Part shown: piece by piece, positions 1-43,625 of the stretch
How positions within the stretch are numbered: position 1 is the first letter of the stretch
Layout: each line of letters begins with the position of its first letter
DNA from: Herminiimonas sp.
GTDB lineage: Bacteria > Pseudomonadota > Gammaproteobacteria > Burkholderiales > Burkholderiaceae_D
Direction of reading: 5' to 3'
Assembly: GCF_030645555.1 (NCBI RefSeq)
Contig: NZ_JAUSME010000322.1
Span: forward strand, 1 to 43,625
Length of the DNA stretch: 43,625 nt
The notes under the pieces: model-generated
What the model was told of the DNA's origin: nothing
What the model saw: the letters and a program-made list of their open reading frames with translations, nothing else
Databases searched by the model: none
Position numbers and translations under genes: made by a program

Positions 1-665
<665 letters not shown>

Positions 666-836
666 AATCTCTGTTGTTTTATGTCATCGCTGACATGGTT
701 CTTTCGAACCGGTCGCTCACTCAAAATACTGACAGGTACTTTCCTTTAACAGAAAGTATCTATATTTCTTTGTGAGCATTTAATGTTTAAAGTTATGACA
801 ACCAAGCGAACCTGATTGCCGCGCTTCCATTAAACG

Positions 837-870
837 CCCACACTTATCGACTGTTAATTTTTAAAGAACT
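837..870 (-). promoter_or_regulatory. rrn leader antitermination boxA and boxC
   Basis: The - strand reads AGTTCTTTAAAA (boxA-like; consensus TGCTCTTTAACA) followed by GTGTGGG (boxC), about 170-200 nt upstream of the 16S 5' end. Confidence 0.75.
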
Positions 871-936
871 TCTTGTCTGCTTCGCTGTTTCAGCGGCGCT
901 GCGAATCGTTTTGTTCGTCAGCAGCAGAGAGATGAG

Positions 937-965
937 ATTATGTGGCATTTCTTCGTTTGCGTCAA
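937..965 (-). promoter_or_regulatory. rRNA promoter, proximal (P2-like) sigma70
   Basis: - strand TTGACG (965-960), 17 bp spacer, CATAAT (942-937). An AT-rich UP-like tract lies upstream. Confidence 0.75.
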
Positions 966-1088
966 CAACTTTGTTTTAAATTCTTTTCAAAGTTTTCAAC
1001 ACTTACTTCAACTTCCAACACCCCTCACCAGTCTCAAAAGCCGCTTACTGCCTGCTTCTTCAACTCCCCGCTTCTCAACGGGAGGCGA

Positions 1089-1118
1089 ACTATAGCAAAC
1101 GTCTTCCACCCTTGGCAA
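1089..1118 (-). promoter_or_regulatory. rRNA promoter, distal (P1-like) sigma70
   Basis: - strand TTGCCA (1118-1113), 18 bp spacer, TATAGT (1094-1089), then a GC-rich discriminator TCGCCTCCC. Confidence 0.6.
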
Positions 1119-1159
1119 GTGCTTTTGAGAAAATACTTTAACTATTTCAAAACGCACGT

Positions 1160-1936
1160 TTAAACGTTCCTGAATCTCGGTGCGCGCTTCTCGATAAAGG
1201 CACGCATTCCTTCTTTTTGATCTTCTGTGGCGAAGGTACTGTGGAACGCCCTGCGCTCGAATTGCACGCCTTCTGCCAGTGTGGTTTCATAGGCGCGATT
1301 GATGGATTCCTTGACCATCATCACCATGGGCAGCGACATATCCGCTATGACAGTTGCTGCGGCCAGCGCTTCTTCGATCAGTTTGTCGGCGGCTACCACG
1401 CGGGACACCAGGCCGGCGCGCTCGGCTTCGGCGGCATCCATCATGCGTGCCGTCAGGCACATATCCATCGCCTTGGCTTTCGACACAGCGCGCGGCAGGC
1501 GTTGCGTGCCGCCAGCGCCTGGAATGATGCCTAGCTTGATTTCAGGCTGGCCGAATTTGGCAGTATCTGCGGCAATAATGAAGTCACACATCATCGCAAG
1601 TTCACAACCGCCGCCCAGTGCATAGCCGGCAACTGCGGCGATGACTGGCTTGCGTACGCTGCGTATCTGCTCCCAGTTACGGGTGATGTAGTCACCTTTA
1701 TAGGCGTCCATATATGTATAGCTGGCCATTGCAGTTATATCGGCACCTGCGGCAAACGCCTTTTCGCTGCCGGTAATGACGATGCAGCCTATGCCTGCGT
1801 CGGCATCGAAGGCTTGCAGGGCCAAACCCAACTCATCCATTAACTGATCATTGAGCGCATTCAATGCCGCCGGGCGATTGAGCGTGATGAGGCCAACCTT
1901 GCCACGGGTTTCCACGAGTATATTTTCGTATTGCAT
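1160..1936 (-). CDS. Enoyl-CoA hydratase (crotonase family)
   Basis: 258 aa with [34 protein letters not shown] and FGQPEIKLG crotonase motifs. GGAG RBS upstream. Confidence 0.95.
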
Positions 1937-1971
1937 GCATGACTCCTATATATATGTACTACCCACCAGAA

Positions 1972-3180
1972 TTACCTGGGCAATAACACCCACATTGCAC
2001 CGCTCTGCTTCATGCCGCCAGCTTTCTCACCCGCCTGCGCGCCAAAACCCCAGAAATAATCGGCCCGCACTGCGCTCTTGATGGCGCTGCCGGTATCTTG
2101 CGCCAGCACCAGCCGCTGCAACGCCACTTTACTGTTGGGCTGGGTCGTAGCAAGAAATACCGGAGCCCCCAATGGTATGTATTGCGGATCGACTGCAATC
2201 GAGCGCTGCGGCGTCAATGGCACGCCCAGCGCGCCTTTGGGCCCGACGGCGGCATCCGTTACTTTCTCTTCCTTGAAAAAGACATAGCTGGGATTGGCAT
2301 TCAGCAATTCCTGCTGCCGCCTGGGATTGGCCTTGACCCATGCCTTGATGCCTTGCGCTGACGCCTGATCCAGAGTCAGCTCACCCTTGTCGATCAGATA
2401 GCGACCGATGGACTTGTATGGATGACCGTTTTGGTCGGCATAGGCGACGCGCACGGTTTCCTGGCTATCAACCAGCTGGACGCGACCGGAACCTTGTACT
2501 TGCAGAAAAAAAGCCTCGACAGCGTCGTCCACCCACAGGATTTCCTTGCCGGCCAGCGCATTCGACTGATTCAGTTCGGCGCGCGACGGGTAAGCCACCA
2601 CCTTGTTGCCTACCAGACGGCCGCGCACGCGCTGCCCCTTCAACTCAGGGAAAACACTGGCCAACTCTATCGTCAGGATGTCGTCTGGCGCGCGATGCAA
2701 AGGCGTCTGATACTTGCCACCGCGTTTGCGCGCACCCTGCAGCAAGGGTTCGTAATAGCCGGTGACCATGCCGCTGAGCGAGCCATCCGGATTCGACACG
2801 CGATAGGGCACGAAATACTTTTCAAAAAACTGCCGTGACGCATAGGCATCGCTTGCATCGATATTTGCGCCTGCCACACACGCCTCTTTCCAGTCGGGAC
2901 GCCGGATCAAGACCACGCAAGACGAGAGAAAGGCTGGCAAGGCTTCGCGTTGATCATCCATCTTCCAGCCGGGTAGGGCGGCAAAGGTGACTGGGCGCAA
3001 GGCAGGATTGATTTCGGTTCTTGGCAGGCTGGGCAATTCTCCTGCCGGTGTCAGCGGCCTGGCTGGCGTGACGGGGGCGACAGGCTCGGATGGAACGAGC
3101 GGCTCAGGTTTGGGCACGGTGGAACAGGAAACCAGGCCGAACAGGATGGATGCGAGTAAACTGAGGCGTATGAATGACAT
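1972..3180 (-). CDS. mltA: Membrane-bound lytic murein transglycosylase A (lipoprotein)
   Basis: Lipobox-like LVSC; motifs TGYYEP, FFLQVQGSG, NPSYVFF and a 3D domain (SIAVDP, AQDTGSAIK, RADYFWG). Confidence 0.95.
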   Translation of the reverse strand: MSFIRLSLLASILFGLVSCSTVPKPEPLVPSEPVAPVTPARPLTPAGELPSLPRTEINPALRPVTFAALPGWKMDDQREALPAFLSSCVVLIRRPDWKEACVAGANIDASDAYASRQFFEKYFVPYRVSNPDGSLSGMVTGYYEPLLQGARKRGGKYQTPLHRAPDDILTIELASVFPELKGQRVRGRLVGNKVVAYPSRAELNQSNALAGKEILWVDDAVEAFFLQVQGSGRVQLVDSQETVRVAYADQNGHPYKSIGRYLIDKGELTLDQASAQGIKAWVKANPRRQQELLNANPSYVFFKEEKVTDAAVGPKGALGVPLTPQRSIAVDPQYIPLGAPVFLATTQPNSKVALQRLVLAQDTGSAIKSAVRADYFWGFGAQAGEKAGGMKQSGAMWVLLPR

Positions 3181-3195
3181 GGGGAGTGATAAGTA

Positions 3196-3336
3196 ATGTG
3201 GATGTTATTTGCTGAAGCGGGCATCGCGCTGTTCTTGCTGATTTTTATCGTATGGTGGACGATGTACTCAGGCCAGAAACCAGCGCAGCCACCGGCACAA
3301 AAACCCTTGCCACCCAAGGATGACGAGGCGGCATAA
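3196..3336 (+). CDS. Small single-pass membrane protein, 46 aa (not in ORF track)
   Basis: MWMLFAEAGIALFLLIFIVWWTMYSGQKPAQPPAQKPLPPKDDEAA*. GGGGAG RBS at 3181-3186. One hydrophobic helix and a Pro-rich tail. Fills the mltA-apaG gap. Confidence 0.65.
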   Translation: MWMLFAEAGIALFLLIFIVWWTMYSGQKPAQPPAQKPLPPKDDEAA

Positions 3337-3345
3337 GCGGCAGGA

Positions 3346-3720
3346 TCAATGCAGGGTGCGCGGCAGCGACAGGACGAACTCGGGAATTTTTGCCTCGAAT
3401 TGCTCGCCGTCTTCTGCCACGCAAAAATATTCGCCCATCATAGAGCCTTGCGGCGTGGCCATCGAGGTGCCGCTGGTATATTCAAACTGCTCGCCGGGCT
3501 GCAACAAGGGTTGATTGCCCACCACACCCAGACCGCGCACTTCTTCAGTATGGTTGTTGGCATCGGTGATCACCCAGTGGCGCGAGATCAATTGCGCAGC
3601 GACCTGACCGGTATTCTTGATGCTTACCGTATAGGCAAATACATAATTGGCGCGCTTGGGATCGGATTGCTCTTCCAGATACTGCGTGCTGACGGTGACG
3701 GTGAATTCGTAGCTTGCCAT
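3346..3720 (-). CDS. apaG: ApaG (Co2+/Mg2+ efflux-associated) protein
   Basis: 124 aa with YVFAYTVSI, QLISRHWVITD and VRGLGVVGNQPLLQPGEQFEYTSG. GAGGA RBS. Confidence 0.96.
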   Translation of the reverse strand: MASYEFTVTVSTQYLEEQSDPKRANYVFAYTVSIKNTGQVAAQLISRHWVITDANNHTEEVRGLGVVGNQPLLQPGEQFEYTSGTSMATPQGSMMGEYFCVAEDGEQFEAKIPEFVLSLPRTLH

Positions 3721-3924
3721 TCAATTCCTCTTTTGCGCGCATACTCTGCGCCACTTTTATTGCAACTTTGCACATATCCGCATCATAGCGCGTCGAATCG
3801 CACTATATATAGTGATAGTGCACCAGGCCCGATTGCGCACGAAATTCACCTCTCATCGCATCTGATACAAGAAAGACGCACGCCCAGAGTCGCGGGTTAA
3901 AATAGCGGCTTCTATTTTAAAGTC

Positions 3925-4596
3925 ATGACCATGCCCAGCTATCGCATCGCTCCCAGCATACTGTCCGCCGATTTCGCCCGCCTGGGTGAAGAAGTGCGCA
4001 ATGTCGTCGCCGCCGGCGCCGACATCATCCACTTCGACGTCATGGATAACCATTACGTTCCCAACCTGACGATAGGGCCACTGGTATGCGAAGCGATACG
4101 CCCGCATGTGCAAGTGCCAATAGACGTGCATCTGATGGTCAAGCCGGTAGATCGTATTGTCCCCGATTTTGCCAAGGCTGGTGCCAACATCATCACTTTC
4201 CATCCGGAAGCATCCGAACACATAGACCGCACGCTGCAACTGATACGCGACAATGGCTGCAAGGCCGGGCTGGTATTCAATCCCGGTACGCCGCTGCATT
4301 ATCTGGAACACGTGATGGACAAGCTCGACATCATCCTGCTGATGTCGGTCAATCCCGGCTTCGGCGGGCAATCCTTCATTCCGCAGACGCTGAATAAAAT
4401 CGCCGCCGTGCGCAAATTGATCGATGCCTCCGGCCGCGACATCATGCTGGAAGTCGACGGCGGCATCAAGGTCGACAATATCGAAGCCGCAGCCCGGGCC
4501 GGCGCAGACACTTTCGTCGCCGGCTCCGCCATTTTCGGCAAGCCGGACTACAAGGCAGTCATAGCTGCGATGCGCAGCGAACTGGCCAAGGTGTGA
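3925..4596 (+). CDS. rpe: Ribulose-phosphate 3-epimerase
   Basis: [45 protein letters not shown]. The start may be 3931. Confidence 0.97.
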
Positions 4597-5297
4597 GTCT
4601 GTCTGTCAGCACACCTGCCGATAAGCCAATCTGCGGGATACGCGCCGTCATCATCGATCTGGACGGCACCATGCTGCATACCGCGCAAGACTTGCATGCC
4701 GCAGTCAACCGCATGCGCAGTGATTTGAGTCTGGCACCGCTGGCCATCGATACCGTCATCAGCTTCGTCGGCAAGGGCATAGAAAACCTGGTGCGGCGCG
4801 CACTCGGCGTCGATTTTTCTCCGGTCGTGATCGAACGCCACTTCCTGCAGGCACTGACCTTGTTTGAAAAGCATTATCTGGACGTCAATGGCGAGTTTGC
4901 GACTGTCTTTCCCGGCGTGCATGAAGGCTTGCAGGCCATGCAGGCAAAGGGATTGCGCCTGGCTTGCGTGACCAACAAGCCGGCCGCCTTTACCTTGCCG
5001 CTGATGAAAAAAACCGGCTTGCACGATTATTTTGAAATCATCTACAGCGGCGATTCATTCGCCAAAAAGAAACCCGACCCCATGCAACTGCTGCAGGTGT
5101 GCGCGCATTTTGGCCTGGCACCGGTCGAGGTCATCGCCATCGGCGACTCGATCAGCGATACGCAGGCTGCACGCGCCGCCGGCTGCAAGGTGCTCACCGT
5201 GCCATATGGCTACAACCACGGGCAGGCTGTACAAGATATCGACTCGGATGGTATAGTTTCTTCGCTGCTGCAGGCAGCTCATCTAATCTCAACATAA
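4593..5297 (+). CDS. gph: Phosphoglycolate phosphatase (HAD family)
   Basis: DLDGTM motif I, VTNKP, KKPDP, IGDS, VPYGYN. GTG start overlaps the rpe stop, and rpe-gph-trpE is the typical order. Confidence 0.93.
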
Positions 5298-5303
5298 ATC
5301 ATC

Positions 5304-5384
5304 ATGTTTCTCGACAAAAAACGTATCGCATTACCCGGTGCCCATGAGGCCTGGCTATGGCGAGGCTGGCAAATCTGGGGCTAA
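5304..5384 (+). CDS. trpL: Putative trp leader peptide, 26 aa with 4 Trp
   Basis: MFLDKKRIALPGAHEAWLWRGWQIWG*. TGG codons at 5352, 5358, 5367 and 5376, ending 119 nt before trpE. Confidence 0.75.
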   Translation: MFLDKKRIALPGAHEAWLWRGWQIWG

Positions 5385-5389
5385 GCACC

Positions 5390-5447
5390 CGTTGCCGCTG
5401 ATCGCCTGCGCATTTCTGTTTTTCCTGCGCGATCAGCAACGTTTTTT
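5390..5447 (+). terminator. Attenuator-like hairpin with U-tract in the trpE leader
   Basis: CGTTG(CCG)CTGATCGC (5390-5405) pairs with GCGATCAGCAACG (5429-5441), followed by TTTTTT. Confidence 0.6.
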
Positions 5448-5503
5448 GCAGTACTTACTCAAGTACCAAACCGCTCGTCTACAATAGCGGTCCGGAGAGA
5501 ACC

Positions 5504-7000
5504 ATGACTGAACTCGAATTCAAAACGCTGGCCACGCAAGGCTACAACCGCATCCCCCTGATTGCCGAAGCTTTCGCCGATCTGGAAACGCCGCTATCGC
5601 TCTACCTGAAACTGGCGCAAACCCAGAACAATGGAAAGAATTCCTTCCTGCTGGAGTCTGTTGTCGGCGGCGAACGTTTCGGTCGCTATTCCTTCATCGG
5701 CTTGCCTGCGACGACGCTGATGCGCAGCTTCGGCACCCGCATAGAAGTCGTCAAGAACGATGCAGTTGTGGAGACGCATGAAGGCAATCCGCTCGATTTC
5801 ATCGCCGAATTCCAGGCCCGCTATAAAGTGGCGATCCTGCCCGGCATGCCGCGCTTTTGCGGCGGTCTGGCTGGTTACTTTGGCTATGACGCAGTGCGCC
5901 ACGTTGAAAAGCGCCTGGCCCACAGCTGCCCGAAAGACGATCTCGGCTTGCCGGAAATCCTGTTGCTGCTGACCGAAGAACTGGCCGTCATCGACAACCT
6001 GTCCGGCAAACTGTATCTGATCGTGTATGTCGATCCGGCGCAAGCGGATGCCTATGCACAGGGCCGCGAACGCCTGAAAGACTTGCGCGCAAAATTGCAT
6101 CGCGCGGTCGAAGCACCGCTGACCCCGGCCTCGACACGTACAGAAACGATACGCGAATTCGACAAGCAGTCTTACCTGGCAGCAGTCGCGCAAGCCAAAG
6201 AATATGTGATGGCTGGCGACCTGATGCAGGTGCAAATCGGCCAGCGCATCAAGAAGCCGTATGTCGATGCGCCACTGACGCTATACCGCGCCCTGCGCTC
6301 GCTCAATCCATCGCCGTACATGTACTTCTACAACTTCGGCGACATGCAAATCGTCGGCGCCTCGCCAGAAATCCTGGTGCGCAATGAAGCGATAGGCGAC
6401 GACAAGAAAAAAGTGACGATACGCCCACTGGCCGGCACCCGCCCGCGCGGCGACACGCCGGAAAAAGATGCGGCTCTGGCCAAGGAATTGCTGGCCGATC
6501 CGAAGGAAATCGCCGAACACGTGATGCTGATCGATCTGGCGCGCAACGACATCGGCCGCATCGCTGAAATCGGCAGCGTCAAGGTCACCGACAAACTGGT
6601 GATCGAAAAATATTCGCACGTGCAGCACATCGTCTCCAATGTCGAAGGCACGCTGAAAGCCGGGCTGTCGAATCTGGATGTATTGAAAGCGACTTTCCCG
6701 GCCGGCACGCTGTCGGGTGCTCCGAAAGTGCGGGCGATGGAAATCATCGATGAACTGGAACCAACCAAGCGCGGCATTTACGGCGGCGCCTGCGGTTATC
6801 TGTCATTCGGCGGCGAAATGGATCTGGCGATCGCGATCCGCACCGGCGTCATCAAGGACGGCATGCTGTATGTGCAGGCAGCCGCCGGCATCGTTGCCGA
6901 TTCGGTGCCCGAGATGGAATGGCAGGAAACTGAAAACAAGGCCCGCGCTGTGCGTAGAGCCGCTGAACAGGTGCAAGATGGCTTGGATGGAGAAATCTGA
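5504..7000 (+). CDS. trpE: Anthranilate synthase component I
   Basis: [68 protein letters not shown]. Confidence 0.98.
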
Positions 7001-7155
7001 GATGGCAAATTTTCTACAAGCGGGGATAGTTTCGGCGCAGGCTAACTTGTGCGGAGCGCAAGTTAAGCGTAGCGGCCGTAGCCAAAACTTTCAGCGCGCT
7101 GTGTTAAGAGCAGCCGAACAAGTGCAAGATGGTCTGGACGGGGAGATTTGATATG
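6944..7155 (+). repeat. Diverged direct repeat of the trpE 3' end (61 bp x2: 6944-7004 and 7095-7155)
   Basis: Copy 1 encodes [22 protein letters not shown] and copy 2 encodes [22 protein letters not shown]. By hand count 48/61 nt are identical, and the differences are almost all synonymous. Confidence 0.92.
7002..7151 (+). CDS. 49-aa ORF ending in a duplicated TrpE C-terminus (possibly translated as a coupling linker)
   Basis: [49 protein letters not shown]. The ATG is 1 nt after the trpE stop, behind GGAGA. Its own stop is 1 nt before the trpG ATG. Confidence 0.45.
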
Positions 7156-7716
7156 TTGCTGATGATAGATAACTACGACTCCTTCACCTATAACCTGGTG
7201 CAGTATTTTGGCGAACTGGGCGAAGAAGTCGTTACCGTGCGCAATGATGAAATCACGCTGGAGCAAATAGCGGCCCTGAAGGCGGATCGCATCTGCATTT
7301 CGCCCGGCCCGTGCACGCCGCATGAAGCCGGCGTCTCTATCCCTGTGCTGAAACATTTTGCCGGCAAATTGCCGATACTCGGTGTGTGCCTGGGCCATCA
7401 AGCGATAGGTGCGGCTTTCGGCGGCAAGGTCGTGCGCGCGCAGCAAGTCATGCATGGCAAGACTTCGCTGATCACGCATACCGGCGTCGGCGTCTTCAAG
7501 GGCTTGCCCAGCCCGTACACGGTCACCCGCTATCACTCGCTGGCGATAGAACGCGCATCGCTGCCGGATTGCCTGGAAATCACTGCGTGGACCGATGATG
7601 GCGAAATCATGGGCGTGCGGCACAAGGAATTCGATATCCAGGGAGTGCAGTTTCATCCCGAGTCTATCCTGTCCGAACACGGCCACGCCTTGCTGAAAAA
7701 TTTTCTCGTACGCTGA
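7153..7716 (+). CDS. trpG: Anthranilate synthase component II (glutamine amidotransferase)
   Basis: Starts [15 protein letters not shown]; [24 protein letters not shown]. Start moved from 7129 to the ATG at 7153 (GGGGAG RBS). Confidence 0.97.
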
Positions 7717-7756
7717 GATGAACGACGCCGGCCATTTGAATTCTGAAAGCATCGCC

Positions 7757-8794
7757 ATGCCGATAACCGATCAAGAAGCCTTATTACGCTGCATCGATCA
7801 TCGTGAAATTTTCCACGATGAGATGCTGCACCTGTTCCGCAAGATCATGAGCGGCGAAATGTCGCCGGTGATGATAGCCGCATTGACGATGGGCTTGCGC
7901 GTCAAGAAGGAAAGCATAGGCGAAATTACCGCTGCCGCGCAGGTGATGCGCGAGTTTTCCACCAAAGTGCCGCTCAGCGATACTACCAACCTGCTCGACA
8001 TCGTCGGCACTGGCGGCGATGGTGCCAACACCTTCAATATTTCAACGGCGTCGATGTTTGTCGCCGCAGCTGCCGGTGCGCGCATCGCCAAACATGGCGG
8101 GCGCAGCGTCTCGTCCTCGTCCGGCAGTGCCGATGTGCTCGAATCGCTGGGCGCCAACATCAATCTGAAGCCAGAGTTGGTGGCGGAGTCGATTGCACAA
8201 ACCGGCATCGGCTTCATGGTCGCGCCGAACCACCATGCGGCGATGAAGCATGCAGCGCCGGTGCGCAAGGAACTCGGCGTACGCACCATCTTCAACATCC
8301 TCGGTCCGCTCACCAATCCAGCCGGCGCACCCAACATCCTGATGGGCGTGTTCCATGCAGATCTGGTCGGCATCCAGGTGCGCGTATTGCAACGCCTGGG
8401 CGCACAACATGCAGTCGTGGTCTGGGGTCGCGATAATATGGATGAAGTATCGCTGGGCGCGGCGACGATGGTCGGCGAACTGGTCAACGGCGAAATCCGC
8501 GAATATGAAATTCATCCGGAAGATTTCGGCCTGCCCATGATTGCAAGCCGCAATCTGAAAGTCGCCAATTCCATCGAATCGAAAACGAAAATCTTTGAAG
8601 CACTAGCCAATGTTGATGGCCCGGCACGCGATATCGTCGCCCTGAATGCCGGCACGGCACTGTATGCGGCCGGCGTGGCGAGCTCCATCGCCGACGGGCT
8701 AGAGAAAGCACGTGCAGCGATTGCCTCTGGTGCGGCGCGTGAAAAACTCGAACAGTTCGTCCGCGTCACGCAGGAACTTGGCAGCAAAGCCTGA
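7757..8794 (+). CDS. trpD: Anthranilate phosphoribosyltransferase
   Basis: [42 protein letters not shown]. Likely start is MPITDQEAL at 7757. Confidence 0.97.
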
Positions 8795-8835
8795 TCGCAT
8801 ACTGCGTCGCACACCATTATTTATACTGAAAAAAC

Positions 8836-9636
8836 ATGTCCGATATTCTGAATAAAATTCTCGACGTCAAAGCCGATGAAGTCGCCGCTGCGAAAAAATA
8901 TCGCAGCCTGGCCAGCTTGCGCAGCGAAGTCGAAGCGGACAAGGATGCGCGCGCTGCGATACGCGATTTCGAAGGCGCCTTGCGTCAAAAAATCGCTGCC
9001 GGCAGCGCCGGCATCATCGCCGAAGTCAAGAAAGCCTCGCCATCGAAAGGCGTCATACGCCCGGACTTCCATCCAGCCGAAATCGCAGCCAGTTATGCAA
9101 AACATGGCGCCGCCTGCCTGTCAGTGCTGACCGATGTGCAATTCTTCCAGGGCGCGCCGGACTATCTGAAGCAGGCGCGTGCCGCTTGCGCCTTGCCGGT
9201 CTTGCGCAAGGATTTCATCATCGATCCATATCAGGTTTATGAAGCGCGCTCATGGGGCGCCGATTGCATCCTGCTGATCGTTGCAGGGCTCGATCACGGC
9301 TTGATGGCGGAACTGGAAGCCTGCGCGCATGAGCTCGGCATGCATGTGCTGGTTGAAGTCCACAATGCAGAAGAACTGACGGCTGCCTTGCGCCTGAAAA
9401 CCGCGCTGCTGGGCGTGAACAACCGCAACCTGCGCACCTTTGAAACATCGCTGCAAGTTACGCTGGATTTATTGCCGCGCATCTCGCCCGACAAGCTGGT
9501 GATTACCGAATCCGCAATCGTCACGCCGGACGATGTGAAAAAAATGCGGGATGCCGACGTGCACGCCTTCCTGGTGGGCGAAGCCTTCATGCGCGCGCCA
9601 GAACCGGGCGTGGAATTGAGCCGGCTGTTCAACTAG
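8836..9636 (+). CDS. trpC: Indole-3-glycerol phosphate synthase
   Basis: [39 protein letters not shown]. Confidence 0.97.
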
Positions 9637-9678
9637 AGCATTGCGGCGAACACGCCGCAATGCCTGCATCCATTTCAC

Positions 9679-11472
9679 TCAGATACTCAACCAGTCATTG
9701 CGCAGTCGCACCGCAGTGACCGGCTTCGTCTCCACAGTCAAGCTCACATTCGGCGCATCAGCCGCATGCACTTTCGCCTTCAAATTCAATAATTCGTCAC
9801 GGCGAAATACGTGCAAATCGACAGCATCGCCGGCACGATAACGACTGAGCACACTATCCAGATTCGCTCCTGTCACACGCAAGCCATCAATCGCAACCAA
9901 CACGTCACCAGCCGATATGCCGGCCTTGTGCGCGGCGCCGTTTTCATAGACATTCGCCACCTTGCAATCGCTGCCATCGCGCACCGTGCGCAAGCCCAAA
10001 CCCGGTTTGCCATTCTTGCGCTCATCGGAAAATACTATGCCGAATGGCACCAGCAATTTCGCCAAAGGCAAGTCATCCGTTCCACGCACCCAACGATCCA
10101 GTAAGCGTTTCAACTTCAAACCGGTAACGCTATCGAACAAGTCATCGATTTCGTTTTCCGTCACCCCGCGTCCGGCAGCGCCGTCCTGATAAAAATCACG
10201 GCCATATTGCTGCCACAAGGCCAGCATCACATCGTCCAGCGATTTCTTGCCCTTGGTTTCTGCACGTATCGTCAGGTCGAGCGCAAGGCCGACCAGCGAT
10301 CCTTTGGTGTAATAGCTGACGATGGAATTGGTCGCGCTTTCATCCTGTCGATAATATTTAACCCACGCGTCGAAACTGGATTCGGCCACGCTTTGTTTAT
10401 GGCGACCACTACCGCGCAATACGCTGTTGACCGTTTTAGAAACCAGCTTCAGATATGCCGGCTCATCGATCACGCCGCTGCGCACCAACATCAAATCGTC
10501 GTAGTAACTGGTGAAGCCTTCAAACAACCACAGCAGTGGCGTGTAATTTTCGGTCGCCAGATCATAGGGCGCAAACGCCGCCGGCTTGATGCGCTTGACG
10601 TTCCAGGTATGAAAATATTCATGGCTGCACAAGCCGAGGAAGGTGCGATAACCATCGCTCATTTCCTTCTGTCCCTTGACCGGCAGGTCGGCACGCGAAC
10701 AGATCAGCGCAGTCGAGGCGCGATGCTCAAGGCCACCATATCCATCGCCGACCACCATCGTCATGAAAACGTAGCGATCTACCGGCGCGCGTTTGCTTTT
10801 GGGCTCAAAAAAGGCAATTTGCGTTTCGCATATTTTTTTCAAGTCTGCCGTCAGGCGCACCATATCCAGGTTAGGCACGCGTCCGGTAAACACGACATCG
10901 TGCTGCACCCCATGTGCCTTGAAAGTTGCCAAAGCAAAGGTTCCCAGTTCCACCGGATGATCGATCAGCTCATCATAGTTTGATGCAATGTAAGTACCAA
11001 AGCCATAACGCCTGGCTTCCAATTGTCGCATCGCAGTGGCAACGCGCCATTTGTCATAGTCGTCGCCTTGCGGCTTTTGAATATCGTCGATGTGCACGCT
11101 TTCTTCACGATCCTGGACGCGCAGGAAAACGCTAGTGCCATTGAAAAACCCGTGCGTCTGGTCCAGATGCGCGGTGCGCACCGACAAATCCCACGCATAT
11201 ACCTCGTAACGCACAATCAATGGTCCGCCACATTCATCGGCAATCCAGGTGTGCTTGTCGAGTTTGCTCAAGCCGACTTTTTTACCTTCAGATTCAGCGC
11301 TGATTTGCACGATGTTCCTGGCAAACTCGCGCATCATGTAACTGCCCGGTATCCACGCCGGCAAGGAGAAGCATTGCCCGATTTCATCTGGTTGATTGAC
11401 TGTCACCGTGACCGCATATAGATGCGCTGCCAGATCCTTGGGAACGATGGTGTAGTGAATTGCGTTGTTCAT
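9679..11472 (-). CDS. M61 family glycyl aminopeptidase with C-terminal PDZ domain
   Basis: LPAWIPGSY, GGLEH, zinc motif HEYFH-TWNVKR, LWLFEGFTSYY, SYYTKG. PDZ features GLG...AHKAGISAGD. Confidence 0.93.
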   Translation of the reverse strand: MNNAIHYTIVPKDLAAHLYAVTVTVNQPDEIGQCFSLPAWIPGSYMMREFARNIVQISAESEGKKVGLSKLDKHTWIADECGGPLIVRYEVYAWDLSVRTAHLDQTHGFFNGTSVFLRVQDREESVHIDDIQKPQGDDYDKWRVATAMRQLEARRYGFGTYIASNYDELIDHPVELGTFALATFKAHGVQHDVVFTGRVPNLDMVRLTADLKKICETQIAFFEPKSKRAPVDRYVFMTMVVGDGYGGLEHRASTALICSRADLPVKGQKEMSDGYRTFLGLCSHEYFHTWNVKRIKPAAFAPYDLATENYTPLLWLFEGFTSYYDDLMLVRSGVIDEPAYLKLVSKTVNSVLRGSGRHKQSVAESSFDAWVKYYRQDESATNSIVSYYTKGSLVGLALDLTIRAETKGKKSLDDVMLALWQQYGRDFYQDGAAGRGVTENEIDDLFDSVTGLKLKRLLDRWVRGTDDLPLAKLLVPFGIVFSDERKNGKPGLGLRTVRDGSDCKVANVYENGAAHKAGISAGDVLVAIDGLRVTGANLDSVLSRYRAGDAVDLHVFRRDELLNLKAKVHAADAPNVSLTVETKPVTAVRLRNDWLSI

Positions 11473-11545
11473 ACTGTGCCGTGGAAGGAATACGATACCG
11501 CTAGTTTAGCGGCATCCGCCGGCATGCGCATGAATGCGGCGCGCA

Positions 11546-11581
11546 AATGAAAACGGCCACGCAAGCGTGGCCGTTTTCATT
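11546..11581. terminator. Intrinsic terminator-like hairpin after dsbC
   Basis: Perfect inverted repeat AATGAAAACGGCCACGC-AA-GCGTGGCCGTTTTCATT. Confidence 0.75.
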
Positions 11582-11598
11582 ATTGCTGGATGCGCTGC

Positions 11599-12318
11599 TT
11601 ATTTGATGGTCGCCAGCTTCGCTTCCAGCGCCTTCGCATCGACTGCACCTGGTATGCGCGTCCCATCGGTGAAGATCAGCGTAGGTGTGCCGGTGACTTT
11701 CATACGGCGACCCAACGCCAGTACTTTTTCATGCGGTGCGACGCAATTCTCGGAGGCCGCCGGCGGAGATTCCCCTTTCAGCATCCAGTCGTCCCACGCT
11801 TTATTGCGATCGGCGGAACACCAGACATTGCGCGACTTCACGATGGAGTCTGGCGACAGGATGTTGTACATGAAAGTGTAGACAGTAATGTCAGTGACTC
11901 CCTGCAGCGTTTCGCGGAAGCGTTTGCAATACCCGCAATTCGGATCTTCAAATACGGCGATCACGCGCTTGCCATTACCCTTGACGTGTTTCATCGCAGC
12001 CTCCAGCGGCAAATCGCTGAATGCAACCTTGTTGATTTGGTCCAGGCGCGCCTTGGTGTAATCCTGATACGTCCTGGTATCGATGACGCGGCCGACGAAT
12101 AAATATTCGGCTTTCGCATCGGTATAGATGATGTCGCCATTCACCTGCACTTCGAACAGGCCGGAATACGGCGTTTTGCTGACGGATTTCACTTTTGCGT
12201 CTTCGCCCAGACGCGGCTCAATTACTTTTCTGACGGCGGCTTCCTGTGCGGTTTCCGCAAATGCAGTGGCAAATGCCAAACCCAGCAATGCCGCCACTGC
12301 GACCCTGATCATTTTCAT
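11599..12318 (-). CDS. dsbC: Thiol:disulfide interchange protein DsbC
   Basis: Signal peptide, dimerisation domain (TPYSGLFEV), FEDPNCGYC active site, cis-Pro GTPT. Confidence 0.93.
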   Translation of the reverse strand: MKMIRVAVAALLGLAFATAFAETAQEAAVRKVIEPRLGEDAKVKSVSKTPYSGLFEVQVNGDIIYTDAKAEYLFVGRVIDTRTYQDYTKARLDQINKVAFSDLPLEAAMKHVKGNGKRVIAVFEDPNCGYCKRFRETLQGVTDITVYTFMYNILSPDSIVKSRNVWCSADRNKAWDDWMLKGESPPAASENCVAPHEKVLALGRRMKVTGTPTLIFTDGTRIPGAVDAKALEAKLATIK

Positions 12319-12393
12319 ATTACGTTCCGTTCAAATTTTTGCAGCAGAAATCAAAGCGACTTGTACAGCGATGCATCAAAGGCCACATCACAG

Positions 12394-13575
12394 CTATCGT
12401 CCCAGCGCATGACCTATCAAACGCCTTTTTAAGACAGGCAACTTGTTCACCAAGTTCAATCCCAGATTGCGCGCCATGCGCAGCGGTTCGAACTCCGTGC
12501 CAAACAGGCGCGCCAAACCGTCGGTCGCCAGTTGCATCAGCAGTATATCTTCCTTGCGCGAACGGGCGTAAGACGACAGCACGCGCGCATCGCCGCAGTC
12601 GCGGTGTGCGCCACGCTCGGTCACGGCCTTGATCAAACCGACAACATCGGCAAAACCCAGGTTCATCCCGTGTCCGGCGAGCGGATGCACGACATGCGCC
12701 GCATCGCCGATCAGCGCCACGCGCGGCGCAGTAATCGCACGCGGGCGTATCAGGGACAAGGGGAAAGACTTCACGACTTCTGGCTGCAACGGCGACAAGG
12801 TACCCAGTTGCAGCGTCGACCATGCGGTGACGCGCGCAGCCAGCTGGGTCAGCGTTTCCTGCGACAGGATGTCAGCCAAGGCATCCGGCGCCGACCATAC
12901 CAGCGAAACCCTCAGGCCCGGCAAGGGTAGTAGCGCAATGATGCCTTCTGTTGCAGAGAACCATTGGTGCGCGACGCCATAATGCGGTTTTTCACATGCA
13001 AAATTGGTCACGATGGCGCGCTGGCCGTAAGGTCGATAATCGAAATCGATTTCGCATTGCGCACGCACCCACGATTGCCCGCCATCGGCACCCACCAGCA
13101 ACTCGGCTGCGAGCGTGTCTCCATTCTCCAGTTGCACGCAGGCCGCTTTCTCGTCAGCCTGCAGACTGGTCGCGCGGCCATGGACGATGCGCACATTCGA
13201 GGCAAACTTCAATGCGGCATCGAGCGCCTGATTCAAATTACGGTCCTCGACTATCCACGCCAGGGCGCCGACGCGCGCGCCGTAGGCATCAAATGCCAAT
13301 TCGCCGGCGGCATCGCCATGGACCGCCATCGAATCAACGGCTGCCACGCGCGTTGCATCCAGCGCTTCCCACACTTTGACAGCAGACAATAAATCGTGGC
13401 CCACATGATTGACGGCATAGACACGCGCATCCCAAACTTCAGTCGCCACGCTGGCAGCCGCACGGGAAGCCGGGCTCAATAGAGCAACCTTCAGCCCGGC
13501 TTGCGCAAAACCCAGCGCAGCCACCTTGCCGATGGCGCCATCGCCGATAATGCAAACGTCGCTTTGTATATGCAT
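12394..13575 (-). CDS. UbiH/UbiF/COQ6 family FAD-dependent ubiquinone biosynthesis hydroxylase
   Basis: Start MHIQSDVCIIGDGAIG; RVYA, LLVGADG, AHQWF, LIGDAAHVVHPLAGHGMNLG. Confidence 0.92.
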   Translation of the reverse strand: MHIQSDVCIIGDGAIGKVAALGFAQAGLKVALLSPASRAAASVATEVWDARVYAVNHVGHDLLSAVKVWEALDATRVAAVDSMAVHGDAAGELAFDAYGARVGALAWIVEDRNLNQALDAALKFASNVRIVHGRATSLQADEKAACVQLENGDTLAAELLVGADGGQSWVRAQCEIDFDYRPYGQRAIVTNFACEKPHYGVAHQWFSATEGIIALLPLPGLRVSLVWSAPDALADILSQETLTQLAARVTAWSTLQLGTLSPLQPEVVKSFPLSLIRPRAITAPRVALIGDAAHVVHPLAGHGMNLGFADVVGLIKAVTERGAHRDCGDARVLSSYARSRKEDILLMQLATDGLARLFGTEFEPLRMARNLGLNLVNKLPVLKRRLIGHALGR

Positions 13576-13662
13576 AAAGCAGTATCCGTGAAAAAGAAGA
13601 GGGGGAACTGAATGAATGACCCCATTATAGCGGCTGCCATCCATTCAAATTGAACATAAGCC

Positions 13663-13690
13663 TTGCATATTCCAATAGGTTTGCTATACT
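13663..13690 (+). promoter_or_regulatory. tRNA promoter (sigma70)
   Basis: TTGCAT, 16 bp spacer, TATACT with extended -10 TG and a GC-rich discriminator GCGCGCC, 10 nt before the tRNA. Confidence 0.7.
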
Positions 13691-13700
13691 TGCGCGCCTT

Positions 13701-13776
13701 GGCCTGGTAGCTCAGTCGGTAGAGCAGAGGATTGAAAATCCTTGTGTCGGTGGTTCGATTCCGCCCCGGGCCACCA
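13701..13776 (+). tRNA. tRNA-Phe (GAA)
   Basis: 76-nt cloverleaf GGCCTGG...CCGGGCCACCA; D-arm AGCTCAGTCGGTAGAGC; anticodon loop TTGAAAA; T-arm GGTTCGATTCC; encoded CCA. Confidence 0.98.
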
Positions 13777-13782
13777 AGATAT

Positions 13783-13817
13783 AAACCCGCGCAAATCATA
13801 GATTTGCGCGGGTTTTT
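13783..13817 (+). terminator. Intrinsic terminator after tRNA-Phe
   Basis: AAACCCGCGCAAATC-ATA-GATTTGCGCGGGTTTTT. Confidence 0.85.
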
Positions 13818-14031
13818 CTCTTTCTGGCACTACCTCACGCACAACATCCCTGCACGCAAACAGGAATACATCCGCCGGCACAAACCATGCGGCAAATTCC
13901 CTGATCCGCGACTTCCAAGCAACCTCATGCACGATGGCTTTTGATACTATCAAATGCGAAATGCCGCTGATTGCCAGGTGACAGCCGGCCTCCCTCCGTT
14001 TTTAATTTCAAGCGCTAAAGGTCAAATTTTC

Positions 14032-14418
14032 ATGAAACGATATTCCTGCTTGTTTGGACTGGTCTTGCTGGCGGCAAGTCAAATGGCTTACGCAAACGGC
14101 ATGAAAACTTACATGGCCGTTTGCACGGCTTGCCATACGGCTGGGGTTGCGGGCGCCCCCAAGTTGGGTGACAAACAAAAATGGGCACCTTTGATTGCAG
14201 AAGGCCAGGTGATTATCACTGCGCACGGCTATGTCGGCGTGCGGGGTATGCCAGCCAAAGGCGGGAAACCTGACTTGACAGTCGCAGAGTTTGCCGACGC
14301 CCTGAATTATATGGTCAAGCAGTCTGGCGGCGACTGGAAGCAACCGGATGCTGCCACCATGGATAAAATCAATGCCGAGATTGCCAGGAGACAAAAAGAG
14401 ATGAATGCAGGCAAATAA
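14032..14418 (+). CDS. Cytochrome c5 family c-type cytochrome
   Basis: Signal peptide, heme motif CTACH, GVAGAPKLGD, axial-ligand motif MPAKGG. Confidence 0.9.
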   Translation: MKRYSCLFGLVLLAASQMAYANGMKTYMAVCTACHTAGVAGAPKLGDKQKWAPLIAEGQVIITAHGYVGVRGMPAKGGKPDLTVAEFADALNYMVKQSGGDWKQPDAATMDKINAEIARRQKEMNAGK

Positions 14419-14636
14419 GCTTTGCCAGGGTTACGCTTGTGTAAAAACCGAGCGTTGATCGGCATTCCTTGAACCCCGCTGGAAATGGCAGATGCAATCC
14501 ATGCATTGACAAGCGCCTGTCAAATAGGCATCTTTGTGTAGTGCGATCCTGCATATCAACTCAATGAAGTCTGTAGTCGTTGTCGTCACAATGCTTTTAA
14601 AGTGTTTTTCGATTATCCATACTTGAGGGGGTTCCA

Positions 14637-14960
14637 ATGAATAAACTTTTAGCGTTGCTTATTTCCAGCGCATTTGCCACCTGCGCATTTGCTGCCGACC
14701 CGGCTGCGCCAGCTGCGGCAGGAGCCGCAGCCGGCAAGACTGCGCAACAAACCAGAATGACAAGCTGCAATAAAGATGCGGCCGGCAAGAAAGGCGATGA
14801 GCGCAAAGCCTTCATGAAAGAATGTCTCAGCGGCGACCCGAAAGTGAGTCCGGCACAACAGGCTCAACGTGACAGAATGAAAGCTTGCAATGCAGATGCC
14901 ACGACGATGAAGGGCGATGAGCGCAAAAAATTCATGAAAACCTGCCTGTCCAAGAAATAG
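14637..14960 (+). CDS. psiF: PsiF-family periplasmic protein (two PsiF repeats)
   Basis: Signal peptide, then two repeats: QQTRMTSCNKDA..KKGDERKAFMKECLS and QRDRMKACNADA..MKGDERKKFMKTCLS. GAGGGG RBS. Confidence 0.88.
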   Translation: MNKLLALLISSAFATCAFAADPAAPAAAGAAAGKTAQQTRMTSCNKDAAGKKGDERKAFMKECLSGDPKVSPAQQAQRDRMKACNADATTMKGDERKKFMKTCLSKK

Positions 14961-14987
14961 ACGGCCTTCCAAAAAATAGATCTGCTG

Positions 14988-15025
14988 AAAAATGGGCCAG
15001 ACACTTGCGTGTCTGGCCCATTTTT
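14988..15025. terminator. Bidirectional intrinsic terminator after psiF
   Basis: AAAAATGGGCCAGACAC-TTGC-GTGTCTGGCCCATTTTT. Confidence 0.85.
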
Positions 15026-15332
15026 CTGGTGGCGAGGCATTTCCCTATCTGCAGGCAGGCGCCCGGAAATGTTCCGTTTGACTGTCGCCCTATCGACCCA
15101 AAGAGGCAAGCGCCTTCGCATTTGATTGAACCAGCTAATTTATAAGAGTAAATTCAGTCGACTCATAAAGTCAGCGAAACACTGACATGATGCAAAAAAC
15201 AATCAATAATTAACATTCAGCTACTGTAATTTGTGAACTATTGTCACAACGCAATGCGCCGAAGACTCAACGCAGGAATACTTTGTTAAATTAGGGCTGC
15301 GAAATACTATCAACTTACAGAACGCCAAAAAT

Positions 15333-16022
15333 ATGCGAATTGCCGTACTTGATGATGACCGTAGCCAGACCGATTTAGTCTGTCAGGTTCTCAGCGCTGC
15401 CGGTCACTCCTGCCACCCGTTTCAAAGTGGCAAGGAATTACTGAACCAGCTGCGTCGTGAAAGCTTCGATATGCTGATTATCGATTGGCAGGTTCCTGAC
15501 TTGAGCGGTGCCGATGTCCTGCGCTGGGCGCGCGAAAAGCTGCCCGCCAACCTGCCGGTATTGTTCATGACCAGCCGCTCCGGTGAAGACGACATTGTTG
15601 CGGGCCTGGCTGCAGGCGCAGACGACTACATGATCAAGCCTATCCGTCGCGGCGAATTGCTGGCGCGGGTACAGGCATTGTTGCGCCGCGCCTACCCCAG
15701 CCAGAATCCCATCGAGCAGATCCAGTTTGGCGAATTCGTATTTGAAGCGCGCACCGGCCGTTTGACGATGTCCGGCACACCGATTGAAGTCACGCAAAAA
15801 GAATTTGATCTGGCCTTGCTGTTTTTCCGCAATCTGGGCCGGCCATTGTCACGCGCCTACATACTGGAAGCAGTGTGGGCACGCGATGTCGAGATTCCAT
15901 CCCGCACCATGGATACACATGTCTCCAGAGTGCGGAGCAAGTTACAATTACGTCCGGAACATGGTTTTCGACTGGCTCCGGTATACAGCTACGGCTATCG
16001 CCTGGAGCAAATGACGGCTTAG
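15333..16022 (+). CDS. OmpR/PhoB-family response regulator
   Basis: Receiver domain (IAVLDDD, phospho-Asp IIDW, GADDYMIKP) plus winged helix (TQKEFDLA, SRTMDTHVSRVRSKL, VYSYGYRL). Confidence 0.95.
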   Translation: MRIAVLDDDRSQTDLVCQVLSAAGHSCHPFQSGKELLNQLRRESFDMLIIDWQVPDLSGADVLRWAREKLPANLPVLFMTSRSGEDDIVAGLAAGADDYMIKPIRRGELLARVQALLRRAYPSQNPIEQIQFGEFVFEARTGRLTMSGTPIEVTQKEFDLALLFFRNLGRPLSRAYILEAVWARDVEIPSRTMDTHVSRVRSKLQLRPEHGFRLAPVYSYGYRLEQMTA

Positions 16023-16054
16023 CAAGGCGCACTTGAATTGCGCAGAAAGATCAA

Positions 16055-17467
16055 ATGCGCATTTCCCTACAAAAATGGATCGTCGTTGTCGCACTGATGC
16101 TTGGATGCCTGCCTGCCATCAGTACTGGCGCCGCCATTCCCGCACCTGGCAGCATCACCGTCCATCCTTCCGGCATTACCTACTACGCACAATTGGGTGA
16201 CACGCTGATCTCTATCGCGCAACGATGGACCAGCAAGACCGGCAATTGGGTCGCGCTCGGCAAAATCAACCAGGTCAACAAAGACAGCAATATCCCGATC
16301 GGTTCTCCGATCGTCATCCCAACGGAACTGCTGGCCGATGAAGCCAGCGAAGCAACCGTGATTGCCCGCAACGGCATGATCACCGCCACGTCTGCAGACG
16401 GCAGCTCGACTGCGCTTAACATCGGCAGCAAGATAGTCGAAGGCATGAAAATCAATACCGGGGCCAACAGCTTCATGACGATGGCACTGGTCGATGCGTC
16501 GCGCATTTCCCTGCCATCGAACAGCAGCGTACTGATTGCCAAATTGCGCAAAGCCCTTTATACCGGCAGCCCGCGCACCGAAATCAAGCTGTTGCGTGGA
16601 CGCGTAGTATCGCGTGTCACGCCGCTGGATACCAACAAAGGGCGCTTTGAAGTCCGCACGCCATTCTCGGTGGCCGGTGTACGCGGCACCCATTTCCGCG
16701 TCAGCCTTGACAACAGCAAGGCAAGGACCGAAGTACTGGATGGACTGGTCGCAGTCGGCTCGCTCCGTGCGCCGGAAACACGCATGCTGGCCCTCGCCAA
16801 AGGCAACGTCATCACACCCGATGTGATCGGACCTGCGATCGATCTATTACCCGCACCGCAATTGGCAAGCACACCGTACCGGCAGGATGGCGCGGCAAAA
16901 TTTGTGCTTGCTCCCATCGCAGATGCGCGCTCCTATCACGTGCAAATCGCGCAGGATGCTGAAATGCTGCACATGCTGGCAGAAGCCGGTAGCAATACCC
17001 GCGAGCTCGTCATCAACGATATCCGGGAGGGCAATTACTTTGTGCGCATAGCTGCCATCGACAAGTTCGGACTGGAAGGCATGCCGCGCACGCTTGCTGT
17101 CACCATCAACAATCGCAGCGAAGCCGAGCAGGAATTACCTACCCAGGCTGCGCCATCGGTAGCACACAGCGACCAGAAGGAATTGGCTCTACGCTGGCCG
17201 GGGTCCGCCAGCCAGAAGTACAACGTTCAAGTGGCGCGCGACCTGGAATTCAGCTGGCTGTTGTTTACCAGCAGCGTCGCCGGCAATGAAATCAAGCTTC
17301 CGCGCCCATCGTTCGGTACCTATTTCGCCCGTGTACAAAGCATTAATGCAGACGGCAGCAGCAATCCGTTTTCTTCTGCTCAGACCTTGATAGTGACGGA
17401 TCAGTGGATCATCAACGACGGGCAACCCCTGCCTCCGAAAAAAATGTCCCGTAGCACAACGCCATAA
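16055..17467 (+). CDS. Secreted LysM + FecR-domain protein with C-terminal Fn3/Ig-like repeats
   Basis: Signal peptide; LysM-like YYAQLGDTLISIA...N...IPIGSPIVIP; FecR-like INTGANS...FEVRTPFSVAGVRGTHFRV...EVLDGLVAV; two repeats YxVQxAxD...GxYFxRxxxI. Confidence 0.85.
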   Translation: MRISLQKWIVVVALMLGCLPAISTGAAIPAPGSITVHPSGITYYAQLGDTLISIAQRWTSKTGNWVALGKINQVNKDSNIPIGSPIVIPTELLADEASEATVIARNGMITATSADGSSTALNIGSKIVEGMKINTGANSFMTMALVDASRISLPSNSSVLIAKLRKALYTGSPRTEIKLLRGRVVSRVTPLDTNKGRFEVRTPFSVAGVRGTHFRVSLDNSKARTEVLDGLVAVGSLRAPETRMLALAKGNVITPDVIGPAIDLLPAPQLASTPYRQDGAAKFVLAPIADARSYHVQIAQDAEMLHMLAEAGSNTRELVINDIREGNYFVRIAAIDKFGLEGMPRTLAVTINNRSEAEQELPTQAAPSVAHSDQKELALRWPGSASQKYNVQVARDLEFSWLLFTSSVAGNEIKLPRPSFGTYFARVQSINADGSSNPFSSAQTLIVTDQWIINDGQPLPPKKMSRSTTP

Positions 17468-17488
17468 GAAACTCACGACAAGTACTTG

Positions 17489-19879
17489 ATGAAAAATCGC
17501 TGGTTCTCCTCGCTAAAGCGGCATCTTGCACTGCGAGAATGGCTGATACTATCCGTCATCCTGCTGGCTATCGCCGCCGCAATCGGCTGGCAAAATGGCT
17601 TGGGGCGACTGGATCAGGCGCGCTATGACCTGTTTTTATCTACCAGCAGCAAACCGACGAGTGAAGACGTCATCATCGTGGCGATCGATGATTACAGCCT
17701 GTCGCAACTTGGTCGCTGGCCCTGGCCGCGCACCATGCATGCGGACCTGATCAACCGGCTCAACAAAACCCAACCGCGCGCCATCGGATTCGATGTGATC
17801 TTCTCCGAGCCGGAAGCAGCGCAAGCCGACGGTACGCCATCCGGCGATCAAAAGCTGGCTGCTGCATTGCTGCAAAACGGGCACACGGTACTGCCTGTGA
17901 GCATGATGAATGCAGGCCATGGCCTGACCGTCAATTTGCCGCTACCCGAACTGGCCCAAGCCGCACATGCGCTAGGCCATATCAATCTGAAACACGATAG
18001 TGATGGCGTGGTGCGCAGCGCTTTCCTGCATGAAGGCCAGGGCGGCGTCTGGTGGCCGCATTTTTCTGCCGCCTTGCTGGCAACCGGCAATGCTGCGCAA
18101 TACGCGGATATGCTGCGAAAAAGCAAACCGCAAGACCATGTCGCAGGCATCGATAACTGGCAACGTGCCGATCAAATGCATATCCCGTTTACTGGCAGCG
18201 TCGGCCATGTGCAATCAATCCCATATGTATCCGTATTGCGCGGTGAAGTTCCGGATGAATTCTTTACCGGCAAGTACGTGCTGATTGGCGCCACCGCGCT
18301 CGGCATGGCAGATTCCTATCCGACCCCCGTTTCGGGTGAAACCGGGGCAATGCCGGGTATCGAAATTCATGCCCAGATACTGGACAACCTGCTTAACGGG
18401 AAAAGCTTACGCCTCGCCCAGGCATGGGAAGCATCACTGTTTACGGTCATGCCGGTACTCCTGGCCCTGCTTAGCTACCTGCTACTGTCACCGCGCCTCT
18501 CCCTGCTCGCAACAGCCCTGGGGGTGCTGCTGACCGTAGTCGCCAGTTATATCGGCTTGCACCTCATCGGCATATGGCTGCCGCCTTCGGCCGCCATCAT
18601 TCTTGTCATCATCTCGTATCCATTGTGGATCTGGCGCCGGCTGGAAGCGGCGATCACCTATCTGGGACAGGAATTTACCCGCCTCGACCAGGAACCGCAT
18701 TTGATGCCAGAGGAAAATCCAGCTACCGCAGCAGACGACATGACGGATGTGCTGGAGCAGCGTATTTCGGCCATGAAAGATGCGGCGCGGCGCGTGCGCG
18801 ATTTGCGCCAGTTCGTCTCGGACAATCTGAACAACCTGCCGGATGCAACCCTCGTCACGTCTATCGACGGGCGCATTTTGCTGGCCAACAAAAACGCCAA
18901 CGATTACTACCGGGCGCGAGGATTAGATGATGTGCGCGGCACTTCGGTGATCACATTACTGGCACAACTGAAGGCAGCGCAGCCTATCGATCAGGCCGCC
19001 AATCTGTCTTTCGACTGGCCGCAATTACTTGATCTGGGTCACGCAACAACATTAGCCAATGGCGTATCAGCGCAGGACGATACAGGGCGTGACTTGCTGA
19101 TAAAAAGCGGGCCCTGTCACTCTGCAAGCAATCTGCTGACCGGCTGGATCATCAGCATTCACGATATTTCGACTATCCGCGCGATAGAACGCAGTCGCGA
19201 TGAAACCCTGCGTTTCCTGTCGCACGATATGCGCGCACCACAGGCATCGATACTTGCGCTGCTCGAATTGCAGCATGAAAGCTCTTCTGCATTGTCGCAG
19301 CAAGAACTCTTTGCACGGATTGAAAAATCCTGCCGCAAGACGCTGGGCCTGGCGGACAACTTCGTGCAATTGGCGCGTGCAGAATCGCAGGAATACCGGC
19401 TGGAAGAAGTCGACTTCCAGGATCTGCTGTTTGATGCGGCCGATGAAATGTGGTCGCTGACGAAAAGCCGGCACATCGATCTGCAGGTCGAGATTGCGGA
19501 AGGCGAATACCCGGTCAAGGTAGACCGCACCCTGATGACGCGCGCATTGAGCAATCTGATCTCGAATGCGATCAATTACAGCCCGGATCACACGCAGATA
19601 CTGTGCTCGGCCTGGTTGCAGCAGGATGGCGAGCAGGCGCGCGTCGCATGCAGCATACGCGACCATGGTTACGGCATTGCCGCAGCCGATCAGGGCAAGC
19701 TGTTCCAGCGTTTCCAGCGGGTGGATTTGCCGAACCAGCCGCGCCATGACGGCGTAGGACTGGGGCTGGTATTTGTGAAAACCGTCATCGAACGTCATCA
19801 GGGTGATATCCGCTTTGCCAGCACCGCAGGCGAGGGCACGACCTTCACGCTGACCCTGCCCCGTTGTCTACCGACATAG
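17489..19879 (+). CDS. CHASE2-PAS sensor histidine kinase
   Basis: CHASE2 (IVAIDDYSL..LGRWPWPR, DVIFSEP, DSDGVVR, KYVLIGATA, MPGIEIHAQ), about 3 TM helices, PAS-like region, H-box LSHDMRAP, N-box NLISNAINYS, DHGYGI and GVGLGL. Confidence 0.93.
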   Translation: MKNRWFSSLKRHLALREWLILSVILLAIAAAIGWQNGLGRLDQARYDLFLSTSSKPTSEDVIIVAIDDYSLSQLGRWPWPRTMHADLINRLNKTQPRAIGFDVIFSEPEAAQADGTPSGDQKLAAALLQNGHTVLPVSMMNAGHGLTVNLPLPELAQAAHALGHINLKHDSDGVVRSAFLHEGQGGVWWPHFSAALLATGNAAQYADMLRKSKPQDHVAGIDNWQRADQMHIPFTGSVGHVQSIPYVSVLRGEVPDEFFTGKYVLIGATALGMADSYPTPVSGETGAMPGIEIHAQILDNLLNGKSLRLAQAWEASLFTVMPVLLALLSYLLLSPRLSLLATALGVLLTVVASYIGLHLIGIWLPPSAAIILVIISYPLWIWRRLEAAITYLGQEFTRLDQEPHLMPEENPATAADDMTDVLEQRISAMKDAARRVRDLRQFVSDNLNNLPDATLVTSIDGRILLANKNANDYYRARGLDDVRGTSVITLLAQLKAAQPIDQAANLSFDWPQLLDLGHATTLANGVSAQDDTGRDLLIKSGPCHSASNLLTGWIISIHDISTIRAIERSRDETLRFLSHDMRAPQASILALLELQHESSSALSQQELFARIEKSCRKTLGLADNFVQLARAESQEYRLEEVDFQDLLFDAADEMWSLTKSRHIDLQVEIAEGEYPVKVDRTLMTRALSNLISNAINYSPDHTQILCSAWLQQDGEQARVACSIRDHGYGIAAADQGKLFQRFQRVDLPNQPRHDGVGLGLVFVKTVIERHQGDIRFASTAGEGTTFTLTLPRCLPT

Positions 19880-19972
19880 CCGCATAGCGCGAGCACACGG
19901 CAATGCCCTCGTTTCATAGTGCAACAGGCTATAATGCGCGGTAGATATCACTACTGAATATTCGTGCCACAA

Positions 19973-21262
19973 ATGCAACTTCTCGCCGTCGGCCTCAACC
20001 ACACTACCGCGCCTGTTTCTTTGCGCGAAAAGGTAGCCTTTCCCGCTGACCAGCTCGGTCAGGCGGTGGCTTCCGCACGGATGTGGTACGGACGCGGCGA
20101 CAGCAAGATTCATACTGATGAGGCGGCGATACTGTCGACCTGCAATCGCACCGAGCTGTATGCGGCCAGCCATGTGCCCGGCGGCGTCGATGCAGCCATA
20201 GACCTCACCGCGCATTTCCTCGCCGATTATCACAAGCTGCCTTATGCGGAATTGCGTCCTTACCTGTACGCGCTGCCGGCAGACAATGCAGTGCGTCATG
20301 CCTTCCGCGTCGCCTCGGGACTCGATTCGATGGTGCTAGGCGAACCGCAAATCCTCGGCCAGATGAAGGATGCCGTCCGCCAGGCCGATGCTGCCGGCGG
20401 GCTCGGCACCTATCTGCATCAAATGTTCCAGCGTACCTTTGCGGTCGCCAAGGAAGTGCGCAGCACAACTGAAATCGGCGCGCATAGCGTGTCGATGGCA
20501 GCGGCAGCGGTGCGTTTGTCGCAACGCATCTTCGATACGATCGCCGAACAGAATGTGCTGTTCATAGGCGCCGGCGAAATGATCGAATTGTGCGCCACCC
20601 ACTTCGCTGCACAAAATCCGAAATCGCTGACGATCGCCAACCGCACGCTGGAACGCGGCGAGGCGCTCGCACATCGCTTCAACGGTCGCGCGATACGCCT
20701 GGCGGATTTGCCGGACCAGCTCGCCACCTACGATATCGTCATTTCATCGACCGCGTCCTCGCTGCCCATCATCGGCCTCGGCATGGTAGAGCGCGCGATC
20801 AAGGTACGTCGCCATAAACCGATGTTCATGGTCGACCTGGCCGTGCCGCGCGATATCGAGCCGGAAATCGGCCGCCTGGATGACGTGTTCCTCTATACCG
20901 TCGATGATCTCGGCGCCTTCGTGCAAACCGGCGTCGAAAATCGCCAGGCTGCCGTGGCGCAGGCGGAAGCCATCATCGAAACCCGCGTGCAATCCTTCAT
21001 GCACTGGATGGATGCCCGTGCCGTCGTGCCGGTGATACAGGACTTGCATGAAGCCAGCGAGTTCATGCGCACGATGGAACTGGAACGCGCACGCAAACTG
21101 CTGGCCAAGGGTGAAGACATAGACGCAGTGCTGGAAGCCCTGTCCAAGGGCTTGACTGCAAAATTCCTGCATGGCCCGCAACAGGCCTTGCATAATGCGC
21201 AGGGCGACGAGCGCGCACGTCTCGCCACCCTGCTGCCGCAACTGTTCCGCACCAAGCGCTAG
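19973..21262 (+). CDS. hemA: Glutamyl-tRNA reductase
   Basis: [55 protein letters not shown] at 19930-19935. Start is ATG 19973 or GTG 19964. Confidence 0.97.
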
Positions 21263-21364
21263 CGACGCTCATCTCGCGCCTGCACGCTGCTGCAGGCCAG
21301 CCCCTTGCTGTGCCATGCGCGCGCAAACCGCCACGATCACCCCCGAATTCAAGACTGAAAAATT

Positions 21365-22450
21365 ATGATGAAACCCTCGATGCTCGCCAAGCTCGATCAA
21401 TTGACCGAGCGCCTGGCTGAAGTGAATGTGCTGCTGATGCAGGAAGACGTCACGTCCAATATGGACAACTATCGCAAGCTGACGCGCGAACATGCCGAGC
21501 TTGGCCCGCTGGTGGCGCTGTACGGCAATTACACGCAAGCCGACACCGACATCAAGGATGCGCAAGGCATGCTCTCCGACCCGGACATGAAGGAATTTGC
21601 GCAGGAAGAAATCGCGGCCGGCAAGGCACGCATGGAACAGCTCGAAATCGACCTGCAGAAAATGCTGCTGCCGAAAGACCCGAATGACGAGCGCAATATC
21701 TTTCTCGAAATCCGCGCCGGCACCGGCGGCGATGAATCGGCCCTGTTCGCCGGCGATCTGCTGCGCATGTACACGCGCTTTGCCGAACGTAATCGCTGGC
21801 AGATAGAAATGGTGTCGGAATCGGCATCCGAAGTCGGCGGCTACAAGGAAGTGATCGTGCGCGTGGTCGGCAACGGCGCCTATTCAAAACTGAAGTTCGA
21901 ATCCGGCGGCCATCGCGTGCAACGCGTGCCGGCGACAGAAACGCAGGGCCGCATCCACACCTCGGCCTGCACCGTCGCCGTGATGCCGGAAGCCGATGAA
22001 GTCGAGGACGTCAACATCAATCCAGCCGATTTGCGCATCGATACCTACCGCGCCTCGGGCGCCGGCGGCCAGCATATCAACAAGACCGATTCGGCCGTGC
22101 GCATCACGCACATCCCGACCGGCATCGTGGTCGAATGCCAGGACGACCGCAGCCAGCACAAGAACAAGGCCTCGGCATTGAAAGTGCTGGCGGCCCGCAT
22201 CAAGGATGTGCAGTTGCGCGAACAGCAATCGAAGGAAGCGGCGACGCGCAAATCGCTGATCGGTTCGGGCGACCGCAGTGAACGCATACGCACGTATAAT
22301 TTCCCGCAAGGCCGCATGACCGACCACCGCATCAACCTGACTTTGTACAAGCTCGATTTCATCATGGATGGCGATTTGACCGAATTGACGAATGCACTGG
22401 CGGCTGAACACCAGGCCGACTTGCTGGCCGCACTAGGCGACGCGAGTTAA
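21365..22450 (+). CDS. prfA: Peptide chain release factor 1
   Basis: [12 protein letters not shown]1-specific PAT tripeptide (RVPATE), [15 protein letters not shown]. Confidence 0.98.
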
Positions 22451-22522
22451 CAAGCGCAAAAGAAACGCAACTATTCAGCCCCGGCTTACTCATACCGACT
22501 GCTCTTGCCCAAGGACACTGTC

Positions 22523-22999
22523 ATGAAACACTCGAAACCTGATTTGCTCGCAGTCGCCTTTATCTCGCTGATGATGCTGGCCGTGGCGCTGTATCTGCAG
22601 CATGTGGAAAACATGCAGCCATGCCCGCTGTGCGTGATACAGCGCTATGCGTTTGCCGCGATTGCCTTGTTTTGCCTGATAGGCGCATTCATGCAGCGCG
22701 GTCGCGCCAGGACCAGCGCCGCACTGGCGGCCTGCTCCGCGATCGCCGGTGCAGGCGTCGCCGCATGGCACATCTATATCAAGGCCAATCCGACCGTATC
22801 ATGCGGCATAGACCCACTGGAAACTTCGCTCAATACCCTGCCGACCGCACAGTTGTTGCCCTTCCTGTTCAAGGCGGATGGCTTGTGCACGACGGACTAT
22901 GCACCGATACTCGGCTTGTCCATCCCGCAATGGGCCCTGATCTGGTTTGTCGTGCTGGGCCTGTTCCTGCTCCGCATCACTTTCAAGCAAGCGCGTTAA
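22523..22999 (+). CDS. dsbB: Disulfide bond formation protein B
   Basis: Four TM segments, PCPLCVIQR motif, second Cys pair (SCG...GLC), LGLSIPQW. AAGGA RBS. Confidence 0.9.
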   Translation: MKHSKPDLLAVAFISLMMLAVALYLQHVENMQPCPLCVIQRYAFAAIALFCLIGAFMQRGRARTSAALAACSAIAGAGVAAWHIYIKANPTVSCGIDPLETSLNTLPTAQLLPFLFKADGLCTTDYAPILGLSIPQWALIWFVVLGLFLLRITFKQAR

Positions 23000-23844
23000 T
23001 GCCATCAATGCCGGCCGCAGCCGTCGCTCCGGGCACGACCATAGGATCGGTCATGCGCGACGCGCCGCTGCCACAGCAGGAAGCGCGCATCCTGCTCGGC
23101 CATGTCGCACAAATCTCGCGCGTGCAATTGATCACGCAATCCGAACGCGCATTGAGCGCCGCTGAAGCACAGCAACTTGCCAGCCTGTTTGCACGCCGTC
23201 TGGCAGGCGAGCCTATCGCCTATCTAGTCGGCGAGCGCGAATTTTTCGGCCTCGCGTTTGAAGTCAACCCGGCCGTACTGATTCCACGCCCCGATACCGA
23301 ATTGCTGGTTGAACTGGCCCTGCAGCATTTGCCGCCCCAAGGCCGCGTGCTGGATATGGGTACCGGCTCCGGCGCAATCGCGATTGCGCTGGCGCATACG
23401 CGGCCCGATGCGCGCGTCACCGCACTCGATGCCAGCGCAGCAGCACTGGCGGTGGCGCAAGCCAACGCCAGCAAACATCAGGCAGGGATAGAGTTTTTGC
23501 ACAGCGACTGGTTCGCCGCATTGGGCGACCGGCAGTTCGATTTGATCGTCTCCAACCCGCCCTACATCGTCGCCGGCGACAGGCATTTGTCAGAAGGCGA
23601 TTTGCGCTTCGAGCCGATCGATGCGCTGACCGATCATGCCGATGGCTTGTCGGACCTGCGTACTATCAGCAGCCATGCCGCGCGCCATCTGGCCGACGAT
23701 GGCTGGCTATTGATGGAACATGGTTACGATCAAGCCGCGGCAGCACGCGCCTTGCTGCTTGCGGATCATTTCAGGGAAGTGCAAAGCTGGCGCGACCTGG
23801 CCAATATAGCGCGCGTCAGCGGCGGAAAGAAATCCCGCGCCTGA
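22999..23844 (+). CDS. prmC: Release factor glutamine methyltransferase
   Basis: RRLAGEPIAYLVGEREF, VLIPRPDTE, LDMGTGSGAI, SNPPY, EHGYDQ. Start inferred at the TAATG overlap with dsbB (or 23008). Confidence 0.95.
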   Translation: MPSMPAAAVAPGTTIGSVMRDAPLPQQEARILLGHVAQISRVQLITQSERALSAAEAQQLASLFARRLAGEPIAYLVGEREFFGLAFEVNPAVLIPRPDTELLVELALQHLPPQGRVLDMGTGSGAIAIALAHTRPDARVTALDASAAALAVAQANASKHQAGIEFLHSDWFAALGDRQFDLIVSNPPYIVAGDRHLSEGDLRFEPIDALTDHADGLSDLRTISSHAARHLADDGWLLMEHGYDQAAAARALLLADHFREVQSWRDLANIARVSGGKKSRA

Positions 23845-23859
23845 GGCAGGCTGGCGACG

Positions 23860-24384
23860 TCAGGCGGCCAGCGCCTTTTCCAGCAGTTGATGCAAGACCG
23901 GGAAGTCAGGCTCGCCCACATATTTCTTGATGACGTGGCCATCCTTGTCGATCACCAGTGTGGTCGGCGTCAATTTGATATCGCCGAACGACTTCGCCAG
24001 TTCGCCTTGCGTATCGAGCGCAACGGTAAACGGCAACTTGCGCGTCTCGACAAAATTCAATACATAGTTGGCCGGATCATAAACCATTGCGACGGCGATA
24101 AATTCCAGGCCTTGCGCATGGTATTTGTTGAACGTCTCGACCATCTCCGGCATTTCCTTGACGCAGGTTGCGCAAGAGGTTGCCCAGAAATTGATCATCA
24201 CGACCTTGCCGCGCAAATCCTGCGACGTAATTTTCTTCCCTTGCAGATTGACAAAGGTCACGTCCGGTATGACTTCCTTTTTCGAAATCGAAAGATAGGC
24301 AATCGCGGCCAATGCCACGACCATCAGCAAGGCGACTATCTTTAGCCAGCTGCGTTTTTGCGTTGCGGGAGATGATGTTTGCAT
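23860..24384 (-). CDS. TlpA-like thiol:disulfide oxidoreductase
   Basis: N-terminal anchor, GKVVMINFWATSCATCVKEMP, TPTTLVIDKDG. Confidence 0.9.
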   Translation of the reverse strand: MQTSSPATQKRSWLKIVALLMVVALAAIAYLSISKKEVIPDVTFVNLQGKKITSQDLRGKVVMINFWATSCATCVKEMPEMVETFNKYHAQGLEFIAVAMVYDPANYVLNFVETRKLPFTVALDTQGELAKSFGDIKLTPTTLVIDKDGHVIKKYVGEPDFPVLHQLLEKALAA

Positions 24385-24475
24385 AATCGACAATCCGGGA
24401 TGTTCTAGCTGTGTACGGTGCGCCCATTATAGTCAGGTCGAACGGATCGCGCCGGAAGCATGCGCGCTGCAGGCA

Positions 24476-26446
24476 TCAGACTTCGGGCCAGCCGGACTCG
24501 GTATACATGGCCGCCACTACATTCGGCATGGGCGCTTCCAGTGCCGCACAGATCGCACGCAACAGATCGGCCACGCCCAGCGGTAACGCGTCATGCTCGC
24601 TGACTACCGCGATCAGCGCCTTGATCAAGGCCGGCTTGGCCAGCGGCGCCAACTGATTGGCGCGATCTAGCGCGGCTTTGATCTTGCTGAATCTCAGTAT
24701 CTGCACATCGACCAAATCCTGCTCTGACAAAGCCAGTTGCGTACAGGCAGCCGCCGACCGCATGAACAGGGTGGCCGCAGGCAGTTGCAGCAACGGGGCC
24801 GCCACATAGGACGCCAGTGAAAACAGGCTTGCGCATTCAGGCCTCAATTCCTGCAGCGACAAGAATTTTACCGGCACCGCCCGCCCTGCATGCATATCGA
24901 GACGACGTGCGAGTACGGTTTGCAATACAAATTCAGACAGGCTCATGCGCTTGTCAGCAGCAATCAATTTATCGACATTCGCCAACAGCAAGGCACGCTC
25001 ATCCGCCGCCAACTGACGCAAGGCAGGCATCGCCAGATCGAGCAAGGGCAGGCGCGCATGGGGCGACAGCTGCCAGATCGCAGCCGCCAGCAAGGCAACC
25101 TGTTCTGCCTGCTGCGGCAGATGGGTGCGCAATGCCGCTTGCTGCTCGCCTTGTTGCGCATCCGGATCCAGCAGCAATGCATACACGATGGCAGTGGCTG
25201 CGCGTGGCTCATGTGCGGCCTGGTCTATGGCTGGCGCCAGCCGGATACCGTCCAGCGCGCCATGGCCATAGGCGCGTGCTGCCGTCTCGATGATCGCAGC
25301 GCTGGCAGCCTGCATGTCTGCATCGGCGGCAGCAAAGCCGGCCGCGACGTAAGGCAGGTCAGGCAAAAGTTCGGGTGCAGTGGGAAATTGGAAATTTTCT
25401 TCGGCCGCCATTTCCGGCGCATCCAGCATGCCGACATCCCGGCCGTAAATACGATGCAACCGTTCGCGCAGCGGAGGGTGGGTCGCAAACCAGCCTGCCA
25501 GCAGATTCGGCCGCGCAGCACTCAGGAATAAATGGGACAAATGCTCGGCATTCGGATGCAGGATATACACACCGGCAAAACCCGGGCGATTGAGCCCGCC
25601 AATCTTGCGCAAGGCCTGGCCTATGCCATCCGGATTGCGGGTGAATTGTATTGCGCTGGCATCGGCCAGGAATTCGCGTTGCCGCGAAACGGCGGATTTG
25701 ATGATGCGTCCGAAAAAAATCCCGAGATAGCCGATCATGAACAGCATCGCGCCCGTCACCAGGAACACCAGATGCAGCGGCGTACTTTTTCCATTGCCCT
25801 GCCCGGAATCACCGGCACCCATGCTGACATCCATCATTTGCCGGCCAAAGCCGGCCACCATTTGCATCCCGAACAGCACGCCTATCAGGCGCACATTCAA
25901 GCGCATGTCACCGTTGAGGATATGACTGAATTCATGGCCGATCACGCCTTGCAGTTCATCGCGCGTCAAGCGCTCCAGCGCGCCGCGTGTGACTGCAAGC
26001 ACAGCTTCATTTGCATTGTAGCCGGCAGCGAATGCATTGATTGCATCCTCCCGCTCGAGTACGTAGACCCTGGGGCAGGCAATGCCGGATGCCAGCGCCA
26101 TCTCTTCGACCACATTGAGCAAACGACGCTTGCGTCCATCATGGGTGTTGGACGCGACGATCGTGCCGCCCGCCATGCGCGCCACGGCATCGCCGCCATC
26201 GCGCAGGTTGTACATTTCGATCAGCGTGCCGCCTCCTATCAAACCAAGGGTGATGAAGGTATTGGCGAAGAAAAACCCGCGCGGATAATCATGCGGCCCG
26301 GCCCAGGGCTGGCCCTGCATCCAGATCGCGATCAACGCCATGCCCAGGTTGACTGCCAGCACGATCGCCAGGACTGCGAGCGCGAACAGGAGCACCAGCG
26401 TCCTGGTCTGGCGCCGCGCGTGATCCTGCTGCTCAAAGAAAGTCAT
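24476..26446 (-). CDS. M48 (HtpX-like) membrane zinc metallopeptidase with long C-terminal extension
   Basis: NVVEEMALASG, INAFAAG, ELQGVIGHEFSHILNGD, SRQREFLADA, THPPL. Confidence 0.92.
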   Translation of the reverse strand: MTFFEQQDHARRQTRTLVLLFALAVLAIVLAVNLGMALIAIWMQGQPWAGPHDYPRGFFFANTFITLGLIGGGTLIEMYNLRDGGDAVARMAGGTIVASNTHDGRKRRLLNVVEEMALASGIACPRVYVLEREDAINAFAAGYNANEAVLAVTRGALERLTRDELQGVIGHEFSHILNGDMRLNVRLIGVLFGMQMVAGFGRQMMDVSMGAGDSGQGNGKSTPLHLVFLVTGAMLFMIGYLGIFFGRIIKSAVSRQREFLADASAIQFTRNPDGIGQALRKIGGLNRPGFAGVYILHPNAEHLSHLFLSAARPNLLAGWFATHPPLRERLHRIYGRDVGMLDAPEMAAEENFQFPTAPELLPDLPYVAAGFAAADADMQAASAAIIETAARAYGHGALDGIRLAPAIDQAAHEPRAATAIVYALLLDPDAQQGEQQAALRTHLPQQAEQVALLAAAIWQLSPHARLPLLDLAMPALRQLAADERALLLANVDKLIAADKRMSLSEFVLQTVLARRLDMHAGRAVPVKFLSLQELRPECASLFSLASYVAAPLLQLPAATLFMRSAAACTQLALSEQDLVDVQILRFSKIKAALDRANQLAPLAKPALIKALIAVVSEHDALPLGVADLLRAICAALEAPMPNVVAAMYTESGWPEV

Positions 26447-26496
26447 GCCGCGAGCGCGCCATGCATGGGTGCATACCCTTCAAACATGGTGCGCAA

Positions 26497-27078
26497 TCAG
26501 AATCCGACTTTGATGGCCTTGCGTTCTTCCGGCGTTTCTGTCGACTCCAGCAATTCGGCTGTTTTGAAACCGCAGCTGTTGGCTACCACCGAGCCGGGGA
26601 ATTGCTCGATCGCGATGTTGTATGACATCACGCTGTCGTTGTAACCCTGGCGCGCAAACGCAATCCGGTTTTCGGTGCTGGCGAGCTCTTCGCTCAACTG
26701 CATCATGGTTTGATTAGCCTGCAATTCCGGATAGGCTTCAGACAAGGCGAACAGTTTGCCCAACGATGCATTCAACACGCCGTCAGCGGCAACCATTTGC
26801 CTGAATGCGGCCGCATCAGCCGGATCGCCGGCGGCTTTCTTATTCGCGCTCACGGCCTGATTGCGCGCGCCTATCACCGCTTCCAGCGTTTCACGCTCAT
26901 GCGTCATATAGGCTTTTGCGGTTTCAACCAGGTTGGGGATCAGATCATAACGACGCTTGAGTTGCACGTCGATTTGCGAAAATGCATTCTTGAAATAATT
27001 GCGCAGGGCGACGATGCGGTTATATACCCCCACGCCCCAGATCACAACGATAGCCAATAGTACGAGTACTGCTGTCAT
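26497..27078 (-). CDS. lemA: LemA family protein
   Basis: N-terminal TM, YNRIV, QIDVQLKRRYDLIPNLVET, EAYPEL, TENRIAFARQGYND. GGGAG RBS. Confidence 0.95.
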   Translation of the reverse strand: MTAVLVLLAIVVIWGVGVYNRIVALRNYFKNAFSQIDVQLKRRYDLIPNLVETAKAYMTHERETLEAVIGARNQAVSANKKAAGDPADAAAFRQMVAADGVLNASLGKLFALSEAYPELQANQTMMQLSEELASTENRIAFARQGYNDSVMSYNIAIEQFPGSVVANSCGFKTAELLESTETPEERKAIKVGF

Positions 27079-27138
27079 GTTTGCTCCCAATGAAAAAGCC
27101 GCACGACTCAATGTCGTGCGGCTTCAATATAGCATTCC

Positions 27139-27161
27139 AAAACCGCCGCTTGTCAGGCGGC
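27139..27161 (-). terminator. Possible terminator after the BON gene
   Basis: - strand CCGCC-TGACAAGC-GGCGG-TTTT just after the stop codon. Confidence 0.5.
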
Positions 27162-27177
27162 AATCATTATTTAATGT

Positions 27178-28851
<1,674 letters not shown>

Positions 28852-28861
28852 CAGCGTATGC

Positions 28862-30139
28862 TCATCGCGCGTCCAGCGGCTGCACCATGCCTTCGCGATA
28901 AATCGCCGGCTGCATGACGCGGTCGAAATGCGGCGCGCCACGACCGAAGCGGACCGCCAGTCTTCCCGTCACGCCATCCAGATTGAATTCTGTCTGCTTG
29001 AGCGCGATGTTGTGCGCGACCCGATAGGCATCGATACCCAGCGCATACAGGCGTTCGATATCAGGGCTGATGCGTTGCTCGCCACTTTTCGCAAGGTGCG
29101 GATAAGCCATCACCGCCGCATGATCGGCTTGCAACTGCCACGGCATGTCCAGCAGTTGCACGCCTTCCAGATCATTCAAACGGCTGGCGCTGGCCCAGTC
29201 AGCCAGGGCCAGCGGATTCAGTTGCGAAGTACCGACCATAGGGACTTCACCGCCGATCGCAAGGCGCAACTGTATGGCCTGTGCAGCATCGAGCGCGACA
29301 AAGATCAAGGCCGGCTTTTCTGCCTGGATGCGCTTCTTCAATTGCACCAGTGCGGCAGCGCTGATGAAGCCGCCGCTCATGCCGAGCTCCATTGTGTCGG
29401 ATGGCAGTCCGAGATGGCGCCATTCGGTGGCAAAGGCCCTGGCTGCACGCCGCTGCCATGAAGCCGCGCTTGAAATCACGAACGCCCTGGCCATCGTCTT
29501 GCGTGCACCAGCCCAGCTGGCGACCTGCCGCGCCTCATCCTCGATCGACAAACCCATCACCAGCATGTTGGCTGGCACGCCCACTGGCGCCTCATCGCCG
29601 GCATTCAATTGGGTCAGCACGAGCGTCGGTTTGCTGACGCTGCCATTTTGCACGATCGCCGAAGCGCCACTGCGTGTCAGCGGCCCGACCACGATGTCGT
29701 TACGCATCGCCGCCTCGAGGTAACCGGACAGCACGTCTTGCGCAGCATCGCCGGTTTCCACCAGATTGACGGTAATATTCTGCGGTTCATGCTGGTAGGC
29801 GGCCATGAACCCGGCGCGCACTGCATCGGCAACCTGCGCCATGGCTTCCGAACGGCGCGGCAACAGCAAGGCAATGCGCACAGGCGGCAAGCGGGTGGTC
29901 ACGACCGGCATGTCAACCGTCCCCATGATGGGGCCATCGGCAAGATCACTGCTGCCTGTACTGCGCAATACCGGATCGCTTTGGGCAAGTTGCAGCGGCT
30001 CGAGCGTCGAGCGCTGCGCCTGAATGCCGGTTACACTGGCCGCGCCGCCGACAGCGATGCTTGTATTTGCCAGGACAGGCGAGCACAATCCGCTGATGAA
30101 ACCTGCCAGCACGAACATTCTCGCTAAATTTCCCAACAT
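28862..30139 (-). CDS. lpoA: Penicillin-binding protein activator LpoA/LppC family (C-terminal domain type)
   Basis: IALLLP, VRAGFMAA, VVGPLTR, LSIEDEARQVA, RLYALGIDAY, GVTGRL. GGGAG RBS before 30139; lies between rsmI and yraN. Confidence 0.85.
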   Translation of the reverse strand: MLGNLARMFVLAGFISGLCSPVLANTSIAVGGAASVTGIQAQRSTLEPLQLAQSDPVLRSTGSSDLADGPIMGTVDMPVVTTRLPPVRIALLLPRRSEAMAQVADAVRAGFMAAYQHEPQNITVNLVETGDAAQDVLSGYLEAAMRNDIVVGPLTRSGASAIVQNGSVSKPTLVLTQLNAGDEAPVGVPANMLVMGLSIEDEARQVASWAGARKTMARAFVISSAASWQRRAARAFATEWRHLGLPSDTMELGMSGGFISAAALVQLKKRIQAEKPALIFVALDAAQAIQLRLAIGGEVPMVGTSQLNPLALADWASASRLNDLEGVQLLDMPWQLQADHAAVMAYPHLAKSGEQRISPDIERLYALGIDAYRVAHNIALKQTEFNLDGVTGRLAVRFGRGAPHFDRVMQPAIYREGMVQPLDAR

Positions 30140-30151
30140 CCGATTCTCCCA

Positions 30152-31087
30152 ATGACTGAACCAACCGACAGCACATCCACGATCCTGCCGATGATGCACG
30201 ATGTATTACAAGACATTGCGCAGCAAACCTACCCTTCGGCGACATTATATGTGGTGGCTACACCGATCGGGAACACGGGTGACATATCGTTGCGCGCTTT
30301 GCACACTTTATCGATAGTCGATGCAATCGCTTGCGAAGACACGAGAAATACCGGTCACCTTTTGAGCCGTTACGGCTTGTCAAAAAACCTGATTGCAGCC
30401 CATCAGCACAACGAGCGCGAAGTCGCCGAAAAGCTGATCACCCGTCTGCAGGCCGGCGAACGGATTGCACTGGTATCCGATGCCGGCACGCCGGCCGTGT
30501 CGGATCCCGGCGCGCGCATAGTCGATGCAGTGCGCAACGCCGGCTTGCGCGTGATCCCGCTGCCAGGCGCATCCGCCGCCGTTACGGCCTTGTCGGCCAG
30601 CGGCTTGCTCAATGATCAATTTTATTTCATCGGCTTTTTGCCGGCCAAGGCCAAGCAGCGCGAAACCTTTTTGTTCAGCCTGAAAAGCGTGGCGGCGACC
30701 ATGGTGTTTTATGAAGCGCCGCATCGCATTGCAGAGGCGGTCGATGCACTGGCCGCCGCATTCGAGCCGACGCGGCATATCGTTTTTGCACGCGAATTGA
30801 CCAAGCTGTTTGAAGAAATACATCGCTGCACGCTGGCCGAAGCCCGCGCCTGGATAGATGCCGATGCACACAGACAAAAAGGTGAGTTTGTCGTGTTGCT
30901 GGAAGGCGCGCCGACTGCCGGCGATCAAGACCAGATCGAGGCTGAACGCATCCTGACTATCCTGCTGCAGGAATGTTCAGTGAAACAGGCCGCCACCCTC
31001 GCCGCACACATCACCGGCCAGAAAAAGAACTCCCTGTACGACCGTGCCTTGCAGATGAAAGCCGGCAGCGATCGTGAACAGGATTAA
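30152..31087 (+). CDS. rsmI: 16S rRNA C1402 2'-O-methyltransferase
   Basis: LYVVATPIGN, ACEDTR, VSDAGTPAVSDPG, FYEAPHR, RELTKLFEE, KGEFV. Exact start uncertain. Confidence 0.96.
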   Translation: MTEPTDSTSTILPMMHDVLQDIAQQTYPSATLYVVATPIGNTGDISLRALHTLSIVDAIACEDTRNTGHLLSRYGLSKNLIAAHQHNEREVAEKLITRLQAGERIALVSDAGTPAVSDPGARIVDAVRNAGLRVIPLPGASAAVTALSASGLLNDQFYFIGFLPAKAKQRETFLFSLKSVAATMVFYEAPHRIAEAVDALAAAFEPTRHIVFARELTKLFEEIHRCTLAEARAWIDADAHRQKGEFVVLLEGAPTAGDQDQIEAERILTILLQECSVKQAATLAAHITGQKKNSLYDRALQMKAGSDREQD

Positions 31088-32112
31088 CGCTGCACGATAA
31101 ACGGTTTTGCGCCGCCCGCACCCTGTAGCTGCGCGGCGGCAGCAGCCGCATCATCCCGGCTGGCAAACGGGCCGCTATACAAACGATACAGATTGTTTGA
31201 CGGTTCGACCTTCAGTTGCGGCAGCACATGGCCGGCATCCTGCGCCAGCCTTGCACGTACCACTTCCGCATTGCCTGCTTGCGTATACGCACCGAATTGC
31301 AGATAAAAGCCGCTGGCCGGGAGCGCGGATGCAGCAGATGCATTTGCCTCGGCGCCATACGCCAGCGGCTGCATCGTCGCCGGTGCCAGCGTAGTCGCCT
31401 CTATGGCTGGCGCCAACACGGGTGCCGCTTCGACCGCCGCCAACGTGCTCGAACTACTGCCCTTGCGCGCAAGTATCTCTTCTATATCTGCCGGCAACAG
31501 GCGCTCGACTTCCAGCTCGGCACTGCCGTGTCCGATATACCCCAGCTTCAGTGCCGCGGTATACGACAGGTCCATCACACGACTCGAATGAAAAGGGCCG
31601 CGATCATTGACCCGCACGATCACCTGCCTGCCATTGCTCAAATTGGTAACGCGTGCATACGATGGGATGGGCAGCGTCGGATGCGCGGCCGACATCTGGT
31701 ACATGTCATACAGCTCGCCGGATGAAGTTTTCTGGCCGTGAAACTTCTTGCCGTACCAGCTGCCATAACCGCGCTGCTTGAATGGCCGCACATCGGTGAT
31801 AGGCACATATTTTTTCCCGAACACCACGTAGGGCTTGTTGCCACGCGCTGAATAAGGCTCTATCCGCGGCACCGCATCCGGCATGTCCAGCAAGCCGTCC
31901 GGCGTGACATCGCCCGGACCGTCATCCTTGTAATAAGCGCCGCGCCCCGAACCGGCCGGCGGCAGGACTGGATGCGCAGAGGTTTTCGCCTTGCCGGTTG
32001 CCTGCGCCTTGCTGCCCGGCGCAGTGTCCAGTGGCACGCTGCTGCAACCGGCCAGTGCAAGGACGGACAGCAGCGCGAAAATGCGTAATCTATCGTATGG
32101 GCCTAATTGCAT
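31084..32112 (-). CDS. rlpA: Septal ring lytic transglycosylase RlpA with SPOR domain
   Basis: Lipobox LAGC, SWYGKKFHG, AAHPTLPIPS, VRVNDRGPF, DLSYTAA; SPOR region YLQFGAY...YRLYSGPF. Confidence 0.94.
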   Translation of the reverse strand: MQLGPYDRLRIFALLSVLALAGCSSVPLDTAPGSKAQATGKAKTSAHPVLPPAGSGRGAYYKDDGPGDVTPDGLLDMPDAVPRIEPYSARGNKPYVVFGKKYVPITDVRPFKQRGYGSWYGKKFHGQKTSSGELYDMYQMSAAHPTLPIPSYARVTNLSNGRQVIVRVNDRGPFHSSRVMDLSYTAALKLGYIGHGSAELEVERLLPADIEEILARKGSSSSTLAAVEAAPVLAPAIEATTLAPATMQPLAYGAEANASAASALPASGFYLQFGAYTQAGNAEVVRARLAQDAGHVLPQLKVEPSNNLYRLYSGPFASRDDAAAAAAQLQGAGGAKPFIVQR

Positions 32113-32173
32113 GGTTTGCTCCTGATGTTGATTGCGTCCGGCCAGTGGCATCGCTATCGATGAACCATAGGCA

Positions 32174-33280
32174 TCAGCTTTGCATCAATTTTCTGTGGCG
32201 TTGTATGCTCATCAAAATACCGACCCCCAAGCCAAGCGTGACGAATGCGGTGCCACCGTAACTGACGAAGGGCAAGGGCACGCCGACGACCGGCAGTATG
32301 CCGCTCACCATGCCCATGTTCACAAATGCATAGGTAAAGAAAATCAGCGTGATTGCGCCTGCCAGCAAGCGGCTGAACAAGGTCGGTGCATTGGCTGCGA
32401 TGATCATGCTGCGTCCGATCAAGAACAGATACAGCGTCAGCAGGATGCAGTTGCCGATCAAGCCGAATTCTTCCGAAAACACTGCAAAAATGAAATCGGT
32501 GGTGCGCTCGGGGATAAATTCCAGATGTGCCTGGGTACCGTTCAACCAGCCTTTGCCGGTGATGCCGCCCGAACCAATTGCAATCGTCGACTGGATGATA
32601 TGAAAGCCCTTGCCCAGTGGATCGGTGGTCGGATCGATCAGGGTCAGCACCCGGCCTCTTTGATAGTCATGCAGCATCGACCACACTACCGGCAGGCTGG
32701 CCAGCACGGCAACCGCAGCAGCCAGCATCACTTTCCACGACAAACCGGCGAGAAAAATCACGTAAAAACCGGCCGCCAGAACCAGTAGCGAGGTCCCCAG
32801 ATCCGGCTGGCGCATGATCAATCCGACCGGCACGATCAACAGCAGGCCGGCGACCAGAAATTCGCGCCAGCGCGTCATGCCTTCGCGCTTCTGGAAAAAC
32901 CATGCCAGCATCATCGGCATCGCAATTTTCATGATTTCTGATGGCTGGATGATGATGCCGAGATCAACCCAGCGCCGCGCGCCGTTTTTGATCAAACCGA
33001 ATTGCGCCACTGCCAGCAGCAGCACGATCCCGGTCAGGTACAGGGGCACGGCAAAGCGCATCAGGGTTTGCGGAGGCACCACTGCGGCTATCCACATCAC
33101 GATGAAGGCAATCATGATGTTGCGCACGTGATCTTCAACGCGACCGGGGAAATCAATGCCAGCCGAATACAGCGTCAGGGTACCGAGAGCCAGAATCAGG
33201 GCGACTATCAGCACCAGGGGGCCGTCAAATACCTCGGTATACGGCCGGATGACTTGCAGCAGCGAGCGCTTGTTATTCAT
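32174..33280 (-). CDS. rodA: Rod shape-determining SEDS protein RodA
   Basis: GARRW, QPSEIMK, QPDLGT, IAIGSGG, PERTTDFIF, GVPLPFVSYGG. Confidence 0.97.
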   Translation of the reverse strand: MNNKRSLLQVIRPYTEVFDGPLVLIVALILALGTLTLYSAGIDFPGRVEDHVRNIMIAFIVMWIAAVVPPQTLMRFAVPLYLTGIVLLLAVAQFGLIKNGARRWVDLGIIIQPSEIMKIAMPMMLAWFFQKREGMTRWREFLVAGLLLIVPVGLIMRQPDLGTSLLVLAAGFYVIFLAGLSWKVMLAAAVAVLASLPVVWSMLHDYQRGRVLTLIDPTTDPLGKGFHIIQSTIAIGSGGITGKGWLNGTQAHLEFIPERTTDFIFAVFSEEFGLIGNCILLTLYLFLIGRSMIIAANAPTLFSRLLAGAITLIFFTYAFVNMGMVSGILPVVGVPLPFVSYGGTAFVTLGLGVGILMSIQRHRKLMQS

Positions 33281-33297
33281 CTGCGCACCCTATCGGT

Positions 33298-35205
33298 TCA
33301 ATGCCCGTGTTCATCTATAGGCTCCAGTATGGGTTTGGCGGGCGCCTTGATATCAGGCCGCTTGCCCAGCAGATAAAAATCCATCGCCTGCTTGGCGATC
33401 GGTGCCGCAGACGCGGCGCCAAAGCCGCCGTTTTCGACGATCAGTGCCAGCGCAATGCGTGGCTTGTCGGCTGGTGCAAACGCAGTGTACAAGGCATGGT
33501 CGTGATGGCGATCCGATATCTTGCTGGCATCGTATTTTTCATTTTTCTTGATCGCAATCACCTGCGCCGTCCCCGTTTTTCCGGCCGACACGTAACCGGC
33601 ATTGGCGAAGATGCGTGCCGACGTACCCTCCTTCGCCACGCCAACCCACGCGTTCTTGATGATATCGATATATTCCTGCTTCAATGGAATCCGGTAACTT
33701 TCCTTCGGCACGGTGAGCGTGCGCTGGCGCGTGGCGCCATTTTCTATCACCTTCACCAGATGCGGCTTCATCACCACACCGTTATTGGCGAGGATAGAGG
33801 TGGCTTGCGCCAGCTGCAATGGTGTAAACGAGTTGTAGCCCTGGCCGATGCCGATCGAAATGGTTTCGCCTGCATACCATTTCTTTTGTTCCGGTTTTCT
33901 GTAGGCAGCGGCCTTCCATGCGGTGGACGGCAACACGCCGGTGCGCTCAAACCTGAGATCGATACCGGTTTTCTGGCCAAAGCCGAAAGGCTTCATGAAG
34001 TCATGTATCGCATCGACACCGAGGTCGTTGGCCAGCAAGTAGTAATAAGTATCGCAGGATTGCACTATCGATTTATACATATCGACCATGCCATGCCCGC
34101 CCTCTTTATCATCACGGAAGCGGTGATTGCCGAAAATAAAAAACCCCGGATCGGATATCGCATCAGTCGCCCTGCGCTTGCCCAGCTCCAGCGCTGCCAA
34201 TGCCATGAACGGCTTGTAAGTCGAGCCCGGCGGATATGAGCCCGACAACGGCCGGTTCAACAAGGGAAAATCCGGCGAATTATTCAGCGCATCCCAATTC
34301 TGCTGGTCTATGCCTTCGACGAACAGATTCGGATCGAAGGTAGGCATGGAAACATAGGCCAGGATATCGCCGGTTGACGGCTCGATTGCAATCAGGGCCC
34401 CGCGCCTGTCGCCAAATGCCTGTTCGACGACTTTCTGCAATTCGATATCGATAGACAATATCAGGTTGTCGCCCGGTGTCGCGGCCGTGCGCGACAGGGT
34501 GCGGATAGGACGGCCACCGGCCGAGACTTCCACTTCTTCATAGCCGGTCTTGCCGTGCAGTTGCTCTTCGTAGTTTTTCTCGAGGCCTTCCTTGCCGATG
34601 TGCTCGGTGCCGCGGTAATTGGTCGCATCGTCGCTGCCGTCAATTTCCTTTGCATCGCGCTGATTGATGCGGCCGATATAGCCGATCACATGCGAGGCGA
34701 CCGCGCCGAGCGGGTACTGGCGGAACAGCCGCGCCTGTATCTCAACGCCGGGAAAACGATAGCGCTGCGCAGAAAACCGGGCAACCTCTTCATCGCTCAG
34801 GCGCACACGTATGGGCGAACTGGCCAGATTGCGCGATTCTTCCTGCAGCTTCTTGAAGCGTTTGCGATCCCTGGGCTGGATATCCACCAGCGTGGCCAGT
34901 TCATCGATCAGCGTTTCCAGGTCGCCATTGATTTTGGATGGCGTGATCTCCAGCGTGTAGGCAGAGTAATTGCGCGCCAGCACAACGCCATTGCGATCCA
35001 GTATCAGGCCGCGATTCGGCACCACCGGGACGATCGAAATCCGGTTATCTTCAGCCTGCGCGACATAATCGTTGTGCTTGTATACCTGCAGCCAGATAAA
35101 CCGCGCCAGCAAACACGCGAACAGGATGAACACCACCCCGCCCGCCACCGACAGGCGCAGGCGAAAGAGGTGTAATTCGCGTTCGGTATTTTTTAATTCA
35201 GTCAT
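33298..35205 (-). CDS. mrdA: Penicillin-binding protein 2
   Basis: RGLILDRNG, SxxK motif PGSTYK, SCDTYYY, KTGTAQ. Confidence 0.97.
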   Translation of the reverse strand: MTELKNTERELHLFRLRLSVAGGVVFILFACLLARFIWLQVYKHNDYVAQAEDNRISIVPVVPNRGLILDRNGVVLARNYSAYTLEITPSKINGDLETLIDELATLVDIQPRDRKRFKKLQEESRNLASSPIRVRLSDEEVARFSAQRYRFPGVEIQARLFRQYPLGAVASHVIGYIGRINQRDAKEIDGSDDATNYRGTEHIGKEGLEKNYEEQLHGKTGYEEVEVSAGGRPIRTLSRTAATPGDNLILSIDIELQKVVEQAFGDRRGALIAIEPSTGDILAYVSMPTFDPNLFVEGIDQQNWDALNNSPDFPLLNRPLSGSYPPGSTYKPFMALAALELGKRRATDAISDPGFFIFGNHRFRDDKEGGHGMVDMYKSIVQSCDTYYYLLANDLGVDAIHDFMKPFGFGQKTGIDLRFERTGVLPSTAWKAAAYRKPEQKKWYAGETISIGIGQGYNSFTPLQLAQATSILANNGVVMKPHLVKVIENGATRQRTLTVPKESYRIPLKQEYIDIIKNAWVGVAKEGTSARIFANAGYVSAGKTGTAQVIAIKKNEKYDASKISDRHHDHALYTAFAPADKPRIALALIVENGGFGAASAAPIAKQAMDFYLLGKRPDIKAPAKPILEPIDEHGH

Positions 35206-35319
35206 TCGTTTTCAAATACCGGCCAGCCATCGGATTCCGGGCCCATCCAGAAAAGACCAGCCGGCATTCCATGTGAAAATTCTGCCACTGCCTGCATGGC
35301 GAACGGATACCCCGTCCGA

Positions 35320-35835
35320 TCAAATCGGGCGCGTATCATCGCGATTGATCGCCCGGCGTTGCGGCGCAAGCAATATCCACGTCACCAGCGGCCATAGCAA
35401 GGCAGCCACTGCGCTCTCCGTGAAATACAGCCAGCCGGGAAATCTGCCGCCCACCATCACCCTGACGATGAGTTCCACCACCTGCGCCACCAGCAGCAGC
35501 ATGAACACATGCAAGGCTTGCGTGCCGGCCGGGAACCACAATACGCGGCGATGGATCATGATGGCAAAGTAGGACAGCAAGGTATAAGCCAGCGCATTTT
35601 CACCAAGCACCGCAGCATCGTGCACATCCATCAGCAAACCCATGAAGAATGCAACGCCGATGCCAACCTTGCGCGGCTGATGCATGCTCCAGAACACCAG
35701 TATCAGCGCCACAAAATCGGGAATGCCTATCCACTGTCCCCACGGCAGCAGGTTCAGCAGGAATGCCGCGATCAAACTGACCGCGATAAAGAGCGGGCTG
35801 GCCGGCAACAGGATGTAATGTGGCTGATGATTCAT
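35320..35835 (-). CDS. mreD: Rod shape-determining protein MreD
   Basis: Hydrophobic 171 aa with PDFVALILVFW, GLLMDV and LGENAL; lies between mreC and mrdA. Confidence 0.94.
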   Translation of the reverse strand: MNHQPHYILLPASPLFIAVSLIAAFLLNLLPWGQWIGIPDFVALILVFWSMHQPRKVGIGVAFFMGLLMDVHDAAVLGENALAYTLLSYFAIMIHRRVLWFPAGTQALHVFMLLLVAQVVELIVRVMVGGRFPGWLYFTESAVAALLWPLVTWILLAPQRRAINRDDTRPI

Positions 35836-36824
35836 CGCGAAGACGCTGCAGGCTGTGAAGCTGGTGGTTGAGCAGGCGGCACATCCATGCCTTTGCCGGA
35901 CGTGCCGTTGGTTCTGCTGGCTGCGTGCCGCAGGATGCCGGACATTTTCGTGTTCTTTTCTTTCGCATCGTCGACCGGGCGAGGCGCCAGCTTGGCTTCC
36001 GACAGCAAGATCAATAGCTGGCGATTGCGATCGATACCGGCAGATGGATGACAGACGATACGCGCAAACGAATCAAGCGATTTGCTTTCCACCTGCGACA
36101 CCGTGGCCACTGCCAGGCCGGCCGGATAAATGCCGTCTATACCGGACGTCACCAGCACATCGCCTTTTTGTATATCGGCATTAGTCGGCATGAAACGCAG
36201 ATCCAGCTCATTGGACTGTCCGCGACCATAAGCCACACTGCGCAAACCGTTACGCACAACCTGCACCGGTATCGCCTGATTCTTGTCAGTCAACAAGGTC
36301 ACTTCAGAGGTAAAGGGGAAAACCCGCGTAACCTGGCCGACCACGCCGACATGGTCAATCACCGGCTGCCCGAGCGCGACGCCATGCTGGGTGCCGCGAT
36401 CGAGCACTATCTTGCGTGTAAATGCATCGCGCGTATCGTACAGAATCTCGCCCAGCACGGATTTCACCGGTAGGCGTTCGCTGGTGCCCAGCAAATGGCG
36501 CAGCTGTGCGTTTTCAGCCAGCAATTGCTGCCCCTGCTGCAAGGTGCGCGCATTGACAGTTTGCTGCACCTTGAGTTTTTCGTTTTCAGTCTGGAGATCG
36601 GCCAGGGAAGCAAAATAATCGCCGACGTAATACACGGCATCGCGCGGCGCGAGCGCAACCACCTGCAGCGGGTAGAGTGCGGTTGAAACAACCTGGCGTA
36701 CAACGGCCAGGGTACGCACGTGCGAATCAACTGCCAGCAGCGCCAGGGCAATCAGGGAGAAGAACACCATCTTTGCACGTGCTGAAGCACCTTGCTTGAA
36801 GAGTGGCGGCGGGCTGTATTCCAT
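35832..36824 (-). CDS. mreC: Rod shape-determining protein MreC
   Basis: TM plus coiled coil (ENAQLRHLL), LDRG, GVVGQV, GDVLVTSGIDGIYPAGL. Confidence 0.95.
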   Translation of the reverse strand: MEYSPPPLFKQGASARAKMVFFSLIALALLAVDSHVRTLAVVRQVVSTALYPLQVVALAPRDAVYYVGDYFASLADLQTENEKLKVQQTVNARTLQQGQQLLAENAQLRHLLGTSERLPVKSVLGEILYDTRDAFTRKIVLDRGTQHGVALGQPVIDHVGVVGQVTRVFPFTSEVTLLTDKNQAIPVQVVRNGLRSVAYGRGQSNELDLRFMPTNADIQKGDVLVTSGIDGIYPAGLAVATVSQVESKSLDSFARIVCHPSAGIDRNRQLLILLSEAKLAPRPVDDAKEKNTKMSGILRHAASRTNGTSGKGMDVPPAQPPASQPAASSR

Positions 36825-36977
36825 TTATTGCTTGCGGGCGCAGCAGGCCGGAAGTGCCGAAACAAAGCTGGCTGCCGGGACATGAAGTCCGGCAGCCGCA
36901 GCCTGCGTTTCAAAGGTAGGTGCTTTCATGACATTGCGCATGTCAGCCAGTCAGATGGTGAGACGGTTGCAGGTCGA

Positions 36978-38051
<1,074 letters not shown>

Positions 38052-38286
38052 TTAATTAAGTAAATGAGTAAATATAAAAAGGATTTATTACCGGTGGCGG
38101 CTCAATATCAGCGCCAGCAAGGCATTAACCCGATATTCTACCTTATAATTTACCTTAAATTAGTCGGCAAAAACGCCAAAAATGTAAGCTTGATGTTCCA
38201 TTTTGCACAAGCTTTGCAGGCACAAGAAGACTTTTGCGCTTCCTGATCCTTTTAACATTGAACAGCGGCCAGACCGCGATCCAACC

Positions 38287-38589
38287 ATGTCCCTCGAACT
38301 TTCCGATGTCAAACGCCTCTCCATGCTCGCGCAAATCGAACTCACCGATGCGCAATCTGCACAAACGCTGGACAAGCTGAATGGCATTTTTGCACTGGTT
38401 GAACAATTGAGTGCCGTCGATACCACCGGCGTAGAACCGCTGAGCCATCCGATCGCAGCCTTGCTGCCGGACCTGTCGCTGCGCTTGCGCGACGACATAG
38501 TGAGCGAGCCGAACCGGCGCGACGAATATCAAAAAGTCGCCCCGGCATGCCAGGACGGCCTGTATCTGGTGCCTAAAGTCATCGAATAA
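38287..38589 (+). CDS. gatC: Asp/Glu-tRNA amidotransferase subunit C
   Basis: Starts [17 protein letters not shown]; [24 protein letters not shown]. Confidence 0.94.
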
Positions 38590-38652
38590 TCCGCATACCC
38601 ATGCGCAACCGGAGCGCCAGCACGCTCCGCAACCGAACACCCGATATCGAAT

Positions 38653-40110
38653 ATGCATACCAAAACCATCAAAGAATTATCCGTCCTGCTGCACGCGAAA
38701 AAGATTTCCGCGACCGAACTGGCGCAGCTGTTTTTGCAGCGCATCAAGAGCAGCGACCTCAATGCCTTCCTGCATGTGGATGATGCGCTGACGCTGCAGC
38801 AGGCCGCGGCGGCAGATCAACGCCTTGCCAGCGGCGACGCCACTGTGTTGACCGGCATCCCGATCGCGCACAAGGATATTTTCGTCACGCGCGGCTGGCG
38901 CTCGACCGCCGGCTCGAAGATGCTCGAAAACTACACCAGCCCCTTCGATGCAACCGTGGTCGAAAACTTCAACCAAGCCGGCATGGTGACGCTGGGTAAA
39001 TTGAATTGCGATGAATTTGCGATGGGCTCGTCGAATGAAAACTCCTACTTCGGCGCAGTCAAAAATCCGTGGGACAAGACGGCAATCCCGGGCGGTTCTT
39101 CGGGTGGCTCTGCTGCCGCCATTGCGGCGCGCCTGGCACCGGCATCGACCGCCACCGACACTGGCGGCTCGATACGCCAGCCGGCATCCTTGTGTGGCGT
39201 GACCGGCATCAAGCCGACTTACGGCCGCGTGTCGCGCTTCGGCATGATCGCGTTTGCCTCGTCGCTGGACCAGGGCGGACCGATAGCCAAATCGGCTGAA
39301 GATTGCGGCTTGCTGCTCAATGCAATGGCAGGCTTCGATGAACGCGATTCGACCAGCATAGAGCGCGACAAGGAAGACTTCACGCGCGACTTGAACCTGA
39401 GTTTGCAAGGCTTGAAGATAGGCATCCCGCGCGAATATTTCGGCGCCGGCCTGTCCGCCGATGTCGAACAAGCGGTGCGTGCCGCGCTGGCCGAATATGA
39501 AAAACTCGGCGCCACGCTGGTCGATATTTCATTGCCGAAAACCGAGCTGTCGATTCCAACTTATTACGTAATCGCACCGGCCGAAGCCTCATCGAACCTC
39601 AGCCGCTTCGACGGCGTGCGCTACGGCTTCCGCGCCAAGGACTACACAGACTTGTCCGACATGTATTGCAAGACGCGCGCGCAAGGTTTTGGCGATGAAG
39701 TCAAACGCCGGATACTGGTCGGCGCCTATGTGCTGTCGCATGGTTATTACGACGCTTACTACTTGCAAGCGCAAAAAATACGCCGCCTGATCGCGCAGGA
39801 TTTCCAGCAAGCATTCACGCAATGCGACGTCATCATGGGCCCGGTTGCTCCGACCGTCGCATGGAATCTGGGCGACAAGGCTGATGACCCGATTGCGAAT
39901 TACCTGGCCGATATTTTCACGCTGTCGACCAGCCTGGCAGGTTTGCCCGGCATGTCGATTCCCTGCGGCTTCGGCCAGGGCGAAAAGAATGCAAAGCGCC
40001 CGGTCGGCTTGCAAATCATAGGCAACTACTTCGCCGAAGCAAAATTGCTGAACGTCGCGCATCAATATCAGCAAGCGACTGACTGGCATCTGCGCCAGCC
40101 GGCAGAATAA
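38653..40110 (+). CDS. gatA: Asp/Glu-tRNA amidotransferase subunit A
   Basis: Amidase signature [46 protein letters not shown]. Confidence 0.98.
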
Positions 40111-40160
40111 AGACGCAGCCCGCACAATTCAATACGCTAACTAGCGAGTAAGGAAACATC

Positions 40161-41621
40161 ATGCAGTGGGAAGTCGTAATCGGTCTGGAAACGCATACGC
40201 AGTTGACGACCAAGACCAAAATTTTCAGCGGGTCGCCTACACAATTCGGCGCCGAACCAAACACGCAAACATCGCCGGTCGACCTGGCATTGCCCGGCTC
40301 CTTGCCGGTGATGAACCGCACCGCAGTCGAACGCGCAATTCAATTTGGCCTGGCAATCGGCGCAACGATAGCGCCGCACTCAGTCTTTGCGCGCAAGAAT
40401 TATTTCTATCCCGATCTGCCCAAGGGCTACCAGATCAGCCAGATGGATCTGCCTATCGTGCAGGGCGGCCGCGTTTCGTTTGCGATGGAAGTCGACGGCA
40501 AAACCGAAATCCGCTCGGTGCAATTGACGCGCGCGCATCTGGAAGAAGATGCCGGCAAGTCGCTGCATGAAGATTACCAGGGCATGACCGGCATAGACCT
40601 GAACCGCGCCGGCACGCCGCTGCTGGAAATCGTCACCGAGCCCGACATGCGCAGCGCAACCGAAGCCGTCGCCTACGCCAAGGCCTTGCACACGCTGGTG
40701 ACCTGGATAGGCATTTGCGACGGCAACATGCAGGAAGGCTCCTTCCGTTGCGACGCCAATGTATCGGTGCGCCCGGTCGGGCAAAAGGAATATGGCACGC
40801 GCTGCGAAATCAAGAACCTGAATTCATTCCGCTTCATGGAAGATGCAATCAACTATGAAGTGCGGCGCCAGATCGAACTGATAGAAGATGGCGGCCGCGT
40901 GGTGCAGGCAACGCGCCTGTACGATCCGGACAAGAAGGAAACACGTGAAATGCGCAGCAAGGAAAATGCGCACGACTACCGCTACTTCCCCGATCCTGAT
41001 TTGCCGCCGCTGGTCATCAGCGCAGCATGGATAGCACGCGTGCAAGCCGAGATGCCGGAATTGCCGGGCGCCATGCGCGACCGTTTCGTGCGCGATTACG
41101 CATTGTCGGAATACGATGCCGCCGTGCTGACGCAATCGAAGGCGATGGCAAATTACTTTGAAGCCGTGACGGCGATCGCCGGCAAGGAACAAGCCAAACC
41201 CGCCGCCAACTGGCTGATGGGCGACGTCGCCTCGACACTCAATCGCGAAGGCATAGAGATCGCCGCCGCACCGGTCGCCGCAGCGCAACTCGCCTTGTTA
41301 CTGCAACGCATCGCCGATGGCACGATTTCCAACAAGCTGGCGAAAGAAGTATTCAGCGCAATGTGGGAAGCCAAATCGGATAGCGCTACGCTGGCCGATG
41401 AAGTGATCGAGTCGAAAGGCTTGAAACAGATTTCCGACAGCGGCGCACTGGAAAAAATCGTCGATGACGTATTGGCTGCAAACGCCAAATCGGTGGAAGA
41501 ATTCCGCGCCGGCAAGGAGCAGGCTATCAATGCCCTGATGGGACAGGCGATGAAGGCCAGCAAAGGGAAAGCCAATCCGGCCCAGCTTACCGAGCTGTTG
41601 AAGAAAAAACTGACGGCTTGA
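40161..41621 (+). CDS. gatB: Asp/Glu-tRNA amidotransferase subunit B
   Basis: [54 protein letters not shown]. Confidence 0.98.
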
Positions 41622-41638
41622 TTAAGCAAGCCAAAAAT

Positions 41639-41673
41639 AAAAAGCGCGCTCCGTAAAACGGGCGCGCTTTTTT
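41639..41673. terminator. Bidirectional intrinsic terminator after gatB
   Basis: AAAAAGCGCGCT(C)CGT-AAA-ACGGGCGCGCTTTTTT between convergent genes. Confidence 0.8.
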
Positions 41674-41702
41674 CATTTAAAACATTAGCCAAGCTACCGC
41701 GC

Positions 41703-42064
41703 TTACCCAAGTCGACACCGGAACTCGGCTTTCAACCACTGGCCTCCACTATCGAGGCAGGCGTCCACAGCCAGGAACTCGCGGAAAATGGGGAAACGGC
41801 CAGTGCCAATGAAAACGCAAGGATGAAAATGGGCAATTTGCTGACTGGCCGGCTGCCGCGAAATAGGAAAAAAATACCGAAACCTGCGAGCACGGCGGCC
41901 ACTGACCATACTGAAAAACTTCCTGCACTAAAAAGCCAGGCAGAAGGGTGGCCATCCGCAGCACTGCTTGCGACCCAGGCGCGATGCGCTGCATTATTCA
42001 GGCAAAGCAGGCCCAGGGCTACAAAAGCCAGCAGACCAAACCAGCGAATCACAATTCTCGCCAT
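41703..42064 (-). pseudogene. Small multi-pass membrane protein gene, apparently split by a 1-bp frameshift
   Basis: Frame A gives three hydrophobic segments up to ...LAVSPF. Frame B continues FREFLAVDACLDSGGQWLKAEFRCRLG*. One extra T in the T4 run (+ strand A4, 41785-41788) joins them. Confidence 0.55.
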
Positions 42065-42356
42065 CGACATAAACTCAATTTTTTAAATGATGAATAAGCA
42101 GAGCGTGCTGGATAAGCCGGCCGCCTGCTCATAGGGAATCCGCCCAGTCGTTGACTACAAGCAGATGCACTGTGCGCGCAGCATTACGCGCCTGAAACAA
42201 CTTTACGGATGGGGCTGATGATAGATACAGCGAGCCTGTCACGCCATCCCATGAATATGGGGCCGCAATTTAAATGCGAATATCGATCAGGCTTTCTTGA
42301 TTTGAACAGAGCACATGCCGGGCTTCCGGCATGCCTGTCCATGGATACCGATGTAC

Positions 42357-42974
42357 TTATCGGGATGAAGCAGTTTTTGAAATTTCGCGGTAACGCAGCA
42401 AGGTCAAATCGTATTTCGCATCGACGCGCATGAGTTCGACTTCGCTTTCATGCAGCCTTAGCTTCAGATCGCGCGCGCCTTGCTCGGCCCGCTCCAGCTT
42501 GTATTGCAAACCTGCCGACACAGGGCCGCGCTTTTTTTGCGCCTCGACTGCAGCCTGCGCTTCTTTCCATTCTTTGTCGACATTCGACAAAGCCTTTTTT
42601 TGCTGGGCAATCTGTTCGCTCACGACGCTGGTATCGCGCTTGCGGGCCTGTGCAATATCGTCTTCGCTGCGGTAACGGGAGACCAGCGCGCGATCCGCTT
42701 TTTTCTGCTCCTCGGCGGCCAGACGTTCGGCTTTTTTCTTTTCTTCCTGCAAAAGTTTTTCGCGGCTTTGCTCGGCAGTCAGCGGTGCAGAGATATCCCT
42801 TTTCACCGCGCCATTGTTGCCGTACTCGCGTATTGCACGGTCTGCGCATTCCGGGATAGGGCGATCTGAAGTCAGCGTGCGGCCAGATGCATCGCGGCAC
42901 ATGAAAATGGCGGCATCTGCATATGCCGCCTGCATCAGCGAGAGGAAAACCAGTGTCTTGACTGCGCCCTTCAT
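42357..42974 (-). CDS. DUF4124-like secreted protein with coiled coil
   Basis: Signal peptide; IFMCRDASGRTLTSDRPIPEC resembles the DUF4124 N-terminus; charged coiled coil; DRALVSRY..EDDI. GGGAG RBS. Confidence 0.8.
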   Translation of the reverse strand: MKGAVKTLVFLSLMQAAYADAAIFMCRDASGRTLTSDRPIPECADRAIREYGNNGAVKRDISAPLTAEQSREKLLQEEKKKAERLAAEEQKKADRALVSRYRSEDDIAQARKRDTSVVSEQIAQQKKALSNVDKEWKEAQAAVEAQKKRGPVSAGLQYKLERAEQGARDLKLRLHESEVELMRVDAKYDLTLLRYREISKTASSR

Positions 42975-43001
42975 TGCACTCCCTGGAAAGAAAAGACTGC
43001 C

Positions 43002-43625
43002 TTAACTCACGCCGTACCTTTCACGGTAAGCGGCAACCGCATCCTTGTACTGCGCCTGCTCCGACCCTGCGCCTGCAGTCGAAAGATACTCAAACAAATC
43101 CGACAGGTTGCCGATCGATACGACCGGTATGCCATAGGTATTGCTGACTTCCTGCACCGCCGAATGTGCCGAAAGCGCATTGTCGGCGCCGGAGCGTTCC
43201 ATCCGGTCCAGCGCGATCAACACGGCGCATGGCGTCGCACCTGCGGCGCGTATCATGTCGACCGATTCACGCACCGAAGTGCCGGCGGAAATCACGTCAT
43301 CGATGATCACCACACGGCCCTGCAGCTTCGCGCCAACCATCGTGCCGCCTTCGCCGTGGTCCTTGGCTTCCTTGCGGTTGAACGCAAACGGCACGTCCCG
43401 CCCCTTGTGGGCCAGCGCTACTGCCGTCGCCGATGCCAGCGTGATGCCTTTGTACGCCGGGCCGAACAGCATGTCGAACTCGATGCCCGAATCGATCAGC
43501 GTCTGCGCATAAAACTCTGCCAGCCTTGCCAGCGAGCGACCCTGATTGAACAGGCCCGCATTGAAAAAGTAGGGTGAGGTGCGACCTGCCTTGGTGACAA
43601 ATTCACCGAAGCGCAGGACGCCGGT
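43002..43625 (-). CDS. pyrE: Orotate phosphoribosyltransferase (5' end beyond window)
   Basis: Frame open to the window edge: [55 protein letters not shown]. Confidence 0.97.

Follow-up and report, generated by a model that had tools for sequence, protein, structure and literature searches.

In the 43,625-nt stretch of Herminiimonas sp. DNA analysed here (the window), trpE and trpG are separated by a 151-base unit that we consider likely to be one copy of a widespread betaproteobacterial hairpin repeat, lodged between the working end of trpE and a native-type second copy of that end, and spanned by a 49-codon frame predicted to relay translational coupling to trpG. All parts of the locus lie on the forward strand. 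The trpE gene (5504..7000, stop TGA at 6998-7000) encodes the 498-aa anthranilate synthase component I and scores 550 bits against NCBIfam TIGR00564 (trpE_most, cut-off 517.7), and trpG (7153..7716) encodes the 187-aa glutamine amidotransferase of anthranilate synthase (NCBIfam TIGR00566, trpG_papA, 280.5 bits, cut-off 121). Copy 1 of the repeat (6944..7004) consists of the working last 18 trpE codons with their own Shine-Dalgarno-like GGAG, the stop, a G and the ATG of the small ORF, and copy 2 (7095..7155) is the displaced, native-type trpE tail, which forms the C-terminus of the small ORF and carries the trpG Shine-Dalgarno GGGGAG, the stop and the trpG ATG. The insert between them (7005..7094) is 90 nt, or 30 codons, long and is made up of a left arm, the core of the hairpin element and 5 further bases. 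The core (7028..7089; covariance model R1, 80.1 bits, E 3.9e-21) reads GTTTCGGCGnAGGCTAAC, a variable stem-loop and GTTAAGCGnAGCGGCCGnAGCCAAAAC, and the sequence of the variable inner hairpin (7043..7065) is TAACTTGTGC / GGA / GCGCAAGTTA. The 49-codon ORF (P0001, 7002..7151) begins with an ATG that overlaps the trpE stop (TGAgATG) and ends with a TGA that abuts the trpG ATG (TGAtATG), the layout of a predicted coupling relay.

The repeat search returned one direct repeat of 61 nt (6944-7004 and 7095-7155), 79% identical and with a start-to-start spacing of 151, in which the final 18 trpE codons plus stop-N-ATG are present twice. By script count the copies match at 48/61 bases, and in 40 shuffles of 6000-8500 no 61-nt window exceeded 36 matches. 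Twelve of the 13 differences fall within the 54 coding bases and the thirteenth is the spacer base; nine are silent (eight at third positions and one TTG/CTG) and the remaining three make up a single codon, CGT/TTA (R/L), so that the counts given in the first-pass annotation were borne out. When 12 changes were placed at random, none of 20,000 trials gave one or no amino-acid change. The G at position 6954 that makes the R codon is found only in this assembly; all four public runs carry T (CTT, L), and the two copies therefore encode the same 18 residues in nature. The first-pass annotation had also raised the possibility of an assembly chimera of two strains. Contigs of four runs from four independent studies (X1, X3, X5 and X10) bridge copy 1, insert and copy 2, and the duplicated tail is also present in the assemblies of two other species (G003 and G011), which excludes a chimera.

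The core of the insert is not peculiar to this locus. It matches repeats in a genome of another family, and the 20-nt motif at its 3' end was found at more than 121 loci in genomes labelled Sulfuritalea, Methylophilus, Cupriavidus, Paraburkholderia, Pandoraea, Gallionella and others. Of 151 genomes sampled from the order, 57 (38/97 genera) contained the element according to covariance model R1, with at least 35 copies in the richest genome; the genus of the window has 0-2 per genome, and neither BLAST nor the covariance model revealed a second copy in the genome of the window. The consensus structure over 82 copies contains 12 pairs, four of them with compensatory changes; columns 21/44 of alignment A1, for example, read UA 28, GC 22, CG 12 and AU 9. 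The inner stem is preserved in G011 through paired changes (CCTGCGC/GCGCAGG), and variants of the element show a second small hairpin in a bulge. The fold of 6925-7165 was not more stable than that of shuffled sequence (z 0.98; 165 of 200 shuffles folded equally well or better), and the structural case thus rests on covariation across copies and not on energy. The outer stem extends into copy 2, with 16/17 pairs in G070 and 13-14/17 in four other genomes, and is in part built from the target gene's own sequence. Rfam gave no hit to the element, either in the window (E up to 10) or at 16 other loci (E up to 0.1), and full-text searches outside subscription journals yielded no published description of the element or of its gene-end habit.

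Direct repeats flanking the element were significant at 19/75 loci, two more high-scoring rows of this test being coordinate artefacts at contig ends, and they measure 16-107 nt, varying from site to site. The upstream gene lies on the strand of the element at 52/77 loci, by a crude ORF call that is too rough to build on. In G458, 10 of 21 copies sit in a composite repeat of ~210 nt; we considered this repeat as a larger mobile unit and rejected it, as it contains no gene. The same arrangement, with the element between a working and a displaced copy of a gene's tail, was found at ftsW-murG in Cupriavidus, Paraburkholderia and G018 (a member of the window's genus), at cysH-cysD in G007, at a tRNA-Ser gene, and at gap, where the element forms an array of three 143-nt units. 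The ftsW variants differ in the reading frame that passes through the element, the ORF being open nevertheless, and in the ftsW cassettes the displaced tail keeps only its last six residues. In young cassettes (the gap array and L082) the copies are nearly identical. The element family is real and has a covarying structure, and at several unrelated junctions it separates the tail of a gene from a duplicate of that tail.

At trpE, the two tails have distinct affinities. Copy 2 differs from 19 single-copy tails of the genus at 8.1-9.9 positions, those tails differing among themselves at 9.05, whereas copy 1 differs from them at 13.5-14.9; BLAST paired the tail of the relative with copy 2 in 18/18 single-copy matches. 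Copy 2 follows the clade states of its species (ATC versus ATT at the last codon), and that of G003 differs from the tail of G019 at only 3/54 coding positions (3 of ~60 including stop and ATG). Copy 1 is a sequence type of its own, common to G003, G011, Paucimonas, L086 and G092, and the first copies of five genera share silent-site states (AGA GCC … GAT GGA GA) that are absent from single-copy tails. These comparisons indicate that copy 2 evolves as the native tail and that copy 1 represents a separate, recoded lineage, in keeping with the replacement-end layout anticipated in the first-pass annotation, that is, a new working end, an insert and the displaced native end. Both copies have kept the TrpE residues with silent sites near saturation (within a genome, 8-13 of 16 third positions differ between copies in 6/8 genomes), and the earlier argument against recent slippage or random decay was likewise upheld. 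Among G000, G003 and G011, copy 2 shows zero residue changes at a pS of 0.37-0.74; across eight genomes it has 27 extra silent codon types and 2 extra residues, and the real TrpE tail 21 and 2. Copies 1 and 2 also end in the same genus-specific residues (…GEI, …GER, …GGN).

The trpE-trpG cassette was also found in G003, G011, Paucimonas lemoignei, MAG L086, G092 and G070/G120. Its distribution is patchy: within the genus of the window, trpE and trpG are directly adjacent in 18/26 genomes and separated by the cassette in 3/26, an AU test rejects monophyly of the cassette-bearing species (p 1.3e-66), the single-copy G013 is the sister of G003 (support 100/99), and at least three state changes are needed on the tree. 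All eight cassette-bearing genomes, from five genera, and 73 protein clusters have the same ~90-nt insert with no gene between the copies. The insert diverges by 8-20% among three species, compared with ~50% at silent sites of the flanking genes. We looked for co-conversion tracts around the cassette and rejected them, since cassette-specific states stay inside the repeat and sliding identity revealed no raised similarity in the flanks.

In trp operons, translational coupling takes place at overlapping stop and start codons, and in the single-copy relatives trpE and trpG are joined by a stop/start overlap of this type. In the window, the signals are present twice, as GGAGAAATCTGAgATG at 6989-7004 and GGGGAGATTTGAtATG at 7140-7155, and all other trpE cassettes show the same kind of arrangement. 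As in textbook trp coupling, TGAnATG or ATGA overlaps are combined with a Shine-Dalgarno inside the last codons of the upstream gene; the difference is that here the predicted coupling would run through an extra 49-codon cistron. This ORF results from an insert of exactly 30 codons with both stop/start overlaps retained. Its homologues form 73 clusters, mostly of 49 aa, in which 16 residues of the tail copy are invariant and the N-terminal part varies, and deletions in the hairpin take out whole codons. The frame through the insert is open and flanked on either side by a stop/start overlap, and all trpE-trpG cassettes observed retain it, including those with in-frame deletions. A frameshift fusion of TrpE to the small ORF was also considered, but the relation of the two frames is not constant across genera (TGAnATG in the genus of the window, ATGA in L086), and the fusion was rejected on this ground. 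The RNA runs contain only 0.04-0.07 of the sampled words. Judged from these sequence features, the 49-codon ORF probably relays translational coupling from trpE to trpG.

We propose that ribosomes finishing trpE would reinitiate at the small ORF, unfold the hairpin, terminate at TGAtATG and reinitiate once more at trpG, so that synthesis of TrpG would stay tied to that of TrpE despite the insertion. The cassette probably originated during replication or repair, when the element was copied into the junction and the junction was duplicated along with it; this duplicate would begin at a short match, GAAAAC, between the 3' end of the element and the gene. Once formed, the cassette is probably prone to deletion when its two copies recombine, and it may pass between relatives by homologous recombination. 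A pure relay needs just an open frame and the last few codons, and the relay alone does not explain the 16 invariant residues; copy 2 probably keeps them because excision or conversion regularly returns it to work as the TrpE end, the alternative being a small protein with a role of its own.

Several other explanations for the unit were weighed. Its A-B-A layout amounts to 1.4 units of a 151-nt tandem repeat, as would result from simple tandem duplication or faulty assembly in the absence of any element, and this account can be regarded as refuted, given that B belongs to a repeat family present in more than a third of the sampled genomes of the order and that the structure recurs in assemblies of three species and in the contigs of the independent runs. 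The first-pass annotation had favoured an empty insertion hotspot, at which cargo would enter between trpE and trpG by integron-like or site-specific integration and be expressed from the trp operon. In some relatives other genes do separate trpE from trpG, namely a membrane-protein ORF in G009/G018 and, in genus g46, a threonine-aldolase-like gene (named by eye from its translation), and the element contains GGCTAAC … GTTAAGC, which may resemble the core sites of integron attC. Neither gene, however, is enclosed by the repeat pair, and that of g46 also occurs in g46 genomes that lack the cassette. The relatives have either direct adjacency or the same fixed unit, with only the one element and no variable cargo between the tail copies, and no recombinase adjoins the site. 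The integron integrase model (IntI, TIGR02249) passed its cut-off of 265 in none of five genomes (G000, G003, G011, G018 and G027), where the matches were ordinary tyrosine recombinases of at most 89 bits. The hotspot is not supported by these comparisons, and we regard it as very improbable. The conservation of copy 2 at the protein level could instead reflect a functional micro-protein, a 49-aa product that shares its last 16-18 residues with TrpE and acts on anthranilate synthase, for instance by occupying the docking site of the TrpE C-terminal helix. This would account for a 13-residue stretch that is invariant or nearly so in the 73 clusters next to a variable N-terminal part, for a copy 2 as tightly held as the real TrpE tail, and for the genus-specific last residues common to both copies. 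Nevertheless, shared last residues can also be produced by conversion between copies, displaced tails at other genes decay except for their coupling signals, and the product is without known family, fold or partner (no Pfam or NCBIfam family matched it); we consider a micro-protein unlikely.

A homing-type mini-cassette has somewhat more in its favour, and we hold it as a tentative possibility. Here a gene-less unit of recoded tail and hairpin element would enter gene 3' ends with a replacement end and be carried from one species to another through break repair or gene conversion, the recoding shielding the new end from the cutter of the native one, and copy 2 would be the recipient's own tail, recently displaced. 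The silent-site states shared by copy 1 across genera, the clade states of copy 2 and the patchy distribution are all consistent with such transfer, as are the states common to three cassette genomes and rare in others, which end at the repeat borders. Between G000 and G003, copy 1 and the insert are less diverged than their surroundings (pS of copy 1 0.15, compared with 0.49 at flanking silent sites), which could mean either constraint or later transfer, and in run X5 the cassette allele coexists with a single-copy allele whose right half equals copy 2 of the window. Between genera, however, the divergence of the whole middle region (0.76-0.92) tracks that of the flanks (0.73-0.90) with no sign of recent transfer; copy 1 of g46 carries the genus's own end (…GER), which fits local duplication or conversion better than import; and the near-identical copies of young cassettes look as if they came from local duplication. 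Some decay of copy 2 would be expected even after a late insertion and none is seen, and the element has no linked nuclease or integrase, the sole ORF between the repeat copies being the 49-codon frame. The entry of an element into a gene 3' end that it then replaces is known from prophage e14 at icd of E. coli. A precedent is also provided by the WHO homing elements at yeast FBA1, which enter the 3' end of the gene and supply a replacement end (PMC7282813). The likeness lies in a working, differently spelled gene end followed by an insert and the displaced native end, with stacked arrays possible; these known elements, however, are kilobases long and bring their own endonuclease or integrase, whereas the one described here is 90 nt, gene-less and possibly of local-duplication origin. 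In its broadest form, this account would describe a gene-less homing family, in which a ~60-nt structured element, conserved across Betaproteobacteria, substitutes recoded copies for the ends of housekeeping genes, passes from species to species through gene conversion and persists in operons via relay mini-ORFs that preserve translational coupling. We consider such a family conceivable, with the odds against it; if true, it would be a prokaryotic, protein-less counterpart of homing elements that replace 3' ends.

The preferred reading, a hairpin repeat between a working and a native-type tail, also invites comparison with known families of small repeats. REP, BIME and REPIN sequences are short, gene-less hairpin repeats, mostly found behind genes and moved by RAYT transposases (PMC3733652, PMC2817692); REPs carry a conserved GTAG (or CGTC) tag at one end (PMC3733652) and exceed 100 copies within a genome (PMC2817692). 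The present element is also short, gene-less, hairpin-forming (its paired consensus corresponds to the REP palindrome), mostly behind genes, sometimes arrayed and found in many genomes of its group. It differs in a core that is conserved across the whole order, REPs being species-specific, in a GnAG in which n is A, C, G or T in place of the GTAG tag, in its low copy number in the genus of the window, and in the long and variable flank duplications that come with it. Y1_Tnp genes are present in G000 and in 4/5 high-copy genomes, with no element within ~1.5 kb of the six loci (best E 0.33); the one Y1 transposase gene in the genome of the window is not flanked by the element, and the complete genome G426 has at least 35 element copies and no Y1 transposase. 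No enzyme able to mobilise the element was detected. In-frame insertion into ORFs is described for Rickettsia palindromic elements (RPEs) and other MITEs (PMC10969869), which are likewise palindromic repeats that ribosomes translate and that are tolerated as the frame stays open. RPEs, though, lie within genes and add a peptide to the host protein, whereas here a gene junction is duplicated and a separate mini-ORF, predicted to be coupled, is formed. The fixed short target-site duplication and the transposon terminal inverted repeats of MITEs were not seen in the element, the search for a parent IS having been that for Y1 transposases.

If our reading is correct, two tightly coupled genes of an essential biosynthetic operon can be parted by a small repeat without harm, the junction being duplicated and the element serving as a translated spacer. 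It would also explain the duplicated, silently recoded gene ends and the tiny "hypothetical proteins" of many Betaproteobacteria, give gene annotators a rule for such ends and ORFs, and offer a natural setting in which to test the reach of relayed translational coupling. Why a tail copy outside TrpE should be so strictly conserved at the protein level is a testable puzzle, and the entry of an element that copies 16-107 bases of its target raises a mechanistic question on how bacterial genomes change.

The 3' end of trpE (5504-7000) occurs twice before the start of trpG (7153-7716). Copy 1, comprising the last 18 trpE codons, the stop, one base and an ATG (6944-7004), recurs as copy 2 at 7095-7155, at a spacing of 151 bases and with 79% identity. 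By direct count 48 of the 61 bases are identical, and the best 61-base window among 40 shuffled versions of the 2.5 kb around the repeat gave at most 36 matches. Twelve of the 13 differences lie within the 54 coding bases, eight of them at third positions, one a silent TTG/CTG change and three in a single codon (CGT/TTA); when 12 changes were placed randomly in the tail, none of 20,000 trials gave one residue change or fewer. Four public sequencing runs, one from each of four studies, have contigs that span both copies and the insert, and the same architecture is found in genomes of two further species; together with the repeat counts, these confirm the duplicated, recoded trpE end described in the first-pass annotation, and the duplication is real DNA. 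At 6954 the window has G, giving CGT (R), and all four public runs compared have T, giving CTT (L); the arginine codon is private to the window's assembly, as a variant or an error.

The insert between the tail copies (7005-7094) is exactly 90 bases long. Joined to copy 2 and to an ATG at 7002, it forms a small ORF of 49 codons whose start abuts the trpE stop (TGAgATG) and whose stop abuts the trpG start (TGAtATG). No match to any Pfam or NCBIfam family was obtained for this ORF; the protein database holds 73 clusters of it, most of exactly 49 aa, and the source names provided for some of them include "hypothetical protein [Oxalicibacterium flavum]". A few clusters lack the hairpin, with a whole number of codons missing. 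Among the three cassette-bearing species of the genus the insert diverges by only 8-20% with a dN/dS of 0.55-2.8, which indicates that the force holding the insert is not mainly its peptide. The stability of the local RNA fold at the junction was not above that of shuffles. A 231-codon frame is also open antisense to trpG (7063-7758, minus strand), probably as a consequence of base composition.

The middle of the insert matches repeats in a genome from another family of the same order, and the copies of this hairpin-forming element have a common plan, in which GTTTCGGCGnAGGCTAAC is followed by a variable stem-loop and then by GTTAAGCGnAGCGGCCGnAGCCAAAAC. The 3' motif GTTAAGCGnAGCGGCCGnAG was found at more than 121 loci in public genomes, among the matches listed, under record titles that include Sulfuritalea, Methylophilus, Methylotenera, Cupriavidus, Paraburkholderia, Pandoraea, Gallionella, Rhodocyclales and others. 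An alignment of 82 distinct copies gave a consensus structure of 12 pairs, with the first pair of the variable stem being UA in 28 copies, GC in 22, CG in 12 and AU in 9, and one outer pair being GC in 62 and AU in 16; the 3' half of this set is invariant by construction, because the search pattern fixed it. In copies found by BLAST, without the 3' pattern, the bulge can expand to form another small hairpin. With a covariance model derived from the 82-copy alignment, the element of the window scored 80 bits (7028-7089); within the genus, the model matched strongly only at the trpE junctions of the window's own genome (G000), G003 and G011, and more weakly in G007 and G018. In a sample of the order it matched 57 of 151 genomes and 38 of 97 genera, with between one and at least 35 copies per positive genome, often in tandem. 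Rfam has no family for the element, and no published description was found in full-text searches of the literature outside subscription journals. The element is a member of a widespread family of hairpin cassettes, and this family appears to be undescribed in print.

The trpE-trpG junction was compared across 26 species of the genus. The cassette, i.e. a tail copy together with the element, is present in three genomes (G000, G003 and G011), a single tail is directly joined to trpG in 18, an unrelated membrane-protein ORF occupies an 814-nt spacer without tail repeat in two (G009 and G018), and three (G002, G012 and G023) gave no usable match. The spacer ORF of G009 and G018 (L021/L022) encodes about 220 aa, is hydrophobic (MSAYIASRRFSLPLVF…) and is unique at this place within the genus, and TrpE in these two genomes ends in …DGEA. 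Outside the genus, the trpE-trpG cassette was found in Paucimonas lemoignei, in the MAG of locus L086, in G092 (genus g68) and in G070 and G120 (genus g46). In the latter two, a threonine-aldolase-like gene, named by eye from its translation, separates the displaced tail from trpG; it also occurs in two g46 genomes that lack the cassette, and therefore it is not cassette cargo. This gene, of about 340 aa, stands between trpE and trpG in all four matched g46 genomes (L185, L186, L213 and L214), cassette or not. The spacer of a further genome, G040 (L023), is about 200 nt long and full of a different palindromic repeat (…CGCAAAGGCGCGAAGGCGCAAAGG…), without tail duplication.

Copy 2 of the three cassette genomes shows 8.1-9.9 mean differences from the 19 single-copy tails of the genus, which differ among themselves by a mean of 9.05, and copy 1 shows 13.5-14.9 from the single-copy tails. 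Copy 2 has the sequence states of its own clade and was paired by BLAST with 18 of 18 single-copy tails, and the copies 1 of different genera have in common silent-site states that are absent from native tails. The tail distances and the shared states of copy 1 indicate that it is the working TrpE end that deviates, and the displaced copy that is of the native type. Among the three genomes copy 2 has zero residue changes at a pS of 0.37-0.74, comparable to the silent sites of the flanking genes (0.47-0.57). Over 16 codons shared by eight genomes of five genera, copy 2 shows 27 extra residue-keeping codon types and 2 extra residues, and copy 1 shows 21 and 2, respectively; the two copies in any one genome differ at 8-13 of the 16 third positions (6 of 16 in g46). 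The earlier interpretation of the site, as a replacement gene end under selection and an empty place for cargo, is partly right, in its replacement logic, with copy 2 native and copy 1 odd, and in the selection on both copies, which have changed silently and kept their residues; it is wrong on the cargo site, as no variable cargo was seen between the tail copies.

In the trpE+trpG tree the three cassette species do not group as a clade: the sister of G003 is the single-copy G013 (support 100/99), forcing the three together is 187 log-likelihood units worse (AU p 1.3e-66), and at least three state changes are needed for the cassette. Sequence states special to the three genomes stop at the repeat borders, and the middle region diverges between genera in step with the flanks. 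Both an old cassette, lost many times through recombination between its two copies, and a transfer of the cassette alone between relatives fit the data; the pS of copy 1 between G000 and G003 (0.15, lower than the 0.49 of the flanks) leans towards transfer or constraint, as does a public sequencing run (X5) that also has a single-copy allele equal to copy 2 of the window on its right side. Two other observations lean towards local duplication: copy 1 in g46 ends in the residues of its own genus, and the copies in young cassettes are near-identical.

The same layout is found at other genes. Between ftsW and murG the element occurs in three Cupriavidus and two Paraburkholderia species, flanked on both sides by ~10 terminal ftsW codons, the stop/start overlap and as many as 8 murG codons, and traversed by a mini-ORF; G018, of the window's own genus, also has a cassette at this junction. 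G007 has one between cysH and cysD (L223), where the working cysH end runs directly into the element (…ECGLHLVTDANGVQRLVRASAKANVSGANVKGTK, then stop) and holds a perfect 11-bp hairpin built from the gene's own bases, and the native cysH tail (…ECGLHVVDGKLVRIKSATSA, then stop) is displaced in a different frame. In a Burkholderiales MAG, gap is followed by three near-identical 143-nt units, each of which combines an element with a duplicate of the gap tail. Element copies adjoining tRNA-Ser are accompanied by a duplicated 5' part of the tRNA; at L035 (G027:C10:99300-100300) two tandem elements lie between such a part of tRNA-Ser(GGA) and the intact tRNA, and a duplicated tRNA 3' end is found ~190 nt downstream, as the scar of an integrated element would leave. 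A significant direct repeat across the element flanks was detected at 19 of 75 loci of the motif-scan set, two more high-scoring rows being coordinate artefacts at contig ends that are not in the 19. The complete genome G458 (L254-L273) has such a repeat at 4 of its 21 element copies; 10 of the 21 lie inside a gene-less composite repeat of ~210 nt. This composite is laid out as …ATAGGCGAGGGAGCGAAAACGC, element, GCGCAACGCCGCAGATGGCCCACCGCAGTAG…, and its flanks are also found on either side of the element in several other genera (L062, L087, L102, L105, L111, L119 and L121). The right border of the duplication is where the element 3' end (CAAAAC/CACAAT) matches the gene (GAAAAC, GAAAAT or GACAAT). 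To the left of the core, the arm repeats in inverted orientation the initial bases of the displaced tail and pairs with them: 16 of 17 positions are paired in G070 and 13-14 of 17 in four further genomes, and the pairing is weak in G011 and Paucimonas.

Among known systems, REP/REPIN repeats are nearest in kind to the element, although it differs from them in tag, copy number and transposase. A RAYT-style association was considered and rejected, six Y1 transposase loci having no adjoining element, and Y1 transposase is absent from one complete genome with at least 35 element copies. The window's genome has a single IS200-like Y1 transposase match (L229, G000:C44:3547-3870; 37 bits, in a 241-codon open frame), and no element flanks it. 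No integron integrase scored above the cut-off in any of the five genomes tested. The layout is nearest to that of elements that replace a gene 3' end. Prophage e14 does so at icd. The WHO elements do so at yeast FBA1 (PMC7282813). The present element differs from both in that it encodes nothing. With the Rickettsia palindromic elements (PMC10969869), the likeness lies in read-through, which is predicted for the present element.

Where only one tail is present, the final trpE codons contain both the ribosome site and the start of trpG. A simple insertion at the junction would break TrpE or the coupling, and a cassette that duplicates the junction would break neither. In all trpE and ftsW cassettes seen, a frame is open between the duplicated start and stop, including those in which the element is crossed in another frame; on this indirect evidence from sequence, the frame is predicted to be read and to relay ribosomes to the downstream gene. 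Copy 2 has 16 invariant residues and the ftsW cassettes only the last six, and the invariance of the 16 is left unexplained by the relay. We infer that copy 2 may be regularly returned to work by excision or conversion, with damage being selected against in large populations; the remaining explanation is an independent function of the small protein. At this locus the element has separated two coupled genes, and a conserved mini-ORF is the probable relay between them.

Follow-up and report, generated by a model that had tools for sequence, protein, structure and literature searches.

A family of target-matched hairpin cassettes that replace gene ends, seen at the trpE-trpG junction of a Herminiimonas genome

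Layout of the trpE cassette

What separates trpE from trpG in this Herminiimonas genome (G000, 90.5% complete), and how might it have arrived there? The window, i.e., the whole stretch of 43,625 nucleotides that was analyzed, contains trpE (anthranilate synthase component I; ORF with PF00425 and PF04715) at 5504..7000 and trpG (anthranilate synthase component II; PF00117) at 7153..7716, both on the plus strand, as are the parts of the insert between them. A sequence-only reading had flagged the stretch 7020..7094 as a palindromic element and a possible recombination or recognition site. The insert is larger: a cassette of 151 bp (6933-7083) comprises the last 22 trpE codons with the stop, a short spacer, a 14-nt arm and a 50-nt core, and is followed by a host-type trpE end.

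Since the duplication of the trpE end (a direct repeat of 61 nt, 79% identity) has a register of 151 nt, the start of the cassette was placed at 6933, and the limits 6933-7083 were adopted because the arm complements 6933-6946 in two trpE carriers of other genera and the unit measures 151 nt in all five carriers (5 genomes, 3 genera). In this register the left junction and target motif, G|AAAAC, occupy 6932..6946, with the G at 6932 outside the cassette, and the first bases of the cassette (6933-6946) form segment X, to which the arm is complementary. Comparison with carriers and cassette-free kin suggests that the working 3' end of trpE (6933..7000) is cassette-borne. It is followed by the spacer (7001..7019), whose ATG (7002-7004) begins one base past the trpE stop, at the usual trpG start position, and then by the target-specific arm X' (7020..7033), the reverse complement of the cassette start. 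The conserved core (7034..7083; 82.5 bits with covariance model R1), supported by covariation, is predicted to form a three-way junction made up of a stem (7034-36/7081-83), a GNA/GNA internal loop, a second stem (7040-42/7075-77), a variable hairpin (7043-7065) and a mini-hairpin (7067-7073). In the displaced host-type trpE end (7084..7151) the first 11 nt are altered, 7095-7151 is synonymous with cassette-free relatives, and the segment likely carries the ribosome-binding site of trpG. The only ORF in the cassette is a mini-ORF of 49 codons (7002..7151), without a Pfam match, which runs through arm, core and displaced end; the neighbours are housekeeping genes.

Parts of the earlier description were confirmed: the outer arms (7025-7036, 7081-7092) form 10 of 12 possible pairs, and both the inner stem (7043-7065) and GCGTAGC (7067-7073) lie where they had been reported. 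The palindrome had also been taken to replace the trpE segment between AGIV and RAV, but 7020-7031 fits 6884-6895 no better than it fits 6935-6946 in reverse complement (9/12 in either case), and in the trpE cassettes L054 and L055 the arm is complementary to the ENKA codons at 12-13 of 13 positions. AGIV homology was thus rejected as the left edge: the likeness is coincidental, and what the arm repeats, in reverse complement, is the start of the cassette itself. What that reading chiefly overlooked is this left arm, which is specific to its target and complements the bases with which the duplicated gene end opens. The arm in the window is a drifted copy, and pairs at 10 of 13 positions both with 6934-6946 and with 7085-7097.

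Contigs from four sequencing runs, belonging to four studies, span the core with 0-10 differences, and an assembly artefact was therefore rejected. At 6954, in the working trpE end, an Arg codon replaces the Leu of the relatives; the contigs of all four runs have a T at this position, so that the Arg of the window represents either a private variant or an assembly error. Elsewhere in the window, a perfect inverted repeat of 17 bp (11546-11581) between two minus-strand genes is probably a terminator.

A single base separates the mini-ORF from the trpE stop on one side and from trpG on the other. This ORF is open in all five trpE cassettes and in 13 of 13 first-unit ftsW cassettes, and the six unit lengths observed at ftsW (113-143) all preserve the frame; in gap units, which have no coupled neighbour, the frame is not kept. 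The spacer ATG is at +1 in 5/5 trpE cassettes, and cassette spacers keep the start codon of the next gene. From these sequence comparisons we infer that the frame is kept by selection for translational coupling, the mini-ORF serving as a relay from trpE to trpG.

Targets, arm and fold

Among 207 sites, 47 first-unit gene-end cassettes were recognized, which reduce to 22 target sites. The target families named by the scan include trpE, gap, ftsW, dksA, glmS, folE2, proB, metK, pyk, tkt and dnaJ. At 21 of the 22 gene-end sites the start of the cassette conforms to G|A(A/C)AA; the G before X, which the filter did not require, is likewise present in 21 of 22 (background 430/1487), and 19 of the 22 starts coincide with the second position of a codon (background 60%, p 0.008). 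The right end of the unit is fixed at unrelated sites, with the boundary GCC|A located 18 nt past the GTTA of a TAAC...GTTA pair that flanks the inner stem. Larger repeats and tRNA genes also show simple insertions at this target motif, in which no more than 3-4 bases are shared.

The arm follows the gene in which it resides. At positions that vary synonymously between lineages, and at sites that were chosen by arm score, arms match the variant of their own gene at 92 of 99 positions in ftsW and 13 of 16 in gap, versus 17 of 458 and 4 of 34 for the other variants. A preference for the upstream copy of 18 versus 0 is inflated, X having been selected on pairing, and two tests without arm-score selection are fairer. 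When X was placed by register alone, in a set where many clusters did not keep the register, no upstream preference was seen: arm pairing was better upstream in 9 cases, better downstream in 7 and equal in 6. With the distal duplication and the target motif used together to place X (40 of 231 sites, 18 clusters), arm positions 5-14 form on average 6.9 pairs upstream and 5.2 downstream, against 2.5 by chance, and the upstream copy was better in 9 clusters, worse in 1 and tied in 8.

The evidence for a hairpin beyond chance comes from homologs and not from folding of the single sequence. Folded as single-stranded DNA or as RNA, the 75-nt flagged stretch is only modestly better than its shuffles (z -2.4 and -1.5 for plus and minus DNA; -1.8 and -2.6 for RNA), wider flanks gave z values of -0.3 to -1.4, and the side hairpin, although its sequence is present at 7067-7073, is missing from the minimum-energy fold. 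Compensatory substitutions are abundant: 104 compensated cells were counted in the seed alignment, in which the outer stems were fixed by the search pattern, versus 37.8 in shuffles (0 of 500 as high). The outer stems are also compensated in the copies found by model R1, in an alignment that leans towards the model. In 117 cores the variable inner stem has 31 G-T versus 2 A-C pairs when read on the sense strand, so that the sense strand is the one taken to fold. The same 117 cores contain 45 C(GNA)G loops and few RNA-type tetraloops. In each GNA the central base is free to vary, and the foot of the core reads TTTC in 65, TTGC in 40 and TTAC in 6 of 126. C(GNA)G triloops are stable in DNA rather than RNA. 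These sequence features point to a core that folds on the sense strand with DNA-type GNA loops. Collapsed cores, retaining only the outer stem and one GNA loop, occur beside full cores at L173, L231 and L285, which suggests deletion between the two GNA motifs.

Distribution and the origin of the two trpE ends

Model R1, a covariance model built from 49 core copies, revealed a widespread family that recurs at duplicated 3' ends of conserved genes, as the sequence-only reading had anticipated. Of 151 Burkholderiales genomes, 61 contain the core; 100 genomes that represent other orders of this class gave no match. Copy numbers per genome range from 1 in the genome of the window to 17-50 in four others and 56 in G458, the maximum. 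A scan of GTDB contigs matched at least 119 stretches, nearly all titled Betaproteobacteria, with Methylophilus methylotrophus among the species matched by the pattern. Phage and plasmid collections yielded no core match, and viral contigs ten, nine of which are one insertion; this is antisense and duplicates the first codons of a phage tail-tube gene (L191-L195, L197-L200, L093). Tandem arrays of 2-5 units are common, some of near-identical units. We conclude that this is a real family of hairpin cassettes, matched to their targets and replacing gene ends, which appears to be undescribed; no published account was found in a literature search that fell short of most subscription journals and of bioRxiv supplements.

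The earlier suggestion of an insertion system at the 3' ends of conserved genes stands in part: the structure is conserved at duplicated ends, its loops are of DNA type and one strand is favoured, but the family is not restricted to 3' ends. A minimal form, consisting of a short hairpin and the core, occurs in frame within mutY and recG, in tRNA anticodon loops, in larger repeats and antisense at the start of the phage tail-tube gene. Interruptions of anticodon loops (Ser and Leu tRNAs, assigned by eye), followed 30-50 nt further on by a complete copy of the tRNA, were observed at L241, L244, L250, L254, L265, L273 and L205. In G060 (L266) an array of short cores occupies the anticodon loop of a tRNA-Phe copy (by eye), upstream of an intact copy; the tRNA-Phe(GAA) of the window (13701-13776) is uninterrupted. 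In G060 and G458 the core is also nested once or twice in larger gene-less repeats with terminal inverted ends (L035-L040, L262, L263, L278-L287), which carry it to many sites.

At the trpE-trpG junction the occurrence is patchy. The insert was found in 3 of 30 such loci of relatives (G000, G003 and G011), while the two genes are joined directly in 25 and separated by an unrelated gene in 2; a pattern search of 401 family genomes matched nine, including the two trpE carriers in other genera. Other inserts at this junction were observed, namely a gene of ~800 bp in two congeners (L032, L033; G009, G018) and, in G053 (L045), an insert preceded by a repeat of the first trpG codons. In a tree of trpE plus trpG from 31 genomes the five carriers require four changes, one-change trees appeared in 0 of 200 bootstraps, and monophyly of the three congeneric carriers was rejected (29 rows, AU p 7e-30). 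Taken alone, the tree would be compatible with repeated loss from an old insertion.

The two copies of the trpE end differ in their affinities. The three congeners were compared with the five nearest cassette-free kin, and in 14 of the 15 comparisons the kin resembled the downstream copy more closely than the upstream one; for the two carriers of other genera, whose available kin are distant, the same holds in 5 of 10. The upstream ends of the congeners are identical to each other at 51-54 of 57 positions, and to their nearest cassette-free kin at 40-47. Over 18 codons the downstream copy encodes a normal TrpE end in 5/5 carriers, and on sequence such intact copies fit recent displacement better than long decay. 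In G078 a lineage-specific ending is common to both copies, and a GC3 test on 21 cassettes did not separate foreign from host copies (6 versus 7). In G000 and G003 the arm and the downstream bases are altered together, away from the trpE codons. A diversity-generating retroelement was rejected, as the differences between copies are not adenine-specific.

Known systems and possible routes of movement

Judged by its sequence, the cassette is not a member of the BRE, REP, attC or MITE classes or of a known RNA family. To our knowledge, small bacterial repeats usually lack cargo, and their spread is poorly understood. Rickettsia palindromic elements are in-frame insertions of palindromes into coding sequences, which resemble the core in mutY and recG, but we know of no gene-end cargo or target-matched arms among them. 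Unlike a MITE, the cassette ends in A(A/C)AA and GCC and its inverted arm is internal; it is the core that is nested inside terminal-inverted repeats.

The nearest described repeat in the same taxa is BRE. The accessible text of Hot et al. 2011 (PMC3110155) presents it as a small GC-rich palindromic repeat of Betaproteobacteria, scattered or in tandem, at gene ends and in ORFs, with no known mobiliser; it is also listed in PMC3184786. BRE is a ~90-bp repeat in Bordetella. The cassette core shares the betaproteobacterial hosts, the scattered and tandem occurrence and the location at gene ends or in ORFs, and by eye the layout (hairpin-A-GC...GC-G) is similar. The sequence family is another one, and membership was rejected: on 15 BRE-motif loci, with filters off, R1 reached at best 14.3 bits (E 0.13), BRE being represented here by an 18-nt motif. 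That motif is absent from G000 and from 306 other loci, and the word stem 'duplicat' does not occur in the main text of PMC3110155. In the BRE-motif copies (L307-L321) a fixed loop is flanked by two arms that pair and vary between loci, and BRE may be a sister family with locally matched arms.

A folded, strand-specific single strand with a pairing motif at the hairpin foot is described for IS200/IS605 and for REP/TnpA-REP elements (PMC6006769, PMC8266576, PMC3733652, as far as their accessible text goes), and the cassette core is similarly a folded single strand with a pairing motif by its foot. However, it lacks a GTAG (or CGTC) foot, is branched, carries cargo between X and the arm, and has a natural arm of 10-18 nt. 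In contrast to a REPtron, it has no core-flanked or co-occurring Y1 gene.

The sequence-only reading had looked to a tyrosine recombinase or HUH nuclease as a partner, and this was not borne out: neither recurs beside the copies, and the highest-copy genomes are without Y1-HUH or full integron-integrase matches. The genes beside ~70 loci (a codon heuristic picked one or two ORFs on each side, and many of these matched nothing at strict cut-offs) were housekeeping genes with no shared mobile enzyme and one XerD-like neighbour, and the 27 scanned ORFs of the window contained no mobile-element families. Among PF01797, PF00589, TIGR02249, PF00078 and PF02371, searched in five genomes each, nothing was common to all and nothing adjoined the copies. 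G060 (100% complete, 50 copies) gave no match to PF01797 (Y1-HUH), PF00078 (RT) or PF02371 (IS110), and only a fragment of an integron integrase; this enzyme is full-length in G458 and G171 and without a match in G000 (90.5% complete) and G039, while a reverse transcriptase match was obtained in one of the five genomes. No R1 copies lie within 1.5 kb of the four Y1 genes found in the five genomes. A single Y1-HUH gene (PF01797) adjoins the glutamate synthase large-subunit gene (named by eye) in G000 (G000:C44:3547-3870; L261) and in G171 (L260), with no core nearby. The Y1 protein of G000, linked to gltB, was considered as the cassette enzyme and dropped, since it has no match in G060 or G039 with the G000 protein as query.

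Direct traces of movement were sought in addition. In three complete chromosomes, with the terminus assumed opposite dnaA and many copies lying inside other repeats, 52 of 102 loci were oriented towards the lagging-strand template; a bias in that direction is a feature of IS200/IS605 elements, in which TnpA-Y1 cleaves and transfers strands at tetranucleotide sites. No circle junction (backward joint) was present in the contigs of four runs, a form of data that drops rare forms. Run X2 contained two skipping joints of 151 and 161 nt (sides of 30-36 nt, 88% likeness); they were not counted as excision, as they may come from cassette-free relatives.

On a modest balance of probability, we favour the view that the protein-less cassette moves as a small folded circle of single-stranded DNA, inserted at G|A(A/C)AA by an enzyme acting in trans. 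The fixed ends, the target motif, the arm that complements the cassette start, the covarying core, the patchy occurrence and the displaced host-type end speak for this view. Against it weigh the lack of a circle junction and of an enzyme match, the even orientation of the loci, the outcomes of the register-only and GC3 tests, the 5 of 10 comparisons in the other genera, the ending common to both copies in G078, and the equal pairing of the arm with both copies in the window. In such a circle the 3' end of the core would join X, and arm and X would form one long stem beside the junction, at which a single strand exchange would insert the cassette. The target gene would survive, because the cassette brings its last codons, and in coupled operons only the frame-keeping copies would persist. 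A copy would become immobilized once the bases immediately after the core had decayed. For a new target to be acquired, a minimal cassette would insert directly after a stop codon and later depart at a G|A(A/C)AA further upstream, taking the gene end along, and the arm would be rewritten, or selected, to fit that gene. After insertion, homologous recombination and slippage would probably aid the spread, amplification and deletion of copies. We advance more tentatively, at somewhat below an even chance, the broader reading of DNA-guided insertion: a folded ssDNA core of ~50 nt, retargeted to any gene by an arm of 10-18 nt, would carry a replacement gene piece and be processed by a conserved enzyme, perhaps one of the host; relatives would in this way exchange gene tails, and the system would illustrate the birth of cassettes from chromosomal DNA.

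An unlikely but substantial alternative dispenses with a dedicated enzyme. The core would stall replication, host template switching would copy the arm from neighbouring DNA and duplicate the gene end, and slippage with homologous recombination between relatives would spread, amplify and remove copies. The lack of a mobile enzyme common to the high-copy genomes is in keeping with such a process, as are the arrays of near-identical units, the joint change of arm and downstream bases in G000 and G003, and the spacers that keep the start codon of the next gene. It sits poorly with the sharp target motif and the fixed right end at unrelated sites, with the clean insertions in other repeats and tRNAs that share 3-4 bases, and with an arm whose better fit is usually to the copy 35-100 nt upstream, not to the bases directly downstream.

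It is improbable that the element acts at the level of RNA, either as an mRNA structure for stability or coupling or through an RNA intermediate copied back by reverse transcriptase. Nearly all gene-end copies are sense-oriented with a readable frame, the G-T bias suits RNA as well as DNA, and BRE, the similar-looking repeat, is described in transcribed regions in the accessible part of PMC3110155; yet the loops are mostly C(GNA)G triloops, a reverse transcriptase was matched in only one of five genomes, and one copy lies antisense at a phage gene start. There is also no Rfam 15 match at gathering score in 6800-7300 (best E 3.4). RNA sequencing runs contained 4-7% of the sequence words of the stretch.

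It is very improbable that the element is an unusual attC-like site used by integron integrases or by XerCD-type tyrosine recombinases. The crossover in attC takes place within the GTT of the R box, whereas the cassette junction lies outside such a box, 18 nt beyond GTTA. The two cassettes share a logic, in which a folded site comes after the cargo and has an arm that pairs with the start of the same cassette, and both form tandem arrays; the inner stem is bounded by TAAC...GTTA, and full integron integrases exist in G458 and G171. According to the part of PMC8946536 at hand, however, attC is an unbranched bottom-strand hairpin with extrahelical bases, while the fold proposed here is branched and formed by the top, sense strand. 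Moreover, the cargo is a host gene end, the target is the host gene itself, IntI appears not to be required (G000, 90.5% complete, and G039 have no match), and XerD-like neighbours number one among ~70 loci. Finally, the idea that the cassette is only what remains of a large integrative island, for which the trpE end had served as attachment site, is largely refuted and retains next to no probability: in prophage e14, as reported in the accessible text of PMC6379469, the element supplies the working end of icd and leaves the old end as a downstream duplicate, and the cassette likewise supplies the 3' end of its target and displaces the old one, but its length is an identical 151 nt in five unrelated carriers, it has neither an integrase nor a remnant of one, and a single core serves about twenty genes through a changeable arm.

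Whichever process is responsible, the cassettes account for spurious short ORFs and duplicated gene ends in annotations. The family carries the tail of the gene that it enters, including the essential ftsW, gap, glmS and metK, with an arm matched base by base. Engineered IS608 is described, in the accessible text of PMC5934647, as reaching targets of 12-17 nt by extended pairing; if an enzyme reads the arm of the cassette, this would be a natural version of such targeting and a candidate programmable insertion tool, and would be categorically new should guided insertion be shown. The proposed movement of the folded circle, if true, would offer a testable model for the origin of cassettes and for the exchange of C-termini between species. 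Even if host processes alone were at work, the family would represent an undescribed force that reshapes gene ends in ~40% of the sampled Burkholderiales genomes.
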